This document shows, piece by piece, positions 1 to 64,000 of a DNA stretch of 64,000 bases. Under the pieces are notes generated by a model, which worked only from the letters and a program-made list of their open reading frames with translations, did no database searches and was not told where the DNA came from. Source of the DNA: Candidatus Phoenicimicrobium oleiphilum (GTDB lineage: Bacteria; Atribacterota; Phoenicimicrobiia; Phoenicimicrobiales; Phoenicimicrobiaceae); the NCBI GenBank assembly GCA_039638295.1, contig JBDIWJ010000004.1, forward strand, positions 8,874-72,873, given 5' to 3'. Each line of letters starts with the position of its first letter. Position 1 is the first letter of the stretch. The translations under genes and the position numbers were made by a program.

Positions 1-50
1 AATGTTAGGAAAAAATATTAAATATTGAAGTAAGAGGAGGACTATAAAAA

Positions 51-464
51 ATGAGAAAATTTAAAATTAAAGTTGAAGGAAAGATATACGAGGTAGAGGT
101 AGAAGAAGTAAGTGAAAATAAAACATCAGGAGGGATTGTTTCCGCTCCTCAACCAGTAGTGACAAAAGTACAAGAAGAAGTAACGAAACCAAAATCGGCA
201 AAGGTTCCCAATAGCCCGGCAACATCTAAGGCGCCGACAACAGCAATTGCTGGAGAAGAAGTGGTAGCTCCAATGCCTGGTAAAATTCTTCAGTTAAAGG
301 TTGCTGAGGGAGATAGTGTAAAAGAAGGAGATACTTTATTAATTTTAGAAGCTATGAAGATGGAAAACGAAATTGTGGCTAATACCTCTGGTAGTATTAA
401 AAAGATAAATGCAGCAGTAAATGATATGGTAGATACCGGTGATGTTTTAATGGTGATAGGATAA
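51..464 (+). CDS. Biotin carrier (gamma-type) subunit of a Na+-translocating carboxylic-acid decarboxylase
   Basis: 137-aa ORF behind SD GAGGAGG. It has an Ala/Pro-rich linker followed by a biotinyl domain with the EAMKME biotin-attachment motif. The decarboxylase beta subunit gene follows directly. Confidence 0.8.
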
Positions 465-483
465 AATAGAAAGGAGAATTTAA

Positions 484-1602
484 ATGGATCTTCTAATGAA
501 AGTCCTTTCTTTGTTTAGTCTTTCAGGATTTAATGAACTCAGCAGAGGCAATGTAATAATGATCATTGTGGGAGGAGTATTATTATATTTTGCTATAGTA
601 AAGAAATGTGAACCTTTACTACTTCTACCCATTGGTTTTGGAGCAGTATTAGTAAATTTACCTTTAACTGGAATAATGGAAGAGGGAGGTCTTTTATATT
701 TTATTTCTTTTGGAATAAGACATGAAATATTCCCCTGTCTAATCTTTATGGGCATAGGGGCAATGACTGATTTTGGTCCCTTATTAGCTAATCCGATAAC
801 CTTTCTTTTAGGGGCAGCTGCTCAAGTAGGGGTCTTTATAGCTTTAATCGGAGCTGTGCTTTTAGGGTTTAATATTTACGAAGCAGCTTCTATAGGAATT
901 ATTGGTGGGGCAGATGGACCCACAGCGATTTATCTTACCGTTAAGATGGCTCCACAATTATTAGGAGCAATTGCGGTGGCTGCATACTCTTATATGTCCT
1001 TGGTTCCTATAATTCAACCTCCCATAATGAAACTATTGACTTCCCCGGAGGAAAGAAAGATTGTGATGAAACAACTTAGACCTGTATCTCGAAGTGAGAG
1101 AATAATCTTTCCTATAATTTCCACTATTTTAATTGGCCTTTTATTACCTGCATCAGTTCCTATTATCGGGATGTTAATGTTAGGAAATTTATTCAGAGAG
1201 AGCTTAGTAGTAGATAGATTATCTAAAACTGCCCAAAATGAATTAATAAATATTGTTACTATTTTTTTGGCAACTTGTGTAGGGGCAACTATGCAAGCTG
1301 AATATTTTTTAACTTTTAGTACTATTAAAATAGTAATCCTGGGCTTGATTGCCTTTGCATTTGGGACTGCAGGGGGAGTTTTGTTTGGGAAGTTATTAAA
1401 TAAAATTACTGGTGGAAATATTAATCCCTTAATTGGAGCAGCTGGGGTCTCTGCTGTACCAATGGCAGCAAGAGTAGCCCAGAAGGTTGGTCAGGAAGCT
1501 AATCCAAGAAACTTTTTATTAATGCATGCAATGGGGCCAAATGTAGCTGGGGTAATAGGGACTGCAGTTGCTGCAGGAGTGATGTTGACTTTATTGCAAT
1601 AA
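484..1602 (+). CDS. Sodium ion-translocating decarboxylase beta subunit (OadB/MmdB/GcdB family)
   Basis: 372-aa polytopic membrane ORF with sequence typical of the family ([10 protein letters not shown]-terminal [16 protein letters not shown]). It is adjacent to the biotin carrier subunit. Confidence 0.85.
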
Positions 1603-1807
1603 AACTAACTTGTATCTCGTATTTTAGCGTAGAGCATATAGAAATACCGTAATAAATAATATGTGTAATGAGTAATGAGTTTATATTTTTAAGTTTGCAA
1701 GAACAGATTATTTATCATATATAAACATTGCATAATTTACTAGTTAATTATATTAATTTGCAATTTGTATTTATACTAACTACTTTTCACTATTCACTAA
1801 CGACTAA

Positions 1808-1846
1808 TCAATTGGTAAATTTAAAAATTTACCAATTGATTTTTTA
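1808..1846 (+). terminator. Rho-independent terminator after the decarboxylase genes
   Basis: Inverted repeat TCAATTGGTAAATTT / AAATTTACCAATTGA followed by a T-run. Confidence 0.7.
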
Positions 1847-1922
1847 CTTCTAGTTATATATATGCTAAAATATCTTAAGTTTATTAGAATTTACTCTTTA
1901 AAGAAAAGGAAATGCTATTATA

Positions 1923-3926
1923 ATGCCAAAAAAATCTTATCCAATTTTAATTATTTTTATTATTGTGGCTTTAGTGATCGCAGGGATTATAATTTACCAT
2001 CGTTCTAAATTGGAAAGCGATTTTACACAAGTAGAGTTAGTTATGAGTCTAAATGAATTACGAGAATTATGTTACCAGGAAGGCTATGATGAAATTGAAC
2101 TGCTGGCTAAAATAAAAGATTCCGGGATTAATTCTATAGCCATACATGAAGATACTCTGGAAAGTCTAAACTTATCTGGAAGGATAATTTATTTTTCTGA
2201 TAAAGAGTTCAACAAATTGAATTTCTTCTTAAAATCTATTGATCCATTTAAAAAATTTCAGCCTTCAACGGGAGAATCTTATATTATATTCAACAATAAA
2301 AATGATTACCTTCGTATAAAGGAAAATTTACAAAGGCAATTGGGTGAAGATTTAGTAAGGGACCTTGGTTTTCTTCCTTATACAGGTTTAAAAGTGAAGG
2401 GGAGCGAGGAAAAGCTTGCTGATTTAGGTTTAGGATTTTCTAAAGAAGATATTGAATTAGTAAGAAATTCGGGATTTCAGATCATTTTGCGCCCTAAAAA
2501 TTTACTTAAAATGAATAATGAAAATATAGATTTTAAGTTTAGAGAAATTGACAAGGCTGGAAATATTTCAGGAATAATTTTTGAAGGTGAAGAAGTTTTA
2601 GGTTATCCTTCAAAAGAAAATTTAATTTATACTGCAGAACTTTTAAAGAAAAAGGAATATCCCTTCGGAATTATAGAATTTGCTGGACAGAAAGGGATTG
2701 AGGTAGTTGCTCAATCAGCCAGCGAATTAGCAATCAGGGTTCATAGTATAACCAAAGAAGAAATGGAGATTATTCCTAAACAGAAAGCCATAGACAGATG
2801 GATTAGGTCGGCTAAAGAAAGAAATGTTAGAATCTTTTATGTTAAACCTTTTATGAAGAAGACCATCCCCGATCTTATAGAAGAGAATTTATCTTATATT
2901 GAGACCGTAAGAAAAGATTTAAATGCAGGTGGTTTTACTACTGGAAAAGCAAGTCTCCCTCCTGTGTATTTCCAAAAACCTAAAATTTTTATCCTTTTAT
3001 TAATCCTGGGAGTCATTTCTGGGGGAATAATCCTGTTGAAAGATGTTTTTAACTTAAAAAAGTATCAAGAATATTCTCTTTTATTTTTGGGAATCTTATT
3101 TTCTTTTCTTCTTCTCTTTTTTAATCGAGAAATATTTTTAATAAAAATAATGGCCTTATTAACCGCTCTAATATTTCCTACTTTGGCTATTATTGGTAAT
3201 GAAAAATATTTTTTGGGGAAAATATCTAATGATAATTCGAAAAATATTGACAAAATTTCTAAAAATAATTCCAATTTTATTCTGATGATAAAAGAAGTTT
3301 TAATTGGGTTTTTAAGGATAATTTTAATCACCTTATCCGGTGGTCTGTTAATAGCAGCTTTATTAAGCAATAGTAAATTTATGTTAGGCATAGAGCAATT
3401 CAGCGGAATAAAGATATCCTATATTATTCCTCTTCTTTTAGTCCTGGCTATAATGTGGTTAAAAGTGAATAGAGGTAAATTAATGATTCTGGAAAATATA
3501 AAGAAACCCCTTTTGATTGAGCACGTAATTATAATGATATTCTTTGCGGTATTTTTGGTAATTTATATCTCTCGTTCAGGCAATTTCTCTTTTCTTCCTG
3601 TTTTAAGTATTGAGGAGAAGATAAGAATCTTTTTGGAGAAAACTTTGATTGCACGACCTCGAAACAAAGAATTTTTAATTGGATATCCAGCTCTATTTCT
3701 GGCAATGAGTATGAATTTTTTAAAGGTCAAGGAATTTAAAATCCCTATAATCATAATCGGGACTGTTGGTCCAGTTACTTTAATTAATACATTCTGCCAT
3801 ATTCATACTCCCTTTTTATTTTCGATGCTACGAACTTTTAACGGAGTATGGTTAGGCTTGATGCTGGGATTGATAATAATTATTATATTTTATTATCTGG
3901 TAAAAATATTTAGGAAAAAGAATTAA
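1923..3926 (+). CDS. Large polytopic membrane protein, DUF5693-like (CsaB-associated)
   Basis: 667-aa ORF with an N-terminal TM helix, a soluble domain and a multi-TM C-terminal half. It sits immediately upstream of csaB, a pairing I recall from Firmicute-type genomes. The family assignment is from memory. Confidence 0.6.
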   Translation: MPKKSYPILIIFIIVALVIAGIIIYHRSKLESDFTQVELVMSLNELRELCYQEGYDEIELLAKIKDSGINSIAIHEDTLESLNLSGRIIYFSDKEFNKLNFFLKSIDPFKKFQPSTGESYIIFNNKNDYLRIKENLQRQLGEDLVRDLGFLPYTGLKVKGSEEKLADLGLGFSKEDIELVRNSGFQIILRPKNLLKMNNENIDFKFREIDKAGNISGIIFEGEEVLGYPSKENLIYTAELLKKKEYPFGIIEFAGQKGIEVVAQSASELAIRVHSITKEEMEIIPKQKAIDRWIRSAKERNVRIFYVKPFMKKTIPDLIEENLSYIETVRKDLNAGGFTTGKASLPPVYFQKPKIFILLLILGVISGGIILLKDVFNLKKYQEYSLLFLGILFSFLLLFFNREIFLIKIMALLTALIFPTLAIIGNEKYFLGKISNDNSKNIDKISKNNSNFILMIKEVLIGFLRIILITLSGGLLIAALLSNSKFMLGIEQFSGIKISYIIPLLLVLAIMWLKVNRGKLMILENIKKPLLIEHVIIMIFFAVFLVIYISRSGNFSFLPVLSIEEKIRIFLEKTLIARPRNKEFLIGYPALFLAMSMNFLKVKEFKIPIIIIGTVGPVTLINTFCHIHTPFLFSMLRTFNGVWLGLMLGLIIIIIFYYLVKIFRKKN

Positions 3927-3928
3927 TT

Positions 3929-5062
3929 ATGAAAAAGTCTAAAACCATAGTGAAGATAATGATTTCCGGTTATTATGGTTTTAATAATACTGGTGACGAA
4001 GCTATTCTCAAATCTATGGTTAGAGTCTTTAAAGAAAAATTACCGCGAGTAAAAATAGTAGTTCTTTCCCAGAACCCTTTACAAACTTCCCAATCTTATC
4101 AGGTGAAAGCTATAAATCGAATGCATCTAATTAGTATTTTAAACTGTTTTAGAGACACCAATCTTTTTATTAGTGGTGGTGGAGGATTATTACAGGATTC
4201 GACTGGAAGGGGATGGAGCATTCTGTATTATCTGGGATTGATATTAGGGGCAATACTATTTAGAGTGCCGGTTATGATTTATGCCCAGGGTATCGGGCCA
4301 ATTAATAAAAAACTTAACAAACTCTTGACAAAGTGGATTCTAAATAAAATTGATATAATTACTGTAAGAGATAATCCTTCAAAAGAATTATTAAAAAGTA
4401 TGGGGGTTTTAAAGCCAGCAATATATGTAAGTTCTGACCCTTGCTTTTTATTAAAGAAAAAGAACATTGACCATATCATAAAAAATTTTCCTGATATTTT
4501 GGAATTAACAAAATCAAATAATTATCCTTTAGTTGGAATTTCTATCAGAGAATATAAAGGCAATAGAACAGATTTAAAGAGAATAGTTTCGCGATTAGCT
4601 GATGATATAATAGAAAACTACAAAGTAAAAATTATTTTTTTACCTTTTAAATTTAATGAAGATTTACATATTAGTGAAGAAATATTATTTTTAATGAAAA
4701 ATAAAAGTCAGGCAAATATCTTAAAGGCCAGGCTCGAACCTGAAGAATTGCTTTTTTTTGTATCCCAATTATCTTTGATGATTGGAATGAGACTTCATTC
4801 TATCATATTTTCCAGTATGGTTAATATTCCCTTTATTGCTCTTAACTATGACCCCAAAGTGAAAAATTTTGTACAAGATTTGGATTTAACTGAATTATTA
4901 TTAGAGCTTGATGACCTTTCTCTAAAAATATTTCGAAAAAAAGTAGGATATGTTTGGAAAAATAGTGATAAAATAAAAAAAATATTAGCAAAAAAAGCAA
5001 AGGATTTAGAAAAAAAAGCTATAATAAACAATGATATGGTTTTTGAAATTTTAAAGATCTAA
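3929..5062 (+). CDS. csaB: Polysaccharide pyruvyl transferase CsaB
   Basis: 377-aa ORF whose N-terminus ISGYYGFNNTGDEAIL and internal GGGGLLQD are typical of CsaB-type pyruvyl transferases. Confidence 0.8.
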   Translation: MKKSKTIVKIMISGYYGFNNTGDEAILKSMVRVFKEKLPRVKIVVLSQNPLQTSQSYQVKAINRMHLISILNCFRDTNLFISGGGGLLQDSTGRGWSILYYLGLILGAILFRVPVMIYAQGIGPINKKLNKLLTKWILNKIDIITVRDNPSKELLKSMGVLKPAIYVSSDPCFLLKKKNIDHIIKNFPDILELTKSNNYPLVGISIREYKGNRTDLKRIVSRLADDIIENYKVKIIFLPFKFNEDLHISEEILFLMKNKSQANILKARLEPEELLFFVSQLSLMIGMRLHSIIFSSMVNIPFIALNYDPKVKNFVQDLDLTELLLELDDLSLKIFRKKVGYVWKNSDKIKKILAKKAKDLEKKAIINNDMVFEILKI

Positions 5063-5083
5063 TTACTGAGGTTATTATTTAAC

Positions 5084-5758
5084 ATGATCAGAATGTTCCA
5101 TGTTCATAAAATCTATCCCAATAGGATAATAGCCCTAAAGGATATTAACATACACATAAAGAAAGGTGAATTTGTCTTTTTAGTAGGTCCTACTGGTGCA
5201 GGGAAAAGTACTTTTTTAAAATTGATTTACCGAGGAATTGTGCCTACTAAAGGTCAGGTAATTGTTGATGGCATAAATGTAGCTCGACTTAAACCAAAGT
5301 ATGTGCCTTATTTAAGACGTAATATAGGAATAGTTTTCCAAGATTTTAAATTATTGTTTAATAGAACAGTATATGAAAATGTTTCTTTTGGTTTAAATGC
5401 CATAGGGGCAACTAATTTGGAGATAAGGCAGCAAGTTAAAAAAGTACTTAATTTAGTAGGTTTAGAACATAAAAAAAGAACGAAACCTCATTTACTTTCA
5501 GGAGGGGAACAGCAAAAATTATGTATTGCCCGAGCTATTGCCAATGAGCCGATGATACTGCTCACTGATGAACCTACTGGTAATTTAGACCCCGACACTT
5601 CCTGGGAAATTATGCAGCTTTTATTTCATATAAATATGAGAGGAACTACAGTGATAATGGCTTCCCACGATAAACTTATGGTAGATAAGGCTAGAAAAAG
5701 AATAATTAGATTGGAACAAGGGAGAATAGTAGAAGATATACAAAAGGGGAAATTTTGA
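5084..5758 (+). CDS. ftsE: Cell division ATP-binding protein FtsE
   Basis: 224 aa with Walker A GPTGAGKST, signature LSGGEQQ and Walker B LLTDEPTGNLD. ftsX follows. Confidence 0.9.
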   Translation: MIRMFHVHKIYPNRIIALKDINIHIKKGEFVFLVGPTGAGKSTFLKLIYRGIVPTKGQVIVDGINVARLKPKYVPYLRRNIGIVFQDFKLLFNRTVYENVSFGLNAIGATNLEIRQQVKKVLNLVGLEHKKRTKPHLLSGGEQQKLCIARAIANEPMILLTDEPTGNLDPDTSWEIMQLLFHINMRGTTVIMASHDKLMVDKARKRIIRLEQGRIVEDIQKGKF

Positions 5759-5759
5759 G

Positions 5760-6644
5760 ATGATATTTGAAAATATGGGATTTTATTTTAAGGAGGCTTT
5801 ACTTAGTTTTAGAAGAAATACTTTAATGTGTATAGCATCTGTAATAAGCATTACAACTATTTTTATAATTATAGGAATATTTTTATTGATTTCCTTGAAC
5901 TTCAATCTTTTTCTAAAAAATTTAGAGTCTCAATTAGAGATTATAGTATACTTAAAAGATGACATTTCTACTGCAGAGTTGGATAATTTAAAGAATAGTC
6001 TTACTTCAATAGAGGGGGTAAAAGAAGCAAAATTCGTATCCAAAGAGGAAGCCTTCCAGCGTCTATTAAAAGATTTGGGAGGTCAAAAAGATATCTTTAG
6101 TATCGTTGAAGAAAATCCACTTCCAGCTTCTTTTGAAATAAAAGCAAATGACCCTAAAATGATTGAGCAGATTGCACATAAAGTAGAAAAATATAAAAAT
6201 GTAGAGGAAGTCGAATATGGCCGAGGGATAGTCGAGAGGTTGTTAAATTTTACTAGTATATTCAGAGTAGTAGGAATTTCAATTTTGATACTGTTAATCT
6301 TCGCTTCAATTTTAATTATATCCAATATAATGAAAATTACCGTGTATGCCAGAAGAGATGAAATAGAGATAATGAGCCTGGTTGGTGCCACTCGTTGGTT
6401 TATTAAATGGCCTTTTATACTTGAAGGTTTTTTACAGGGTATTATCTCAGCTATTTTATCGATATTAATTTTGTATAAATTTTATTTTGTGGTTATAGAT
6501 AAAATACATCAAATCACCCCCTTTTTACCAGTAGTTTGGGATAAAAAAGAGTTACTGGTCATAGGTTTAGCACTTATAGTGTTAGGGAGTTTAGTGGGTT
6601 TTTTAGGAAGCATGTTTTCAGTGGGGAAATATATAAGTGAGTAG
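5760..6644 (+). CDS. ftsX: Cell division permease-like protein FtsX
   Basis: 294 aa with the typical FtsX layout: TM1, a periplasmic/extracellular domain and three C-terminal TM helices. It is tightly coupled to ftsE. Confidence 0.85.
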   Translation: MIFENMGFYFKEALLSFRRNTLMCIASVISITTIFIIIGIFLLISLNFNLFLKNLESQLEIIVYLKDDISTAELDNLKNSLTSIEGVKEAKFVSKEEAFQRLLKDLGGQKDIFSIVEENPLPASFEIKANDPKMIEQIAHKVEKYKNVEEVEYGRGIVERLLNFTSIFRVVGISILILLIFASILIISNIMKITVYARRDEIEIMSLVGATRWFIKWPFILEGFLQGIISAILSILILYKFYFVVIDKIHQITPFLPVVWDKKELLVIGLALIVLGSLVGFLGSMFSVGKYISE

Positions 6645-7848
6645 TAAGGTATTAAATTTTAAAAAGATTACAAAAATATTTTCTAAAATATCAGTAGTTT
6701 TATTCATTATTCTAATTGTTGTTCTATATAGTTATGGCAATAACGAAGATTATAATCAAAGGATAAAACAGGAACAAGAAAGATTGAAACAGATAGAAGA
6801 TCAGATTGAAAGGGTTAAAAATGAGATTAATAATTTACAAAAAGAGGAAAGTGGTTACTTAGACGCCATTAATAAAATAGAAAAATTGTTACTGGAAACA
6901 GAAAAAGAGCTAAAAACTATTGAGAAAGATATAGAGCTTACTTTAAAAGAGCTAAATAAAATAGAAGATGAATTTATTTTGGCAAAGGAAAAACTAAAAG
7001 AGAAAACCAAAATTTTAGAAGTCAAATTAAGAGAAACATATAAGCATAATCGAGCTGGATATCTAGCAATTCTATTAAGTAGTGAAACTTTTTCTGAATT
7101 TATTACTCGTTATAGATATTTTAAAGATATTTTATCTCAGGACAATAAGGTTATAGGTGATATTCTGCAACAAATTAAAAGGACAGAAGATAAAAAAATA
7201 GACCTGGAAAATAGAGAAGAAATATTAAGATTGCTTAAGGAAGAAGTGGAAAAAGAGAAAGAAAATATTGAATTTTCAATTAAGGCAAAAAAATCTATAA
7301 TTAAAAAAATTAATTCTCAAAAAAATGCTTATTTAAAGTCTTTAGAGGAGTTGGAACAGTCTTCCTCGGAAATAAAGAATATAATTGAGAGAATATATCA
7401 TGAACAGGAAAAAACTCTCAAAGAAAAAGAAAAACAAAGCCCCGGGATTACCCTAACACCCAAGAAGGGGATTTTTACCTTGCCGGTTCAGGGTAAATTA
7501 ATCTCTAATTTTGGAAGACAGATGAATCTTGATTTTAATACTTACACCTTTAATTCCGGGATAGATGTTAGCGCCCCTTTGGGAGAGGTGGTTCGGTCTG
7601 CCGGTTCCGGGGAGGTAATATATACTGGAAACATAAAAGGGTATGGGCAGATAATAATCATTGATCACGGAGGTAGGACTACTACTCTATATGCTCATCT
7701 TTCTAAAATTTTGGTGGAAATCGGAGATAAAGTCAATAAAGGTCAGATTATAGGTCAAGTGGGCGAAAGTGGTGGTGTTTCTTCTCCCAGATTACATTTT
7801 GAAGTTAGAGTAGAGGGTAAACCTACAGATCCTATGAATTGGTTATAG
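6637..7848 (+). CDS. M23 family peptidase with long coiled coil (EnvC-like murein hydrolase activator)
   Basis: 403 aa with a signal/TM segment, about 230 aa of Glu/Lys-rich coiled coil and a C-terminal LytM/M23 domain (GIDV...HGGRTTTLYAHL...PRLHFEVR). Its start overlaps the ftsX stop. Confidence 0.85.
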   Translation: MSSKVLNFKKITKIFSKISVVLFIILIVVLYSYGNNEDYNQRIKQEQERLKQIEDQIERVKNEINNLQKEESGYLDAINKIEKLLLETEKELKTIEKDIELTLKELNKIEDEFILAKEKLKEKTKILEVKLRETYKHNRAGYLAILLSSETFSEFITRYRYFKDILSQDNKVIGDILQQIKRTEDKKIDLENREEILRLLKEEVEKEKENIEFSIKAKKSIIKKINSQKNAYLKSLEELEQSSSEIKNIIERIYHEQEKTLKEKEKQSPGITLTPKKGIFTLPVQGKLISNFGRQMNLDFNTYTFNSGIDVSAPLGEVVRSAGSGEVIYTGNIKGYGQIIIIDHGGRTTTLYAHLSKILVEIGDKVNKGQIIGQVGESGGVSSPRLHFEVRVEGKPTDPMNWL

Positions 7849-7884
7849 ATGTAAATATTTTTAAGAAATTGGTGGTGACTGAAT

Positions 7885-9060
7885 TTGGTAAAGAAAAAAA
7901 CAAAAATTACTTTAATTATAATTTTAGTAATAATTTCTATAGTCGGAAGTTTTCTGTTTTATAAGACAAGCGCGAATGGTAATAATAATGAGGAAGCATT
8001 ATTCATTAGTTTAGAACCTTTCATTGAAGCTTTAAACCTGGTAAGAAGTGAATATGTAGAGAAAGATATAGACTTAGACAAAATAATCCAGGGAGCTATT
8101 AAAGGTATGCTTAAAGCTCTGGATGACCCATATACTCGATATATGGACCCTCAGGCATTAAAGAGAGAACAAGAAGATATGTTTTTAGGACATTTTGGTG
8201 GCTTGGGTATAATAATTTCAATAAAAGATGATCAATTAACCATAATCTCTCCCATTGAGGACACACCAGCCTATAGGGCAGGGATAAAGGCTGGAGATAA
8301 AATAGTAGAAATAAATGGCAAATCTACTGAGGGAATTGAATTAGAGGAAGCAGTTAATGTTTTAAGAGGGGAGAAAGGGACTCAAGTGATCTTGGGAATC
8401 GAAAGAGAAGGTGTAGAAGGAATTTTAAAGTTTACAATAATCAGGGATATTATCGAGGTTAAAGCAGTAAAAAAGGATGTGTTAGGGAGAGACAACAATA
8501 TTGGTTACATAAGAATTACTACTTTCAATGTAAATACTGAACCAGAGCTAAAAGAGGTTTTAGATAACTTTACAAAAGATGATAACATCCAGGGGATTAT
8601 CCTCGACTTACGTAATAATCCAGGAGGATTATTAGATAGTGCAATCGAGGTAGCCAGTAAATTTATAAATGAAGGACCAGTTGTTCATATTAAAGACCGA
8701 AATGGAATTCAAATTTCTGTACAATCAAAAGGAAATAAATATCCTCAATGGCCTTTAATTGTACTAATTAATGGGGGAAGTGCCAGTGCCTCTGAAATTG
8801 TAGCGGGGGCAATTCAGGATTCAGGAAGAGGAGTATTATTAGGACAAAAAACATTTGGTAAAGGATTAGTTCAACAAGTCTTTAGCTTATCTGATGGTTC
8901 GGGGGTAGTTATTACTACCTCTGAATATTATACTCCAAATGAAAGAACCATAAACAATATCGGAATTGAACCAGATATATTAGTAGAAGCAGCTGAGGAA
9001 GGTGAAGAAGATATACAATTGAATAAAGCAATAGAAATATTAGAAGAGCAATTAAATTAG
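7885..9060 (+). CDS. S41 family carboxy-terminal processing protease
   Basis: 391 aa with a PDZ domain and the S41 catalytic region (NGGSASASEIVAGA...GKGLVQ). TTG start as given in the ORF track. Confidence 0.85.
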   Translation: MVKKKTKITLIIILVIISIVGSFLFYKTSANGNNNEEALFISLEPFIEALNLVRSEYVEKDIDLDKIIQGAIKGMLKALDDPYTRYMDPQALKREQEDMFLGHFGGLGIIISIKDDQLTIISPIEDTPAYRAGIKAGDKIVEINGKSTEGIELEEAVNVLRGEKGTQVILGIEREGVEGILKFTIIRDIIEVKAVKKDVLGRDNNIGYIRITTFNVNTEPELKEVLDNFTKDDNIQGIILDLRNNPGGLLDSAIEVASKFINEGPVVHIKDRNGIQISVQSKGNKYPQWPLIVLINGGSASASEIVAGAIQDSGRGVLLGQKTFGKGLVQQVFSLSDGSGVVITTSEYYTPNERTINNIGIEPDILVEAAEEGEEDIQLNKAIEILEEQLN

Positions 9061-9250
9061 TATCGAGTATCGAGTGTATAGTATATGGCGAAAAACGAAA
9101 AGCGTAAAACATATTTCATATCTCGTAAATCGTATCTGGTGAAGAAAAAGAAAAGACAGCAGATATAATTGGTTAGCTAGTTAATTGAAAATTAGTAATT
9201 AGTGATGAGCAATAAGTGATAGGTGACAGGTTTATAAATTCAGAGGTCGT

Positions 9251-9316
9251 GGTTCAATTTATCGAACCCGTCAGGGAGTTAAAAAACAACACGGGTCGGA
9301 TAAATCCGACCCCTAC
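9251..9316 (+). repeat. Double-hairpin intergenic repeat, family E copy 1
   Basis: GGTTCAATTTATCGAACCC, a spacer, then GGGTCGGATAAATCCGACCCCTAC. The same architecture recurs at 10401, 14383 and 44202. Confidence 0.75.
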
Positions 9317-9379
9317 AAATTATACTTTTTTAATCAGCAGATTGGCCGATCTAAATAAAACTTAAAAGGAATTTTTACT

Positions 9380-10303
9380 TTGAAACAAAATCATCGATTA
9401 ACTATAAATATTATAACTTTATTAATTATTTTAGTAGTAGGTTTTGGAGTGTCTAATTTCTTGACAAAGTCTTTTAGGCAAGAAAGCATTACTCATAGTA
9501 CTCAAAATACTATTTCGATGAATAATGATGAAATTAAATTAGAAACAAAAGAGTCTGAGGGAACCATTTATATATATGACAGTGAGCAATATGTGGATTC
9601 TATAATCGATGACTTAGCGTCCTCTAAAGAGGAAGTGAATTTTGTTCCTAAAATTGCCTTTATAATAGACGATTTAGGCTATGAAAAAGAAGTTGCCCAA
9701 AAAATAATAGAATTGGATTTTCCCATAGCCTTATCCATATTACCTTTTCTCCAGAATTCTGAATATGTCGCTGAAGAAGGTAATAAAAATAATCAGGAAA
9801 TTATGTTACATTTACCGATGGAGCCTAATAATTCTGATGCTGACCCTGGACCAGGGGCAATTAAATCATATATGTCTGAAGAAGAAATCAGGCAGGCTGT
9901 TAGAGGTAGCATATTTGATTTTCCCTATGTTATTGGTGTAAATAATCATATGGGGTCAAAAATTACTGAAGATAGAAGAATAATGAAGATAATTCTGGAA
10001 GAAATTAGAAGATATAATTTATTTTTTATAGATAGTATGACCAGTAAGAATTCTATTGCCTACGAAGTTGCCCAGGAAATAGGGGTTAAAACAGCAGTAA
10101 GGTCGGTCTTTCTAGATAATGAGAATGTTATAGAATATATCAAAGGACAAATGTTAGAAGCTGAAAAGATTGCCTTAAAATATGGTGAAGCTATTGCCAT
10201 TGGTCACAGTCGTATAAATACTTTTTATGTTTTGAAAAGGATGGTCCCCGAGTTTATCAAAGCTGGGATAGAAATAGTTCCGGTGTCAGAATTGGTTAAA
10301 TAA
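9380..10303 (+). CDS. Divergent polysaccharide deacetylase family protein (YibQ-like)
   Basis: 307 aa with an N-terminal TM helix and a C-terminal domain carrying FIIDDLGY...HLPMEP...NNHMGS, typical of the YibQ/DUF610 family. It follows an EnvC-like gene, as yibQ does in E. coli. Confidence 0.75.
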   Translation: MKQNHRLTINIITLLIILVVGFGVSNFLTKSFRQESITHSTQNTISMNNDEIKLETKESEGTIYIYDSEQYVDSIIDDLASSKEEVNFVPKIAFIIDDLGYEKEVAQKIIELDFPIALSILPFLQNSEYVAEEGNKNNQEIMLHLPMEPNNSDADPGPGAIKSYMSEEEIRQAVRGSIFDFPYVIGVNNHMGSKITEDRRIMKIILEEIRRYNLFFIDSMTSKNSIAYEVAQEIGVKTAVRSVFLDNENVIEYIKGQMLEAEKIALKYGEAIAIGHSRINTFYVLKRMVPEFIKAGIEIVPVSELVK

Positions 10304-10400
10304 AATTTTTAATTGTGTTAACATAATTTTTATATTATAATAATCTTGTTTCTTAGAAAAAGCGTATAGCATTAGTAGGCAACATATTAGTATATGGAAA

Positions 10401-10459
10401 GTAGGGACTAGATTTATCGAGCCCGCATAAGAATCGGGTCGAATAAGTCCAAACCCTAC
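10401..10459 (+). repeat. Double-hairpin intergenic repeat, family E copy 2
   Basis: GTAGGGACTAGATTTATCGAGCCC, a spacer, then GGGTCGAATAAGTCCAAACCCTAC. Confidence 0.7.
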
Positions 10460-10507
10460 TATTCACTAACGACTAAATACTAACGACTGATTAAGGATGG
10501 AGGAAAA

Positions 10508-11989
10508 ATGAAAAACAAGGAAATTCGACTCAGATTTGCACCCAGTCCAACTGGTTATTTACATATAGGCGGGGCGAGAACAGCATTATTTAATTGGCTT
10601 TATGCCAGACACTACAAGGGAAGTTTTATTTTGCGCATTGAAGATACTGACCAGGTAAGATCTACTGAAGAAGCAGTAAATGTAATATTAGAAGGCATGA
10701 AATGGTTAGGTTTAGACTGGGATGAAGGTCCTGGAAAGGGTGGAAAATACGGTCCTTATTTTCAGATGCAAAGATTACCTCTTTATCAAGAATTTGCGGA
10801 GAAATTATTAAAAGATAAGAAAGCATATTACTGTTATTGTACCAGAGAAGAGCTAGCTGCCAGCAGAGAAAAACAAACAAAAGAAGGTAGACTTCCAAAA
10901 TACGATAGACATTGTTTGAATCTTAGTGATGAAGATAAGAAGAAATATGAAGATGAAGGTAGAAAACCAGTAATAAGACTCAAAGTTCCTTCTAAAAAGG
11001 TAGTATTTAATGATTTACTAAGAGGAGAAGTGGCTTTTGAAGGTGAGTTATTGAGTGACTTTGTAATTATAAAATCAGATGGAATTCCTACTTATAATTA
11101 TGCAGTGGTTATAGATGATGCTTTAATGAAAATCTCTCATGTAATGCGGGGAGATGATCATATTTCTAATACTCCTAAACAGATATTAATTTATGAGGCT
11201 TTAGGATTCGACATACCAAAATTTGCTCATATTCCGATGATTATGGGACCTGACCACACCAGGTTGAGTAAAAGACATGGGGCTACCTCGGTTATGGAAT
11301 ATAAAAAAATGGGTTATATTCCAGAAGCAGTAGTAAATTATATTGCTCATTTGGGTTGGTCTTCGGGAGATGAAAGGGAAATTTTCTCGGAAGAAGAGTT
11401 AATTAAAGAATTTACTTTGGATAAAATCTCTAAACATGCCGCAGTTTTCAGTATGGAAAAATTGAATTGGTTTAATAACGAATATTTAAAGAGGATGTCA
11501 ATCGATTCATTAACTGAAAAGCTGATTCCCTTTCTTGAGGAGGCTAATTATATTAAAAAAGAAGATCTTTCTCCTGATAAACTTAAATGGCTGAAAGAAA
11601 TTGTAAGATTAATGCAGGGGAGGTTCAAGAATTTTTCTCAGTTTATTGATTTTGCAGATTATTTTTTTAAGGATAAAGTGAATATTGAACCAGAGGCTTT
11701 TCAAAGTGTATTAAATAAAGAGGAAGTTCCAAAAGTTCTACAAACCTTAAAAGATAAGCTTTCTTCTCTCAAATCCTGGGATGAAGAAAATATTGAAAAT
11801 GCAATAAGAGAAGTTGCCTCTTCTTTACAAATAAAAGGTGGTCAAATTATTCATCCTACTCGCGTTGCCCTGAGTGGGAAAAAGGTGGGACCTAGTTTGT
11901 TTGAATTGATGGTAGTTTTAGGCCAAAAGAAAACTATTGAACGTTTAGGAGAAGCTATAGAGAAAATAAAAGAATTAAAAAATAATTAA
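10508..11989 (+). CDS. gltX: Glutamyl-tRNA synthetase
   Basis: 493 aa with class I HIGH (PTGYLHIGG) and KMSKS-like (RLSKR) motifs and overall GluRS-type sequence. Confidence 0.9.
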   Translation: MKNKEIRLRFAPSPTGYLHIGGARTALFNWLYARHYKGSFILRIEDTDQVRSTEEAVNVILEGMKWLGLDWDEGPGKGGKYGPYFQMQRLPLYQEFAEKLLKDKKAYYCYCTREELAASREKQTKEGRLPKYDRHCLNLSDEDKKKYEDEGRKPVIRLKVPSKKVVFNDLLRGEVAFEGELLSDFVIIKSDGIPTYNYAVVIDDALMKISHVMRGDDHISNTPKQILIYEALGFDIPKFAHIPMIMGPDHTRLSKRHGATSVMEYKKMGYIPEAVVNYIAHLGWSSGDEREIFSEEELIKEFTLDKISKHAAVFSMEKLNWFNNEYLKRMSIDSLTEKLIPFLEEANYIKKEDLSPDKLKWLKEIVRLMQGRFKNFSQFIDFADYFFKDKVNIEPEAFQSVLNKEEVPKVLQTLKDKLSSLKSWDEENIENAIREVASSLQIKGGQIIHPTRVALSGKKVGPSLFELMVVLGQKKTIERLGEAIEKIKELKNN

Positions 11990-12049
11990 TTGTGCTTTTC
12001 AAATCGCAAGATTTAGTATAAAATAATAGAGGAAATATCCTTATTAAGT

Positions 12050-12123
12050 TGAGGGATCGTCTAGTGGTAGGACACCAGACTCTGGATCTGGGAGCGGTGG
12101 TTCGAGCCCACCTCCCTCAGCCA
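12050..12123 (+). tRNA. tRNA-Gln (anticodon CTG)
   Basis: Hand-folded cloverleaf: acceptor TGAGGGA/TCCCTCA, anticodon stem CCAGA/TCTGG with loop CTCTGGA, T-arm GGTGG-TTCGAGC-CCACC, and an encoded CCA. Confidence 0.85.
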
Positions 12124-12137
12124 CTTACATTAGTTGT

Positions 12138-12212
12138 GGCGCAATCGAATAGTGGTTAATTCAGCTGGCTCTCAATCAGCAAACGGGGGTTCAATTCCCC
12201 CTTGCGCCACCA
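12138..12212 (+). tRNA. tRNA-Glu (anticodon CTC)
   Basis: Hand-folded cloverleaf: acceptor GGCGCAA/TTGCGCC, D-stem GAAT/ATTC, anticodon stem GCTGG/TCAGC with loop CTCTCAA, T-arm GGGGG-TTCAATT-CCCCC, and an encoded CCA. Confidence 0.8.
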
Positions 12213-12246
12213 ATTTTTTTAAAACAGTAATATAGGTTTAAAAAGA

Positions 12247-12270
12247 GTTTAAAATGAGCAGGAAATACCT
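12247..12270 (+). terminator. Rho-independent terminator after the gltX-tRNA unit
   Basis: AGCAGG-AAATA-CCTGCT followed by seven T. Confidence 0.7.
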
Positions 12271-12357
12271 GCTTTTTTTAATAATATTTCATCAGTGTGT
12301 GAGAATGAATTTTAAAATTAAATTACCATTAATGTGATTATAATAATATAATTGTCT

Positions 12358-12456
12358 CCAAAAAAGTAAACAAAACAATGCAGAGTTACGATGCGTCGTG
12401 CCCAGAGGAGAAATTAGCCGATAATATAGTAAGGGCATAATTCATTGTGTCCCCAC
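12358..12456 (+). repeat. Two-hairpin ~110-nt repeat, family F copy 1
   Basis: CCAAAAAAGTAAACAAAAC...ACGATGCGTCGTGCCCAGAGGAGAAATTAGCCGATAATATAGTAAGGGCATAATTCATTGTGTCCCCAC. It aligns with the copies at 17306 and 29712. Confidence 0.75.
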
Positions 12457-12516
12457 TATATAATTGTAAAATATAAAATTAATTAATCAGAGAAGTAAGC
12501 ACAAAAAGAGGTAGAG

Positions 12517-12999
12517 ATGTATAATACAGATAATAGAGAAGTATTTTTAACTAAAGAAGGATTAAAGAAATTAAAAGAAAAGATAAAGTATTTAGAAGTA
12601 GTAAAAAGAAAAGAAATACAAGAAGATATTAAGCGGTCTTTAGAATATGGAGATATATCTGAGAATGCAGAATATAATATTGCCTTAGAAGCTCAGCGTA
12701 TGAACGAGATAAATATTGTTAGGTTAAAACAAAGATTAAGTAATACTAAAGTAGTAGAAGAAGATTGTTGTTCAAAAGAGATTGGTATTGGAACAGCCTT
12801 AAGATTAAAAAATTTAGATTCACAAGAAGAAGTAGAGTATATTTTTGTCCCCGATGACCAAATAGATTTCGCTCAACATAAGATTTCTATAAGTTCTCCA
12901 CTCGGGCAGGCCTTTTTGGGTCACCAGGAGGGAGACAGGGTCGAGATTGAAGTTCCTATTGGAATATTAAGGTATAAGATATTAAAAATTATAAAATGA
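12517..12999 (+). CDS. greA: Transcription elongation factor GreA
   Basis: 160 aa with an N-terminal coiled-coil domain (LTKEGLKKLKEKIKYLE...GDISENAEY) and a C-terminal globular domain typical of GreA. Confidence 0.85.
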   Translation: MYNTDNREVFLTKEGLKKLKEKIKYLEVVKRKEIQEDIKRSLEYGDISENAEYNIALEAQRMNEINIVRLKQRLSNTKVVEEDCCSKEIGIGTALRLKNLDSQEEVEYIFVPDDQIDFAQHKISISSPLGQAFLGHQEGDRVEIEVPIGILRYKILKIIK

Positions 13000-14018
13000 A
13001 TACTAAAATTTTAGAAATAAATCCTGAAAAAATAGATTTAAATAAGATAAAAATGGCTGCAGAGGAGATAAAGCAGGGTAACTTGGTGGCTTTTCCGACC
13101 GAGACAGTTTACGGTTTGGGGGCAGATGTCTACAATAAGGAAGCAGTTACTAAAATATTCAAGGTTAAAGGAAGACCTTTTAATGACCCGCTAATTGTTC
13201 ATATTGCAAAAATAGAGGAGCTACAAAGGCTATCAAAGTATGTTCCTCCAGTGGCTTTACAATTAGCAAAAATATTCTGGCCTGGTCCTCTTACCTTAGT
13301 TCTTAAAAAATCCGAGTTAGTTTTAGATATTATAACTGCTGGTTTGGACACAGTTGCCATTAGAATGCCAGCTAATAATATCGCCTTAAGTTTAATAAGG
13401 GAATCTCAAACTCCTATTGTGGCTCCCAGTGCCAATATATTTGGAAGAACCAGTCCCACCAATGCCCAGCATGTGGAAGATGATTTAGGTGGTAAGATAG
13501 AGATGATTATTGATGGAGGTAAGACAGAAGTAGGGGTAGAATCTACTGTGTTAGATATAACTGTTGAACCTGTCCAGGTACTGCGGGCAGGAGGGGTATC
13601 GGTAGAACAATTAATGAAAGTAATTGGTAAGGTAAAAATTAGCAAAGAATTGGAAAGAGGTTTCCGTTCACCGGGGATGTTAAACACTCATTATTCTCCC
13701 CAGGCAAGATTAATTTTGGTGGAAAAAATGGGGGACACTCAGATAGAAGAGGTTCGTAGATTGGCTTATAAATATAAAGTGCAAGGGCATAAAGTAGGAA
13801 TAATGGCCAAAGAAGAAAATCAGGATAAATATAGTGAATTTGAAGTTAAAGTTATAGGTAAAGGCAGCGAATTAAAAGAATGTGCTGCAAATCTCTTTTC
13901 AGTTTTAAGGAGTTTTGATAAAGAAGGGTTTGAGATTATTATTGCTGAAGGATTAGAAGATCAGGGTTTGGGTCTGGCAATAATGGAGCGGTTAAGAAAA
14001 GCCGCTGCCCCTAAATAA
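12996..14018 (+). CDS. tsaC: L-threonylcarbamoyladenylate synthase (Sua5/YwlC-type TsaC)
   Basis: 340 aa with the YrdC domain (FPTETVYGLGAD...SPSANIFG) and a C-terminal Sua5 domain. Confidence 0.85.
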   Translation: MNTKILEINPEKIDLNKIKMAAEEIKQGNLVAFPTETVYGLGADVYNKEAVTKIFKVKGRPFNDPLIVHIAKIEELQRLSKYVPPVALQLAKIFWPGPLTLVLKKSELVLDIITAGLDTVAIRMPANNIALSLIRESQTPIVAPSANIFGRTSPTNAQHVEDDLGGKIEMIIDGGKTEVGVESTVLDITVEPVQVLRAGGVSVEQLMKVIGKVKISKELERGFRSPGMLNTHYSPQARLILVEKMGDTQIEEVRRLAYKYKVQGHKVGIMAKEENQDKYSEFEVKVIGKGSELKECAANLFSVLRSFDKEGFEIIIAEGLEDQGLGLAIMERLRKAAAPK

Positions 14019-14097
14019 AAATAAATGTGTTAGCATAAACCTTAGAGGTATTTTCTTTACGCGTTTCTCGATACGCAATACGCGATACAAATAAAAT

Positions 14098-14126
14098 TTG
14101 ACAGAAGTAGAAAGATATGCTAATAT
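14098..14126 (+). promoter_or_regulatory. Sigma-70-type promoter of the aro leader
   Basis: TTGACA (14098-14103), a 17-nt spacer, then TAATAT (14121-14126) preceded by TGC (extended -10-like). Confidence 0.65.
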
Positions 14127-14153
14127 CTTAAAAAATGTTAAGGAGTAGACAAG

Positions 14154-14246
14154 GTGGCTACAAAAAAAGAATTTGTTAAATTAATAAATTCCTTTAATTT
14201 TTATTATTACTATTATGCTACCGATGTTTATGCCTTAGCATGGTAA
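14154..14246 (+). CDS. Aromatic (Tyr-rich) leader peptide, 30 codons: MATKKEFVKLINSFNFYYYYYATDVYALAW
   Basis: SD AGGAG at 14141-14145, GTG at 14154 and TAA at 14244-14246. Five consecutive Tyr codons lie at 14202-14216, and the peptide has 6 Tyr, 3 Phe and 1 Trp in total. It sits between a consensus promoter and a terminator upstream of the aro/tyrA operon. It is not in the ORF track because it is too short. Confidence 0.6.
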   Translation: MATKKEFVKLINSFNFYYYYYATDVYALAW

Positions 14247-14300
14247 AAGATTAAAACAAGATATCATAGGCATAGACATCGGTTTTATGCCTATGATATC
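14220..14300 (+). promoter_or_regulatory. Mutually exclusive attenuator hairpins
   Basis: 14220-14234 pairs with 14269-14283 (15 bp, one G-U). 14260-14274 pairs perfectly with 14286-14300 (15 bp) and is followed by a U/A-rich tract. The two helices share 14269-14274. Confidence 0.6.
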
Positions 14301-14317
14301 TTTATATATTTATATAT

Positions 14318-14361
14318 AAAGGTCATAGGTTTTTTAAATTCCTATGACCTTTTTTATTTTT
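14318..14361 (+). terminator. Leader (attenuator) terminator
   Basis: AAAGGTCATAGG, an 11-nt loop, CCTATGACCTTT, then TTTTTATTTTT. It lies 213 nt upstream of the aroH start. Confidence 0.7.
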
Positions 14362-14382
14362 AGTCTATCCATTTACGAAAAA

Positions 14383-14445
14383 GTAGGAAAGGAGCTCGAT
14401 TTATTAAGGCCGTAAAAAATCCGGGGCGGATGAATCCGCCCCCAC
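14383..14445 (+). repeat. Double-hairpin intergenic repeat, family E copy 3
   Basis: GTAGGAAAGGAGCTCGATTTATTAAGGCC, a spacer, then GGGGCGGATGAATCCGCCCCCAC. Confidence 0.7.
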
Positions 14446-14458
14446 ACAATAAATAAAT

Positions 14459-14494
14459 GTCATTGTGAGTTCTGATTTATCAGGGCGTGGCAAT
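14459..14494 (+). repeat. GTCATTGTGAG...CGTGGCAAT repeat, family G copy 1
   Basis: GTCATTGTGAGTTCTGATTTATCAGGGCGTGGCAAT. A related copy lies at 38422-38457. Confidence 0.55.
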
Positions 14495-14573
14495 TTTAAA
14501 TTATGTCAAAGGACCATCACCTGACAAAGTCTGTCAGTAGAACCGTCCCCTTGACATAAAAGGAGGTATACAT

Positions 14574-14969
14574 ATGTTAGTGCGAGGAATAAGAGGGGCT
14601 ATAACTGCGGATAGCAATACTAAAGAGGAGATTATAGAAAAGACTAAAGAATTATTAATCACTTTAAAAAAAGAAAATGATTTCAAAATTGAAGATATAG
14701 TAAGTATTTTTTTTAGTGTCACTCCAGATTTAAATGCTGCCTTTCCAGCCCAGGCAGCGCGAGAATTAGGTTGGGGTATAGTTCCCCTTTTTGATATGCA
14801 AGAAATAGATGTTCTGGGGAGTTTACCCAGATGTATTCGAATATTAGTACAGATAAATTGCCAAAAAAGTCAACAAGAAATAAAACATTGCTATTTGGAG
14901 GGAGCAAAAATATTACGAAAAGATTTAATTAAAGAAATTTCAGATCAAAAGGAGGGTGAATTCAAGTGA
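14574..14969 (+). CDS. aroH: Chorismate mutase, AroH class
   Basis: 131 aa whose N-terminus [13 protein letters not shown] and overall sequence resemble B. subtilis AroH. Strong SD AAGGAGG. Confidence 0.85.
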
Positions 14970-16018
14970 TTATTGTGATGAACGGAAAAGCTGACGATTC
15001 TGATGTGGAAAGAGTAATAGAGAAATTGCACGAAATGGGGCATAAAGTGCACATCTCCCGAGGAGAAAGACGAATTATTTTAGGAGTAATCGGGGATGTT
15101 GAAAATTTAGCCTCTGTCCCTTTTTATGCTTTTAACGGAGTCGAAGAGATTATCCGTATCCTAAAACCCTATAAATTAGCCAGCAGAGAATTTAAAGACT
15201 TTGATACTATTATTAAAGTAAAGGAGGTAACTATTGGAGGAAAAGAAATTGTGGTGATGGCCGGACCTTGTGTTGTAGAAGATGAAAAACAGATATTTGA
15301 GACTGCCCATCATGTTAAAGCCTTAGGAGCAAAAATATTACGAGGAGGAGCTTTTAAACCACGAACTTCTCCTTACAGCTTTCAGGGATTAGGGGAGAAA
15401 GGTTTAAAATTATTGGCTCAGGCAGCTAAGGAAACAGGTTTGGCAATAGTTACTGAAGTGATGTCGGTTAACCAGATTGATTTAATTGCCAAATATACTG
15501 ATATATTTCAAGTAGGTGCTCGTAATATGCAAAATTTTGTATTATTAAAAGAATTGGGCAAACTTAAAAAGCCGATACTGCTTAAAAGAGCAATGTCTGC
15601 TACTATAGAGGAACTGTTATTATCAGCAGAATATATTTTATCTCAAGGAAATTATGAAGTAATCTTGTGTGAGCGAGGAATACGTACTTTTGAAAACTAT
15701 ACTCGTAATACTTTGGATTTGAGTGCAGTTCCTGCCTTAAAGGAATTAAGCCATTTGCCAGTAATAGTAGATCCCAGTCATGGTACTGGAAAGTGGAAAT
15801 TGGTAAGTCCAATGGCTAAAGCAGCCATAGCGGCTGGAGCAGATGGCCTGCTTATTGAAGTCCATCCCGACCCCAAAAGTTCACTTAGTGATGGTGCCCA
15901 AACCTTAAGACTTGATACTTTTACTCAACTAATAAAAGAGCTAAGACCAATAATCCAGGCAGTAGGTCGAGAATTTGCTCTACCTACCGAATATGAATTA
16001 GAGAGGATGAAGAATTAG
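14966..16018 (+). CDS. aroF: 3-deoxy-7-phosphoheptulonate (DAHP) synthase, type I-beta with N-terminal regulatory domain
   Basis: 350 aa with a ~70-aa ferredoxin-like/ACT-like N-terminal domain followed by a KDO8P/DAHP synthase I-beta core (GPCVVE...[17 protein letters not shown]...DPSHGTG), as in the Thermotoga-type enzyme. Confidence 0.85.
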
Positions 16019-17301
16019 TGGAACTTGTTTTAGAAAGAATCAATAAATTAAAAGGAGATATATCTGTCCCGGGAGATAAATCTATCTCTCATCGCTCTCT
16101 AATTTTAGGGTCTATTGCCCAAGGAGAGACTCGAATATATAATTTTTTAAATTCCCTGGATTGTCTTAGTACTTTAGAATGTATGCGAACATTAGGGGTA
16201 GAGATAAAGAGGGGTAGCAACAACTCTATTAAGATAAAAGGCAAGGGATTATATGGATTAGAGGAACCGAAAGATATACTTGATGTGGGAAATTCAGGGA
16301 CAGCTGTTCGCCTCTTAGCTGGTCTGATTAGTGGTCAAAAATTTTATTCTGTTTTAAATGGTGATGATTCAATCAGAAAAAGACCTATGAAAAGAGTAGT
16401 CGAGCCCCTTAGATTAATGGGAGCAAATATATGGGGGAGAGAGGATGGTGAACTAACCCCTTTAAGTATAAAAGGAAGCAGACTTAATCCTCTTTGCTAT
16501 ACTTTACCAGTTGCTAGTGCTCAGGTGAAATCAGCTCTCTTACTGGCCGGCCTTTATATTAAAGGTGAGACAGTAATTAAAGAACCCTTGCCTACCAGGG
16601 ATCATACTGAGAGAATGTTAAAGATTATGCAGGCAGATATAAAGATTTCTCCTCTTGAAATTAAAATAAGAGGTGGAAGGGAATTAAAAGGTACTGATAT
16701 ATTTGTACCTGGAGATATTTCTTCCGCTGCTTATTTTATAATAGCAGCGAGTATGTTAAAAGGTTCTCAGGTTATAATTAAGCAAGTAGGTTTTAATCCT
16801 ACCAGGATTGGGATAATCGAAATACTAAACAAAATGGGTGCAAAAATCGATATCTTAAATTACCAGATAAAATCAAATGAGCCACGAGCTGATTTAAAGA
16901 TAGAATATTCAGAATTAAAAGGGGTAGAAATTGGTAAGGAAAATATACCTTTTCTAATTGATGAATTACCCCTTATTGCTGTATTGGCAACTCAAGCTCA
17001 GGGTGAAACGGTGGTAAGCGGAGCAAAGGAATTGAGGGTAAAAGAGACTGATCGAATAAAGGCGATAGTCAATGAATTAAGAAAGATGGGAGCAAATATT
17101 AAGGAAAAAGAAGATGGTTTTATTGTAAAGGGCCCTTCTAAATTACATAGCGCAGTCTGCAATAGCTATAATGATCATCGGATTGCTATGTCTTTAGCGG
17201 TGGCGGCTTTATTAGCTGAAGGTAAAACTATTATTAAAAATTCAGAATGCATAGATATATCTTTTCCTGGTTTTGAAAAAACTCTACAAAAATTAATTTA
17301 A
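16018..17301 (+). CDS. aroA: 3-phosphoshikimate 1-carboxyvinyltransferase (EPSP synthase)
   Basis: 427 aa with PGDKSISHRSLI, LDVGNSGTAVRLL and KETDRI motifs. GTG start overlaps the preceding stop. Confidence 0.9.
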   Translation: MELVLERINKLKGDISVPGDKSISHRSLILGSIAQGETRIYNFLNSLDCLSTLECMRTLGVEIKRGSNNSIKIKGKGLYGLEEPKDILDVGNSGTAVRLLAGLISGQKFYSVLNGDDSIRKRPMKRVVEPLRLMGANIWGREDGELTPLSIKGSRLNPLCYTLPVASAQVKSALLLAGLYIKGETVIKEPLPTRDHTERMLKIMQADIKISPLEIKIRGGRELKGTDIFVPGDISSAAYFIIAASMLKGSQVIIKQVGFNPTRIGIIEILNKMGAKIDILNYQIKSNEPRADLKIEYSELKGVEIGKENIPFLIDELPLIAVLATQAQGETVVSGAKELRVKETDRIKAIVNELRKMGANIKEKEDGFIVKGPSKLHSAVCNSYNDHRIAMSLAVAALLAEGKTIIKNSECIDISFPGFEKTLQKLI

Positions 17302-17305
17302 AAGT

Positions 17306-17417
17306 ATGATTGTAAGCCAAAAGTAAATAAAAATAGTAATGTATGGGCACTATGCATCGTGCCCATAGGAGAAGATTGGCAATAGTATAGCAAGGGCACA
17401 ATTCATTGTGCCCCTAC
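17306..17417 (+). repeat. Two-hairpin ~110-nt repeat, family F copy 2
   Basis: ATGATTGTAAGCCAAAAGTAAATAAAAATAGTAATGTATGGGCACTATGCATCGTGCCCATAGGAGAAGATTGGCAATAGTATAGCAAGGGCACAATTCATTGTGCCCCTAC. It lies inside the aroA-aroE gap. Confidence 0.8.
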
Positions 17418-17548
17418 AATTTTTTACAAATTTTATAAAAAAGTTTTGAGTTTTGAACTATCAACTAACGACTATTCACTATAGACTAAAGACTAATTTT
17501 TTTCTTCCTCTCGAGGGAGGTACATCTAAGATGGGAGTGTAGGTGTAA

Positions 17549-18415
17549 ATGAAAAAAGAGATAAATGGGAAGACTAAAATAATTGGGTTAATTGGTGAAA
17601 ATATAGAAAATAGTCTTTCTCCTTTTATTCACAACCAAATAATATTTAAATATTCTTTAGATTATTGTTATCTTCCCTTTCAAGTAAGATGGACAGATTT
17701 AAAAGATGCTATTCAAGGGATAAAGGCTCTGAATATAAAAGGAGTAAATATTACTTTCCCTTACAAAGAAAAAGTAATTGATTTTTTAGATGAAGTAGAA
17801 GAATCTGCTCGAAGGATAGGCGCAGTAAATACTATTGTCAATAATAAAGGAATTCTTACCGGTTACAACACTGATGTAATCGGCTTTAAGAGAAGTCTAC
17901 AGGAATATGGAAAATTTGTCATAAAACAAAAAAAAGCAGTTATTTTTGGAGCAGGAGGAGCTGCTCGTGGGGTAGTTTATGCTCTTTTAGAGGAAGGAAT
18001 AGAAGAGATATGTATCTTTAATCGAACTTTAGAAAAAGCCAAAAAGATTAAACAGGATTTTTCTTCCTTCTTTCCCAGGAGCTGTATTAATGCATTTTCC
18101 TTAGATGAAGAGAATTTGAAAGATAAGATAGAAAGGGCTCATATTATAGTTAATACTACTTCTTTAGGAATGCCCCCTCAAATCGATAAAACTCCTTTAC
18201 CAGATGAAAAATTATTTCACTCTAATCTTTTAGCCTATGACCTTATATATCATCCCACTAAGACTATTTTTCTAAAGCAAGCAGAGAGGGCAGGAGCAAA
18301 GATAATTAATGGTTTACCGATGTTAGTTAATCAAGGCATAGAAAGTTTTTATCTCTGGACTGGACTTAAACCAGAGGGTAAAGAAGTATTAGAAATATTT
18401 AGACAAGTTACATAA
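17549..18415 (+). CDS. aroE: Shikimate dehydrogenase
   Basis: 288 aa with SLSPFIHN, NITFPYK, GAVNT and the GAGGAARG Rossmann motif. Confidence 0.9.
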   Translation: MKKEINGKTKIIGLIGENIENSLSPFIHNQIIFKYSLDYCYLPFQVRWTDLKDAIQGIKALNIKGVNITFPYKEKVIDFLDEVEESARRIGAVNTIVNNKGILTGYNTDVIGFKRSLQEYGKFVIKQKKAVIFGAGGAARGVVYALLEEGIEEICIFNRTLEKAKKIKQDFSSFFPRSCINAFSLDEENLKDKIERAHIIVNTTSLGMPPQIDKTPLPDEKLFHSNLLAYDLIYHPTKTIFLKQAERAGAKIINGLPMLVNQGIESFYLWTGLKPEGKEVLEIFRQVT

Positions 18416-18577
18416 ATTAGTCAGTTAGTGAATAGCGAATAGTTACTAGTTTTCCACTTTACCACGTGAGTATTAACCTCATACAACATAGGAGATTGCA
18501 ACACAAGGTAAAGTGGGGGTTTTACTAAATACTATTAACCAACGACTAACGACTATTTAAGAAAGGAGAAGAAAAAA

Positions 18578-19726
18578 ATGCTAAGATTTCTGGAAGCAGG
18601 AGAATCTCACGGGAAAGGTCTAATAGGAATAATAGAAGGCTTACCAGCCGAGCTTTCCATAAGTGAAGAAAAGATCAATCGAGACCTGGAGAGACGTCAG
18701 GGGGGTTATGGTAGAGGAGAGAGGATGAAGATTGAACAGGATAGAGTTGAAATATTATCTGGAATAATAGAAGGAAAGACAATAGGAAGTCCACTTGGTT
18801 TGCTGATAAAAAATAAAGATTGGGAAAATTGGCAGGAAAAGGAATATCCTCCATTGACTATTCCTCGACCAGGACATGCAGATTTTACCGGAGCCATAAA
18901 ATATGGATTTAAAGACTTAAGAAAAGTTTTAGAAAGAGCGAGTGCTCGACAAACTGCTATGAGAGTAGCAATAGGTTCAGTTGCCAGTATACTTTTAGAA
19001 GAGTTCAATATAAATATTTACAGTTATGTACTAAGGATTGGCAAGATTAAAGCTAAGAGAATCGCTTCTTTTAATCAAAAAGTAAAAGATGAGATTGCTA
19101 AATCCCCGGTATATTGTATAGATGGGGTTGCCTCCATTGGAATGTGTCGAGAAATCGATCGAGCCCGTGAGAAAGGAGATACTCTGGGAGGAGTATTTGA
19201 GGTGATAATTACGGGGGTTCCTGTTGGGTTAGGAAGTTATGCTCAATGGGACAGACGTTTGGATGCGCGCCTGGCTTCAGCATTGATGAGTATTCCAGGA
19301 ATTAAGGCAGTTGAGATAGGTGAGGGAATAGAGGCTTCAGAAAAAAGAGGTTCAGTTGTTCATGATGAAATCTTTGTATATCAGGAATTGGAAACAAGCT
19401 CTTCCAGATATTACCGGGAGACTAATCGAGCCGGTGGTATAGAGGGTGGGGTAACTAATGGAGAAGCCGTAATTATTAGAGCTTACCTTAAACCCATACC
19501 TACTTTGATTAATCCTCTCCGTTCTATTGATTTTGCCAATAAAAAAGAGAACAGGGCAATTTACCAGAGGTCTGATATATGTGTAGTACCAGCTGCCAGT
19601 GTAGTGGGAGAGGCGGTAGCTGCCTGGGAAATAGCGGTAGCTTTTTTGGAGAAATTCGGTAGCGATTCTTTACTGGAAATTAAGGAAAATTATGAAAACT
19701 ATAAGAAGAGGCTTCAAAAGATATGA
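18578..19726 (+). CDS. aroC: Chorismate synthase
   Basis: 382 aa with N-terminus MLRFLEAGESHGKGL, then RPGHAD and RSDICVVPAA motifs. Confidence 0.9.
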   Translation: MLRFLEAGESHGKGLIGIIEGLPAELSISEEKINRDLERRQGGYGRGERMKIEQDRVEILSGIIEGKTIGSPLGLLIKNKDWENWQEKEYPPLTIPRPGHADFTGAIKYGFKDLRKVLERASARQTAMRVAIGSVASILLEEFNINIYSYVLRIGKIKAKRIASFNQKVKDEIAKSPVYCIDGVASIGMCREIDRAREKGDTLGGVFEVIITGVPVGLGSYAQWDRRLDARLASALMSIPGIKAVEIGEGIEASEKRGSVVHDEIFVYQELETSSSRYYRETNRAGGIEGGVTNGEAVIIRAYLKPIPTLINPLRSIDFANKKENRAIYQRSDICVVPAASVVGEAVAAWEIAVAFLEKFGSDSLLEIKENYENYKKRLQKI

Positions 19727-20244
19727 GAAGGAATATTATCATTACTGGCTTTATGGGAGCCGGCAAAAGTGTAGTAGCTAAACAATTAGCCCAAAAGTTG
19801 AAAATGAAATTTGTAGATACGGACAAGGTTATAGAAGAAAATCAAGGTATGAGTATAGCAGATATTTTTACTAGATATGGGGAAGATTATTTTCGACAAC
19901 AAGAAAATAAATTAGTAAAAGAACTATCCCAACAAGAAAATTTGGTCATTGCAACTGGTGGAGGGACATTACTTTCTTCGGATAATGCTGAAATGCTGAG
20001 TCAGAAAGGAGAGATAATTTGCCTTTATGCTGACCCTACAGTTATCTATAATCGGGTAAAAAGAAAGAATGATCGACCCCTTTTAAGAGGAGAAAATGTA
20101 TTGGATAACATTAACAAACTATTAAAGGAGAGAAAGAAGATATACGATAATATTAAGTTGAAGGTTGATACTTCTGATCTGAATATAGAGGAAGTTGTAG
20201 ATAGAATAATAGAGCTTTTGAAAGGTAAAGGTCTAAATAGATGA
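19723..20244 (+). CDS. aroK: Shikimate kinase
   Basis: 173 aa with Walker A GFMGAGKS, DTD and GGG motifs. Its start overlaps the aroC stop. Confidence 0.85.
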   Translation: MRRNIIITGFMGAGKSVVAKQLAQKLKMKFVDTDKVIEENQGMSIADIFTRYGEDYFRQQENKLVKELSQQENLVIATGGGTLLSSDNAEMLSQKGEIICLYADPTVIYNRVKRKNDRPLLRGENVLDNINKLLKERKKIYDNIKLKVDTSDLNIEEVVDRIIELLKGKGLNR

Positions 20245-21359
20245 AGGAGATAAAAATAAAAATTACCAAAGATGAAGAATATAATATTTATATCGAAAAG
20301 GGTATTTTGAGTAATTTAGATGAATATTTATCTAAAATAATAAAGAACAAAAGAGTCATCGTGATTACCAACCCCTTAGTGAATAGTTTATATGGAACTA
20401 AGTTATTATCTACTCTGAAGAAAGGTGAGTTTAGTACCGATTTTATAGAAGTTCCTGATGGGGAGAAATATAAATGTATATCAAGCGCAAATTATTTATA
20501 TGATGAATTATTGAAAAGAAAGGCAGACCGGTCTACCGGGCTTATAGCCTTAGGTGGGGGGGTTACAGGAGATTTAACCGGGTTTGTCGCTGCTACCTAT
20601 ATGAGAGGTTTATCTCTAGTGCATATTCCTACTACTCTTTTGGCTCAGATAGATAGTAGTATCGGGGGTAAGGTTGCAGTTGATCATCCTTTAGCTAAAA
20701 ATATAATTGGAAGTTTTTATCAACCGAAGGCAGTTTTTATTGACCCTGAGGTTTTATCTACTTTATCAGATAAGGATATAAAAAATGGAATAGTAGAGGC
20801 CGTAAAGATAGCAGTAATCAAATCCCCCGATTTCTTTAAATGGTTGGAAAGCAATATTTATCAATTATTAAATAGAGATATTGATATCTTATGTGAACTT
20901 ATAAAAAAATCTGTTAAATTTAAAGTAGATGTAGTTTTAGAAGATCCCTGGGAGACTGGATTACGTAAAATACTAAATTTTGGACATAGTATTGGTCATG
21001 CCCTGGAGGTTGAAGCCGGATATCAAGATTTAAGTCATGGAGAAGCAGTAGCCTTAGGTATGCTAATTGAAACTAAAATAGCTCGGAATAGAGGAATATG
21101 TTCAGATGAATTTGAAGAACAGATTAAATACATTCTGGCAATCCTTTACTCTTCTCAACCATCCAGATCAAAAGAATCTAAATCTGTATTTAAATATGTA
21201 AGAAATATAGATTATAACCGAATATGGGAAACTTTAACCTTAGACAAGAAAAATATTCAGGGGAAAATAAGATTTATCTTACTAAGAGCCCCGGGGAAAG
21301 TTATTTTAATTGATGACATAAACAAAGAGGAAGTAATAAAAGCCTTAGAAGAATTTTAA
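20241..21359 (+). CDS. aroB: 3-dehydroquinate synthase
   Basis: 372 aa with GGGVTGDLTGFVAATYMRG, GGKVAVD and HSIGHALE motifs. Confidence 0.9.
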   Translation: MKEIKIKITKDEEYNIYIEKGILSNLDEYLSKIIKNKRVIVITNPLVNSLYGTKLLSTLKKGEFSTDFIEVPDGEKYKCISSANYLYDELLKRKADRSTGLIALGGGVTGDLTGFVAATYMRGLSLVHIPTTLLAQIDSSIGGKVAVDHPLAKNIIGSFYQPKAVFIDPEVLSTLSDKDIKNGIVEAVKIAVIKSPDFFKWLESNIYQLLNRDIDILCELIKKSVKFKVDVVLEDPWETGLRKILNFGHSIGHALEVEAGYQDLSHGEAVALGMLIETKIARNRGICSDEFEEQIKYILAILYSSQPSRSKESKSVFKYVRNIDYNRIWETLTLDKKNIQGKIRFILLRAPGKVILIDDINKEEVIKALEEF

Positions 21360-21373
21360 AAGGAGGGAGAATT

Positions 21374-21829
21374 ATGATAAAGATAGGAATAATTAATGGA
21401 CCGAATTTAAATATGCTAGGGAAAAGGGAGCAGAAGATTTATGGAAATATAACTTTGGAAGAAATAAATCATAAGCTTAAATCATTTGCTGAGAAGGTAG
21501 GTATTGAACTTACCATAAAACAATCCAATTTCGAGGGGGAGATTATAGAATTTATTCAGCAATTCTCTTCCCAAGTTGAAGGCTTAATTATCAATCCAGC
21601 GGCTTATACCCACTACAGTTATGCTATTGCCGATGCTCTAAGAGATTGTCCTATCCCAATAGTTGAAGTTCATCTTTCCAATATATTTTCACGGGAGGAT
21701 TTTCGGGGAAAATCAGTAACTGCTCCTGCTTGTACAGGACAAATTGCCGGTTTTGGCTATCATAGTTATATTCTCGCTATCCACGCTCTTCAAGATTTGT
21801 TAAAAAAAGGAGAAAAACAAAATGGATGA
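21374..21829 (+). CDS. aroQ: Type II 3-dehydroquinate dehydratase
   Basis: 151 aa with INGPNLNMLGKRE, NPAAYTHYS and EVHLSNI motifs. Confidence 0.9.
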   Translation: MIKIGIINGPNLNMLGKREQKIYGNITLEEINHKLKSFAEKVGIELTIKQSNFEGEIIEFIQQFSSQVEGLIINPAAYTHYSYAIADALRDCPIPIVEVHLSNIFSREDFRGKSVTAPACTGQIAGFGYHSYILAIHALQDLLKKGEKQNG

Positions 21830-22727
21830 AGAAAGCGACTTTAAAAAAATAACTATTATTGGTGTGGGACTAATCGGTGGATCCCTCGGTTTGGCACTAA
21901 GAAAAGATAGACCAAAATTTAAAATTGTAGGCGTAGATAAAAAAGAAGTAATAGAAAAAGCCATTGTCCGGGGGGCAATTGATGAAGGGACAGTTAACTT
22001 CAAAGAAGGGGTAAAAGAAGCAGATATAGTAATTATGGCTACTCCAGTAAAAACAATTTTAGATTTATTACCTAAAATTAGTCCTTTTCTTAAGAAAGGG
22101 TGCCTGATTACTGATACCGGGAGCACCAAGGTCAAGATTGTTGAAACAGCTAATCAGGTATTATCGTCAGATATTCATTTTATTGGCGGACATCCTATGG
22201 CTGGTTCAGAAAAATATGGCATAGATTCAGCAGATTCCCATCTCTTCCAGGAAAAGACTTATATCTTAACTCCTACTAAGAAAAGTAATTTAATGGCCAT
22301 AGAAAAAATATTCTCATTGATTAAGATAATAAATGCAAACATACTGATATTAGATCCCTTAGAACATGACAGAGTTGTTGGTACAATAAGTCATTTACCC
22401 CAAATTATAGCTATATCCTTAATCAATGTGGTGGGTAGATTGGTTCAAGAAGAAAATAATAATAATTATCTTAGAGCCGTTGGAGGGGGGTTTAAAGATA
22501 TGACTCGAATTGCCCAAAGCCCTTGTAAAATTTGGGAAGATATCTGTGATACCAATAAAGAGACCATTCTGGAGATAATTCAAAAATTCAAAGAATATCT
22601 TAATTTGATAGAAGATAGATTAATTAATGACCCCGAAGGCCTAAGAGAAGAATTTCAAAAAGCCAGGAGATTAAGAGAAGTCATTGAGAATTTTCCTCAT
22701 TTATGTTATAATTCAAAAGGAAAATGA
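21822..22727 (+). CDS. tyrA: Prephenate dehydrogenase
   Basis: 301 aa with N-terminal Rossmann motif IIGVGLIGGS, then GGHPMAG and typical TyrA C-terminal domain residues. It is the last gene of the aro cluster. Confidence 0.85.
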   Translation: MDEESDFKKITIIGVGLIGGSLGLALRKDRPKFKIVGVDKKEVIEKAIVRGAIDEGTVNFKEGVKEADIVIMATPVKTILDLLPKISPFLKKGCLITDTGSTKVKIVETANQVLSSDIHFIGGHPMAGSEKYGIDSADSHLFQEKTYILTPTKKSNLMAIEKIFSLIKIINANILILDPLEHDRVVGTISHLPQIIAISLINVVGRLVQEENNNNYLRAVGGGFKDMTRIAQSPCKIWEDICDTNKETILEIIQKFKEYLNLIEDRLINDPEGLREEFQKARRLREVIENFPHLCYNSKGK

Positions 22728-22736
22728 GGAAAAATT

Positions 22737-23216
22737 ATGAGTTCTACCAATAAAGATGAAGTAAAAAATGTAGCTGTAAATAGAAAAGCATATCATGATT
22801 ATAGTATATTGGACACTTATGAAGCTGGGCTGGCTCTAAAAGGAACAGAAGTAAAATCTTTAAGGGAAGGCAAGGTTAGCCTGCGGGAAAGTTTTGCTCA
22901 ATTTGAAAATAACGAACTTTACTTGATGAATATGCATATTTCTCCCTATGCCTTTGGGAATATATTTAATGTGAACCCCAAGAGGAAACGTAAATTGCTC
23001 CTTCATAAGCGGGAAATTTACCGCTTAAAAGGGCAAGTTCAGGAGAAAGGCTTGACCTTGGTACCTTTACGAATTTATTTTAAAAGAGGTTATGCTAAGA
23101 TTGAATTAGCTTTAGCCAAAGGAAAAAAATTGTATGACAAACGCAGGGCATTAGCTGAAAAGGATGCCCAACGAGAAGTGGAAAAAGAAATAAAGAATAA
23201 AAAATGGGGGCGATAG
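22737..23216 (+). CDS. smpB: SsrA-binding protein SmpB
   Basis: 159 aa with [16 protein letters not shown] and KLLLHKREI motifs. tmRNA follows immediately. Confidence 0.9.
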
Positions 23217-23562
23217 GTTTCGACAGAGATAGGAGAGGTAAAAACAGCGAGTCGAGGTGCCATGTCCTCGTAAAACCATGGAAAAACAATAAACGCTAAT
23301 AATAGAGAATTAGCACTCGCAGCCTAATCAGGTTGCACATCCATAAAAGTCTTTCGTCTACGAGACTTTTACGGGTGTAACATAAAGTAGACTATCTTTT
23401 TCAGGATTGCCCTGACCTGAAAAAGAGAAAGTTAAGGGCTGGCTCAATTTACATCCTGTCTATGGGAGGTAAAAAGAGCGAGAACAAAATCATAGACTAC
23501 ACTCGTAGCGGTTTTTACCGAAATATCTTTGGACGCGAGTTCGAATCTCGCCGCCTCCACCA
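23206..23562 (+). ncRNA. ssrA: Transfer-messenger RNA (tmRNA)
   Basis: The 5' GGGGGCGATAGGTTTCGACAG pairs with the 3' CGCCTCC-A-CCA, including the G3-U70 alanine identity pair. The T-arm is GGACGCGAGTTCGAATCTCGCC. The tag reading frame at 23295-23327 encodes ANNRELALAA followed by TAA. Confidence 0.9.
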
Positions 23563-23581
23563 TTTTATAGGTTAATAATAG

Positions 23582-23609
23582 CCCTTTGGCTTTTGCTAAA
23601 GGGTTTTTT
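23582..23609 (+). terminator. Terminator after ssrA
   Basis: CCCTTTGG-CTTTTG-CTAAAGGG followed by TTTTTT. Confidence 0.7.
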
Positions 23610-23636
23610 GTAAGGGCGCAATTCATTGTGCCCAGG
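23610..23636 (+). repeat. Family F half-copy (second hairpin only)
   Basis: GTAAGGGCGCAATTCATTGTGCCCAGG matches the 3' hairpin of family F. Confidence 0.55.
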
Positions 23637-23723
23637 CAATATAATTATGACCAAAAAGTTGTAATTTAAAGCATCAGAATTTTTAAAATCCGGTGTTCTA
23701 AAATAAAGCAAGGGGGACAGTTT

Positions 23724-25436
23724 ATGGATTCAATAGGTTCTAAAACAAGCGTTAATTTTATACAGGAGATCATTGATAATGACAAAAAGGCAAATAAATA
23801 TAATGGTAGGGTTCATCTCCGGTTTCCCCCAGAACCTAATGGATATCTGCACATCGGTCATGCCAAGTCTATCTGCTTGAATTTTGGTTTGGCTGCAAAA
23901 AATGGAGGTCTATGCAATCTTCGCTTTGATGATACAAATCCCAGTAAAGAAGATATGGAATATATTGATTCTATAATTAACGATGTTCGGTGGTTAGGAT
24001 TTAATTGGGGTGATAGGCTTTTTTATGCCTCTGATTATTTTGAAAAAATGTATGAGTATGCCATTAGTCTAATTAAATTGGGTAAAGCTTATGTGTGTGA
24101 CCTGAGCCCTGAAGAAATTAAAGAGTACCGCGGAAGTTTTAAGGAACCAGGAAAAGAAAGCCCATATCGCAACCGTTCTGTGGAAGAAAATCTGGATTTA
24201 TTTCGTCGTATGCAGAATGGTGAATTTCCTGACGGTTCGCGGGTATTACGGGCTAAAATTGATATGTCTTCACCTAATCTGAACATGAGAGATCCTGTTC
24301 TCTATCGTATTTTAAGAGCCACTCATCCCCGGACAGGAGATAAATGGTGTATTTATCCTATGTATGACTATGCCCATCCTCTTGAAGATTATTTCGAAGG
24401 AATTACCCATTCCATCTGCACCCTGGAGTTTGAAGACCATCGTCCCTTGTATGAATGGGTTCTCAACACTTTAAATTTACCAGATCCACCTCAGCAGATC
24501 GAGTTTGCCCGTCTTAACTTAACTAATACAGTGATGAGTAAACGGAAGCTTCGCAAGTTGGTGGAAGAAGGATATGTGTCCGGTTGGGATGATCCTCGTT
24601 TACCGACCATATCGGGTCTGCGGCGTAGGGGTTACACACCGGAGGCTATTCGAAATTTTTGTGATAGAATCGGTGTGTCCAAGAGTAATAGCGTAGTAGA
24701 TATCCGTTTTCTGGAACATTGTATCCGTGAGGACTTAAACCTGCGAGCACCTCGGGTTATGGGGGTACTGCATCCTTTAAAGTTGGTTATTGTTAATTAT
24801 CCTGAGGATATAGTGGAAGAGATGGAATCGGAAAATAACCCTGAAGACTCTGCTGCCGGAACACGTAAGATACCTTTTTCCCGAATTCTTTATATCGAAC
24901 AGGACGACTTTTGCGAAAGCCCGCCCAAAAAATATTTCCGTCTGGCTCCAGGTAATGAGGTCAGATTAAAAAATGCCTATATTATTAAATGTGAAGGATT
25001 TATTAAAGATGAAAAAACAGGAGAGATCAAAGAAGTTCACTGTACATACGACCCAGAAAGCAAAAGCGGTAAACCGGGTGCCAAACGTAAAGTAAAAGGA
25101 ACTCTACACTGGGTTTCTGCAGCCCATGCTTTAGAAGCGGAGGTGCGTTTATACGACTATCTTCTGCTGGACCAGAATGAGGTAGCGGAAGAACAGGGGG
25201 AAGGGAAAGATTTTATAAATCAGCTTAACCCAAACTCTCTGGAGGTATTAACTAATTGCCTGGTAGAACCTAGTTTGGCTGGAGCTGCACCTGGAAGTAG
25301 ATACCAGTTTATGCGAAAAGGTTACTTTTGTGTGGATCCTGATTCAACGTCAGATAAATTAATATTTAACCGCATTGTATCTTTACGGGACACCTGGGAT
25401 AAAATCCGGAAAGCCAACAAAAATCAGAAATTCTAA
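23724..25436 (+). CDS. glnS: Glutaminyl-tRNA synthetase
   Basis: 570 aa with HIGH (PNGYLHIGH) and VMSKR motifs. The sequence is GlnRS-type throughout ([31 protein letters not shown]). Confidence 0.9.
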
Positions 25437-25457
25437 TTGGATATTCGTTATTTATAA

Positions 25458-25488
25458 TAGTATCGGAATTTCAAAAATTCCGATACTA
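25458..25488 (+). terminator. Hairpin terminator after glnS
   Basis: TAGTATCGGAATTT-CAAA-AATTCCGATACTA. The downstream T-tract is weak. Confidence 0.5.
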
Positions 25489-26010
25489 TTAAATAAATTT
25501 TTACCCATTTTCATGGGTATAAGTTTGAATAAAGAATAGATTTTAACCAGTTTGTAAGGCGTAAGGAAAAGAAAAAAATACAAGGTATAGGGGATAAAAA
25601 ATAAATATTCAAAATTCACTAATTTTAATTAATTAATATTTAATCAAAAAATCCGAAAAATAGATTTTCGGATTTTTTGATTATTAAACTAAAAAGAAGG
25701 ATAATAAGAAGTTTGTGTAGTATATATTATAAAGTATATATTTAAGAGCATCGGAATTTTAAAGGAGTTCCGATGCTAAAAGGTAAATTATTTTTAAATA
25801 ATGAATGGATTCTAATGAGATTATCATTGTCAGGGAAAGTAATATATAAAACTGAAAAAAATAACAAATGGCAGAGGAGTTTCAAGGGAGTTTACTCCCC
25901 TGAAAATCTTGTAACTGATATTAGATAGAAAAAAATTGAATAATCTGGGTTAATCTGTTATAAATAAATAAATAAATAAGTAAAAAGTTGTTTTAGGTGA
26001 AAAATTATTT

Positions 26011-27045
26011 ATGGAATTTGTAAAAGACAAGAAATTAAATTTTATTATTAATATCTCTATTGGCCTGGTGATTCTATTTTATGTATTAAGTAAACTTAAA
26101 TGGTTATTTATATATTTTAGTATTGCTTTGATGTTGGCTTATTTTTTTGATCCTCTTTATAAATATCTCATTAATAAAAAAGTTCCAAAGGTATTGACTG
26201 TTATTATTATAATCGGGATAATAATTGCTATGTTAGTTCTAACTATATTTTTCCTTATTCCCAGCGTAATTAATCAACTTAATATTTTATATAAAGAAAT
26301 TCCTAATTTTATTGATAAATTTCAAAATCTAATTTTATCCTTAGAACCTCAACTTTCTAAATTTATAAACCCCGAGGACGTAGAAACCTTACTTAAAGAA
26401 AATTTATCTGAACTCCAAAAAGATATATTAAATTTTTCCCGAACCATTATAATTTATTTGTCCAATATAATTTCCAGTATTACCTTTGGTATAGTAATTG
26501 TTCCTTTAATTTTATTTTATATGTTGAGAGATATGAATATATTTAAAGAAAATTTATATATTTTTGTGTCCAAAGATAAGAAAAAAGAGTTTAAAGAAAT
26601 ACTGGAAGAGATAGACCGTATTGTTAGTGGGTTTATACGCGGTAGAATAATAGTCTGTTTTATTGTAGGAGCTCTAATTGGTATAGGTTTGTACCTCTTA
26701 AATTTGAAATTTGCTTTAATTATCGGGATAACCAGTGGGATATTTAATTTTATCCCCTATTTAGGTCCTATAGTGGGGCTCGTTTTGGCTCTAATTTTTG
26801 CTCTGGGTAGTTCCTGGTGGGTGTTATTAATAATTGTGATATTGTTTGTAATAGTTAATCAAATTGAAGCGATACTTCTTAATCCTAATATCCTGGGTAG
26901 AGAATTAGGTTTACATCCTTTAACGGTAATTTTATTTATTTTAATCTGTGGCCAGTTATTGGGGGTATTAGGTATATTAGTGGCTGTGCCTTTAGCGGCT
27001 ATTTTAAAAGTTTTGGCCTTGAGATATTTAGTCCAGGAGGAATAA
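26011..27045 (+). CDS. AI-2E family transporter (PerM/UPF0118)
   Basis: 344 aa with ~8 TM helices and the family-typical FIPYLGP segment (here FNFIPYLGPIVG). Confidence 0.8.
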   Translation: MEFVKDKKLNFIINISIGLVILFYVLSKLKWLFIYFSIALMLAYFFDPLYKYLINKKVPKVLTVIIIIGIIIAMLVLTIFFLIPSVINQLNILYKEIPNFIDKFQNLILSLEPQLSKFINPEDVETLLKENLSELQKDILNFSRTIIIYLSNIISSITFGIVIVPLILFYMLRDMNIFKENLYIFVSKDKKKEFKEILEEIDRIVSGFIRGRIIVCFIVGALIGIGLYLLNLKFALIIGITSGIFNFIPYLGPIVGLVLALIFALGSSWWVLLIIVILFVIVNQIEAILLNPNILGRELGLHPLTVILFILICGQLLGVLGILVAVPLAAILKVLALRYLVQEE

Positions 27046-27055
27046 ACTAAGTTAG

Positions 27056-28564
27056 ATGAAAAAAATAATCTTCGTATTGCTGATAGTGGTCGGAATAATT
27101 GTTTTATTTCCTCTTTCTTCAGTCTTCACTCAATCTTCAGAGATAAACATATTGTTAGACCAAAAACCTCTCGAAACAGTTGTTTCTTCAATTATTGAAG
27201 ATGGTCGGATATTTATTCCAGCTCGTAACATAGTAGAGGCATTGGGGGGGAGAATAACCTGGTTTCCCGCCTTAAAATTATTAAATATATATATCGATAA
27301 TCACACTGTTAGTTTAGTAATCGACGACCCTTCCTTAGACATAGATGGGGAAATAGTTTCTCTGGAAATGCCTGTACGGATTATAGATAACCGGGTAATG
27401 ATCCCTTTAGAAGTAATTAAAATTATTGCTCAGGTAGAAACTAAGTGGGATAACCAGACTAAGACTTTATCAATCAATACCATAAGACCTTATTTACTGA
27501 AAATTAGAAGTTATTCTCATCCTGATAAGACTAGAATAGTTATTGATTTATCTGAAAAGACCGAATTTAAAGCAAATTTATTAACTAATCCTGATAGAAT
27601 CTTTATTGATATAATTGGCTCTATTGTAAAGTTGGAAGATGCGTTAAAACAGATAGAAATAAATGATGGTGTAGTAAAGACTGTAAGAACTGCCCAGTAT
27701 AATCCAGAGATAGTTAGAGTAGTATTTGACCTTTATCAAGAGTTCAAATATGACTTTTTCAGTCTTACTGACCCTGATAGAATTGTAATTGATGTATTTA
27801 GGCCTGAAGAAAAAGAGAAGGCTATTTCTGAAGCTCTCCCCACAAAGTCCGAAGAAAAACCTACTATTGAACCTGAAATGACTAAAAAGAGGGTGGTGAT
27901 TATCGATCCCGGACACGGTGGGAGTGATCCAGGGGCAATTGGACCAACTGGTTTAAAAGAAAAAGAAGTTGTTTTGGACATTGCTCTTTATTTAGAAAAA
28001 CTATTAAGAGGGGCAGGTATTTCCACCTATTTAACCAGAGATAAAGATGAGTTTATTTATTTAGAAGATAGAGTAAATTTTGCTAACCAGAAAAATGGTT
28101 TTATATTTGTGAGTTTACACACTAATTCGGTTTTAAATCATCGTCCTAGCGCGGGGGGAATAGAGACCTTTGTACTAAGTTCCAAATATATAGGTGCTTC
28201 AGCTAAAGATGTTGCAGATAGAGAAAATAGGGCAAGCAGAGCTCACCCAGAGTTAGATACAGATTTAGCCAAGATAATTGCTGACCTGGAGGAAAGTGCC
28301 AATATTCAATATAGCCTGAATTTTGCGGATGTTGTGCAGAAAAAATTAGTAAAATACCTTAAATTGGACGATAGGGGAGTAAAACAAGCTCCTTTTGTAG
28401 TATTAAAAGGAGTAAATATGGTTGCAGTTATTGTGGAGGTTGCTTTTATTTCTAATCCTAAAGAGGAAAAATTATTAAGAGATAGTGGTTTTAGGAAAAA
28501 TGCAGCTCAAGCCTTGTTTGAAGCCATAAAATATTATATAGAAAATACTCCTAATGAGATATAG
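27056..28564 (+). CDS. N-acetylmuramoyl-L-alanine amidase (Amidase_3) with N-terminal stalk and AMIN-like domains
   Basis: 502 aa with a signal peptide, a copper-amine-oxidase-like N-domain (IPARNIVEALGG), an AMIN-like domain (HPDKTRIVIDL) and a C-terminal amidase_3 domain (IIDPGHGGSDPGA...SLHTNS). Confidence 0.85.
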   Translation: MKKIIFVLLIVVGIIVLFPLSSVFTQSSEINILLDQKPLETVVSSIIEDGRIFIPARNIVEALGGRITWFPALKLLNIYIDNHTVSLVIDDPSLDIDGEIVSLEMPVRIIDNRVMIPLEVIKIIAQVETKWDNQTKTLSINTIRPYLLKIRSYSHPDKTRIVIDLSEKTEFKANLLTNPDRIFIDIIGSIVKLEDALKQIEINDGVVKTVRTAQYNPEIVRVVFDLYQEFKYDFFSLTDPDRIVIDVFRPEEKEKAISEALPTKSEEKPTIEPEMTKKRVVIIDPGHGGSDPGAIGPTGLKEKEVVLDIALYLEKLLRGAGISTYLTRDKDEFIYLEDRVNFANQKNGFIFVSLHTNSVLNHRPSAGGIETFVLSSKYIGASAKDVADRENRASRAHPELDTDLAKIIADLEESANIQYSLNFADVVQKKLVKYLKLDDRGVKQAPFVVLKGVNMVAVIVEVAFISNPKEEKLLRDSGFRKNAAQALFEAIKYYIENTPNEI

Positions 28565-28574
28565 GTGAATTACT

Positions 28575-29198
28575 ATGGCAAAAAATAGAAAGTCAAAGAA
28601 GAAAAAAAATCACTTGAAAATTATCTTTACATTGTTAGTAATAATAGCACTGATAATTTTTAGTTATTTAATATTCAATAAATTAATTATGCCTGTTTGG
28701 GAAAGGTATAAAGAAAAGCCTGTTGTTACCAGGGAAATCCCTTATGAAGAAGAGAAAGAGGAAATTAAACCTGTTCCGATGGAAGAGATGGTAGAAGTTA
28801 ACCTTTATTTTTCCGATTATCAGGCAATGTATCTGGTGCCTGAAAAAAGAAAAATTCCTGTGTCTCTTTCTTTAGCTAAACAAGTTGTTCTTGAGATTAT
28901 AAATGGTCCGGAAAATTCCAATCTTTATCCAACTATTCCTAAAGGTACTCAACTTAATGAACTTTATATAGCTGATGATATTGCCTATGTTGACCTATCA
29001 GAGGAAGTATCTAAAAATCATCCTGGAGGCAGTAGCGCTGAATTAATGACTGTCTATTCTATAGTTAACACTTTAACCGAAATCCCTCCTATTAAAGGTG
29101 TTCAAATATTGATTGCCGGAAACGAGAGAGAGAGTTTAGTAGGTCATATTGATATTAGTAAGCCTCTCCTCAGAGATGAAGATTGGATTAAACCATAA
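28575..29198 (+). CDS. GerMN domain-containing protein
   Basis: 207 aa with an N-terminal TM helix and a GerMN-like domain (LYFSD...EIINGP...VDLS). It follows the amidase, as commonly seen in Firmicute-like genomes. Confidence 0.65.
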   Translation: MAKNRKSKKKKNHLKIIFTLLVIIALIIFSYLIFNKLIMPVWERYKEKPVVTREIPYEEEKEEIKPVPMEEMVEVNLYFSDYQAMYLVPEKRKIPVSLSLAKQVVLEIINGPENSNLYPTIPKGTQLNELYIADDIAYVDLSEEVSKNHPGGSSAELMTVYSIVNTLTEIPPIKGVQILIAGNERESLVGHIDISKPLLRDEDWIKP

Positions 29199-29239
29199 AA
29201 TTTGCACAAAATCTTTTTGCATTAAAGCTGGAGGAAATA

Positions 29240-29707
29240 ATGATTCATATCACCGATTTCTCTGAAATATTTAAAAATCAAATTATAATAATCGCTCTTA
29301 TAACTTATATCCTGAATCAGATTTTGAAGTTATTTGTATTTTTTTTTACAGAAAAAAAATGGGATGTCAGAAGATTTATTGGGGCAGGAGGAATGCCAAG
29401 TACTCATTCTGCCCTTTCAATGTGTGTGGCTGTAACCATTGGCTTGAGTGAAGGATGGAATTCTCCTTTATTTGCTTTAGCCATAGTTATGGCTTTTATT
29501 ATTATGGCTGATGCTGCTGGAGTAAGAAGGGAGACTGGAGAACAGGCTAAGGTATTAAATAAAATAATCCTGGAATTCTTTGAAGAGAGAAAGATCAGAG
29601 ATAAGCATTTAAAAGAATTGATTGGCCATACTCCTTTTGAAGTCATTGTAGGTGCTATGATAGGTATTATGATGGCTTATCTTTTATATTATTATTTAAA
29701 TTTTTAA
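29240..29707 (+). CDS. Divergent PAP2 family membrane protein (DUF212/YuiD-like)
   Basis: 155 aa with the GGMPSTHSA signature and DAAGVRR motif. Confidence 0.8.
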   Translation: MIHITDFSEIFKNQIIIIALITYILNQILKLFVFFFTEKKWDVRRFIGAGGMPSTHSALSMCVAVTIGLSEGWNSPLFALAIVMAFIIMADAAGVRRETGEQAKVLNKIILEFFEERKIRDKHLKELIGHTPFEVIVGAMIGIMMAYLLYYYLNF

Positions 29708-29711
29708 ATAA

Positions 29712-29826
29712 ATGATTGAAACCCAAAAAGTAGACAAAACGGTAAGGTAGGGGATAGAGGCACGATGCATCGGGCCCACAGGAGAAATTAAGCAATAATA
29801 TGGTGAAGGCACAGGTTTGCGATAGA
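29712..29826 (+). repeat. Two-hairpin ~110-nt repeat, family F copy 3
   Basis: ATGATTGAAACCCAAAAAGTAGACAAAACGGTAAGGTAGGGGATAGAGGCACGATGCATCGGGCCCACAGGAGAAATTAAGCAATAATATGGTGAAGGCACAGG... The second hairpin is degenerate and the element abuts the tlyA start. Confidence 0.7.
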
Positions 29827-30656
29827 TGAATCGATTGAAAAAGATAGAGAAAGAGCGGTTAGATTTACTGCTTGTAAAAAGTGGATTTTTTTCTACCAGG
29901 GAAAAAGCCAAGAGAGCAATAATGGCTGGAGAAGTGTTGGTAGAAGGAGAAAGAATCGATAAAGTTGGGCAAAAAGTCAGGGTTGATAGTAGTATATCAT
30001 TATTTAAAAAAGCGACTGTTTATGTAAGCAGGGGCGGAGAAAAATTAGAAAAAGCTATAAAGACATTTAATATTTCTGTTAAAGGCAAGAAAGCAATCGA
30101 TGTGGGTGCCTCAACCGGGGGTTTCACCGATTGCTTGTTAAAGTTTGGAGCTGAAAAGGTCTATTGTATAGATGTGGGTTATGGACAGTTGGCCTGGAAA
30201 CTGCAAAAAGATCAAAGAGTAGTATTGATGGATCGCACTAACATAAGATATCTTACTCCCGATAAATTTGATAGTCTATTTGAATTGGCTACTATAGATG
30301 TCTCTTTTATATCATTGGATAAAGTTTTACCAGCAGTGTATAATTTACTTAAAGAGGAAGGGGAGGTTGTAGCCCTAATTAAACCTCAATTTGAAGCAGG
30401 TCGAGAATTTATTCAAAAGGGTGGATTAGTAAAAAAGGCGGAAGTTCATCAAATGGTAATAAGAAGAGTAGGTAATAATGCCCAAAAATTAGGTTTCAAT
30501 ATTCAGGGATTGACCTTTTCTCCCTTAAAAGGGGCTTCTGGTAATATAGAATATCTTATCTATTTGACTAAAAATATCATAAAAAAGAAAATAGATGATT
30601 TCTCCCCCTTAATCAAAGAGATAGTAGAACAAGCTCACCAAGAACTTTCTAAGTGA
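29826..30656 (+). CDS. tlyA: TlyA family rRNA (cytidine-2'-O)-methyltransferase
   Basis: 276 aa with an N-terminal S4 domain (RLDLLLVKSGFFSTREKAKRAIMAG) and an FtsJ-like methyltransferase domain (DVGASTGGFTDCLL). Confidence 0.85.
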   Translation: MNRLKKIEKERLDLLLVKSGFFSTREKAKRAIMAGEVLVEGERIDKVGQKVRVDSSISLFKKATVYVSRGGEKLEKAIKTFNISVKGKKAIDVGASTGGFTDCLLKFGAEKVYCIDVGYGQLAWKLQKDQRVVLMDRTNIRYLTPDKFDSLFELATIDVSFISLDKVLPAVYNLLKEEGEVVALIKPQFEAGREFIQKGGLVKKAEVHQMVIRRVGNNAQKLGFNIQGLTFSPLKGASGNIEYLIYLTKNIIKKKIDDFSPLIKEIVEQAHQELSK

Positions 30657-30733
30657 CTGTATAAAATAAATACTAATTTAATAGCGAAGGAGTGAATGCG
30701 AAATTTAAATAGTAGAAGTAAGAGATTATTGGA

Positions 30734-31288
30734 GTGAGATTTTTGGATATAGGTAAAAATGGAATTTTAATTTTAGTTTTAATTATTGGTGGAGGAATAA
30801 TCTTTCTATTTTCGTTTATCAAGATAAGTAATTGGGTAAGGGGTAAGAAATTAAGGCAAAGATTTACTAAAAGCAGACAGGCAGAAAAAGAAGCAGAAAA
30901 AATATTGAGAAGAAATGGTTATACCATCATAGATATTCAAAAAAGTAAACCACTCCTTATAACCATTGGGAATAAGATTCATCGCTATTTGGTACGAATA
31001 GATTACCTGGCAAGAAAAAGGGGGAAAGTTTATGTGGTGGAAGTTAAAAGTGGTGAGAAGATCCCCTATATTACTAATCGGGAAACTCGAAGGCAGATGT
31101 TAGAATATTATCTTGCCTATCAACCAAGTGGTATCCTTTTACTAAATATGAAAAATAAGAGTATTTCTGAAATAAAGTTTCAGTTCGGAAGCACCCCTCG
31201 CCAATGGATGATCAGAATAATTTACTTTATAGCGGGGATAATTTTTACCTTGGTTTTATATTATTTACTTCGGGGAGGATGGAGATGA
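30734..31288 (+). CDS. Hypothetical membrane-anchored protein with a PD-(D/E)xK-like core
   Basis: 184 aa with TM helices at both ends. The central region AEKILRRNGYTII...RIDYLARKRGKVYVVEVKSG resembles the YraN/restriction-endonuclease fold (D...E-x-K). GTG start. Confidence 0.45.
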   Translation: MRFLDIGKNGILILVLIIGGGIIFLFSFIKISNWVRGKKLRQRFTKSRQAEKEAEKILRRNGYTIIDIQKSKPLLITIGNKIHRYLVRIDYLARKRGKVYVVEVKSGEKIPYITNRETRRQMLEYYLAYQPSGILLLNMKNKSISEIKFQFGSTPRQWMIRIIYFIAGIIFTLVLYYLLRGGWR

Positions 31289-32157
31289 AATTAAACAGTG
31301 TAGGATTAGTAGTAAATTACGAAAAAGAGAAAGCTCGAGAAACAGCTTGCCGAATAATTGATTGGTTACGTCCTAAAAGCATAAGAGTATATATTGAGGG
31401 TAAAGGTGGGGAACCTATAGGTAGAAAAGATTTAAATTGTCCTACCGAAAAATTCCTTAATAAGGTAAATATGGTAATATCTTTGGGGGGAGATGGCACT
31501 CTTCTTAAAGCAGCAAGATTAGCTGCCTTTGCAGATATCCCAGTTTTTGGAGTAAATTTAGGGGGATTAGGTTTTCTTACTCAAATCGGTATAGAAGACC
31601 TGGAAAAATCATTAGAAAGACTGTATCAGGAAAAATATTTTCTTGATGAAAGAATGATGTTAGATTGTTCAGTGAGAAGAAAAGATAAAGAGATTAAGAA
31701 ATTAATTGCTTTGAACGATGTAGTTATTGGTAAAGGGGCATTTGCTCGAATTATCAGCCTGGCTACTTACGTCAACAATGATTATGTTATTACCTATTCA
31801 GCAGATGGATTGGTTGTTTCTACTTCTACTGGCTCTACTGCTTATTCCCTTTCTGCTGGCGGTCCCCTTGTTAATCCCAACATAAATTCTATGATACTTA
31901 CTCCCATCTGTCCACATACCCTATCTGCTCGACCTTTAATTATAGGTGAAAATGATAAAGTGAAGATTATATTAGAATCGAGTGAAGAAGAGGTAATGGT
32001 TACAATAGATGGACAGGAAGGTTTTACTTTAAAAACAAAAGATGAAGTGTTAGTAAAAAAATCAAATCACAAAGCTCGATTGATTACTTTTAAAGAAAAG
32101 AGTTTTTATGCTATTTTGAGGGAAAAATTAAGGTGGAGTGGGCAGGTAAGTATTTGA
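31285..32157 (+). CDS. nadK: NAD kinase
   Basis: GGDGTLL and STGSTAYSLSAGGP motifs. The track ORF opens at 31204, but the conserved domain begins at MKLNSVGLVV, and SD GGGGAGG (31272-31278) precedes the ATGs at 31279 and 31285. Confidence 0.85.
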   Translation: MKLNSVGLVVNYEKEKARETACRIIDWLRPKSIRVYIEGKGGEPIGRKDLNCPTEKFLNKVNMVISLGGDGTLLKAARLAAFADIPVFGVNLGGLGFLTQIGIEDLEKSLERLYQEKYFLDERMMLDCSVRRKDKEIKKLIALNDVVIGKGAFARIISLATYVNNDYVITYSADGLVVSTSTGSTAYSLSAGGPLVNPNINSMILTPICPHTLSARPLIIGENDKVKIILESSEEEVMVTIDGQEGFTLKTKDEVLVKKSNHKARLITFKEKSFYAILREKLRWSGQVSI

Positions 32158-32255
32158 ATAAACAGGAGGACAGGCTCTGTGAAAACAGGGAGGTAGTCCT
32201 GGTAAAAGCAAAGGCGTTGATGACCTAAAAGAAGATGAGGTGGATTAAAAGGTAA

Positions 32256-33971
32256 ATGTTATTTCAACTAAATTTAAAAAATATTGCTCTAATAAAAGAA
32301 TTGAATATAGAATTTGATGAGGGATTAAACGTCGTGACTGGAGAGACTGGAGCAGGAAAATCTATTATTATTGAAGCAATAGATCTAATTTTAGGTGGTC
32401 ATACTTCTATTGATCTAATCAGGTCGGGAGAAGATAGTTTGGTAGTAGAAGGATTATTCTTATTATCGCCCGTTGAAAAGATGGCAATAAATAATCTAAA
32501 TCCTGATTTAGAAATTGTTGATAAGGAAGGGGCCTTGTTAATCAGGAGAGAAGTTAATAGAAAAGGTCGGAATAAATGCTGGATCAATCAGAGATTGGTA
32601 AATTTATCTTTGCTTCAGGATATAGGAAATTTCTTGGTTGATTTACACGGTCAACATAATCATCAATCGCTTTTAGATATTTCTAAACATATAGATTTAA
32701 TAGATAATTTAGGCGGCGATAAAATCACTAGATATAGAAAAGAGTTATTTAATGCTTATCGATTATGGCGAGAGAAGAAAAAAAGATTAACGCAAATAAT
32801 AGAAGATAGGGAAGAAAATTTAAAACGTATAGATTTTTTAAAATTTCAGTTAGAGGAAATAGATAAAGCATCTTTAACTAAAGACGAGGATAAAATTTTG
32901 GAAGAGGAAGAAATGGTCTTAAGGAATGCAGAAAAGATAGTTGAGACTATGGAAAAAGCTAACTTTATCCTTTATGAAGGCGGGGTTGAGCATCCCTCAA
33001 TAAGAGATTCTTTAAATGAAGTATCTAAAAATATGGGAGAAATTGCCTCTCTGGACCGACGGATTGAAAAAATGAAAGAGACTTTAAAAGAAATAGTATA
33101 CCAGCTTGAAGATTTGGTTAATGAGATTGAGAAGTACAAAGATAAAATAGAATTAGATACTCAGAGATTAAAAGAAGTCGAGGAGAGATTAAACCTGATC
33201 AACAATTTAAAGAGTAAATATGGTTCCACCATAGATGAAATCCTGAAGTGTCGCCAAAAAATATACCAGGAATTAAAGGCTATTGATTATAGTGAAGATG
33301 AGATAGAAAGTTTAAGAGTAGAAATAAATTCTCTGGAAAATAAGATATCAGATATTTCTCATAATTTGAGTTTGGAGAGGAGAAAGATAGCTAAAAATTT
33401 AGAGGAGATGGTAGTTAGAGAATTAGAAGATTTAAATATGAAAAGATGCCAGTTTAAAGTCTCTATTAACCATTATCAAGATGATGAAGGTATAAAGATA
33501 AATAATAAAAGGTATAAAGTTGGACCTAAGGGGATAGACGATATTGAGTTTATGATATCTCCCAATGTGGGAGAGAGCTTGCGACCATTGGCACGAATAG
33601 TATCAGGTGGTGAAGTTTCCAGAGTTATGTTAGCCTTAAAATCAATACTCTCTGAGGTTGACGAGGTCCCCACCTTAATTTTTGATGAGATTGATAGCGG
33701 GGTAGGGGCAAGATTGGGAGAGGTGATTGCTCAAAAATTAAGAAATATTTCCAAAAAGAGACAGATAATCTGTGTAACTCACTTACCTCAGATAGCCTGT
33801 AGAGCCAGAAAACATTTTTATATAGAAAAATATGTTGTAGAAAATAAAACAGAGATAAGGGTAGAAGAAATAAAGGGAGAAGATAGGGTTAAAGAGATTG
33901 CCCGGATGTTAGATGGAAATCAGATGAGTGAGATTACTATTCAGCATGCCCAGAAGATGTTAGAGAGATGA
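32256..33971 (+). CDS. recN: DNA repair protein RecN
   Basis: 571 aa with N-terminal Walker A GETGAGKS, a long coiled coil, and the C-terminal SGGE signature with Walker B (LIFDEIDSG). Confidence 0.9.
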   Translation: MLFQLNLKNIALIKELNIEFDEGLNVVTGETGAGKSIIIEAIDLILGGHTSIDLIRSGEDSLVVEGLFLLSPVEKMAINNLNPDLEIVDKEGALLIRREVNRKGRNKCWINQRLVNLSLLQDIGNFLVDLHGQHNHQSLLDISKHIDLIDNLGGDKITRYRKELFNAYRLWREKKKRLTQIIEDREENLKRIDFLKFQLEEIDKASLTKDEDKILEEEEMVLRNAEKIVETMEKANFILYEGGVEHPSIRDSLNEVSKNMGEIASLDRRIEKMKETLKEIVYQLEDLVNEIEKYKDKIELDTQRLKEVEERLNLINNLKSKYGSTIDEILKCRQKIYQELKAIDYSEDEIESLRVEINSLENKISDISHNLSLERRKIAKNLEEMVVRELEDLNMKRCQFKVSINHYQDDEGIKINNKRYKVGPKGIDDIEFMISPNVGESLRPLARIVSGGEVSRVMLALKSILSEVDEVPTLIFDEIDSGVGARLGEVIAQKLRNISKKRQIICVTHLPQIACRARKHFYIEKYVVENKTEIRVEEIKGEDRVKEIARMLDGNQMSEITIQHAQKMLER

Positions 33972-33974
33972 TGC

Positions 33975-34037
33975 AGTGATGAGTGATGAGTGATGAGTAA
34001 TGAGTAATGAGTGATGAGTAATAAGTAATAAGTGAGA
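33975..34037 (+). repeat. Tandem heptamer array (AGTRATR x9)
   Basis: AGTGATG x3, AGTAATG x2, AGTGATG, AGTAATA x2, AGTGAGA, starting 4 nt after the recN stop. Confidence 0.85.
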
Positions 34038-34153
34038 TGTAAAGATAGTATGATAGTAGATAATAAGAGAGTTAATTGTTTATATGGTTAACTGTTTGAC
34101 TTGGTAATCAATTAAATCGGTCAATTGGAAAATTGGTATAAGGTTGTATATTT

Positions 34154-35623
34154 ATGAAAGAGAAGATTAATACAAATAAAAATAAATGGTTGAAAGAAAT
34201 TGCCACACAAAAAGAGATTCAGAGTACTTTAAAGGCAATAATTCGTTCTACTGATGATGCTATTTCGGTAGTAGATGAAAAAGGTTTACATACTATCATT
34301 AACCCTGCCTATACTCGGCTAACCGGTTTAACTGAAGAAGATGTATTAGGAAAACCACCCACTATTGATATTGCTGATGGGAATGAAAGTATGCATTTAA
34401 AAGTATTAAGAACCAGAAAACCAGTTCATGGAGTGAGGATGCGAGTTGGGCCTAATCGTAAAGAGGTAATTGTAAATGTAGCACCAGTCATTGTAGATGG
34501 AGTTCTGAAGGGAAGTGTAGCAGTAATCCATGATGTTTCTGAAATAGAGTATTTAACGGAGGAGTTAAATCGAGTTAAACAGAGAGTCAGACATTTAGAA
34601 TCAAAATATACCTTTGAAGATATTGTAGGGAAAAGTAGGGCTATGATTATTGCCAAAGAGCAAGCCAGAAAAGCTGCTGAAACTCCCGCCACAGTTTTAC
34701 TTCAAGGAGAAAGTGGGACCGGAAAAGAGCTTTTTGCTCATGCCATACATCATGCGAGTAAAAGAAGGAATAAACAATTTGTTCGGGTTAATTGTTCTGC
34801 CCTGGTTGATACTTTGTTAGAGAGTGAACTTTTTGGGTATGAGGGAGGTTCATTTACTGGTGCCAAAAAGGCTGGTAAGAAGGGGTTGTTCGAAGAAGCT
34901 GACAAGGGAACTATATTTTTAGATGAAATTGGAGTAATGAGCCTTAATTTACAGGCAAAGCTATTGAGAGTTCTTCAAGAAAAGGAAATCGTAAAAGTGG
35001 GAGGAAGAACCCCTATCAATGTAAATGTAAGGGTAATCTCTGCTACTAATATAGATTTGAAAAATGCAGTAAAGGAAGGGAGATTCAGAGACGACCTTTA
35101 TTATCGGTTATATGTTATTCCTATTTATATCCCCCCATTAAGAGAAAGGAAAGAGGATATACCTCTTTTAGTAAATAATTTAATTAGAAAATATAATCAA
35201 GATTTTGGAAGAAATGTAAGAGGGATTTTACCGAAAGCCCTTGATCTTCTATTAGATTATTACTGGCCCGGAAATGTTAGAGAATTAGAAAATGTTATTG
35301 AAAGGGCAATAATAAATATGAAATTAAGTGAAGAATTAATTTCACCCAAACATATTCCTCCCCTGGTGGAGTTAAATGAAAAAGCAGGAATTGAGGGGAA
35401 GACCATCAATGATTATGAATCCAATCATCTGGTAAATTTTGATTGGGATAAAAAAAATCTTAAAGAGATAAAATATAATGCGGAAAGGGCAGCTCTAATA
35501 AATGCTTTGAAGGCCTCAAACGGTGATAATTTAAAGGCTGCAAAGAAATTAGGAATCAGTCTCAGGAGTTTTTATTATAAAATTAAAAAATATGATATTA
35601 AAAAGATATATGATTATAAATGA
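34154..35623 (+). CDS. Sigma-54-dependent transcriptional activator (PAS - AAA+ - Fis-type HTH)
   Basis: 489 aa with a PAS-like N-domain, an AAA+ sigma-54 interaction domain (GESGTGKE, ESELFGYEGGSFTGA, RFRDDLYYRL) and a C-terminal HTH (AAKKLGISLRSFYYKIKKY). Confidence 0.85.
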   Translation: MKEKINTNKNKWLKEIATQKEIQSTLKAIIRSTDDAISVVDEKGLHTIINPAYTRLTGLTEEDVLGKPPTIDIADGNESMHLKVLRTRKPVHGVRMRVGPNRKEVIVNVAPVIVDGVLKGSVAVIHDVSEIEYLTEELNRVKQRVRHLESKYTFEDIVGKSRAMIIAKEQARKAAETPATVLLQGESGTGKELFAHAIHHASKRRNKQFVRVNCSALVDTLLESELFGYEGGSFTGAKKAGKKGLFEEADKGTIFLDEIGVMSLNLQAKLLRVLQEKEIVKVGGRTPINVNVRVISATNIDLKNAVKEGRFRDDLYYRLYVIPIYIPPLRERKEDIPLLVNNLIRKYNQDFGRNVRGILPKALDLLLDYYWPGNVRELENVIERAIINMKLSEELISPKHIPPLVELNEKAGIEGKTINDYESNHLVNFDWDKKNLKEIKYNAERAALINALKASNGDNLKAAKKLGISLRSFYYKIKKYDIKKIYDYK

Positions 35624-35887
35624 AAGATAATTCACCAATTCACCAATTGACCAATTAAGGTAAAGAAAAAGATTAAGACTAGTTAATTCAACAATTAGCT
35701 GATTAGGAAATTAAATTAGCCACTAGTCGCTGGTGAATAGTCGTTAGCATTAAGTGTGAAATACAAATTCACAGTTTTTACCCTTTGAAATTACTTCCCA
35801 AGTAATTATTGATAAAATGTTGCTAAAAGTGCAATAATATGCAAGAAAATGCAAAGGAAAATAAGAATAAAAACATATAATTTTTTC

Positions 35888-35930
35888 AAAAATAGCTTTT
35901 TACCAATTAGTAAAAGCTATTTTTTATTTT
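35888..35930 (+). terminator. Terminator between the activator gene and the sigma-54 promoter
   Basis: AAAATAGCTTTT, a loop, AAAAGCTATTTT, then TTTATTTT. Confidence 0.55.
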
Positions 35931-35950
35931 ATTAAGGTTGCTTGAAGAAT

Positions 35951-35966
35951 TGGAATAAAAATTGCT
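35951..35966 (+). promoter_or_regulatory. Candidate sigma-54 (-24/-12) promoter
   Basis: TGGAATAAAAATTGCT has GG and GC at the canonical spacing of TGGCAC-N5-TTGCW. It lies 25 nt upstream of the buk start and downstream of a sigma-54 activator gene. Confidence 0.6.
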
Positions 35967-35990
35967 TATAAATATATTGGAGGATTGTAT

Positions 35991-37079
35991 ATGAATAAAA
36001 AATTAAAAATATTGGTTATAAATCCTGGTTCTACTTCTACTACCATTGCACTTTTTGAAGATGAAAAACTATTAGAAAAAGAGACAATAAGACATAGTTC
36101 AGCAGAATTAGCAAAGTATAAGAGAATTGTAGACCAGCATAAGTTAAGAGAAGAAATAATTATTAATTTTTTAAAGAAAAAGAATATTCACATTAGTTCT
36201 TTAGATGCCATAGTAGGCAGAGGGGGAATATTAAAACCAGTTAAAAGTGGAGTATATAGAATTAATGAATTGATGCTGAAAGATTTAAAAGAAAGACCAC
36301 GAGTAGAACATGCCTCCAACCTGGGTGCAATTATTGCCTATGATCTGGCTAAAAAAGTAAGAGTTCCTTCTTTTATTGTCGATCCGGTCGCAGTTGATGA
36401 ACTTGAACCTATAGCTCGAATTTCTGGGATACCTGAAATTGAGAGAGAAAGTTTATGCCATGTTTTAAGTATGAAGGCAGCTGCCAGAAGAATAGCTCAG
36501 GACTTAGGAAAACCTTATCAAGAACTTAATCTAATAATTATTCATTTAGGGGGAGGAATTTCAGTAAGTGCTCATCGTAAGGGAAGAATGATAGATGTTA
36601 ATAATGCGAGTGCAGAAGGTCCATTTTCTCCTGAACGGAGCGGAGGTGTGCCAATTATAGAATTAACCAAACTATGTTACTCTGGAAAATACAGCTTGCC
36701 AGAAATGTTAAAAAAGATTATAGGACGAGGTGGATTGGTAGCTTATTTAGGAACCAACAATACCATGGAAGTTGAAGATAGAATTAGCAAGGGAGACAAA
36801 AAGGCCAAGCTGATATATAAAGCGATGGCCTATCAGATATCAAAAGAGATAGCAGCTATGGCAGCAGTGTTAAAGGGGAAAGTTGACGCTATCGTTATTA
36901 CCGGAAATGGAGCAAGGGATAAAGGAGCACTGGGTAAAACATTTGTAGATTGGATAAAGGAAAGAGTTGATTTTATTGCCCCTATCACTGTATATCCGGG
37001 AAGTGATGAAATGAAAGCCCTTGCCTCAGGAGCACTTAGAGTATTAAGAGGAGAAGAAAAGGCCTATGATTACAAATAA
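35991..37079 (+). CDS. buk: Butyrate (branched-chain acyl) kinase, paralog 1
   Basis: [28 protein letters not shown] and PERSGG motifs. ATG at 35991 lies 7 nt after GGAGG. The track ORF starts at TTG 35985. Confidence 0.85.
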   Translation: MNKKLKILVINPGSTSTTIALFEDEKLLEKETIRHSSAELAKYKRIVDQHKLREEIIINFLKKKNIHISSLDAIVGRGGILKPVKSGVYRINELMLKDLKERPRVEHASNLGAIIAYDLAKKVRVPSFIVDPVAVDELEPIARISGIPEIERESLCHVLSMKAAARRIAQDLGKPYQELNLIIIHLGGGISVSAHRKGRMIDVNNASAEGPFSPERSGGVPIIELTKLCYSGKYSLPEMLKKIIGRGGLVAYLGTNNTMEVEDRISKGDKKAKLIYKAMAYQISKEIAAMAAVLKGKVDAIVITGNGARDKGALGKTFVDWIKERVDFIAPITVYPGSDEMKALASGALRVLRGEEKAYDYK

Positions 37080-37118
37080 AAAATATATTTATTATAAAAA
37101 TTATAAAGGAGTGGAAAA

Positions 37119-38330
37119 ATGTCATTAATTAGTGAAGAATTTTATTCTGTTTTAGCATCAAGAATGAAAGCATCATCTATAAGAGAAATCTTAAAGATAA
37201 TTCAAAGTTCAAATGTCATCTCTTTAGCTGGTGGTATGCCAGATCCCGCTACTTTTCCCGCTGAAGAAATAAATGAAGTAGCCAAACAAATATTGAGCAA
37301 GAAAAGTGCGCTTGCCTTACAATATAGCAGTACAGAAGGTTTAACGGAATTAAGAGAATTCATATTGAATTGGATAGATAAAGATAATAAAAAAGCAGGA
37401 CTGGATAATATTGTGATTACTTCTGGTTCTCAGCAGGGATTAGATCTGGTAAGCAAAGTCCTATTAGATCCTGGAGATATAGTAATAGTTGAATTACCGA
37501 GTTATTTAGCAGCCTTAAATGCTTTCCGTAGTTATGGAGGAGAGATGGTAGGTATTCCGATGGATGATGAAGGTATGCGAATGGATTCTTTAAGAGAGAC
37601 CCTAACTCAACTTAAAAAAGAAGGAAAAAGAGTTAAATTCATCTATACTGTTTCTACTTTCCAAAATCCCGCAGGAGTAACTATGTCTATATTAAGACGA
37701 AAAGAAATTCTGGAAATTGCCCGGGAATTTAATGTACTTATTTTAGAAGATAATCCTTATGATAAACTTAGATTTGAAGGAGAACCACTTCCTTCTATTT
37801 ATTCTTTAGATAAAGAGGGTTATGTAATCAGTCTGGGGACTTTTTCCAAGATATTATGTCCAGGTTTAAGGTTAGCCTGGATTTTAGGGAATAAAGAAAT
37901 TGTTGGAAAAATAGTAATTATGAAACAAGCAACAGATTTGTGCACTACTATTTTTAATCAGTTAATTGCTTATGAATATTGTACTAACTATGATATAGAT
38001 AAAAATATAGAATCGAATATTGAAATTTATAGAAAAAAGAGAAATGTAATGTTAAATGCATTAGATAGATATTTTCCTGCTGAAGTTATCTGGACAAAAC
38101 CTGAGGGAGGTTTTTTTGTTTTTGCTACTTTACCCGAGTATATAGATGCTGATGAAATGTTTTTGGAGGCAATTAAAGAAGAGGTCGCTTATGTAAGTGG
38201 TGCTCCATTTTTTGCCAACGATAAAGGGAAAAATACTATGCGACTTTCCTTCTGCTATCCCAGTGAGAAAGATATTGAGGAAGGAATTAAAAGATTAGGT
38301 AAAGTAATCAAAAAGAGAATTAAGAAGTAA
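37119..38330 (+). CDS. PLP-dependent aminotransferase, class I/II (fold type I)
   Basis: 403 aa with the pattern SSIREIL...GGMPDP...Y(S)STEG...ITSGSQQGLDL...EDNPY...FSKILCPGLRLAW, typical of 2-aminoadipate/aromatic-type aminotransferases. Confidence 0.8.
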   Translation: MSLISEEFYSVLASRMKASSIREILKIIQSSNVISLAGGMPDPATFPAEEINEVAKQILSKKSALALQYSSTEGLTELREFILNWIDKDNKKAGLDNIVITSGSQQGLDLVSKVLLDPGDIVIVELPSYLAALNAFRSYGGEMVGIPMDDEGMRMDSLRETLTQLKKEGKRVKFIYTVSTFQNPAGVTMSILRRKEILEIAREFNVLILEDNPYDKLRFEGEPLPSIYSLDKEGYVISLGTFSKILCPGLRLAWILGNKEIVGKIVIMKQATDLCTTIFNQLIAYEYCTNYDIDKNIESNIEIYRKKRNVMLNALDRYFPAEVIWTKPEGGFFVFATLPEYIDADEMFLEAIKEEVAYVSGAPFFANDKGKNTMRLSFCYPSEKDIEEGIKRLGKVIKKRIKK

Positions 38331-38421
38331 GAGCTCAGAATGCAAATTCGTATCTCGTATCGAGTATTGCGTATCGCATAGGACGCATTCTCCTATATTT
38401 CTACTACTAACATACGATTTT

Positions 38422-38457
38422 GTCACTGCAAGCCACCGAAGGGAGCGTGGCAATCTC
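38422..38457 (+). repeat. GTCACTGCAAG...CGTGGCAAT repeat, family G copy 2
   Basis: GTCACTGCAAGCCACCGAAGGGAGCGTGGCAATCTCG. It is related to 14459-14494. Confidence 0.5.
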
Positions 38458-38528
38458 GTTAATAATTAATATAGAATTGAATTCAATTGGAGAATTGGAG
38501 AATTTTTAATAATGAGGTGATGGTAAAA

Positions 38529-39443
38529 ATGTTAAAAACATTTAAGGAAGTATTAGAAAAAGCCAAAGATTATGGTCCAAAAAAAATGTCAGTAGCTGCT
38601 GCTCAAGCAGAAGATGTTTTACGGGCAGTTGAAGCTGCTCGATTAGAAGGATTAACTGATTCAATTTTGGTCGGTGATAAGAAAGAAATTATTCGGATAG
38701 CCAAGGAAATAGGAATTGATCCTTCCAACTATGAGATAATCGACAAACCAGATAAAACGGAAACTGCTAAATATGCTGTAGAGTTAATTAGAAATAAAAA
38801 AGCTTCTATATTAATGAAAGGAATAATGGGCACGGCAAGACTTTTAAAAGCTGTTTTAGATAAAGAGATTGGGTTAAGAACTGATAGATTACTTAGTCAT
38901 GTTTATACCCTGGAAATTAAAAATTATGATCGTTTACTTACTATGACTGATGGCGCTATGAACATTAGTCCAGATTTAAACCAAAAAGCACAGATCATTC
39001 AAAATGCAATACATTTTGCTCAATCATTGGGAGTTGAGAAACCTAAGGTGGCGGTTCTCGGGGCATTAGAATTAGTGAATCCTGATATGCCAGCTACCAT
39101 TGATGCTGCCTGTTTGGCTAAAATGAGTGAGCGAGGTCAAATTGTTGGTGGTATAGTAGACGGACCATTGGCTTTTGATAATGCTATTTCTAAAGTATCT
39201 GCTCTACACAAAGGAATTGAAAGCCCAGTTTCTGGAGAGGTAGATATTGTTTTAGTACCAAATATTGAGTCAGGAAACATATTTGCCAAGGGTTTGGTTT
39301 ATCTGGCTAAAGCAATACCAGCAGGATTACTTTTAGGCGCAAAAGCTCCAGTAGTTTTGACTTCTCGAGCGGATTCTGCCCAGTCAAAATTATATTCTAT
39401 TGCTTTAGGAGTACTAATGAGCGAGATGGCTAAAATAAGATAA
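38529..39443 (+). CDS. ptb: Phosphate butyryltransferase (phosphotransacylase)
   Basis: Typical Ptb sequence: MLKTFKEVLEKAK...AAAQAEDVL...ILVGD...LMKG...SHV...MTDGAMN...PNIESGN. The start is placed at ATG 38529 after GAGGTG. The track ORF opens at 38487. Confidence 0.85.
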   Translation: MLKTFKEVLEKAKDYGPKKMSVAAAQAEDVLRAVEAARLEGLTDSILVGDKKEIIRIAKEIGIDPSNYEIIDKPDKTETAKYAVELIRNKKASILMKGIMGTARLLKAVLDKEIGLRTDRLLSHVYTLEIKNYDRLLTMTDGAMNISPDLNQKAQIIQNAIHFAQSLGVEKPKVAVLGALELVNPDMPATIDAACLAKMSERGQIVGGIVDGPLAFDNAISKVSALHKGIESPVSGEVDIVLVPNIESGNIFAKGLVYLAKAIPAGLLLGAKAPVVLTSRADSAQSKLYSIALGVLMSEMAKIR

Positions 39444-39479
39444 AACAAAATTAGTCGAACTAAGAGAGGTGACATCTTG

Positions 39480-40553
39480 ATGGCTAAAGATTATAAAATA
39501 TTAGTAATAAATCCAGGTTCTACTTCTACAAAAGTAGCATTATTTTCTAATGAGGAGTTATTCTTCGAAAAGAAAATTGAACATAGCAGTGAAGAATTAT
39601 CTGTTTTTCATAAGATTATCGATCAATATCAGTTTCGGAAAGATATTATTTTAGATTTTTTAAAAGAAAAAGGAATTAATCTTTATACTCTCGATGCGAT
39701 AGTAGGAAGAGGGGGATTATTAAAACCTATTCCCAGTGGTACTTATCGGGTTAATGAAAAGATGTTGGAAGATCTGCGGAAGGGGGTAAGTGGTGAACAT
39801 GCCTCAAATTTAGGAGGGATACTTGCATATGGAATTGCCGAGAAGTTATCTATTCCTGCTTATATAGTCGATCCAGTAGTAATTGACGAGATGAAGCCTG
39901 TTGCCAGAATTTCTGGAATGCCAGAGATTCCCCGAATCAGTATACTTCATGCTTTAAACCAGAAAGCAGTAGCCCGAAAAGCTGCATTAGATTTAGGAAA
40001 AAAATATGAGCAAGCAAAGTTTATTGTAGCTCACCTGGGTGGAGGAATTTCAGTAGGAGTGCATTGCAATGGAAAAGTCATTGATGTTAATAATGCGCTT
40101 AATGGAGAGGGTCCTTTTACTCCCGAAAGGAGTGGTGGAGTTCCTGTTGGTGCTCTGGTAGAACTTTGTTTTTCTGGAAAATTTACTAAGGATGAAATTA
40201 TGAAGAAAATAAAAGGCAAAGGCGGATTAGTGGCTTATTTAAATACTAATGATGTTAGAGAAGTGATAAAGAGGATTGAGCAAGGTGACAAAAAAGCAGA
40301 GCTAATCTTAGAAGCAATGGCTTATCAAGTAGCTAAAGAGATTGGAGCAGGGGCTACAGTATTAAAAGGTCAAATAGATGCGATTATCCTGACTGGGGGG
40401 ATAGCTTATGCCAGTGAATTTGTAAATTTGGTAAGAGACAGAATAAGCTTTCTATCTTTAGTGATGGTATATCCTGGAGAAGAAGAGATGCTAGCTTTAT
40501 GTGAAGGCACTTTAAGGGTTTTAAGGGAGGAAGAGGTGGAAAAAATATATTGA
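39480..40553 (+). CDS. buk: Butyrate (branched-chain acyl) kinase, paralog 2
   Basis: Same motif set as paralog 1 ([35 protein letters not shown]). By eye roughly half the residues are shared. Confidence 0.85.
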
Positions 40554-41236
40554 ATAAAATATTAAATAAAAGGATAATGATATTTGTGGGAAGTTTTGGA
40601 AGCGGAAAAACAGAGATTGCTATTAATTATTCGATATATTGTCGAAAAGATTATAACCAGGTGGCAATTGTAGATCTGGATATTGTCAACCCTTATTTTA
40701 GAACTCGAGAAGTGAGAGGTACCTTAAATCTTAAAGGCATAAAAATAATTGCTCCTGAAGGAAAGATGGCTTATGCTGATTTACCCCTAATTTCCCCAGA
40801 AATAAAAGGTTTAATCCAGAATTCAAATTATCATCTGATTCTTGACGTAGGCGGAGATGACATAGGAAGTGTTGTTTTAGGTAATTTCGAACACTTTATT
40901 AAAGAGTTAGATTATGAAATGCTACTTGTGGTGAATTCTTATCGACCCTTCACTCAAAATTTATCTCAAATTATGCAAATGGCTCAGGAAATCGAAAATT
41001 CATCTCGCTTAAAGATTACTGGAATAGTCAGTAATCCCAATTTAAGCACTCAAACCGATGAAGAGGTAATAAGACAAGGGCATACTTTGATAAGACAGGC
41101 AGCACAAAAACTAAACCTAACCGTTAGATTTATCTGTGTAGATAAACGATTCTCTCAAAAAATTAAATCGGAAGATTTTGATGAACCAATATTTTATATA
41201 GAGCGTTTTATGCATTTACCATGGAATAAATTTTAA
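40550..41236 (+). CDS. P-loop NTPase of unknown role (SIMIBI/GPN-loop-like)
   Basis: 228 aa with Walker [20 protein letters not shown] and Walker B-like LILDVGGDD. It overlaps the buk stop and precedes the oxidoreductase genes. Confidence 0.5.
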
Positions 41237-41257
41237 AAGGAGGATAAAACAAAGAAT

Positions 41258-41461
41258 ATGGCAAAAATTGTAATTGATGAAGAAAGATGTAAAGGGTGCG
41301 AATTATGTCTTACGGCATGTCCCAAGCACATTATAACTATGTCTGACAATTTTAATAAAAAAGGCTATCATCCAGCTAAACAGATTAATCCGGAAGAATG
41401 TAGTGGTTGTGCTTTTTGTGCAATAACCTGCCCGGATGTTGCTATTGAAGTATTTAAATAA
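41258..41461 (+). CDS. 4Fe-4S ferredoxin, delta subunit of 2-oxoacid:ferredoxin oxidoreductase
   Basis: 67 aa with two CxxCxxCxxxCP clusters (CKGCELCLTACP and CSGCAFCAITCP). Confidence 0.8.
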   Translation: MAKIVIDEERCKGCELCLTACPKHIITMSDNFNKKGYHPAKQINPEECSGCAFCAITCPDVAIEVFK

Positions 41462-41730
41462 ATTAGTTTTAGCAGGCCAGTCTTCTCACTGTCTATTAGT
41501 AAATCTTTTTATTATAAGTTTTAGTTGACAGTTTTCAGTTTTCGGTTATTAGTGAACAGAAACAAATTATATACACTTGTCTTGCTAATAACTGGTTAAT
41601 TACTTCTTAACCGACAAACTGGCTAACCGGATAACTGGGTAACTAATAAAAAAGAGATATGAGATACGGATTAAGGTCTACAGAAAAAGGGATTTCTATA
41701 TTATTAAATTATTATTAAGGAGGCTGAAAA

Positions 41731-42786
41731 ATGGGAGAAAAAATATTGATGAAAGGAAATGAGGCTATTGGGGAAGCGGCAATACGTGCTGGTTGTCGAT
41801 ATTATTTTGGTTATCCGATAACCCCTCAGAGTGAGCTAACTGCCTATATGGCTAAGAAATTACTAAAAATGAAAAATGCTGCTTTTATACAAGCCGAGAG
41901 CGAAATTGCAGCCATAAATATGGTTTATGGAGCTGCTGCCACTGGAGTACGAGCTATGACCTCTTCTTCAAGTCCAGGAATAAGTTTAAAACAAGAGGGA
42001 ATATCTTATATTGCTCTTGCAGAATTACCTTGTGTAGTAGTTAATATGATGAGAGGTGGCCCTGGTTTAGGTGATATTCAACCTAGTCAAGGTGATTATT
42101 TTCAGGCAACTAAAGGAGGAGGGCATGGAGATTACCATTTGATTGTCCTTGCTCCTTCCTCAGTACAAGAGTTAGTAGATTTAACTATGGATGCTTTTGA
42201 TTTAGCAGATAAATATCGTAATCCAGTAATGATATTAGGTGACGGACTTTTAGGTCAAATGATGGAGGCAGTGGAATTTAAAGAACGCCCCAAAGTCGAC
42301 CTTCCGGATAAAGGTGACTGGATTATAACAGGGTGTAAGGACAGGGAACCCCGTCATATTGTCCCCTTTGATTTAGATCCCTCTGTTTTAGAAAAGTGGA
42401 ATTATAATTTAGGTGAGAAATATAAAAAAATTAAAGAAAAAGAGGTTCGATATGAGGCTGTAAATACAGAAAATGCAGAATTGATAATAGTTGCCTATGG
42501 AACAGTTGCTCGAATTGTAAAAACAGTAATTAGCAATGCTAAAGAAGAAGGGATTAATATTGGGTTAATTAGACCGATTACTTTGTTTCCGTTTCCTGAA
42601 AAGGTAATTAATAAAACTGCTGATAATGTAAAAAAATTTTTGGTAGTGGAAATGAGTTTAGGTCAAATGGTTGAAGATGTTAAATTGTCGGTAAACGGAA
42701 AAGCAGAAGTCAACTTTTATGGACGCGCTGGAGGGATAATACCTTCCCCGGAAGAGATTTTAAAAGAAGTAAAGAAATGTTTATAA
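41731..42786 (+). CDS. 2-oxoacid:ferredoxin oxidoreductase alpha subunit (VOR/KOR type)
   Basis: 351 aa with N-terminus MKGNEAIGEAAIRAGCRYYFGYPITPQSE and the typical alpha-subunit layout. Confidence 0.85.
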   Translation: MGEKILMKGNEAIGEAAIRAGCRYYFGYPITPQSELTAYMAKKLLKMKNAAFIQAESEIAAINMVYGAAATGVRAMTSSSSPGISLKQEGISYIALAELPCVVVNMMRGGPGLGDIQPSQGDYFQATKGGGHGDYHLIVLAPSSVQELVDLTMDAFDLADKYRNPVMILGDGLLGQMMEAVEFKERPKVDLPDKGDWIITGCKDREPRHIVPFDLDPSVLEKWNYNLGEKYKKIKEKEVRYEAVNTENAELIIVAYGTVARIVKTVISNAKEEGINIGLIRPITLFPFPEKVINKTADNVKKFLVVEMSLGQMVEDVKLSVNGKAEVNFYGRAGGIIPSPEEILKEVKKCL

Positions 42787-42835
42787 AGTATATAACTAAT
42801 AATTTTTATACTATTATGGAGGTGGATTTTATATT

Positions 42836-43582
42836 ATGAAGAAAGTGTTTGGACGACCAGTATCCTTAACTGATGTTCCTTTTACATATTGTCCCGGCTG
42901 TCATCACGGAATTGCTCATCGATTGGTAGCCGAGGTTTTAGATGAATTTGGGGTTAGAGAGAATACTATAGGAGTTTGTCCTGTAGGTTGTTCTGTCTTC
43001 GCTTATCTGTTTTTCAATTGTGATATGGTATGTGCCGCTCACGGGAGAGCTCCGGCAATTGCTACTGGTATTAAAAGGTCAAGGCCAGATTCAATTGTAT
43101 TTACTTATCAGGGTGATGGGGATTTGGCTTCGATTGGAACTGCTGAAATAGTTCATGCAGCAAATAGAGGTGAGAACATAACCGTTATATTTATAAATAA
43201 TGCCATTTACGGAATGACTGGTGGACAAATGGCGCCTACTACTTTAGCAGGACAAATAACTCAAACCTCTCCTTATGGGAGAGACCCTAAAACAATGGGT
43301 TATCCGATTAGAGTGAGTGAAATGTTGTCTACCCTTAAAGGAGCTACTTATATTTCTCGGGTAGCGTTAAATAAACCGGCAAATATAATAAAAGCTAAAA
43401 AATCAATCAAAAAGGCATTTCAAGTACAATTAGATAGGAAAGGATTTTCTCTGGTGGAAATTTTATCATCCTGTCCTACTAACTGGGGTTTAAGCCCAGT
43501 TGAAGCTTCTAAATGGGTAGAGGAAAATATGATTCCGTATTACCCTTTAGGTGAATTTAGAGTTCCTGAGGAGGTGGCATAA
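42836..43582 (+). CDS. 2-oxoacid:ferredoxin oxidoreductase beta subunit (TPP-binding)
   Basis: 248 aa with YCPGCHHG and the TPP-binding motif GDGD...NN..YGMTGGQ. Confidence 0.85.
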   Translation: MKKVFGRPVSLTDVPFTYCPGCHHGIAHRLVAEVLDEFGVRENTIGVCPVGCSVFAYLFFNCDMVCAAHGRAPAIATGIKRSRPDSIVFTYQGDGDLASIGTAEIVHAANRGENITVIFINNAIYGMTGGQMAPTTLAGQITQTSPYGRDPKTMGYPIRVSEMLSTLKGATYISRVALNKPANIIKAKKSIKKAFQVQLDRKGFSLVEILSSCPTNWGLSPVEASKWVEENMIPYYPLGEFRVPEEVA

Positions 43583-44122
43583 ATGTTAGAAGAAGTTATC
43601 ATTGCCGGATTTGGTGGACAGGGAGTAATGCTCATAGGCAGGTTATTAGCTTATGCCGGGATGTTAGAAGGAAAAAATGTTGCCTGGATGCCATCATATG
43701 GGCCAGAAATGAGGGGAGGTACAGCTAATTGTACAGTAATAATTTCGTCAGAAGAAATTGCCTCTCCAGTTGTACCATACCCTAAATCAATTATTATTAT
43801 GAATAAACCTTCTCTGGATAAATTTGAACCAAAAGTGAAGAAAGAAGGGTTAATTGTCTTAAATGACTCCTTAATTAAACAGAAAATAAATAGAGATGAT
43901 GTTGCTGTTGTTCGGGTATCAGCTAATGATATAGCTGATCAGTTAGGGAATTTAAGAATAGCCAATATGGTAATCCTGGGGGCGTATGTTAAAAAATCAG
44001 GAGTAGTAAGACTGGAGACTATATTTAAAGCTTTGGAAAAAGCCTTAGCCGGGCGTAATCAAAATTTAATAAAAATAAATAAAGAAGCATTGAAAAAAGG
44101 AGCCGAATTGGTAAAAGAATGA
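43583..44122 (+). CDS. 2-oxoacid:ferredoxin oxidoreductase gamma subunit
   Basis: 179 aa with the N-terminal GFGGQGV motif and PSYGPEMRGG, typical of gamma subunits. Confidence 0.85.
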   Translation: MLEEVIIAGFGGQGVMLIGRLLAYAGMLEGKNVAWMPSYGPEMRGGTANCTVIISSEEIASPVVPYPKSIIIMNKPSLDKFEPKVKKEGLIVLNDSLIKQKINRDDVAVVRVSANDIADQLGNLRIANMVILGAYVKKSGVVRLETIFKALEKALAGRNQNLIKINKEALKKGAELVKE

Positions 44123-44201
44123 AAAACTAAAAAACATTACCTATTTTCACAAGTACAAGAATTTAAAATTCAAAAATTCTTAATAAAATATTACTAATAA
44201 T

Positions 44202-44274
44202 GCAGGGGGCGGATTTATCCGCCCCGCATTGTTTTATTAATTTTTCTAACGGGTTCGATAAATCGAACTCCTAC
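44202..44274 (+). repeat. Double-hairpin intergenic repeat, family E copy 4
   Basis: GCAGGGGGCGGATTTATCCGCCCCGC, a spacer, then GGGTTCGATAAATCGAACTCCTAC. Confidence 0.75.
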
Positions 44275-44378
44275 ATTATACACTAAATGCTATTCGCTGA
44301 TTTATATTCTGACCCCTGCGTCCTGACTTCTGGATTCTTTATGTTTTACGCTTTGCATTTTTCATTATTTAATATAAT

Positions 44379-44420
44379 ATGATTGTGACCCAAAAAGTAT
44401 ACAAAATAGTAAGATAGTGG
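44379..44420 (+). repeat. Family F partial copy (5' module only)
   Basis: ATGATTGTGACCCAAAAAGTATACAAAATAGTAAGATAGTGG matches the 5' module of family F. The hairpins are absent. Confidence 0.55.
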
Positions 44421-44638
44421 TATGATGACTAAAATTATAATTTATTATGAAATTATCTGCAAGGTATCCTATATAATATAATATGATCTGTTAAAAATGT
44501 TTTAGCTTTTTGGGAAGTTACCATAATATAATAATAAATGTTATTTAGTTATTCAATCTATGATAGAATATAAAAAACAAATAACTATTTTTGTTATTAT
44601 AAGATATTCAATATACTAAAAAGAAAGGGGCTTAATTA

Positions 44639-45772
44639 ATGGTTAATAAAAAAAGATTGATAGAAAGTTTTATGGAATTAGTTAGAATAGATAGTGTATC
44701 CAGGGAGGAAAAGGATTTAGCTGATTTTTTGATAAAAAAAATAAAAAATTTAGGATTAGAACTTATAGTTGATCAGGCTAGTGAAAAGGTAAAATCTAAT
44801 AGTGGTAACATAATAGTTAGTTTAGAGGGAAATAATAATACGATTCCAATTATGTTTTCCGCCCATATGGATACAGTTATCCCGGGGAAAAACATTAATC
44901 CTCTTTGCGATGGAGAAAAGATAGTGAGTGATGGAAAAACAATTTTAGGGGCAGATGATAAGGCAGCAATAGCTGCTTTATTAGAGGCTCTTTATATTAT
45001 TAGAGAAAATAATATTCCTCATGGTGATATAGAAATTTTACTTACTATTTGTGAAGAAATTGGTTTAAAGGGAGCAAAAAATTTAGATATTTCTAATCTA
45101 AAAGCTCAAATGGGATTTGTTTTAGATGCAGGAGGTTCGGTAGGAAAGATAATTACTACAGCTCCTTCTCAGAATTCTCTGGAAATTACTATTTATGGTA
45201 AATCTGCTCACGCTGGTGCAAATCCTGAAGAAGGAATTAATGCTATCCAGGTGGCGGGATATGCTCTCTCCCGGATGAAATTAGGTAGAATAGATGAAGA
45301 AACCACAAGCAATATTGGAATTATCTCTGGTGGGAGAGCTACTAATATTGTTCCTGATGAGGTAATATTAAAAGGAGAGGTCAGGAGTAGAAATGAGGAA
45401 AAGATAGAGAAATATACTGAGCAAATAAAAAAAATAACCGAAGATACTGCTCGGGAATTTAAAGCAAAAGCGGAGGTAAAAATTAACAGAGAGTATTATG
45501 GTTATAATTTATCTCCTAATGACCAGGTAGTTAATATAGCAACAAAGGCGGCAAAAAACATAGGGCTGCAACCATTATTATGTCCTAGCGGCGGAGGTAG
45601 TGATGCAAATGTATTCAATAAAAAAGGTCTTCCTTCGGTAGTTTTAGCTTTGGGCATGGAAAAAGTTCACACTGTGGAAGAATATATCCTTATCAAAGAG
45701 TTAAAAAATACAGTAGAATATATTCTATCTATTATAAATGTGGTAGCTTCAGGAGAAAACTTAAATGAGTAA
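44639..45772 (+). CDS. M20/M25/M40 family metallopeptidase (PepT-like)
   Basis: 377 aa with HMDTV, GADDKAA, CEEIGL and SAHAG motifs typical of M20 peptidases. Confidence 0.8.
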
Positions 45773-46307
45773 AGAAAATATTTTTCAAGAGAAAACTTTA
45801 TCTTCTACCAATATTTACCGAGGAAAAGTTATTAATGTCTGTCAGTATAAAGTAAAACTCCCTGATGGCAGGAAGACTATCCGAGAAATAGTTGAACATC
45901 CAGGGGCAGTAGTTATTTTAGCTTTAACTGATGATAAAAAGATAGTAATGATTAAACAATTCAGAAAACCTGCAGAGGAAGTTTTATGGGAGCTACCGGC
46001 TGGAACAATTGAACCAGGAGAAGATTTAGAAACTTGTGCTCGAAGAGAATTGGAAGAAGAGACTGGTTATTATCCTCGAAAGATTAAAAAGATAATAACT
46101 TTTTTCTCATCTCCAGGTTTTTGCAATGAAAAATTGACTCTTTTTTTGGCAAAAGATCTAGAAAAAAGAATTAAAAATGAAGATGCTGATGAATTTATCA
46201 AGGTTCAATTGATTACTCCCGATGAGACCTTAGATATGGTTAAAAATAATATTATTAAAGATGCCAAGACAATAATAGGAATATTATATCTCGTATCTTG
46301 TATCTAG
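45765..46307 (+). CDS. NUDIX hydrolase (ADP-ribose pyrophosphatase-like)
   Basis: 180 aa with the Nudix box [23 protein letters not shown]. Confidence 0.85.
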
Positions 46308-46376
46308 TGAATTGTATCTCCTGCTCCTCTCCCCTGAAGGGAGAAGGAGTCGGTGAGGGGGGAGCTATAATTAAAA

Positions 46377-47600
46377 ATGAAAAAATATTTTATGGATTTT
46401 CATGTGCATATTGGTAGAAGCAATAGTGGATCCCCGGTAAAAATAACCGCTTCTCGAGACCTAACTTTTGCCAACATTGCCAGGGAATGTAAATATAGAA
46501 AAGGGATTGACATTGTAGGTATTGTTGATTGTGCATCACCCGAAGTTATTAATGATATATCCCAATTAATGAATAGTGGGGAAATGAAACCTCTAAAAGA
46601 TGGGGGATTGATTTATCAAGATCAAGTAACCATTATTTTAGGTGCAGAAATAGAAACAAAGGAGAGAGATGGAGGGTCATCACATCAGATAGCTTATTTT
46701 CCCTATTTTGAAGATATAAAAGAGTTTAGTAAAATTCTTTCTTCTTTGGTAACGAATGTAAGTTTAAGCAGTCAAAATTGTAGAATTAGTGCCCAGGAAG
46801 CTTTTAAAATTATAGATCAAACTGGAGGAATTTTAATCCCTGCTCATGCCTTTACTCCCCATAAAAGTGTTTATGGAAATTGTGTGAAAAGGTTGGGAGA
46901 AATGTTTAACAAATCTACTCTAAAGAAGATTTCGGCTATAGAATTGGGATTAAGTGCGAATACAGAAATTGCTGACCGGTTGAAAGAATTGGCTCAATTT
47001 ACTTTTTTGACTAATTCAGATGCACATTCTCTGCCCAAGATTGGTCGAGAATACAATATAATAGAGTTAGAAAAGGCAAATTTTAAAGAGATTCTTTTAG
47101 CATTGCAGAGAAAAGAAGGAAGAAAGATAACTGCTAATTACGGTCTTGACCCTAAACTGGGTAAATACCATCGAACTTTTTGTGAAATCTGTAATTATAC
47201 TACTACCAGTAATCCCCCAATTTATAAATGCGAAAAATGCGGAAGTGATAAAGTAGTAAAAGGTGTTTTTGATCGAATTGTGGAGATAGGGGACTATCAA
47301 CAATCTTTTTCTCCTCCTCATCGACCGCCTTATTTTCAGCAGGTTCCTTTAGAATTTGTCCCCGGGGTAGGCAAAAAAACTTTAGAAAAATTATTTAGCT
47401 ATTATGGCACTGAAATGCATATATTGCATAAAGCTTCTTTTCAGGAAATTAGTCAGGTAGTAGGATTTGAAATTGCCCAAAATATAATTTTAGCCCGAAA
47501 GGGACTTTTAAAATTGAGCCCCGGTGGCGGGGGTAGGTATGGGAAAGTTAAACTAAATGAAAAGAAATCAAAAGCAGAGAATTTACAATTAAACTTATAA
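46377..47600 (+). CDS. Endonuclease Q-like PHP-domain protein (TIGR00375 type)
   Basis: 407 aa with an N-terminal PHP-like DFHVHIG, later AH and SDAHS metal ligands, a Zn-ribbon CEICN...CEKCG and a C-terminal helix-hairpin-helix (VPGVGKKTLEKL). The family assignment is from memory. Confidence 0.55.
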   Translation: MKKYFMDFHVHIGRSNSGSPVKITASRDLTFANIARECKYRKGIDIVGIVDCASPEVINDISQLMNSGEMKPLKDGGLIYQDQVTIILGAEIETKERDGGSSHQIAYFPYFEDIKEFSKILSSLVTNVSLSSQNCRISAQEAFKIIDQTGGILIPAHAFTPHKSVYGNCVKRLGEMFNKSTLKKISAIELGLSANTEIADRLKELAQFTFLTNSDAHSLPKIGREYNIIELEKANFKEILLALQRKEGRKITANYGLDPKLGKYHRTFCEICNYTTTSNPPIYKCEKCGSDKVVKGVFDRIVEIGDYQQSFSPPHRPPYFQQVPLEFVPGVGKKTLEKLFSYYGTEMHILHKASFQEISQVVGFEIAQNIILARKGLLKLSPGGGGRYGKVKLNEKKSKAENLQLNL

Positions 47601-47776
47601 ATTATTTTACTGAATTTTAATAAAAAGAAAAATGAAACCTCTAAAACTAGTTGATTTATATTGATTATAAACAACTAGTATTTTTTTTAAAATATTTTTT
47701 CAAAAAAAGAGGAAAATTGAATTTTATGTAGAATATATTATAATAGCAAGATAATTTTGTCAAAGGAGAATATTGG

Positions 47777-49552
47777 GTGAGATTTTCATCTGAGTTATTG
47801 GAAGAAATTAGAAATCGATGCGATATTGTAGATATAATTTCTGGATATGTTCCTTTAAAACCTGCGGGAAAGGGATTTAAAGGGCTGTGCCCTTTTCATG
47901 AAGAGAAGACTCCCTCATTTATGGTTAGCCCTGAAAAACAGTTGTTTCACTGTTTTGGATGTGGCGAGGGAGGTAATGTTTTTAATTTTATTATGAAGTT
48001 TGAAAAGGTTGAATTTTACGAAGCAGTAAAGATGCTGGCTAAAAAAGCTGGGGTAACCTTGCCATCAGATGATAAGAAAGGAAATCTTCTTTACAAACAA
48101 AAAGATCGCTTATATAAATTAAATAATTTGGCAGCTAAATATTATCAAGAATGCTTAGCCCGAACTTTTCAGGGGAAAAAAATAAAAAACTATCTTAAAA
48201 AAAGAGGAATTAATGACAAGACTGTCGAAAAGTATAGATTAGGTTATGCTCCTGCCGGAGGGAATTTATTAATAAATTTTTTAAAGAAAAAAGGTTATTC
48301 CTACGAAAACCTAATTAAAGCAGGACTTGTCAAAAGGAGTAATATAGACGGTAGTTATCTTGATTATTTTAGAAATAGGATAATTTTCCCCATTTTTAAT
48401 GTACAGGGGAATATAGTGGGTTTCGGAGGTAGGGTCTTAGATGATTCTTTGCCCAAATATATAAATTCTCCTGAAACATTAATTTATAATAAAGGAGAAA
48501 ATTTATATAACTTAAATTTTGCCAGGGAAGATATTCGAAAAAAGAATGAGGCAATTATTGTAGAAGGTTATACTGATATCTTAATTGTTCAACAATATGG
48601 ATGCACTAATACAGTAGCATCTCTGGGGACTGCTTTAACTATAAAACAGATAGAGTTAATAAAACGTTTTGCAGATAATGTTTTAATTGCTTATGATGCA
48701 GATTCTGCTGGCAATCTGGCTACTCTTAGAAGCCTTGATTTACTTATAAAGACCGGCCTTGGGGTTAAGGTGATAGTTTTACCTCAGGGTTATGACCCCG
48801 CAGATTTTTTAATTAAAAAGGGGAGCAAGGCTTTTCAATTTTTAATTGAGAAATCCTTATCCCTGATAGATTATAGATTAAAACTTTTATATGCAAAATA
48901 TAATACCAGCACTATTGAAGGAAGGGTAAAAATCATTGAGGAAATTTTACCCACTTTGAGTGTAATAGATAATGAAGTTGAACTGAGGGCTCAGATTAAA
49001 AAATTATCTGAAGAACTAAATTTATCTGAAGAAGCAATATTAATTGAATTAAAAAAATATAAAAGAGGGGCAAAAGAATTTACTTATAATTTTATCAGGC
49101 CAGATTCTGAACCAGGAAATGTGGTTGCAGAAAAAATTCTTATTGGATCTATGTTGGGGGATGTGGAAATTGCTCAAAAGGTGCTAAAAGACTTAAGAGA
49201 GGAAGATTTTACGGTTTTATTGCATCGCCAAATTGTATCAGCCATTGAAAGTCTTTTAAGGGATAATAATGGGTTAGATCCCCAAAAAGTGATTGATTAT
49301 TTAGATGATGATAAGGCAGCGAAATTAATTTCCAGAATATTAATGGAAAATAATATAACTTTTAATGAAAAAGTAATTTTTGGGTGCATAGATACTATAA
49401 AAAATTATAAATTAACTCAAGAGATAAAAGAACTTGAAAAAAGGGCAAAAATGCTTGATGAAAAAATAAAAAATTCTGAAAAAATAGAAGAAAATGATTT
49501 AAAGGAATTAGGAAAAATTGTCAAACAATTAAAAACTCGAAATGTTAATTAA
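47777..49552 (+). CDS. dnaG: DNA primase
   Basis: 591 aa with the zinc-binding motif CPFHEEKTPSF...FHCFGCGEGGN and a TOPRIM domain (EGYTD...DAD.AG). GTG start after AAGGAG. Confidence 0.9.
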   Translation: MRFSSELLEEIRNRCDIVDIISGYVPLKPAGKGFKGLCPFHEEKTPSFMVSPEKQLFHCFGCGEGGNVFNFIMKFEKVEFYEAVKMLAKKAGVTLPSDDKKGNLLYKQKDRLYKLNNLAAKYYQECLARTFQGKKIKNYLKKRGINDKTVEKYRLGYAPAGGNLLINFLKKKGYSYENLIKAGLVKRSNIDGSYLDYFRNRIIFPIFNVQGNIVGFGGRVLDDSLPKYINSPETLIYNKGENLYNLNFAREDIRKKNEAIIVEGYTDILIVQQYGCTNTVASLGTALTIKQIELIKRFADNVLIAYDADSAGNLATLRSLDLLIKTGLGVKVIVLPQGYDPADFLIKKGSKAFQFLIEKSLSLIDYRLKLLYAKYNTSTIEGRVKIIEEILPTLSVIDNEVELRAQIKKLSEELNLSEEAILIELKKYKRGAKEFTYNFIRPDSEPGNVVAEKILIGSMLGDVEIAQKVLKDLREEDFTVLLHRQIVSAIESLLRDNNGLDPQKVIDYLDDDKAAKLISRILMENNITFNEKVIFGCIDTIKNYKLTQEIKELEKRAKMLDEKIKNSEKIEENDLKELGKIVKQLKTRNVN

Positions 49553-49618
49553 TTTTTAGTGTTTTATGTTAAATCAAAAAAGTACTTTTACTTTTTAAGA
49601 AGGAAGGCTTGAGAATAA

Positions 49619-50725
49619 ATGGGAAGAAAGAGAATAATCGAAGAATTAATTAAAACAGGTAAGGAGCAGGGTTATTTAACTTATAAAGAAATAGAAAAAT
49701 TTTTAGCAGATGATATTGTAAATTTAGATAAAATTGAATATTTATATGATAAGCTAAGTGAGTCCGGGATTGAGATAGTGGAAAGTGATGAAGAAGGCTC
49801 TATGTTGTTGAAAGAAAAAAATATTGAGGAGAAAGAAAGACCAGGTTCCATTTCAAAAGAGGAAATGGATTTAGAAGCAGAATTAGCTAAAGAAATAGAA
49901 TTAGACGATCCGGTAAAAATGTATTTAAAAGAAATAGGGAAGATAAAACTCTTAACTGCCGAGGAAGAAATAGAATTAGCTAAAAGGATGAAAAAGGGAG
50001 ATCACAAGGCTAAAAAGAGATTGGTGGAAGCAAATTTGAGATTAGTAGTAAGTATTGCTAAGCGATATGTAGGAAGAGGAATGTTGTTTTTAGATCTTAT
50101 CCAGGAAGGCAATATGGGCCTAATAAGAGCAGTAGAAAAATTTGACTACAAAAAAGGATATAAGTTTAGTACTTATGCTACCTGGTGGATTAGACAGGCA
50201 ATTACTCGAGCTATAGCTGATCAAGCAAGAACCATTCGAGTACCTGTTCATATGGTTGAAACTATTAATAAACTAGTACGGGTATCGCGTCAGCTTTTAC
50301 AGGAATTAGGACGAGAACCCACAACCAGTGAAATAGCTGAACGGATGGAAATAAGCGAAGATAAAGTGAGGGAAATATTGAAGACTGCCCAGGAGCCTGT
50401 TTCCTTAGAAACTCCAATAGGCAAAGAAGAAGACAGCCATTTAGGAGATTTCATCGAGGATAAGGATTCACCTGCTCCTCCCAAAATTGCTTCTAATACT
50501 CTTTTAAAAGAGCAATTAAATGAAGTATTAAGTACTTTAACCTATCGCGAGAAAAGGGTATTAGAATTAAGATTTGGGATTGCTACTGGCCATCCCCATA
50601 CCCTTGAGGAAGTAGGTAAAGAATTTGGAGTAACCAGAGAGAGAATTCGTCAGATTGAAGCGAAAGCATTGAGGAAACTAAGATATCCGACACGAAGCAA
50701 AAAATTGAGAGATTATTTAGAATAA
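49619..50725 (+). CDS. rpoD: RNA polymerase primary sigma factor (sigma-70/SigA)
   Basis: 368 aa with region 2 ([39 protein letters not shown]), region 3, and region 4 ([20 protein letters not shown]). Confidence 0.9.
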
Positions 50726-50789
50726 ATAAAATCAAATACTATTTTATTTAAAAAATTCTCTAAAATATATTTTAAAATCTATAAAATTA

Positions 50790-50818
50790 TTGACTTGGGT
50801 AGGGTTTTTAGGTATAAT
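50790..50818 (+). promoter_or_regulatory. Sigma-70-type promoter of tRNA-Asn
   Basis: TTGACT, a 17-nt spacer, then TATAAT, ending 11 nt before the tRNA 5' end. Confidence 0.65.
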
Positions 50819-50829
50819 TACTTTGACCT

Positions 50830-50904
50830 TCCTCGGTAGCTCAACGGTGGAGCATCCGGCTGTTAACCGGAGGGTTGTAGGTTCGAATCCTACCCGGGGA
50901 GCCA
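50830..50904 (+). tRNA. tRNA-Asn (anticodon GTT)
   Basis: Hand-folded cloverleaf: acceptor TCCTCGG/CCGGGGA, D-stem GCTC/GAGC, anticodon stem TCCGG/CCGGA with loop CTGTTAA, T-arm GTAGG-TTCGAAT-CCTAC, and an encoded CCA. Confidence 0.85.
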
Positions 50905-50922
50905 TTTTTTATAAATCGAACT

Positions 50923-50965
50923 GGGAACTTTCGGAAAAGTTGACGGAAGTTCCCTTTTCTTTTTT
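50923..50965 (+). terminator. Terminator after tRNA-Asn
   Basis: GGGAACTT, a 16-nt loop, AAGTTCCC, then TTTTCTTTTTT. Confidence 0.65.
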
Positions 50966-51317
50966 ATACCCACCCACCCCGCAGTATCGGTGCTCGGACA
51001 CAAGCCACTATCGGCTGTCTTCCGTTGCCTGCGCTCCGAGCCTGCTTCCCTTGATCGGCTTCCTCAGACACATGCTTTCGTCAAGGTTTGTCTGCCTTTG
51101 GCAGACAAAGTTTTGTAAGTAAGGAAAGGAGAATTTTTTTATTTTCGGGGTTGACTCTCCACCTTTAATCAAAGAAGTACTTTTTAAAAATTGAAAAATC
51201 GGGAATCTCTAAACCCTTCCTCAGGCAGGCGTCTTCGTCAGCCTATGTTTTGACTTCATCAAAACAGAAAAAGGTATCTTCTCCCACCTACCATCCAAGA
51301 ATCAGAAATTCGATTTC

Positions 51318-51346
51318 TTGACAAATTTATTTTAGTACATTATTAT
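51318..51346 (+). promoter_or_regulatory. Sigma-70-type promoter upstream of the ArsR-family gene
   Basis: TTGACA, a 17-nt spacer, then TATTAT, 38 nt upstream of the ATG. Confidence 0.55.
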
Positions 51347-51383
51347 ACATTTTAGTAATAACTTAAATAAAAGAGGCTTATCA

Positions 51384-51734
51384 ATGACAGAATTAGTAAA
51401 TATCCTAAAGGCAATATCAGACGATACTCGTTACAGGCTTGTTAATCTTCTACTAAAGCATGATCTTTGCGTTAGTGCACTAGCTACACGTTTAAATATT
51501 TCTGAATCCGCCGTATCCCAACACCTGAAAATATTACGGGATGCAGGTATTGTAAAAGGGGACAAGAGGGGGTATTACACTCACTATTATGTAGACCGAG
51601 AGATATTAAAGCAAGCAGCTGGTCAGATGATTACATTGTCTGAAGTTCTTCCTATAAAAAATAAATGCTATCAAGGTTACTCAACAATCAATACACATCT
51701 CAGCAAGAAAGAGGCTAACCAACATGAGTTATGA
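51384..51734 (+). CDS. ArsR/SmtB family transcriptional regulator
   Basis: 116 aa with a winged HTH (LKAISDDTRYRLVNLL...CVSALATRLNISESAVSQHLKILRDAGIV). Confidence 0.85.
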   Translation: MTELVNILKAISDDTRYRLVNLLLKHDLCVSALATRLNISESAVSQHLKILRDAGIVKGDKRGYYTHYYVDREILKQAAGQMITLSEVLPIKNKCYQGYSTINTHLSKKEANQHEL

Positions 51735-51894
51735 TAACTGTAGGCATACGGAATACAGACTAAAAGATGGTAAATGTAGTGAAGAACAAATTAAAAAATG
51801 CCATGGGGAAAAAGAAGATCATCACTGTGATAGGGAAAAAAGGAATTGCAAAGGAACATTTAAATTTGAATATCTTGGAAGTAAGAAATCTTAG
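51724..51894 (+). CDS. Candidate small Cys/His-rich protein (56 aa): MSYDNCRHTEYRLKDGKCSEEQIKKCHGEKEDHHCDREKRNCKGTFKFEYLGSKKS
   Basis: The ATG overlaps the ArsR gene end, and SD AAAGAGG lies 9 nt upstream. It has 5 Cys and 4 His. It occupies the alternative frame of the lysine-rich N-terminal extension of the ABC ATPase ORF. It is not in the track because it is under 60 aa. Confidence 0.35.
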   Translation: MSYDNCRHTEYRLKDGKCSEEQIKKCHGEKEDHHCDREKRNCKGTFKFEYLGSKKS

Positions 51895-52837
51895 TAAAGA
51901 TTATGATGGATTTCATGCAGTCAAAGAGATAAGCTTTGCTCTTGGAAAGGGGGAAGTGTTTGGATTTTTGGGACCTAATGGCGCAGGCAAGACGACGACT
52001 ATCAATATGCTCACCGGGCTTGCCAAGCCGACTTCCGGTTCTATTGAAATAGCCGGAGAAGATGGAATAAAAGATATCAAAAAAGTACAGCAAATTATTG
52101 GTATTGTTCCTGACGAAAGCAATCTTTACGATGAAATGAATGGTTTTGATAATCTTGTTTTTTGTGCCTCTCTTTATGGGATGGATAAAAGGAAGAGAGA
52201 GAGAAGAGCACAAGAGTTGTTAAAGCAGTTTGGATTGGCCAATACCGGGAAAAAACTGTTTAAGGCTTATTCTAAAGGCATGAAGAGAAAATTGGTCATA
52301 GCTGCAGGTATTATTCATGAGCCACCTATTTTGTTTTTGGATGAACCTACAACCGGTATTGATGTAGAAACTGCCAGGCAGATTAGGAGATTGATACAAA
52401 CATTAAATGCTAATGGTACCACGATTTTTTTAACTACCCATTATATAGAAGAAGCTGAAAGGCTTTGTCATCGTGTAGGATTTATTGTGGAAGGCAGAGT
52501 GGTTAAGATTGGAAAAACAGTTGACTTGATGCAGGAAACACAACAAGCACATATCATTGAATTTACCCTGGAAAATGATGCAGATACTTTAAAGGAATCA
52601 TTCAGAAATGCTTTTCCTAATATTGATATCAATACTATTGATCATTTTCGCATCAGGATTAGTTCCCCGGAAAAGATTGATCTAATACCTTTTATTAAAT
52701 TTTTTGATGAGAAAAAGTGTCTGGTTCGTGAAGCAAAGATGATTCGCCCATCTCTGGAAGAGGTATTTGTCAAAGTGACCGGAATAGAAATAAACCGTAT
52801 GAAAAAGGAGAAGGAAAAGGGAGGCGAAAAAAAATGA
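51767..52837 (+). CDS. ABC transporter ATP-binding protein (ABC-2 exporter type)
   Basis: Walker A GPNGAGKTT, signature YSKGMKRK and Walker B LFLDEPTTGID. The conserved domain begins at ILEVRNLSK, so the true start may be TTG 51866 or 51875 rather than 51767. Confidence 0.85.
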   Translation: MVNVVKNKLKNAMGKKKIITVIGKKGIAKEHLNLNILEVRNLSKDYDGFHAVKEISFALGKGEVFGFLGPNGAGKTTTINMLTGLAKPTSGSIEIAGEDGIKDIKKVQQIIGIVPDESNLYDEMNGFDNLVFCASLYGMDKRKRERRAQELLKQFGLANTGKKLFKAYSKGMKRKLVIAAGIIHEPPILFLDEPTTGIDVETARQIRRLIQTLNANGTTIFLTTHYIEEAERLCHRVGFIVEGRVVKIGKTVDLMQETQQAHIIEFTLENDADTLKESFRNAFPNIDINTIDHFRIRISSPEKIDLIPFIKFFDEKKCLVREAKMIRPSLEEVFVKVTGIEINRMKKEKEKGGEKK

Positions 52838-53568
52838 AGAAATGGATTGCCTTTTGGAGTATCTTAATGAAGGATATGAAGATGTACTATCTCAAACCGC
52901 CTAATATCAGTTGGGGGCTAATCTTTCCTTTTGCCTGGACCTTAATGTTTTTTGTACGTTCAGAAAAGGCTATCGATATCAGAGGCGTTCTTCCTGGGGT
53001 GATGTCTTTAGCGGTGCTTTTCGGGACAACTTCAATGCTGGCAGTCACCATTACTTTTGAAAGAAAAAGCAGATCTTTTGAACGACTTTTGCTTGCTCCG
53101 ATCAGTTTGAATCTCTTAATGTTGGCCAAAACCTCCGGCGCAATAATTTTTGGTATTTTAAATGCTATGTTTCCGGCTATTATTGCCTCTTTTGTGGTTG
53201 ATTTATCCGGTATCAATTGGTTTACTACCATTCTCAGTATCATTTTTATTGCCGTAACCTCAACTTTTCTGGGCTTATTTATTTCCGTATCGGTTAGTGA
53301 AGTATTTGAGGCACAAACCTTTTCTAATTTCGTCCGTTTCCCTATGATGTTTCTTTGCGATTTATTTATTCCTATTGAAAAGTTACCGGCAATAATACGT
53401 CCAATATCCTATGCCTTGCCCTTAACCCATGGTGCTGATATATTAAAAACCTCCATTAATGCCGATGGAATTATCCCTTCCTGGATTAGCTTTCTAGTAC
53501 TCATTGGTTATACCTTGGTTTTATTTTTAATGAGTATGCGTAATATTCAAAAGAGATGGATTTATTAA
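52834..53568 (+). CDS. ABC-2 type transporter permease
   Basis: 244 aa with six predicted TM helices. ATGA overlap with the ATPase gene. Confidence 0.8.
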   Translation: MKKWIAFWSILMKDMKMYYLKPPNISWGLIFPFAWTLMFFVRSEKAIDIRGVLPGVMSLAVLFGTTSMLAVTITFERKSRSFERLLLAPISLNLLMLAKTSGAIIFGILNAMFPAIIASFVVDLSGINWFTTILSIIFIAVTSTFLGLFISVSVSEVFEAQTFSNFVRFPMMFLCDLFIPIEKLPAIIRPISYALPLTHGADILKTSINADGIIPSWISFLVLIGYTLVLFLMSMRNIQKRWIY

Positions 53569-53586
53569 TAAAAAGGTGTCCTGTTC

Positions 53587-54699
53587 GTGAAGATTAAATC
53601 CTTTGAATTTAATTTAAGAGAACTAGCCGGATCCATGGGAGATTTCGGTACCCTTTTCCCTATGGCTATTGGATACATTGTAGTCTGTGGTCTCAATCCT
53701 GCTGGATTCCTTGTCATGATGGGCATTACCAATATTGTTACCGGTCTTATTTATCGGCTCCCTATGCCCATTGAACCCATGAAAATCATCGCTATTGTAG
53801 CAATAACTCAGCAATGGACCCCCTCCATGATATATGCTTCCGGATTCGGAATGGGAATCGTATGGATCACACTAGCAAGTACAGGCATTATTACTTGGAT
53901 TGCCAGAGTAACACCCAAACCGGTTATTAGAGGAATACAAGTTACGTTGGGAATACTGCTTGCGATTGAAGCATACAAAATGATTTCCACCTGGTGGATG
54001 ATCGGGATTATCTCAATACTTATTGTGTTATTACTACGCCAAAATCGCTATGCGCCTGCCGCTATTGTTTTAATGACTATTGGTATAGTAATTATGTTAT
54101 TTAAAGGACAGTTTGCTCAAATAAGCGCCCCAGTGTTCAGTTACCCAACTTTGACAAGTTTTTCTCTAACAGAAGTATGGCAGACACTATTATTAGCTGG
54201 TTTTACCCAGGTACCCTTGACAGCTACTAATGCTACTATTGCCACTTCCTCCCTCATCAAGGACTATTGGCCGGAAAGAAATGTAAGCGTAAGACAACTG
54301 GCTTGGAATCAAGGAACTATGAATGTTATTCTACCTTTTTTAGGAGGAATGCCTACCTGTCATGGTGCAGGAGGATTGGCTGGACAATATTATTTCGGGG
54401 CACGAACCGGAGGGACCAACATCATAGAGGGCTTGATTGAGATGGCTATGGGATTGTTTCTTTCAGCCTCTATCGCCAGTTTGTTTGCAGTATTCCCTAG
54501 GGCTATTATCGGAGCCATGATGTTTATGATAGGAATAGAACTTACCAAGTTTGTCAGAGATGTTCATTTAGGTAAAGATATAATTCCCATGATTGCTACT
54601 GTTTTTGTTGCCCTGGTTACCAATATGTTTTTTGGTTTTTTAGCCGGGCTTTTAGCTTATTATTTACTTCTATTACTTGTTACGGACAAAAAAGAATAA
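53587..54699 (+). CDS. MOT1-like / SulP-related putative molybdate-sulfate transporter
   Basis: 370-aa polytopic membrane ORF. The N-terminal ELAGSMGDFGTLFPMAIG and central CHGAGGLAGQYYFGARTG motifs resemble the MOT1-type molybdate transporter family (recalled, not searched). Confidence 0.6.
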   Translation: MKIKSFEFNLRELAGSMGDFGTLFPMAIGYIVVCGLNPAGFLVMMGITNIVTGLIYRLPMPIEPMKIIAIVAITQQWTPSMIYASGFGMGIVWITLASTGIITWIARVTPKPVIRGIQVTLGILLAIEAYKMISTWWMIGIISILIVLLLRQNRYAPAAIVLMTIGIVIMLFKGQFAQISAPVFSYPTLTSFSLTEVWQTLLLAGFTQVPLTATNATIATSSLIKDYWPERNVSVRQLAWNQGTMNVILPFLGGMPTCHGAGGLAGQYYFGARTGGTNIIEGLIEMAMGLFLSASIASLFAVFPRAIIGAMMFMIGIELTKFVRDVHLGKDIIPMIATVFVALVTNMFFGFLAGLLAYYLLLLLVTDKKE

Positions 54700-54895
54700 A
54701 AACATAAAACAACCCATTCCAAATATAAAATATTAACAATATCGTATTATTATTGATAGATACAATGAAAATAAAAAATTAGTCTTATCTTAGACAACTA
54801 TTTTGAATTAGGGGGAGAAAGTATAATCGATTATAAAACTACCAAAAAACTGCCAATCATTCCCAAAAAATATCATTGTGAATTGATATTGCATA

Positions 54896-54929
54896 TTGAC
54901 ATAAAGATTAACTTCTACTATAATAGTAG
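54896..54929 (+). promoter_or_regulatory. Promoter with overlapping palindromic operator upstream of the Rrf2 gene
   Basis: TTGACA (54896-54901), a 17-nt spacer, then TATAAT (54919-54924). A perfect 7-1-7 inverted repeat CTACTAT-A-ATAGTAG (54915-54929) covers the -10. Confidence 0.55.
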
Positions 54930-54952
54930 CAGTTAATTTGGAGGCATATTTC

Positions 54953-55363
54953 ATGAAGATTTTTACCAAAGATACCGACTATGCAATCCGGGCATTGCTT
55001 TTATTATCGACAGATAAAGATAATTTTCTTTCCACAAAAAAGATATCAGAGAGCCTGGTTATCCCTTATCATTTCTTGAGAGGGGTTTTAGGAAAATTAA
55101 TTCAACATGGATTGATTGAGTCTAAGGAAGGTATTTCGGGAGGTGTCCGCATAAAAAAGAATCCGGACGAAATACGCCTTACTGATTTAATCAAAATATA
55201 TCAAGGGGATTTTGAGTTATCTGATTGCATGTTCAGAAATAAAATATGCCCAAATCGCAGGACCTGTGTATTAAGAGAAGAAATAAAACGGATAGAAAAA
55301 ATAGTAGAAAAAGAATTTAAAAAATTAACTATAGGTAAATTATTAGAAAAAGTGATTGGTTGA
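54953..55363 (+). CDS. Rrf2 family transcriptional regulator (NsrR/IscR-like, three-Cys cluster site)
   Basis: N-terminal wHTH ([14 protein letters not shown]...SEKISESL) and three C-terminal Cys ([14 protein letters not shown]). ATG 54953 lies 8 nt after GGAGG. The track ORF opens at TTG 54938. Confidence 0.85.
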
Positions 55364-55364
55364 T

Positions 55365-57500
55365 ATGAAAAAAATAATTTATAAACTGATTTCCGAAATG
55401 GAAAATTATTTTGATTGCGACAAAAAGAGAATAAATCATGCAAAGTCAGTGCTAAGTTATACCAAAGAAATTGTGAAGAAAGAAGGGGGCGACGAAAATA
55501 TTGTTTTCCCCGCAGCAATTTTGCATGATATCGGCATTAGAGAGTGCGAACGAAAATACCGTTCAGCAAGCGGACATTTGCAGGAAAAGGAAGGTCCTCC
55601 CGTTGCAGAGAAAATCTTAAATAAAATAGAATATCCATCTCAATATATTAAAGAAATACTCGAGATGATTGCTCATCACCACTCACCGGGCATAGTCACA
55701 TCTTTGAATTTTCAAATTTTATATGAAGCTGATTGGCTGGTTAACTTGGGAGAAGAATTCCAACATCTCGATATAAAGAAGAAAGATAAAATAATTAAAA
55801 GAAATTTTAAAACAAAAACAGGAATAGATTTAACCAAAAAACTATTCCTAAAAAGGAGGAAGAATATGGGAATGTTTTGTTTTCAATGTCAGGAGACCGC
55901 AAAAAATACCGGTTGTACGGTTAAAGGGGTATGCGGGAAAAATGAACGGGTTTCAGATTTAATGGATCTGCTGGTTTATGCTTTGCAGGGACTTTCGATC
56001 TATGCAGAAAAAGCCAAAGATTCTTTAGACCGGAAATATGGGCTATTTGCCTGTCAGGCGCTTTTTTCCACAATCACCAATGTAAACTTTGATGAGGACA
56101 GAATAATGAATCTTATCAAAGATACTATTGTTTTAAGGGATGAAATTAAAGGAACAGTAAAAATTACTCAGGAAAATTTGCATGACTCTGCAGTCTGGTC
56201 AGCAGAAACCAAGGAAGAGTTCATGCAAAAATCATTGCAGGTAAGCCCTCTTTCATATAGTGATAACGAGGATATCAGATCTTTAAAATCCATCATTCTT
56301 TTTGGCTTAAAGGGGCTTGCGGCTTATACCGATCATGCGGCTGTTTTAGGTTTTTATGATGATGCTATATTTAAATTTGTATACAAAGCGCTTGCCGCAA
56401 TGACCAAAGACTTATCAGCAGAGGAGCTTACCAATCTCGTTTTGGAAACCGGGGAAGTGGCAGTGAAGGCCATGGCTCTGCTTGATAAAGCGAATACGGA
56501 ATCGTACGGAAATCCGGAAATTACGAAGGTTAATCTCGGAGTCAGAAGTAATCCTGGTATTCTTATTTCCGGTCATGATTTAAAGGACATGGAAGAGTTG
56601 TTAGAACAAACTGAGAAAACGGGTGTCGATGTTTATACGCACGGTGAGATGCTTCCGGCGAATTATTATCCTGCTTTTAAAAAATACGAACATTTTGTGG
56701 GTAATTACGGGAGTTCTTGGTGGCATCAGAATCAGGATTTTGAAACTTTCAACGGACCTATTCTGATGACAACGAATTGTATTATTCCGGTAAAAGATTC
56801 TTATAAAGATAGAATATTTACTACTGGCATGACCGGTTTTCCTGAGGTGAAGCATATTCCTGACAGAACGGAAGGAGGCAAGAAAGATTTTAGTGAAATG
56901 ATTGAACTGGCCAAAAAATGCCAGCCGCCACAGGAAATTGAGACCGGGGAGATTGTTGGAGGATTTGCCCATAATCAGGTTCTTGCCTTAGCTGATAAGG
57001 TGGTGGAAGCGGTCAAGTACGGAGCAATAAAGCGTTTTATTGTCATGGCCGGTTGTGACGGGCGACACAAAACGAGAAGTTATTTTACCGAAGTCGCCAA
57101 AAGCCTGCCCAAAGATGCGGTGATCCTTACCGCTGGCTGTGCCAAATACCGGTATAACAAACTGTCTCTTGGTGACATCAATGGCATTCCCCGGGTATTG
57201 GATGCCGGACAGTGTAACGATTGTTATTCGCTTGCAGTGATTGCGCTAAAACTAAAGGAAGTATTTGGCCTTCAGGATATCAATGACCTACCGATATCCT
57301 TTGATATTGCCTGGTATGAACAAAAGGCGGTTGCCGTTCTCTTAGCCTTGCTGTATCTGGGAGTGAAAGGCATCCGTTTAGGGCCGACTCTACCGGCATT
57401 TATCTCACCGAATGTTGCCAAAGTGTTGGTTGAGAAATTTGATATCAAACCTATTAGTACCGTTGAAGAAGACGTTAAAGCTATGATGGAAGCGCGTTAA
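55365..57500 (+). CDS. hcp: HD-domain protein fused in frame to hybrid-cluster protein (hydroxylamine reductase, Hcp)
   Basis: Residues ~1-165 form an HD domain (AAILHDIG...HHHSPG). From [25 protein letters not shown] onward the sequence is a full-length Hcp. No stop separates the two parts, and AGGAGG (55854-55859) precedes an internal ATG at 55866. Confidence 0.8.
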
Positions 57501-57512
57501 GAGGTGGATCAA

Positions 57513-57833
57513 ATGAATGTATTAGAGAATATTCCTTATCATGACAATAAGATGGGTTATCGAAAAATTGTTGATGAAAAACATCTTCTTGTCATGCAAA
57601 TCGCATTAAAGCCGGGACAGAGTGTGCCTCAGCATCATGCCAATTCCAATGTTCATATTTTACTGTTAAGAGGCAAGGTAACGGTTAATCTTGACGGTAA
57701 GGATAATAGCATAAAAGAGGGAGATTTATTAACGGTTACATATCAAACACCGATGAACATTAAAAATGTTGGCAAAGATAATGCCACATTATTAGTATTT
57801 AAAACACCCAATCCATCAGAAATGCAAAAATAG
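57513..57833 (+). CDS. Cupin domain protein
   Basis: About 106 aa with a small beta-barrel pattern (LKPGQSVPQHHANSNVHILLLRGKV...GD). ATG 57513 follows GAGGTGG. The track ORF opens at GTG 57504. Confidence 0.65.
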   Translation: MNVLENIPYHDNKMGYRKIVDEKHLLVMQIALKPGQSVPQHHANSNVHILLLRGKVTVNLDGKDNSIKEGDLLTVTYQTPMNIKNVGKDNATLLVFKTPNPSEMQK

Positions 57834-58001
57834 TTAGAATAATAAAAGTTATCATCAAGAGTAATGATGGTGATATGACGATCTTTCGCAATGATAAACT
57901 TTGATTTAAGGTAAGGGTTTGAACTAAATTGATTTTACTTACAAGAATGTAAGAAATCAGTTGATTAAAATCAGTAATATTTATCATTGTATCTACCTTA
58001 A

Positions 58002-59852
58002 TTGTTGCGTTTCAGCTTTACTTTTACCGGAGACAAGTATGTTTTATTTGCTCTTTCCAGTTTCATATTCTTCTATGGCGGCAGGCCTTTTCTTCAGGGA
58101 TTTTTTGAAGAATCCAAGAAAAAACAATCGGGGATGATGACACTAATCGCCTTAGCGATATCGGTAGCTTATATCTATAGTTCAGCTGTCGTTTTTGGCC
58201 TTGAGGGGAAATATTTTTTCTGGGAGCTTGCTACCCTAATTGATGTAATGCTACTGGGTCACTGGTTTGAAATGAAATCTGTTTTAAGTGCCTCCCGCGC
58301 ATTAGAGAAATTAGCACAATTGATGCCGGACACTGCCCACCTAATTAAAGGAAGCGATACAACAGAAGTAAAGATTTCTGAATTAAAAAAAGGGAATAAG
58401 ATCTTAGTCAAAGCCGGTGAGAAAATACCGGCTGACGGTTTAGTCGTTAAAGGCAGCAGTTATATTGATGAATCCATGTTGACCGGAGAATCAAAACCGG
58501 TACATAAAAAAGAGAACGATAAAGTTATTGGTGGATCGGTAAACGGAGATGGGATCTTAGAGGTAAAAGTTGAAGAAACAGGGGAAGAATCCTATTTAAA
58601 CAAGGTTATTGACCTGGTAAAAGAAGCCCAATCATCTAAATCCAAAACACAAAGATTGGCAGATAAGGCAGCCAGTTGGCTTACCTTGATTGCAGTGACT
58701 GTCGGAGTAGCTACTCTGGTTTATTGGTATACTTATGGTTTGGATCTGGCCTTTGCCATTGAAAGGATGGCTACGGTCATGGTCATTACCTGCCCCCATG
58801 CTTTGGGTTTAGCCATACCATTGGTTACTGCAGTATCTACCTCCTTATCTGCAAAAAACGGGCTCTTAATACGAAACAGGACAGCCTTTGAAAATGCCAG
58901 AAAAATTACCACACTGGTATTTGACAAGACAGGAACCTTGACTGAAGGGAAGTTTGGGGTAAGTCAGGTTACCATCATCGATAAAAATTATGATGAAAAG
59001 AAAATTATTCAATTTGCTGCCTCCCTCGAAACGAATTCTGAGCATCCTATAGCTAAAGGAATTATGAAAAGAGCTGAAGAACTTAAAATCAAGACCATGC
59101 CGGTATCAGACTTTGGAGTAATCAAAGGACAAGGCATAAAAGGGAAGATAGAAGGGAAAAATATTTTCTTGGTGAGTCAAGCCTATATAAGGAAGAATAA
59201 TTTCAAATTACAAGAAGAAATCAAGGTGAATCATTCAGAAACGATGGTTTATGCTTTATTTGACAGTAAAATCATTGGCATTATTTCCCTGTCTGATAAA
59301 ATCAGAGAGGAATCCTATGAAGCAGTACAACAGCTAAAAAAATTAAACATAAAGTGCTGGATGCTGACTGGAGATAATAGTAGGATTGCCAAAGAAGTGG
59401 CAAATACATTACATCTTGACGGATACTTTGCAGAAATCCTGCCCCATGAAAAACAGGAAAAAATAAAAGAGCTGCAGAACAAGGATCAATTTGTGGCGAT
59501 GACTGGAGATGGGATTAATGATGCTCCCGCCCTGGCTCAGGCGAATGTCGGCATTGCCATCGGTTCAGGTACAGATGTTGCTGCAGAAACAGCTGATATT
59601 ATTCTGGTAAACAGCAACCCCTTAGACGTTACTAAACTAATTTTATTTGGAAAGGCAACCTACCAGAAGATGATTCAGAATCTATTTTGGGCAACAGGGT
59701 ATAATGTCCTGGCCATTCCTCTTGCTGCTGGAGTTTTATTTAGTTATGGTATAATAATTTCACCAGCTATAGGTGCTGCGCTTATGTCTTTAAGTACGAT
59801 AGTTGTAGCGGTAAATGCTCAATTTCTATCCATAGATAAAGAAAGAGATTGA
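58002..59852 (+). CDS. Heavy-metal P1B-type ATPase (CopB-like, CPH motif), apparently 5'-truncated
   Basis: 616 aa with TGES, CPH (VITCPHALGLA), DKTGTLT, MLTGDN and GDGINDAP motifs. The ORF opens right after an in-frame TAA, with no metal-binding domain and only one helix before the GGRPF turn. I count seven TM helices instead of eight. Confidence 0.75.
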   Translation: MLRFSFTFTGDKYVLFALSSFIFFYGGRPFLQGFFEESKKKQSGMMTLIALAISVAYIYSSAVVFGLEGKYFFWELATLIDVMLLGHWFEMKSVLSASRALEKLAQLMPDTAHLIKGSDTTEVKISELKKGNKILVKAGEKIPADGLVVKGSSYIDESMLTGESKPVHKKENDKVIGGSVNGDGILEVKVEETGEESYLNKVIDLVKEAQSSKSKTQRLADKAASWLTLIAVTVGVATLVYWYTYGLDLAFAIERMATVMVITCPHALGLAIPLVTAVSTSLSAKNGLLIRNRTAFENARKITTLVFDKTGTLTEGKFGVSQVTIIDKNYDEKKIIQFAASLETNSEHPIAKGIMKRAEELKIKTMPVSDFGVIKGQGIKGKIEGKNIFLVSQAYIRKNNFKLQEEIKVNHSETMVYALFDSKIIGIISLSDKIREESYEAVQQLKKLNIKCWMLTGDNSRIAKEVANTLHLDGYFAEILPHEKQEKIKELQNKDQFVAMTGDGINDAPALAQANVGIAIGSGTDVAAETADIILVNSNPLDVTKLILFGKATYQKMIQNLFWATGYNVLAIPLAAGVLFSYGIIISPAIGAALMSLSTIVVAVNAQFLSIDKERD

Positions 59853-60198
59853 CTTAAATCAGCATTAATTTTAAAAACTATCATACTTTTAAAAGATTAG
59901 ATTCTTAACAAATAATGATTGTTTATTTTAGATTGCAAATTATTTTCTAGGTTTCCTCATTCATGCAAAAGTTGGGAAAGTCTTCTAACAGCCTCCACCA
60001 TAGTATATTGATTTAGAAATATGAATAATTTGCTAATAATATCGCAAAATATTACCTGTATATAGTTCATAGAATATATATTTTTTAAAGGCATTCATGA
60101 AAAATACAAATAATTAACTTATTAATCTTATATTTTCAAGTGCAATATCCCCCTTAAAAGTTCTAAGTGTTTCCAATAGAGGGAGCCAGACAATAACC

Positions 60199-60231
60199 AG
60201 CCCTTTGGACTTTTGCTGAAGGGCTTTTTTA
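60199..60231 (+). terminator. Orphan terminator, near-copy of the ssrA terminator
   Basis: AGCCCTTTGGACTTTTGCTGAAGGGCTTTTTT compared with AGCCCTTTGGCTTTTGCTAAAGGGTTTTTT at 23580-23609. No ORF ends within 340 nt upstream. Confidence 0.5.
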
Positions 60232-60319
60232 TTTAAATTTTCTAGAAAAGAAGGATTTTTGAAAGATTTATCGTATAAATAAATGTAGACTTGTTAAGGA
60301 AGTTTAAAGAGGAGTTATT

Positions 60320-60952
60320 ATGTTAAATCGTTTCAAGCAAGAATTGCAGGAGATACATTCTTTTTTAAAAAATAATTATAGAGAAGTAGTTGTTCTTTGT
60401 ACAGCGACACTCTTCTTTGTTCTGGCAATTTGTCGACCGATAAGTTCATCTTTGGTGGTAAACTATCTGATATACTATGCAATTTTTCCATTTTTTACTA
60501 TTTTAGTTATCTTGAAGAAGAATCCTCTTGATTTTGGGCTCCGAATAGGAGATTACAGGTTGTGGGGTTTTTACGTAGCCGTAACTGTTTTTATTGCTAT
60601 CCCGGTGTTGTATATTGGTTCTCTTTTATCTTCAGTAAGCCACTATTATACTGAGCGTTTTAATTATTATGTTTTCTTCACCCAGATGGTTCCCCTTCTT
60701 TTTTTCTGGGAATTTATACTTCGCGGTTTTCTTCTATTCGGGCTTAAGGAAAGATTTAAAGAAGCAAGCATCCTTATACAGATGGTTCCCTTTGTGCTTC
60801 TTCATATTGGAAAGCCGGAAATAGAGATACTGATGTGTATTCCCATGGGATTATGGTTCGGGTATATTGCCTATCGGGGGAAATCATTCTGGCCTGCCTT
60901 CATTACTCATACTTTCATAAACTTTACCCTAAAATATTTTGTGAATTTTTAG
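60320..60952 (+). CDS. CPBP family intramembrane glutamic endopeptidase (CAAX protease/Abi family)
   Basis: 210 aa, polytopic, with WEFILRGF (E-E-xxx-R-like) and FITHTFINF (H-xxx-N) motifs. Confidence 0.75.
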   Translation: MLNRFKQELQEIHSFLKNNYREVVVLCTATLFFVLAICRPISSSLVVNYLIYYAIFPFFTILVILKKNPLDFGLRIGDYRLWGFYVAVTVFIAIPVLYIGSLLSSVSHYYTERFNYYVFFTQMVPLLFFWEFILRGFLLFGLKERFKEASILIQMVPFVLLHIGKPEIEILMCIPMGLWFGYIAYRGKSFWPAFITHTFINFTLKYFVNF

Positions 60953-61029
60953 CAGGTAATTTTGAACACTTTGTCAGATAAGGTGGTGCTTTCAATTATA
61001 AAAAGAATAATTCAGAGGTGAGTTAGAAA

Positions 61030-61560
61030 ATGGAAAAAACATTGGTTTTAATAAAACCCGATGCATTTAAAAGAGGTCTGGTTGGGGAAATAATTTCCAG
61101 GTTTGAAAGAATAGGGCTGAGGTTAGAAGAAATAAAAATGGTAAATGCTACTATTAAAATTTTAGAAAAACACTATCCTGATGATAAAGACTGGATTAGA
61201 TCTGTCGGTAAAAAGGCTATAGATACTTATAAAAAATATAATTTAGATATTGCAAAGGACTTAGGTACTGATGATGCGCTGGAAGTTGGGAAATTAGTGA
61301 GAAAGTGGCTGATTCAACATCTAACTTCTGGACCTGTAGTTGTTCTTATATTGAGTGGAAATCATGCTGTTGAAATTGTACGAAAATTAGTGGGGAATAC
61401 TGTACCTCTTTTTGCTGAACCAGGAACTATTAGAGGTGATTTTTCTATAGATTCACCTGACTTCTCTACCAGAGAAAGACGAGCATTGCAAAATTTAATT
61501 CATGCTTCAGAAACTGTTGAAGAGGCAAGGAGAGAAATTTCTCTTTGGTTGGAAATTTGA
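61030..61560 (+). CDS. ndk: Nucleoside-diphosphate kinase, long form with internal insertions
   Basis: 176 aa with LVLIKPDAFKRGLVGEIISRFE, TSGPVVVLIL, GTIRGDF and NLIHASE (the catalytic His is retained). About 35 extra residues follow KHY. Confidence 0.75.
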   Translation: MEKTLVLIKPDAFKRGLVGEIISRFERIGLRLEEIKMVNATIKILEKHYPDDKDWIRSVGKKAIDTYKKYNLDIAKDLGTDDALEVGKLVRKWLIQHLTSGPVVVLILSGNHAVEIVRKLVGNTVPLFAEPGTIRGDFSIDSPDFSTRERRALQNLIHASETVEEARREISLWLEI

Positions 61561-61681
61561 GAATTTACGATAAGAAAATATACGGGTTAGTGTAAAATTT
61601 AGTGGGGTAGTTAGAAGAAAAAATATTATATATTAATAATACTTTCTTTGGTTAGTAATAAGATACTTTGCAAGAGAAGGA

Positions 61682-62011
61682 TTGCAAAAATATAATAAAA
61701 TAGATCAGGCCTTATTAAGAATAGACCAGCTGATCAGGGATCCCTATGACCAAAAAGATAAAGATAATCTAGTAAAGCTCTACACCTACATATCCCGTAA
61801 CCGTAAGGGGATTACCAATCAGTTTAAACTAAAGGATAAAGGGATAGAGAGAACCGGAGCGATAGAATCGAACATCAATAAAGTCATCGCCTCCCGTTTT
61901 AAGAAGAAAGGGATGAGCTGGAGTAAGAATGGGGCCCTGGCTCTCTTACTCTTTCCGGACCGGATCAGGGCAAACCCTGGGTGGGTGTTTTGCGTAAGCT
62001 CTCTGAGGTAG
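61682..62011 (+). pseudogene. C-terminal remnant of an ISLre2/UPF0236-type transposase
   Basis: 109-aa ORF containing GAIESNINKVIASRFKKKGMSWSKNGALALL, a motif I associate with the C-terminus of UPF0236/ISLre2 transposases. It is far too short for a full transposase and is locally G+C-rich. Confidence 0.55.
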
Positions 62012-62386
62012 GATATTATTAGAAAGTTAAAAAAATATTTAAGAAAGTGAATTATAATGTATTACTGTAACTTAAATAAAACTTGTACTCGTGAAAACGG
62101 GTATAAGGACAATTGTACTTATCGGTAAAAACAATAAGCCTTAGTAAAACAAGGGGTAAGTCTACCCAAAACCAGAGGAAATTTTTTCACCAAAGAAAAC
62201 TACCCCCAAAGTATTGACACAGACAACGCACATATATCAATTGACTTTTATTAATCTTTATTACATAATGATAAATAATCTCAAATAATTATAAATTGTA
62301 GCTGGTAAAAAGAGATTTGAAGATATGATTGACAGGTTTTGATAGAATCGGTAAAAATAACGAATTTTTAGTGAAGTAGGAAGAAA

Positions 62387-62920
62387 ATGAAAAATGAAGA
62401 GGGACACTTAAGAAAATCATACCAACATCGTAATGACTTAACGAGTGAGTACGCTTTCGGTGATATGGGTCAGTTAATTTTGCTGTCTATCTTTCTTATT
62501 GTATGGATTACGGACTCATTTGTATTCAAGTATTCTATTTTTCTAAACCAATATATATCTAATTATATACATATTCCAATTGCTCTAATTGTATTAGTCA
62601 CATCTGGATTATTAGCTATAGTTGGTCTAAACACAGTATTTGGTAAAACAAGAGAAGAACCGCAGGTAATTACAAACGGCATATTTTCAATTGTTCGTCA
62701 TCCGATATACCTTGGTTCGATATTGCTTTATCTTGGACTTATTTTATTAACATTGTCTCTCCTTTCGGTTTTAGTGTGGATTTTAATTATAGTATTTTAT
62801 TATGCAATCTCGCAGTATGAAGAAAAACTTCTTACACAAAGGTTTGGAGTGGTATATAAAGATTATAAAAAGAAAGTACCTATGCTGTTCCGATTAAAAT
62901 CTTTAAACGGTAATCATTAA
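62387..62920 (+). CDS. Isoprenylcysteine carboxyl methyltransferase (ICMT/PEMT) family membrane protein
   Basis: 177 aa with four or five TM helices and the SIVRHPIYLGSIL motif. Confidence 0.75.
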   Translation: MKNEEGHLRKSYQHRNDLTSEYAFGDMGQLILLSIFLIVWITDSFVFKYSIFLNQYISNYIHIPIALIVLVTSGLLAIVGLNTVFGKTREEPQVITNGIFSIVRHPIYLGSILLYLGLILLTLSLLSVLVWILIIVFYYAISQYEEKLLTQRFGVVYKDYKKKVPMLFRLKSLNGNH

Positions 62921-63005
62921 CTTAACATTATTTCCCTTATAGTCTTATAATACACAATAAATATTATTTTTATCCGGTCAATAGAATAGGAAGGATGAAT
63001 TAACC

Positions 63006-63968
63006 ATGAAAATTTTAATGGAGTGGGTACAGAAAGCTTTGGGCTTGAGTCCTGAGGTACAGACTAAGATATTTGCTTCCCTGGTTATTGGCTTAATTTT
63101 ATGGATTTTTTACTCTTTAATTACAAAAATAGTATGGCGTCGGACTGAAAATATTCGCATTCGTTACTCCTGGAGGAAGATCTCTGGATATGTGCTAATT
63201 ATTTTAGGCGTGTTTTTAGTTGGTCGCTTGTGGTTTAAAGGCTTTCAATCTATAGCTACTTACTTAGGTTTATTGTCCGCTGGACTGGCTATCGCCTTAA
63301 AAGATCTGGTATCTAATTTTGCCGGCTGGCTCTTTATTATCAGCCGGAGACCTTTTTCTGTGGGAGATCGGATTCAAATTGGGAATTATGCTGGGGACGT
63401 TATCGATACCCGGGTTTTCCAATTTACTCTTTTAGAGATTGGTAATTGGGTAAATGCCGACCAGAGTACTGGTCGAATTATCCATATTCCTAACAGTATG
63501 GTGTTGAGTGAGGTGCTGGCAAATTACAGCAAAGGATTTCAATATATCTGGAATGAAATTCCAGTCCTGATAACTTTCGAAAGTAATTGGGAAAAAGCCA
63601 AAAAAATATTACAAAAAATTGCTGATAAGGATGCTGAACACTTAAGCAAAGCAGCAGAAAAAAGAGTAAAAGAGGCTAGTAAAAAATTTATGATATTATA
63701 TTCCAGACTTACCCCTATTGTTTATACCAGTGTAAAAGATAGCGGAGTCTTATTAACTGTTCGCTATCTTTGTGAACCTCGACGTCGTCGGGATAGCGAA
63801 CAAGCTATTTGGGAAGATATTTTAAAAGAATTCACCCAGGAGAAGGATATAGATTTTGCTTATCCTACACAGCGCTTCTACGACCACCGCTTAGAGAGTA
63901 AAATGGGAGCTAAAGATATTCCCAAAGATAGGGATGTAAAAAAGGCAAAGATTAAAATAGAAAATTAA
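63006..63968 (+). CDS. Mechanosensitive ion channel family protein (MscS-like)
   Basis: 320 aa with three N-terminal TM helices and the MscS beta-domain motif FSVGDRIQIGNYAGDVIDTRVF. Confidence 0.8.
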   Translation: MKILMEWVQKALGLSPEVQTKIFASLVIGLILWIFYSLITKIVWRRTENIRIRYSWRKISGYVLIILGVFLVGRLWFKGFQSIATYLGLLSAGLAIALKDLVSNFAGWLFIISRRPFSVGDRIQIGNYAGDVIDTRVFQFTLLEIGNWVNADQSTGRIIHIPNSMVLSEVLANYSKGFQYIWNEIPVLITFESNWEKAKKILQKIADKDAEHLSKAAEKRVKEASKKFMILYSRLTPIVYTSVKDSGVLLTVRYLCEPRRRRDSEQAIWEDILKEFTQEKDIDFAYPTQRFYDHRLESKMGAKDIPKDRDVKKAKIKIEN

Positions 63969-64000
63969 GTTGATTAATGAATTAATAATTCAAAAAAGAA

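Follow-up and report, generated by a model that had tools for sequence, protein, structure and literature searches.

The plus strand of the window, by which we mean the whole 64,000-nucleotide stretch of DNA analysed here, carries at 14574–22727 a set of genes for the synthesis of aromatic amino acids. These are aroH (an AroH-type chorismate mutase), a DAHP synthase gene, aroA, aroE, aroC, aroK, aroB, aroQ and, at 21822–22727, tyrA (prephenate dehydrogenase). NCBIfam matches bear out these assignments, which had already been made in a preliminary description based on the letters of the sequence, and the same gene order is found in relatives. Two stretches of the plus strand, 17250–18620 and 22600–23800, were scanned for terminator-like sites, and none was found there except one weak consensus match inside aroE (17958–17978). 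The preliminary description had set the locus beside the aromatic genes of low-G+C lineages; the host is not a Firmicute but belongs to the Atribacterota (JS1-like).

Upstream of aroH is a leader with a promoter of its own (14098–14126), made up of a −35 hexamer, TTGACA (14098–14103), a 17-nt spacer and a −10 hexamer, TAATAT (14121–14126), as first described. The spacer also ends in TGC, giving an extended −10, and the hexamers and the TG are almost invariant in a protein-anchored alignment (A1). Transcription would start near 14133. An AGGAG Shine–Dalgarno sequence (14141–14145) is followed 8 nt later by the GTG start codon (14154) of a 30-codon open reading frame, (M/V)ATKKEFVKLINSFNFYYYYYATDVYALAW, that occupies 14154–14246 and ends in a TAA stop (14244–14246). 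The peptide has aromatic residues at ten of its 30 positions, and its codon run F-N-F-Y-Y-Y-Y-Y (14193–14216) includes the five consecutive Tyr codons (14202–14216) noted in the preliminary description. The pattern (TAY)×5 occurs once in the window, counting both strands, against 0.06 occurrences expected from mononucleotide shuffles, and no other codon-run leader ORF was found in the window.

The leader RNA consists of segments that can pair in more than one way. Segment 0 (14135–14158), which is the translation-initiation region, pairs with A' (14217–14241). Segment A (14220–14234) lies within the leader ORF, where it covers the codons T-D-V-Y-A, and pairs with the 3′ part (14269–14283) of segment B (14258–14283) in a helix of 15 bp with one G-U pair, exactly as proposed, with an energy of −22 kcal/mol. 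The 5′ part of B (14258–14276) pairs with segment C (14284–14302) to give a 19-bp hairpin of −25.3 kcal/mol, the putative anti-antiterminator, and the 15-bp helix noted previously (14260–14274 with 14286–14300) is the core of this hairpin. Segment C has another partner: through 14289–14303 it can pair with segment D and a palindromic spacer, forming an antiterminator hairpin of ~18 bp (14289–14330). The pairing of 14290–14297 with 14322–14329 had been recognized before and is present, but the 8 bp then given are only a part of this larger hairpin. Finally, D (14318–14329) and E (14341–14352) make up the 12-bp stem of an intrinsic terminator (14318–14361), whose loop has 11 nt and whose T-run lies at 14350–14361, in agreement with the terminator reported at 14318–14352 plus T-run. 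The helices A:B, B:C, C:D and D:E overlap pairwise, and all four are conserved. Beyond the terminator, a variable spacer (14362–14573) with repeat-like modules extends to the aroH ribosome binding site (RBS) and lies outside the switch; a further copy of its GC hairpin is found at 44205–44234.

The element recurs in at least ~130 related loci, with the conserved short ORF, aromatic run and compensatory changes that the preliminary description had suggested looking for. The block 14089–14360 is 78–92% identical in every Atribacterota DAHP synthase locus with the upstream region included, and the leader block is present in ~110 of the 119 metagenome matches listed. For the ORF, counts were made on 93 main-clade sequences; for helix pairing and folding, 110 sequences were used. 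The leader ORF starts with GTG in 90 of the 93 and with ATG in the other three, its Shine–Dalgarno sequence is conserved, and its stop codon falls in one common column in all 93. Within the ORF, 12 of 13 indels have a length that is a multiple of three, compared to 0 of 135 in the downstream non-coding part. The N-terminal part of the peptide drifts freely, with variation at the three codon positions of 0.10/0.19/0.09, that is, without third-position bias. In the run, the first codon position is an invariant T, the second is A or T and the third T or C, so that only TAY and TTY codons are used. Segment A is invariant at all three codon positions. The metagenome loci were gathered with an RNA search pattern, which by itself accounts for some of the constancy of A, B and C in alignment A2. 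The C-terminal TDVYAL(T/V)S and the position of the stop are invariant as well, with two exceptions: the leader of the window itself has ALAW in place of ALTS at its end, and one locus (L007) reads that stretch in another frame. The alignments support the view that the leader ORF behaves as a translated frame, without the signature of a functional protein. Four representative leader peptides gave no significant match to NCBIfam and Pfam at E ≤ 10, the sole listed match having E = 0.19 and 11.5 bits, where the cut-off is 277, and there was no profile match to leader-peptide families of the PheL, TrpL or HisL type. Eight leader peptides were absent on exact look-up from a collection of 15 billion proteins; such ORFs have thus never been called as genes, and their recognition would correct the annotation.

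There are two versions of the element. The second copy precedes a stand-alone DAHP synthase gene and shares the RNA scaffold, with a run that is Phe-rich instead of Tyr-rich. In the loci with the order aroH-DAHPS-aroA, Tyr codons equal or outnumber Phe codons in 85 loci (38 of 42 distinct runs have more Tyr, and four are ties), whereas Phe codons predominate where the DAHPS stands alone (21 loci, with all 10 distinct runs); these numbers come from the matches listed and are lower bounds. Run composition differs between the two operon types with a Mann–Whitney p of 5e-13. Both types are found within one MAG (L037 and L013 of CAZWFH01), and the run codons of the paralogues differ by an exchange of A and T at their second position. 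No Trp-type or other sister leader is present among the 119 metagenome matches listed. An nhmmer search for further copies in the 64-kb window and 1.43 Mb of fetched loci, gathered via the element itself or the DAHPS gene, found none elsewhere.

Promoter, 30-codon ORF and terminator might also be read as an independent gene, self-contained and producing a micro-protein or an sRNA of ~220 nt, next to an aro operon that has its own promoter. The strength of both the promoter and the terminator would suit such a unit, as would the 212 nt that separate it from aroH in the window, where a TTGACA-16-TATGTT match is found at 14551–14578. However, this match overlaps the aroH start codon, and a transcript made from it would have no RBS. 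Nor is the spacer conserved. From terminator to aroH it measures 38 to ~400 nt in relatives, and in three of them (L006, L008 and L019) only ~40–50 nt, a distance too short to hold a promoter, so that a second one is implausible; a second promoter in 14362–14573 was rejected on the basis of this variability. The element is always in the same orientation and directly upstream of aroH or DAHPS, with no copy elsewhere in the 1.4 Mb of fetched loci and the window. The invariant TDVYAL(T/V)S could be taken as a sign of a functional protein, but the invariance extends to third codon positions, as RNA pairing and not protein function predicts, while the N-terminus is unconstrained and the proportion of Tyr and Phe in the run goes with the gene that lies downstream. 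An independent small gene is thus very improbable. A type I toxin or micro-protein was rejected as well, given the unconstrained N-terminus, the lack of a hydrophobic helix and the constant position upstream of aro genes. Attenuated leader RNAs are able to act in trans in other bacteria, as in papers on rnTrpL/peTrpL, which would favour an independent RNA; a second function in trans of the terminated ~220-nt RNA or of the ...TDVYALTS peptide end is considered less likely.

The alternative helices are maintained across the 110 sequences. A:B is paired in 98.0% of cases, B:C in 96.8%, with double changes at four pairs, C:D in 99.2%, with compensatory changes in three lineages, and D:E in 99.5%, with compensatory double changes at six of 12 pairs. 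When the partners are slid by 1–3 columns as a control, only 28–57% are paired. The C:D antiterminator is also recovered independently by RNAalifold, and concerted changes in B, C, D and E are found in three lineages. Pairing of 0 with A' is part of the minimum free energy (MFE) structure of the full leader, with 89.5% of cells paired, and a distant clade has a different initiation region (AUGCUAAGGAAACA) that pairs with the same A'. Compensatory changes come mostly from a few lineages.

Folding of 14130–14365, a check put forward in the preliminary description, gives z = −9.2 relative to 200 dinucleotide shuffles. At equilibrium, the full-length RNA adopts the terminated state, B:C + D:E, under every ribosome-sized codon mask. 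Since the terminated fold always wins at equilibrium, regulation must be kinetic; the equilibrium masks of the full leader are uninformative, and folds of growing transcripts and truncated RNAs were used instead. The MFE structures of the growing transcript alternate from A:B to B:C, then to A:B + C:D and on to B:C + D:E, and with A free the antiterminator (14289–14330) is the MFE structure of transcripts ending at 14326–14346. Masking had likewise been proposed at the outset: with A free, all 110 homologues fold into A:B + C:D, and with A masked, 105 of the 110 fold B:C and none folds C:D. Footprint modelling, which is purely thermodynamic, places the switch point in the window between A-site codons Tyr19–21 and codon 22, and by the same kind of model its offset from the last aromatic codon is −2 to +1 codons in 107 of the 110.

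Such a switch might be operated by something other than a ribosome. A tRNA, as in a T-box, a small ligand or an RNA-binding protein similar to TRAP or PyrR could stabilise one of the hairpins, in which case the ORF would be incidental. Aromatic operons of Firmicutes are established to use T-boxes or TRAP, a long RNA with this degree of structure would be in keeping with a ligand, and the weak sub-threshold matches in Rfam include a PyrR site, at 18.5 bits where the gathering score is 54. However, the whole window has no Rfam match at gathering thresholds, be it to Trp_leader, Phe_leader, His_leader, Leu_leader, Thr_leader, Bacteroid-trp or the leu/phe leader. Matches at E ≤ 10 in 13900–14700 are at chance level, and none of them is to the T-box (RF00230). 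The best sub-threshold leader match, to Bacteroid-trp (26.3 bits against 49), is on the minus strand and covers the terminator hairpin only. Repeated protein-binding triplets and a specifier or T-box motif are likewise missing. A sensor of this kind would also not account for the conservation of frame, start and stop, for indels in multiples of three, for the exchange of A and T at the second codon position of the run between paralogues while the scaffold is unchanged, or for the switch point coinciding with the end of the run. This reading is very improbable.

Taken as a whole, the element is most probably (we estimate about 0.85) a ribosome-mediated, or leader-peptide, transcription attenuator of the his/pheA type that controls the shikimate–chorismate mutase–tyrA operon of an Atribacterota bacterium. 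This rests on sequence comparison and folding models, from which stalling itself, the efficiency of termination, the amino acid specificity and the kinetics are predicted. Transcription would begin near 14133, and a ribosome would load on the nascent leader. When charged tRNA-Tyr (and tRNA-Phe) is plentiful, the ribosome would reach the stop at 14244 and cover the 3′ half of A. B:C (19 bp) would then form, followed by D:E, and RNA polymerase would terminate at the T-run, around 14355–14361. When charged tRNA is scarce, the ribosome would stall, with its front edge short of segment A, while an early codon of F-N-F-Y-Y-Y-Y-Y occupies the A site. A would thus be free to pair with B once B emerges, C would be left to form the antiterminator (14289–14330) with D, and E would have no partner, allowing read-through into aroH...tyrA. 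With no ribosome at all, 14135–14158 would pair with A', and B:C and D:E would form, so that the default is termination with a closed start site. A:B would have to last long enough despite nucleation of the 5′ part of B (14258–14268) on C, and steric reasoning on the resulting pseudoknot suggests that it may. Behind a stalled ribosome, renewed pairing of the initiation region with A' is conceivable.

The same parts could be read out differently. With the opposite logic, a stall would lead to termination; or the TDVYAL(T/V)S end could be a nascent arrest or sensor peptide acting at the stop, similar to TnaC, that senses free tyrosine and not tRNA charging. In their favour, B:C can already form when the ribosome stalls on the final one or two codons of the aromatic run, where it covers a sufficient part of A; neither the C-terminal residues nor the position of the stop vary; and the preliminary description held that the sequence by itself leaves room for the opposite logic. 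However, that logic would shut off tyrosine synthesis under tyrosine starvation, and a starved ribosome halts at the first hungry codon that it meets, which is located 18 nt 5′ of segment A. Synonymous positions of the C-terminal codons are invariant too, matching the A:B and 0:A' pairings, and an arrest peptide is difficult to reconcile with the ALAW end of the window's leader and the other frame used by L007. Both versions are therefore highly unlikely, and comparative and folding evidence supports the order of events favoured from the start, in which read-through follows from an early Tyr stall and termination from a ribosome that has reached the stop.

In the attenuator model, control by the Phe-rich sister element would work likewise for the second DAHP synthase isozyme, whose gene stands alone. 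There is about an even chance that the leader and the DAHP synthase gene were duplicated together and the run was then reprogrammed, Tyr-rich or Phe-rich, through A/T changes at codon position 2, yielding two sister attenuators and isozyme-specific control of entry into the pathway without a regulatory protein. The response may be to Tyr or to Tyr plus Phe; since the runs mix both codons, specificity is uncertain.

The his leader is known to alternate between an A:B, C:D, E:F arrangement and a B:C, D:E arrangement. The Atribacterota element resembles it in having a three-hairpin ground state (here 0:A', B:C and D:E) and two alternatives (here A:B and C:D). With hisL of Salmonella and E. coli and pheL of E. 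coli it shares a short ORF preceded by a Shine–Dalgarno sequence, a run of codons for the end product, overlapping helices, the choice between antiterminator and terminator by ribosome position, and default termination without translation. However, it has no sequence or Rfam relationship to them, its regulatory codons are for Tyr (plus Phe) and its host is one of the Atribacterota. In addition, the translation-initiation region itself serves as the first segment of its ground state, a stalled ribosome would free segment A instead of masking it, and the genes under control cover the entire common pathway together with chorismate mutase and tyrA.

We found no description in the literature of this element or of any attenuator in Atribacterota. 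The Merino database has entries for “putative attenuators” in front of tyrA operons, from phyla other than this one. A tyrosine-run leader that governs the whole common pathway plus tyrA had been put forward as outside the textbook cases; it is not, however, unprecedented in kind. In Corynebacterium glutamicum, the aroR leader upstream of aroF (DAHP synthase) attenuates transcription by way of Phe-Tyr-Phe codons (Neshat et al. 2014, as related in PMC11802643) and, by the same account, responds to Phe, not Tyr. This makes aroR–aroF the direct precedent for control of the shikimate entry step by an aromatic-codon leader peptide on a DAHP synthase operon. It differs in having three regulatory codons (F-Y-F), compared to runs of 6–8 in Atribacterota, and it is actinobacterial, unrelated in sequence and, in what is related there, has no paired Tyr- and Phe-type sister elements for two isozymes. 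The DAHP synthase isozymes of E. coli, aroF, aroG and aroH, are under TyrR/TrpR control (PMC11802643). They are similar in that there are separate DAHP synthases for the aromatic end products, with the Tyr-linked one co-transcribed with tyrA (aroF-tyrA), but specificity there resides in protein repressors and allostery, whereas the two duplicated attenuators of Atribacterota apparently carry it, at the level of transcription, in their leader codons. A further leader was found in Lactobacillaceae upstream of tkt-aroE-DAHPS-aroB: an ORF of 17–21 codons, preceded by a Shine–Dalgarno sequence and with an aromatic run, FYYYWF, at its end. The leader that follows the ORF is highly structured (z = −8.9), and a terminator immediately precedes the aro operon's first gene; we found no description of this leader in the literature. 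It is unrelated in sequence to the Atribacterota element, and its run holds all three aromatic residues, including Trp.

The element is therefore best described as a new family, in the mostly uncultured phylum Atribacterota, of an ordinary mechanism, textbook attenuation as in his and pheA. Metagenomes are nearly the only source of knowledge on this phylum, which thereby gains a cis-regulatory RNA family that is well supported and has ~130 instances with which an Rfam model could be seeded. If the model of attenuation is correct, tyrosine and the entire common aromatic pathway would join the targets of control by leader peptides. The Tyr-rich and Phe-rich elements form a natural pair on one scaffold, with a presumed specificity that differs in codon identity only, and so provide a handy test of how run composition relates to specificity. 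Since the mechanism needs a ribosome close behind RNA polymerase, its strict conservation would, if the model is true, be genomic evidence for coupled transcription and translation in Atribacterota.

The DAHP synthase encoded in the window is 81-94% identical to proteins from Atribacterota MAGs and single-cell genomes, and the host is thus a JS1-like member of the Atribacterota, not the low-G+C Firmicute assumed in the preliminary description. A block matching window 14089-14360, at 78-92% identity, is present in every Atribacterota locus of the protein-anchored set that covers the upstream region. Metagenomes were scanned with a degenerate pattern spanning segments A, B and C of the leader, which retrieved at least 119 stretches; about 110 of the 119 matches listed carry the same leader, and nine are due to chance. 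The short ORF is conserved among relatives, a check that the preliminary description had called for. The alignment used below contains 110 distinct leader versions, divided into a main clade and one more distant clade.

The element at 14098-14361 matches the preliminary description. It starts with a promoter (TTGACA, a 17-nt spacer with a TGC end as an extended -10, and TAATAT), followed by the Shine-Dalgarno (SD) sequence AGGAG (14141-14145) and a GTG-initiated ORF of 30 codons (14154-14246) with the product (M)ATKKEFVKLINSFNFYYYYYATDVYALAW. Five Tyr codons occupy 14202-14216; scanning both strands of the 64-kb window found (TAY)x5 only this once, with 0.06 occurrences expected. Segment A (14220-14234) is complementary to 14269-14283 in segment B, which in turn forms a 19-bp hairpin with segment C (14258-14276/14284-14302) that has the previously noted 15-bp helix as its core. 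C can also pair with D (14290-14297/14322-14329), and D forms the terminator stem with E (14318-14329/14341-14352), followed by TTTTTTATTTTT. The region (MFE -77.4 kcal/mol) is much more structured than its shuffled versions, with z = -9.2. The MFE structure of the whole leader pairs the SD and GTG region (segment 0, 14135-14158) with 14217-14241 (A'). This pairing is kept at 89.5%, and the distant clade has an initiation region of different sequence (AUGCUAAGGAAACA) that nevertheless pairs with the same A'. The predicted ground state thereby has three hairpins (0:A', B:C and D:E), which close the start site and include the terminator. The his leader has a three-hairpin ground state of the same arrangement. 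An Rfam search found no family at threshold anywhere near the leader, and no T-box.

Several features argue for translation of the ORF but against a function for the resulting protein. Of the 93 main-clade sequences scored, 90 start with GTG and three with ATG; the stop codon column is identical in all 93, and the SD is AGGAG throughout. Twelve of the 13 indels in these ORFs are 3 or 6 nt, the remaining one being a frameshift in locus L007; all 135 indels in 14247-14352 are of 1, 2, 5 or 8 nt. In codons 2-13 of the same sequences, variation is 0.10, 0.19 and 0.09 at positions 1, 2 and 3, so amino-acid identity is not under selection there. Run codons have an invariant T at position 1, an A/T (Tyr/Phe) toggle at position 2 and a T/C toggle at position 3. 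Codons 22-30 do not vary at any position, the pattern that a constraint from RNA pairing would produce. No NCBIfam or Pfam family matched the peptides, which are also absent from a collection of 15 billion proteins, so these ORFs have never been annotated. Two leader ORFs are disrupted, one by a 1-nt deletion in the run (L007:4167-4430; FNFYYYFMLPMFMP, then a stop) and one by stop codons within it (L191:126-389; ..FNFY, then a stop). Either sequencing errors or alleles that are constitutive or degenerate could account for them.

All four helices are maintained in the alignment and carry compensatory changes, for which the preliminary description had suggested looking. Paired cells amount to 96.8% for B:C, 99.5% for D:E, 98.0% for A:B and 99.2% for C:D, in an alignment biased by a scan pattern in which A, B and C were partly preset; compensatory double changes occur at four, six (of 12), one and two pairs, respectively, many of them coming from a few lineages. 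When partners are slid by 1-3 columns, pairing falls to 28-57%. Three lineages, namely the distant clade, L009 and L012, show coordinated changes at the positions common to B, C, D and E, which is expected only if C alternates between pairing with B and with D. RNAalifold predicts the C:D hairpin when given the C-to-D stretch alone.

Helix energies are -22.0 (A:B), -25.3 (B:C), -8.0 (C:D, 8-bp core) and -16.7 kcal/mol (D:E). At equilibrium the complete RNA folds to the terminated state under every ribosome mask, so control must be kinetic. Growing transcripts were therefore folded with the 5' limit placed by a ribosome that has stalled near the start of the run. The MFE structure is A:B with the 3' end at 14282-14298, B:C at 14302-14322, A:B plus an 18-bp antiterminator hairpin (14289-14330) at 14326-14346, and the terminator state from 14350 onwards. 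In truncated RNA from A to D, A:B and C:D fold in all 110 sequences; in RNA from B to D, which mimics a ribosome on the stop codon masking A, B:C forms in 105 and C:D in none. Moving the A site codon by codon along the window's ORF keeps the antiterminator state through Tyr19-21, depending on the footprint assumed, and it is gone from codon 22. The switch point lies -2 to +1 codons from the last aromatic codon in 107 of 110 homologues. With the switch at the run's end, a ribosome that stops at the first hungry aromatic codon would leave A free and allow read-through, and one that has passed the run would cover A and cause termination. The modelled folds thus agree with the logic favoured in the preliminary description, in which an early Tyr stall gives read-through. 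Stalling, termination efficiency, Tyr-versus-Phe specificity and kinetics are matters of inference.

Downstream lie genes for an AroH-type chorismate mutase, DAHP synthase, aroA, aroE, aroC, aroK, aroB, aroQ and a prephenate dehydrogenase (tyrA). Leader and aro genes appear to be one transcription unit. In the internal stretches scanned (17250-18620 and 22600-23800), no terminator-like sites were found on the plus strand except one weak consensus match in aroE (17958-17978) and a site (23580-23605) 3' of the tmRNA gene. The spacer between terminator and aroH ranges from about 40 nt (L006, L008, L019) to about 400 nt (L010); a separate aroH promoter in it was rejected, as the minimal spacers leave no room. 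Within the window, the spacer's sole promoter-like match overlaps with the start codon of aroH. Spacer sequence is not conserved among the protein-anchored loci and is composed of repeat-like modules.

In the window (14362-14573), these modules, present or absent among relatives, look like REP/MITE-like insertions. On the minus strand, a G+C-rich hairpin there (14419-14442) has the form of a terminator; another copy of it lies inverted at 44205-44234. One Atribacterota MAG has an IS110-family transposase gene between the leader terminator and aroH (L010:3486-4535), giving a gap of about 1.4 kb. In the stretch 22684-23605, a near-consensus promoter-like site (TTGAGA-17-TATAAT with TG) lies within the 3' end of tyrA, and tyrA is directly followed by smpB (22737-23216) and by the gene for tmRNA (23206-23562; tag ANNRELALAA).

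The strongest single argument that ribosome-read codons would be the sensor is that run composition tracks the downstream unit. A further DAHP synthase, of 340 aa and about 82% identity, is encoded in some MAGs, where its gene stands alone outside any aro operon. It is preceded by the same RNA scaffold, at about 80% nucleotide identity, with a leader reading ...NSFNYFFFYFTTDVYALTS, and one MAG holds both types (L037, Tyr; L013, Phe). Among the main-clade matches listed, 85 leaders before the aroH operon have Y >= F, with Y > F in 38 of 42 distinct runs and ties in four; the 21 before the stand-alone gene comprise 10 distinct runs, all of them with F > Y (Mann-Whitney p = 5e-13 for Y/F composition), and none of these main-clade runs contains a Trp codon. 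The distant clade (MLRKQSQKIFYFNFYYFYFIGDVYALVS) has the same split, with mixed runs at aroH operons and Phe-richer ones at the lone gene.

Four Phe-type loci (L013:1250-1450, L016:3880-4082, L014:4800-5000, L012:1015-1215) share a conserved stretch of about 190 nt from the terminator to the DAHP synthase start, including a hairpin TCCGGA...TCCGGA, possibly a second regulatory element or a promoter. At L149:12027-12290 (minus strand), a Phe-type leader (NYFSFYF) precedes a short DAHP synthase ORF and aroA-aroE-aroC; this arrangement stems either from chimeric assembly or from recombination between the paralogous loci. In the distant clade, L112, L124, L141 and L144 have tandem DAHP synthase genes (aroH-DAHPS-DAHPS-aroA) behind one mixed F/Y leader.

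The leader has every sequence-testable defining feature of ribosome-mediated attenuators, and its mechanism is, on this basis, predicted to be the textbook one. It belongs to none of the existing Rfam leader families. The element is thus a new attenuator family, clean and well populated, predicted to work by an already known mechanism. As summarised in PMC11802643, the Corynebacterium glutamicum aroR leader (Phe-Tyr-Phe) upstream of aroF is reported to respond to Phe, not Tyr (Neshat et al. 2014); it is the closest functional precedent. "Putative attenuators" from Merino's database have been listed before tyrA operons in other phyla, without leader-peptide detail (PMC1173090). In the literature searched we found no description of this leader, nor of any Atribacterota attenuator.

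The same protein search also yielded Lactobacillaceae loci with a sequence-unrelated, SD-preceded ORF of 17-21 codons ending in a run of all three aromatics, ..NRFYYYWF.. or ..NSYYYYWFT (L067:1549-1605, L039:1612-1671; also L041, L042, L043, L045, L047, L053, L057, L065, L068, L071 and L072). After this ORF come a highly structured leader (z = -8.9) and a terminator, just upstream of tkt-aroE-DAHPS-aroB; it had no Rfam match, and no paper on it was found in the literature. These parts probably make up an independent leader-peptide attenuator of the aromatic type. Leaders with aromatic runs are thus probably commoner before aro operons than the literature searched suggests, which makes the Atribacterota case less surprising.

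The family offers a natural experiment, in that a single scaffold carries either a Tyr-rich or a Phe-rich run, each linked to its own DAHP synthase isozyme. A cultured member of the Atribacterota is reported to possess a membrane that apparently surrounds the nucleoid, with ribosomes at both its sides (PMC7736352). The leader family also implies translation of nascent transcripts by the ribosomes of Atribacterota.
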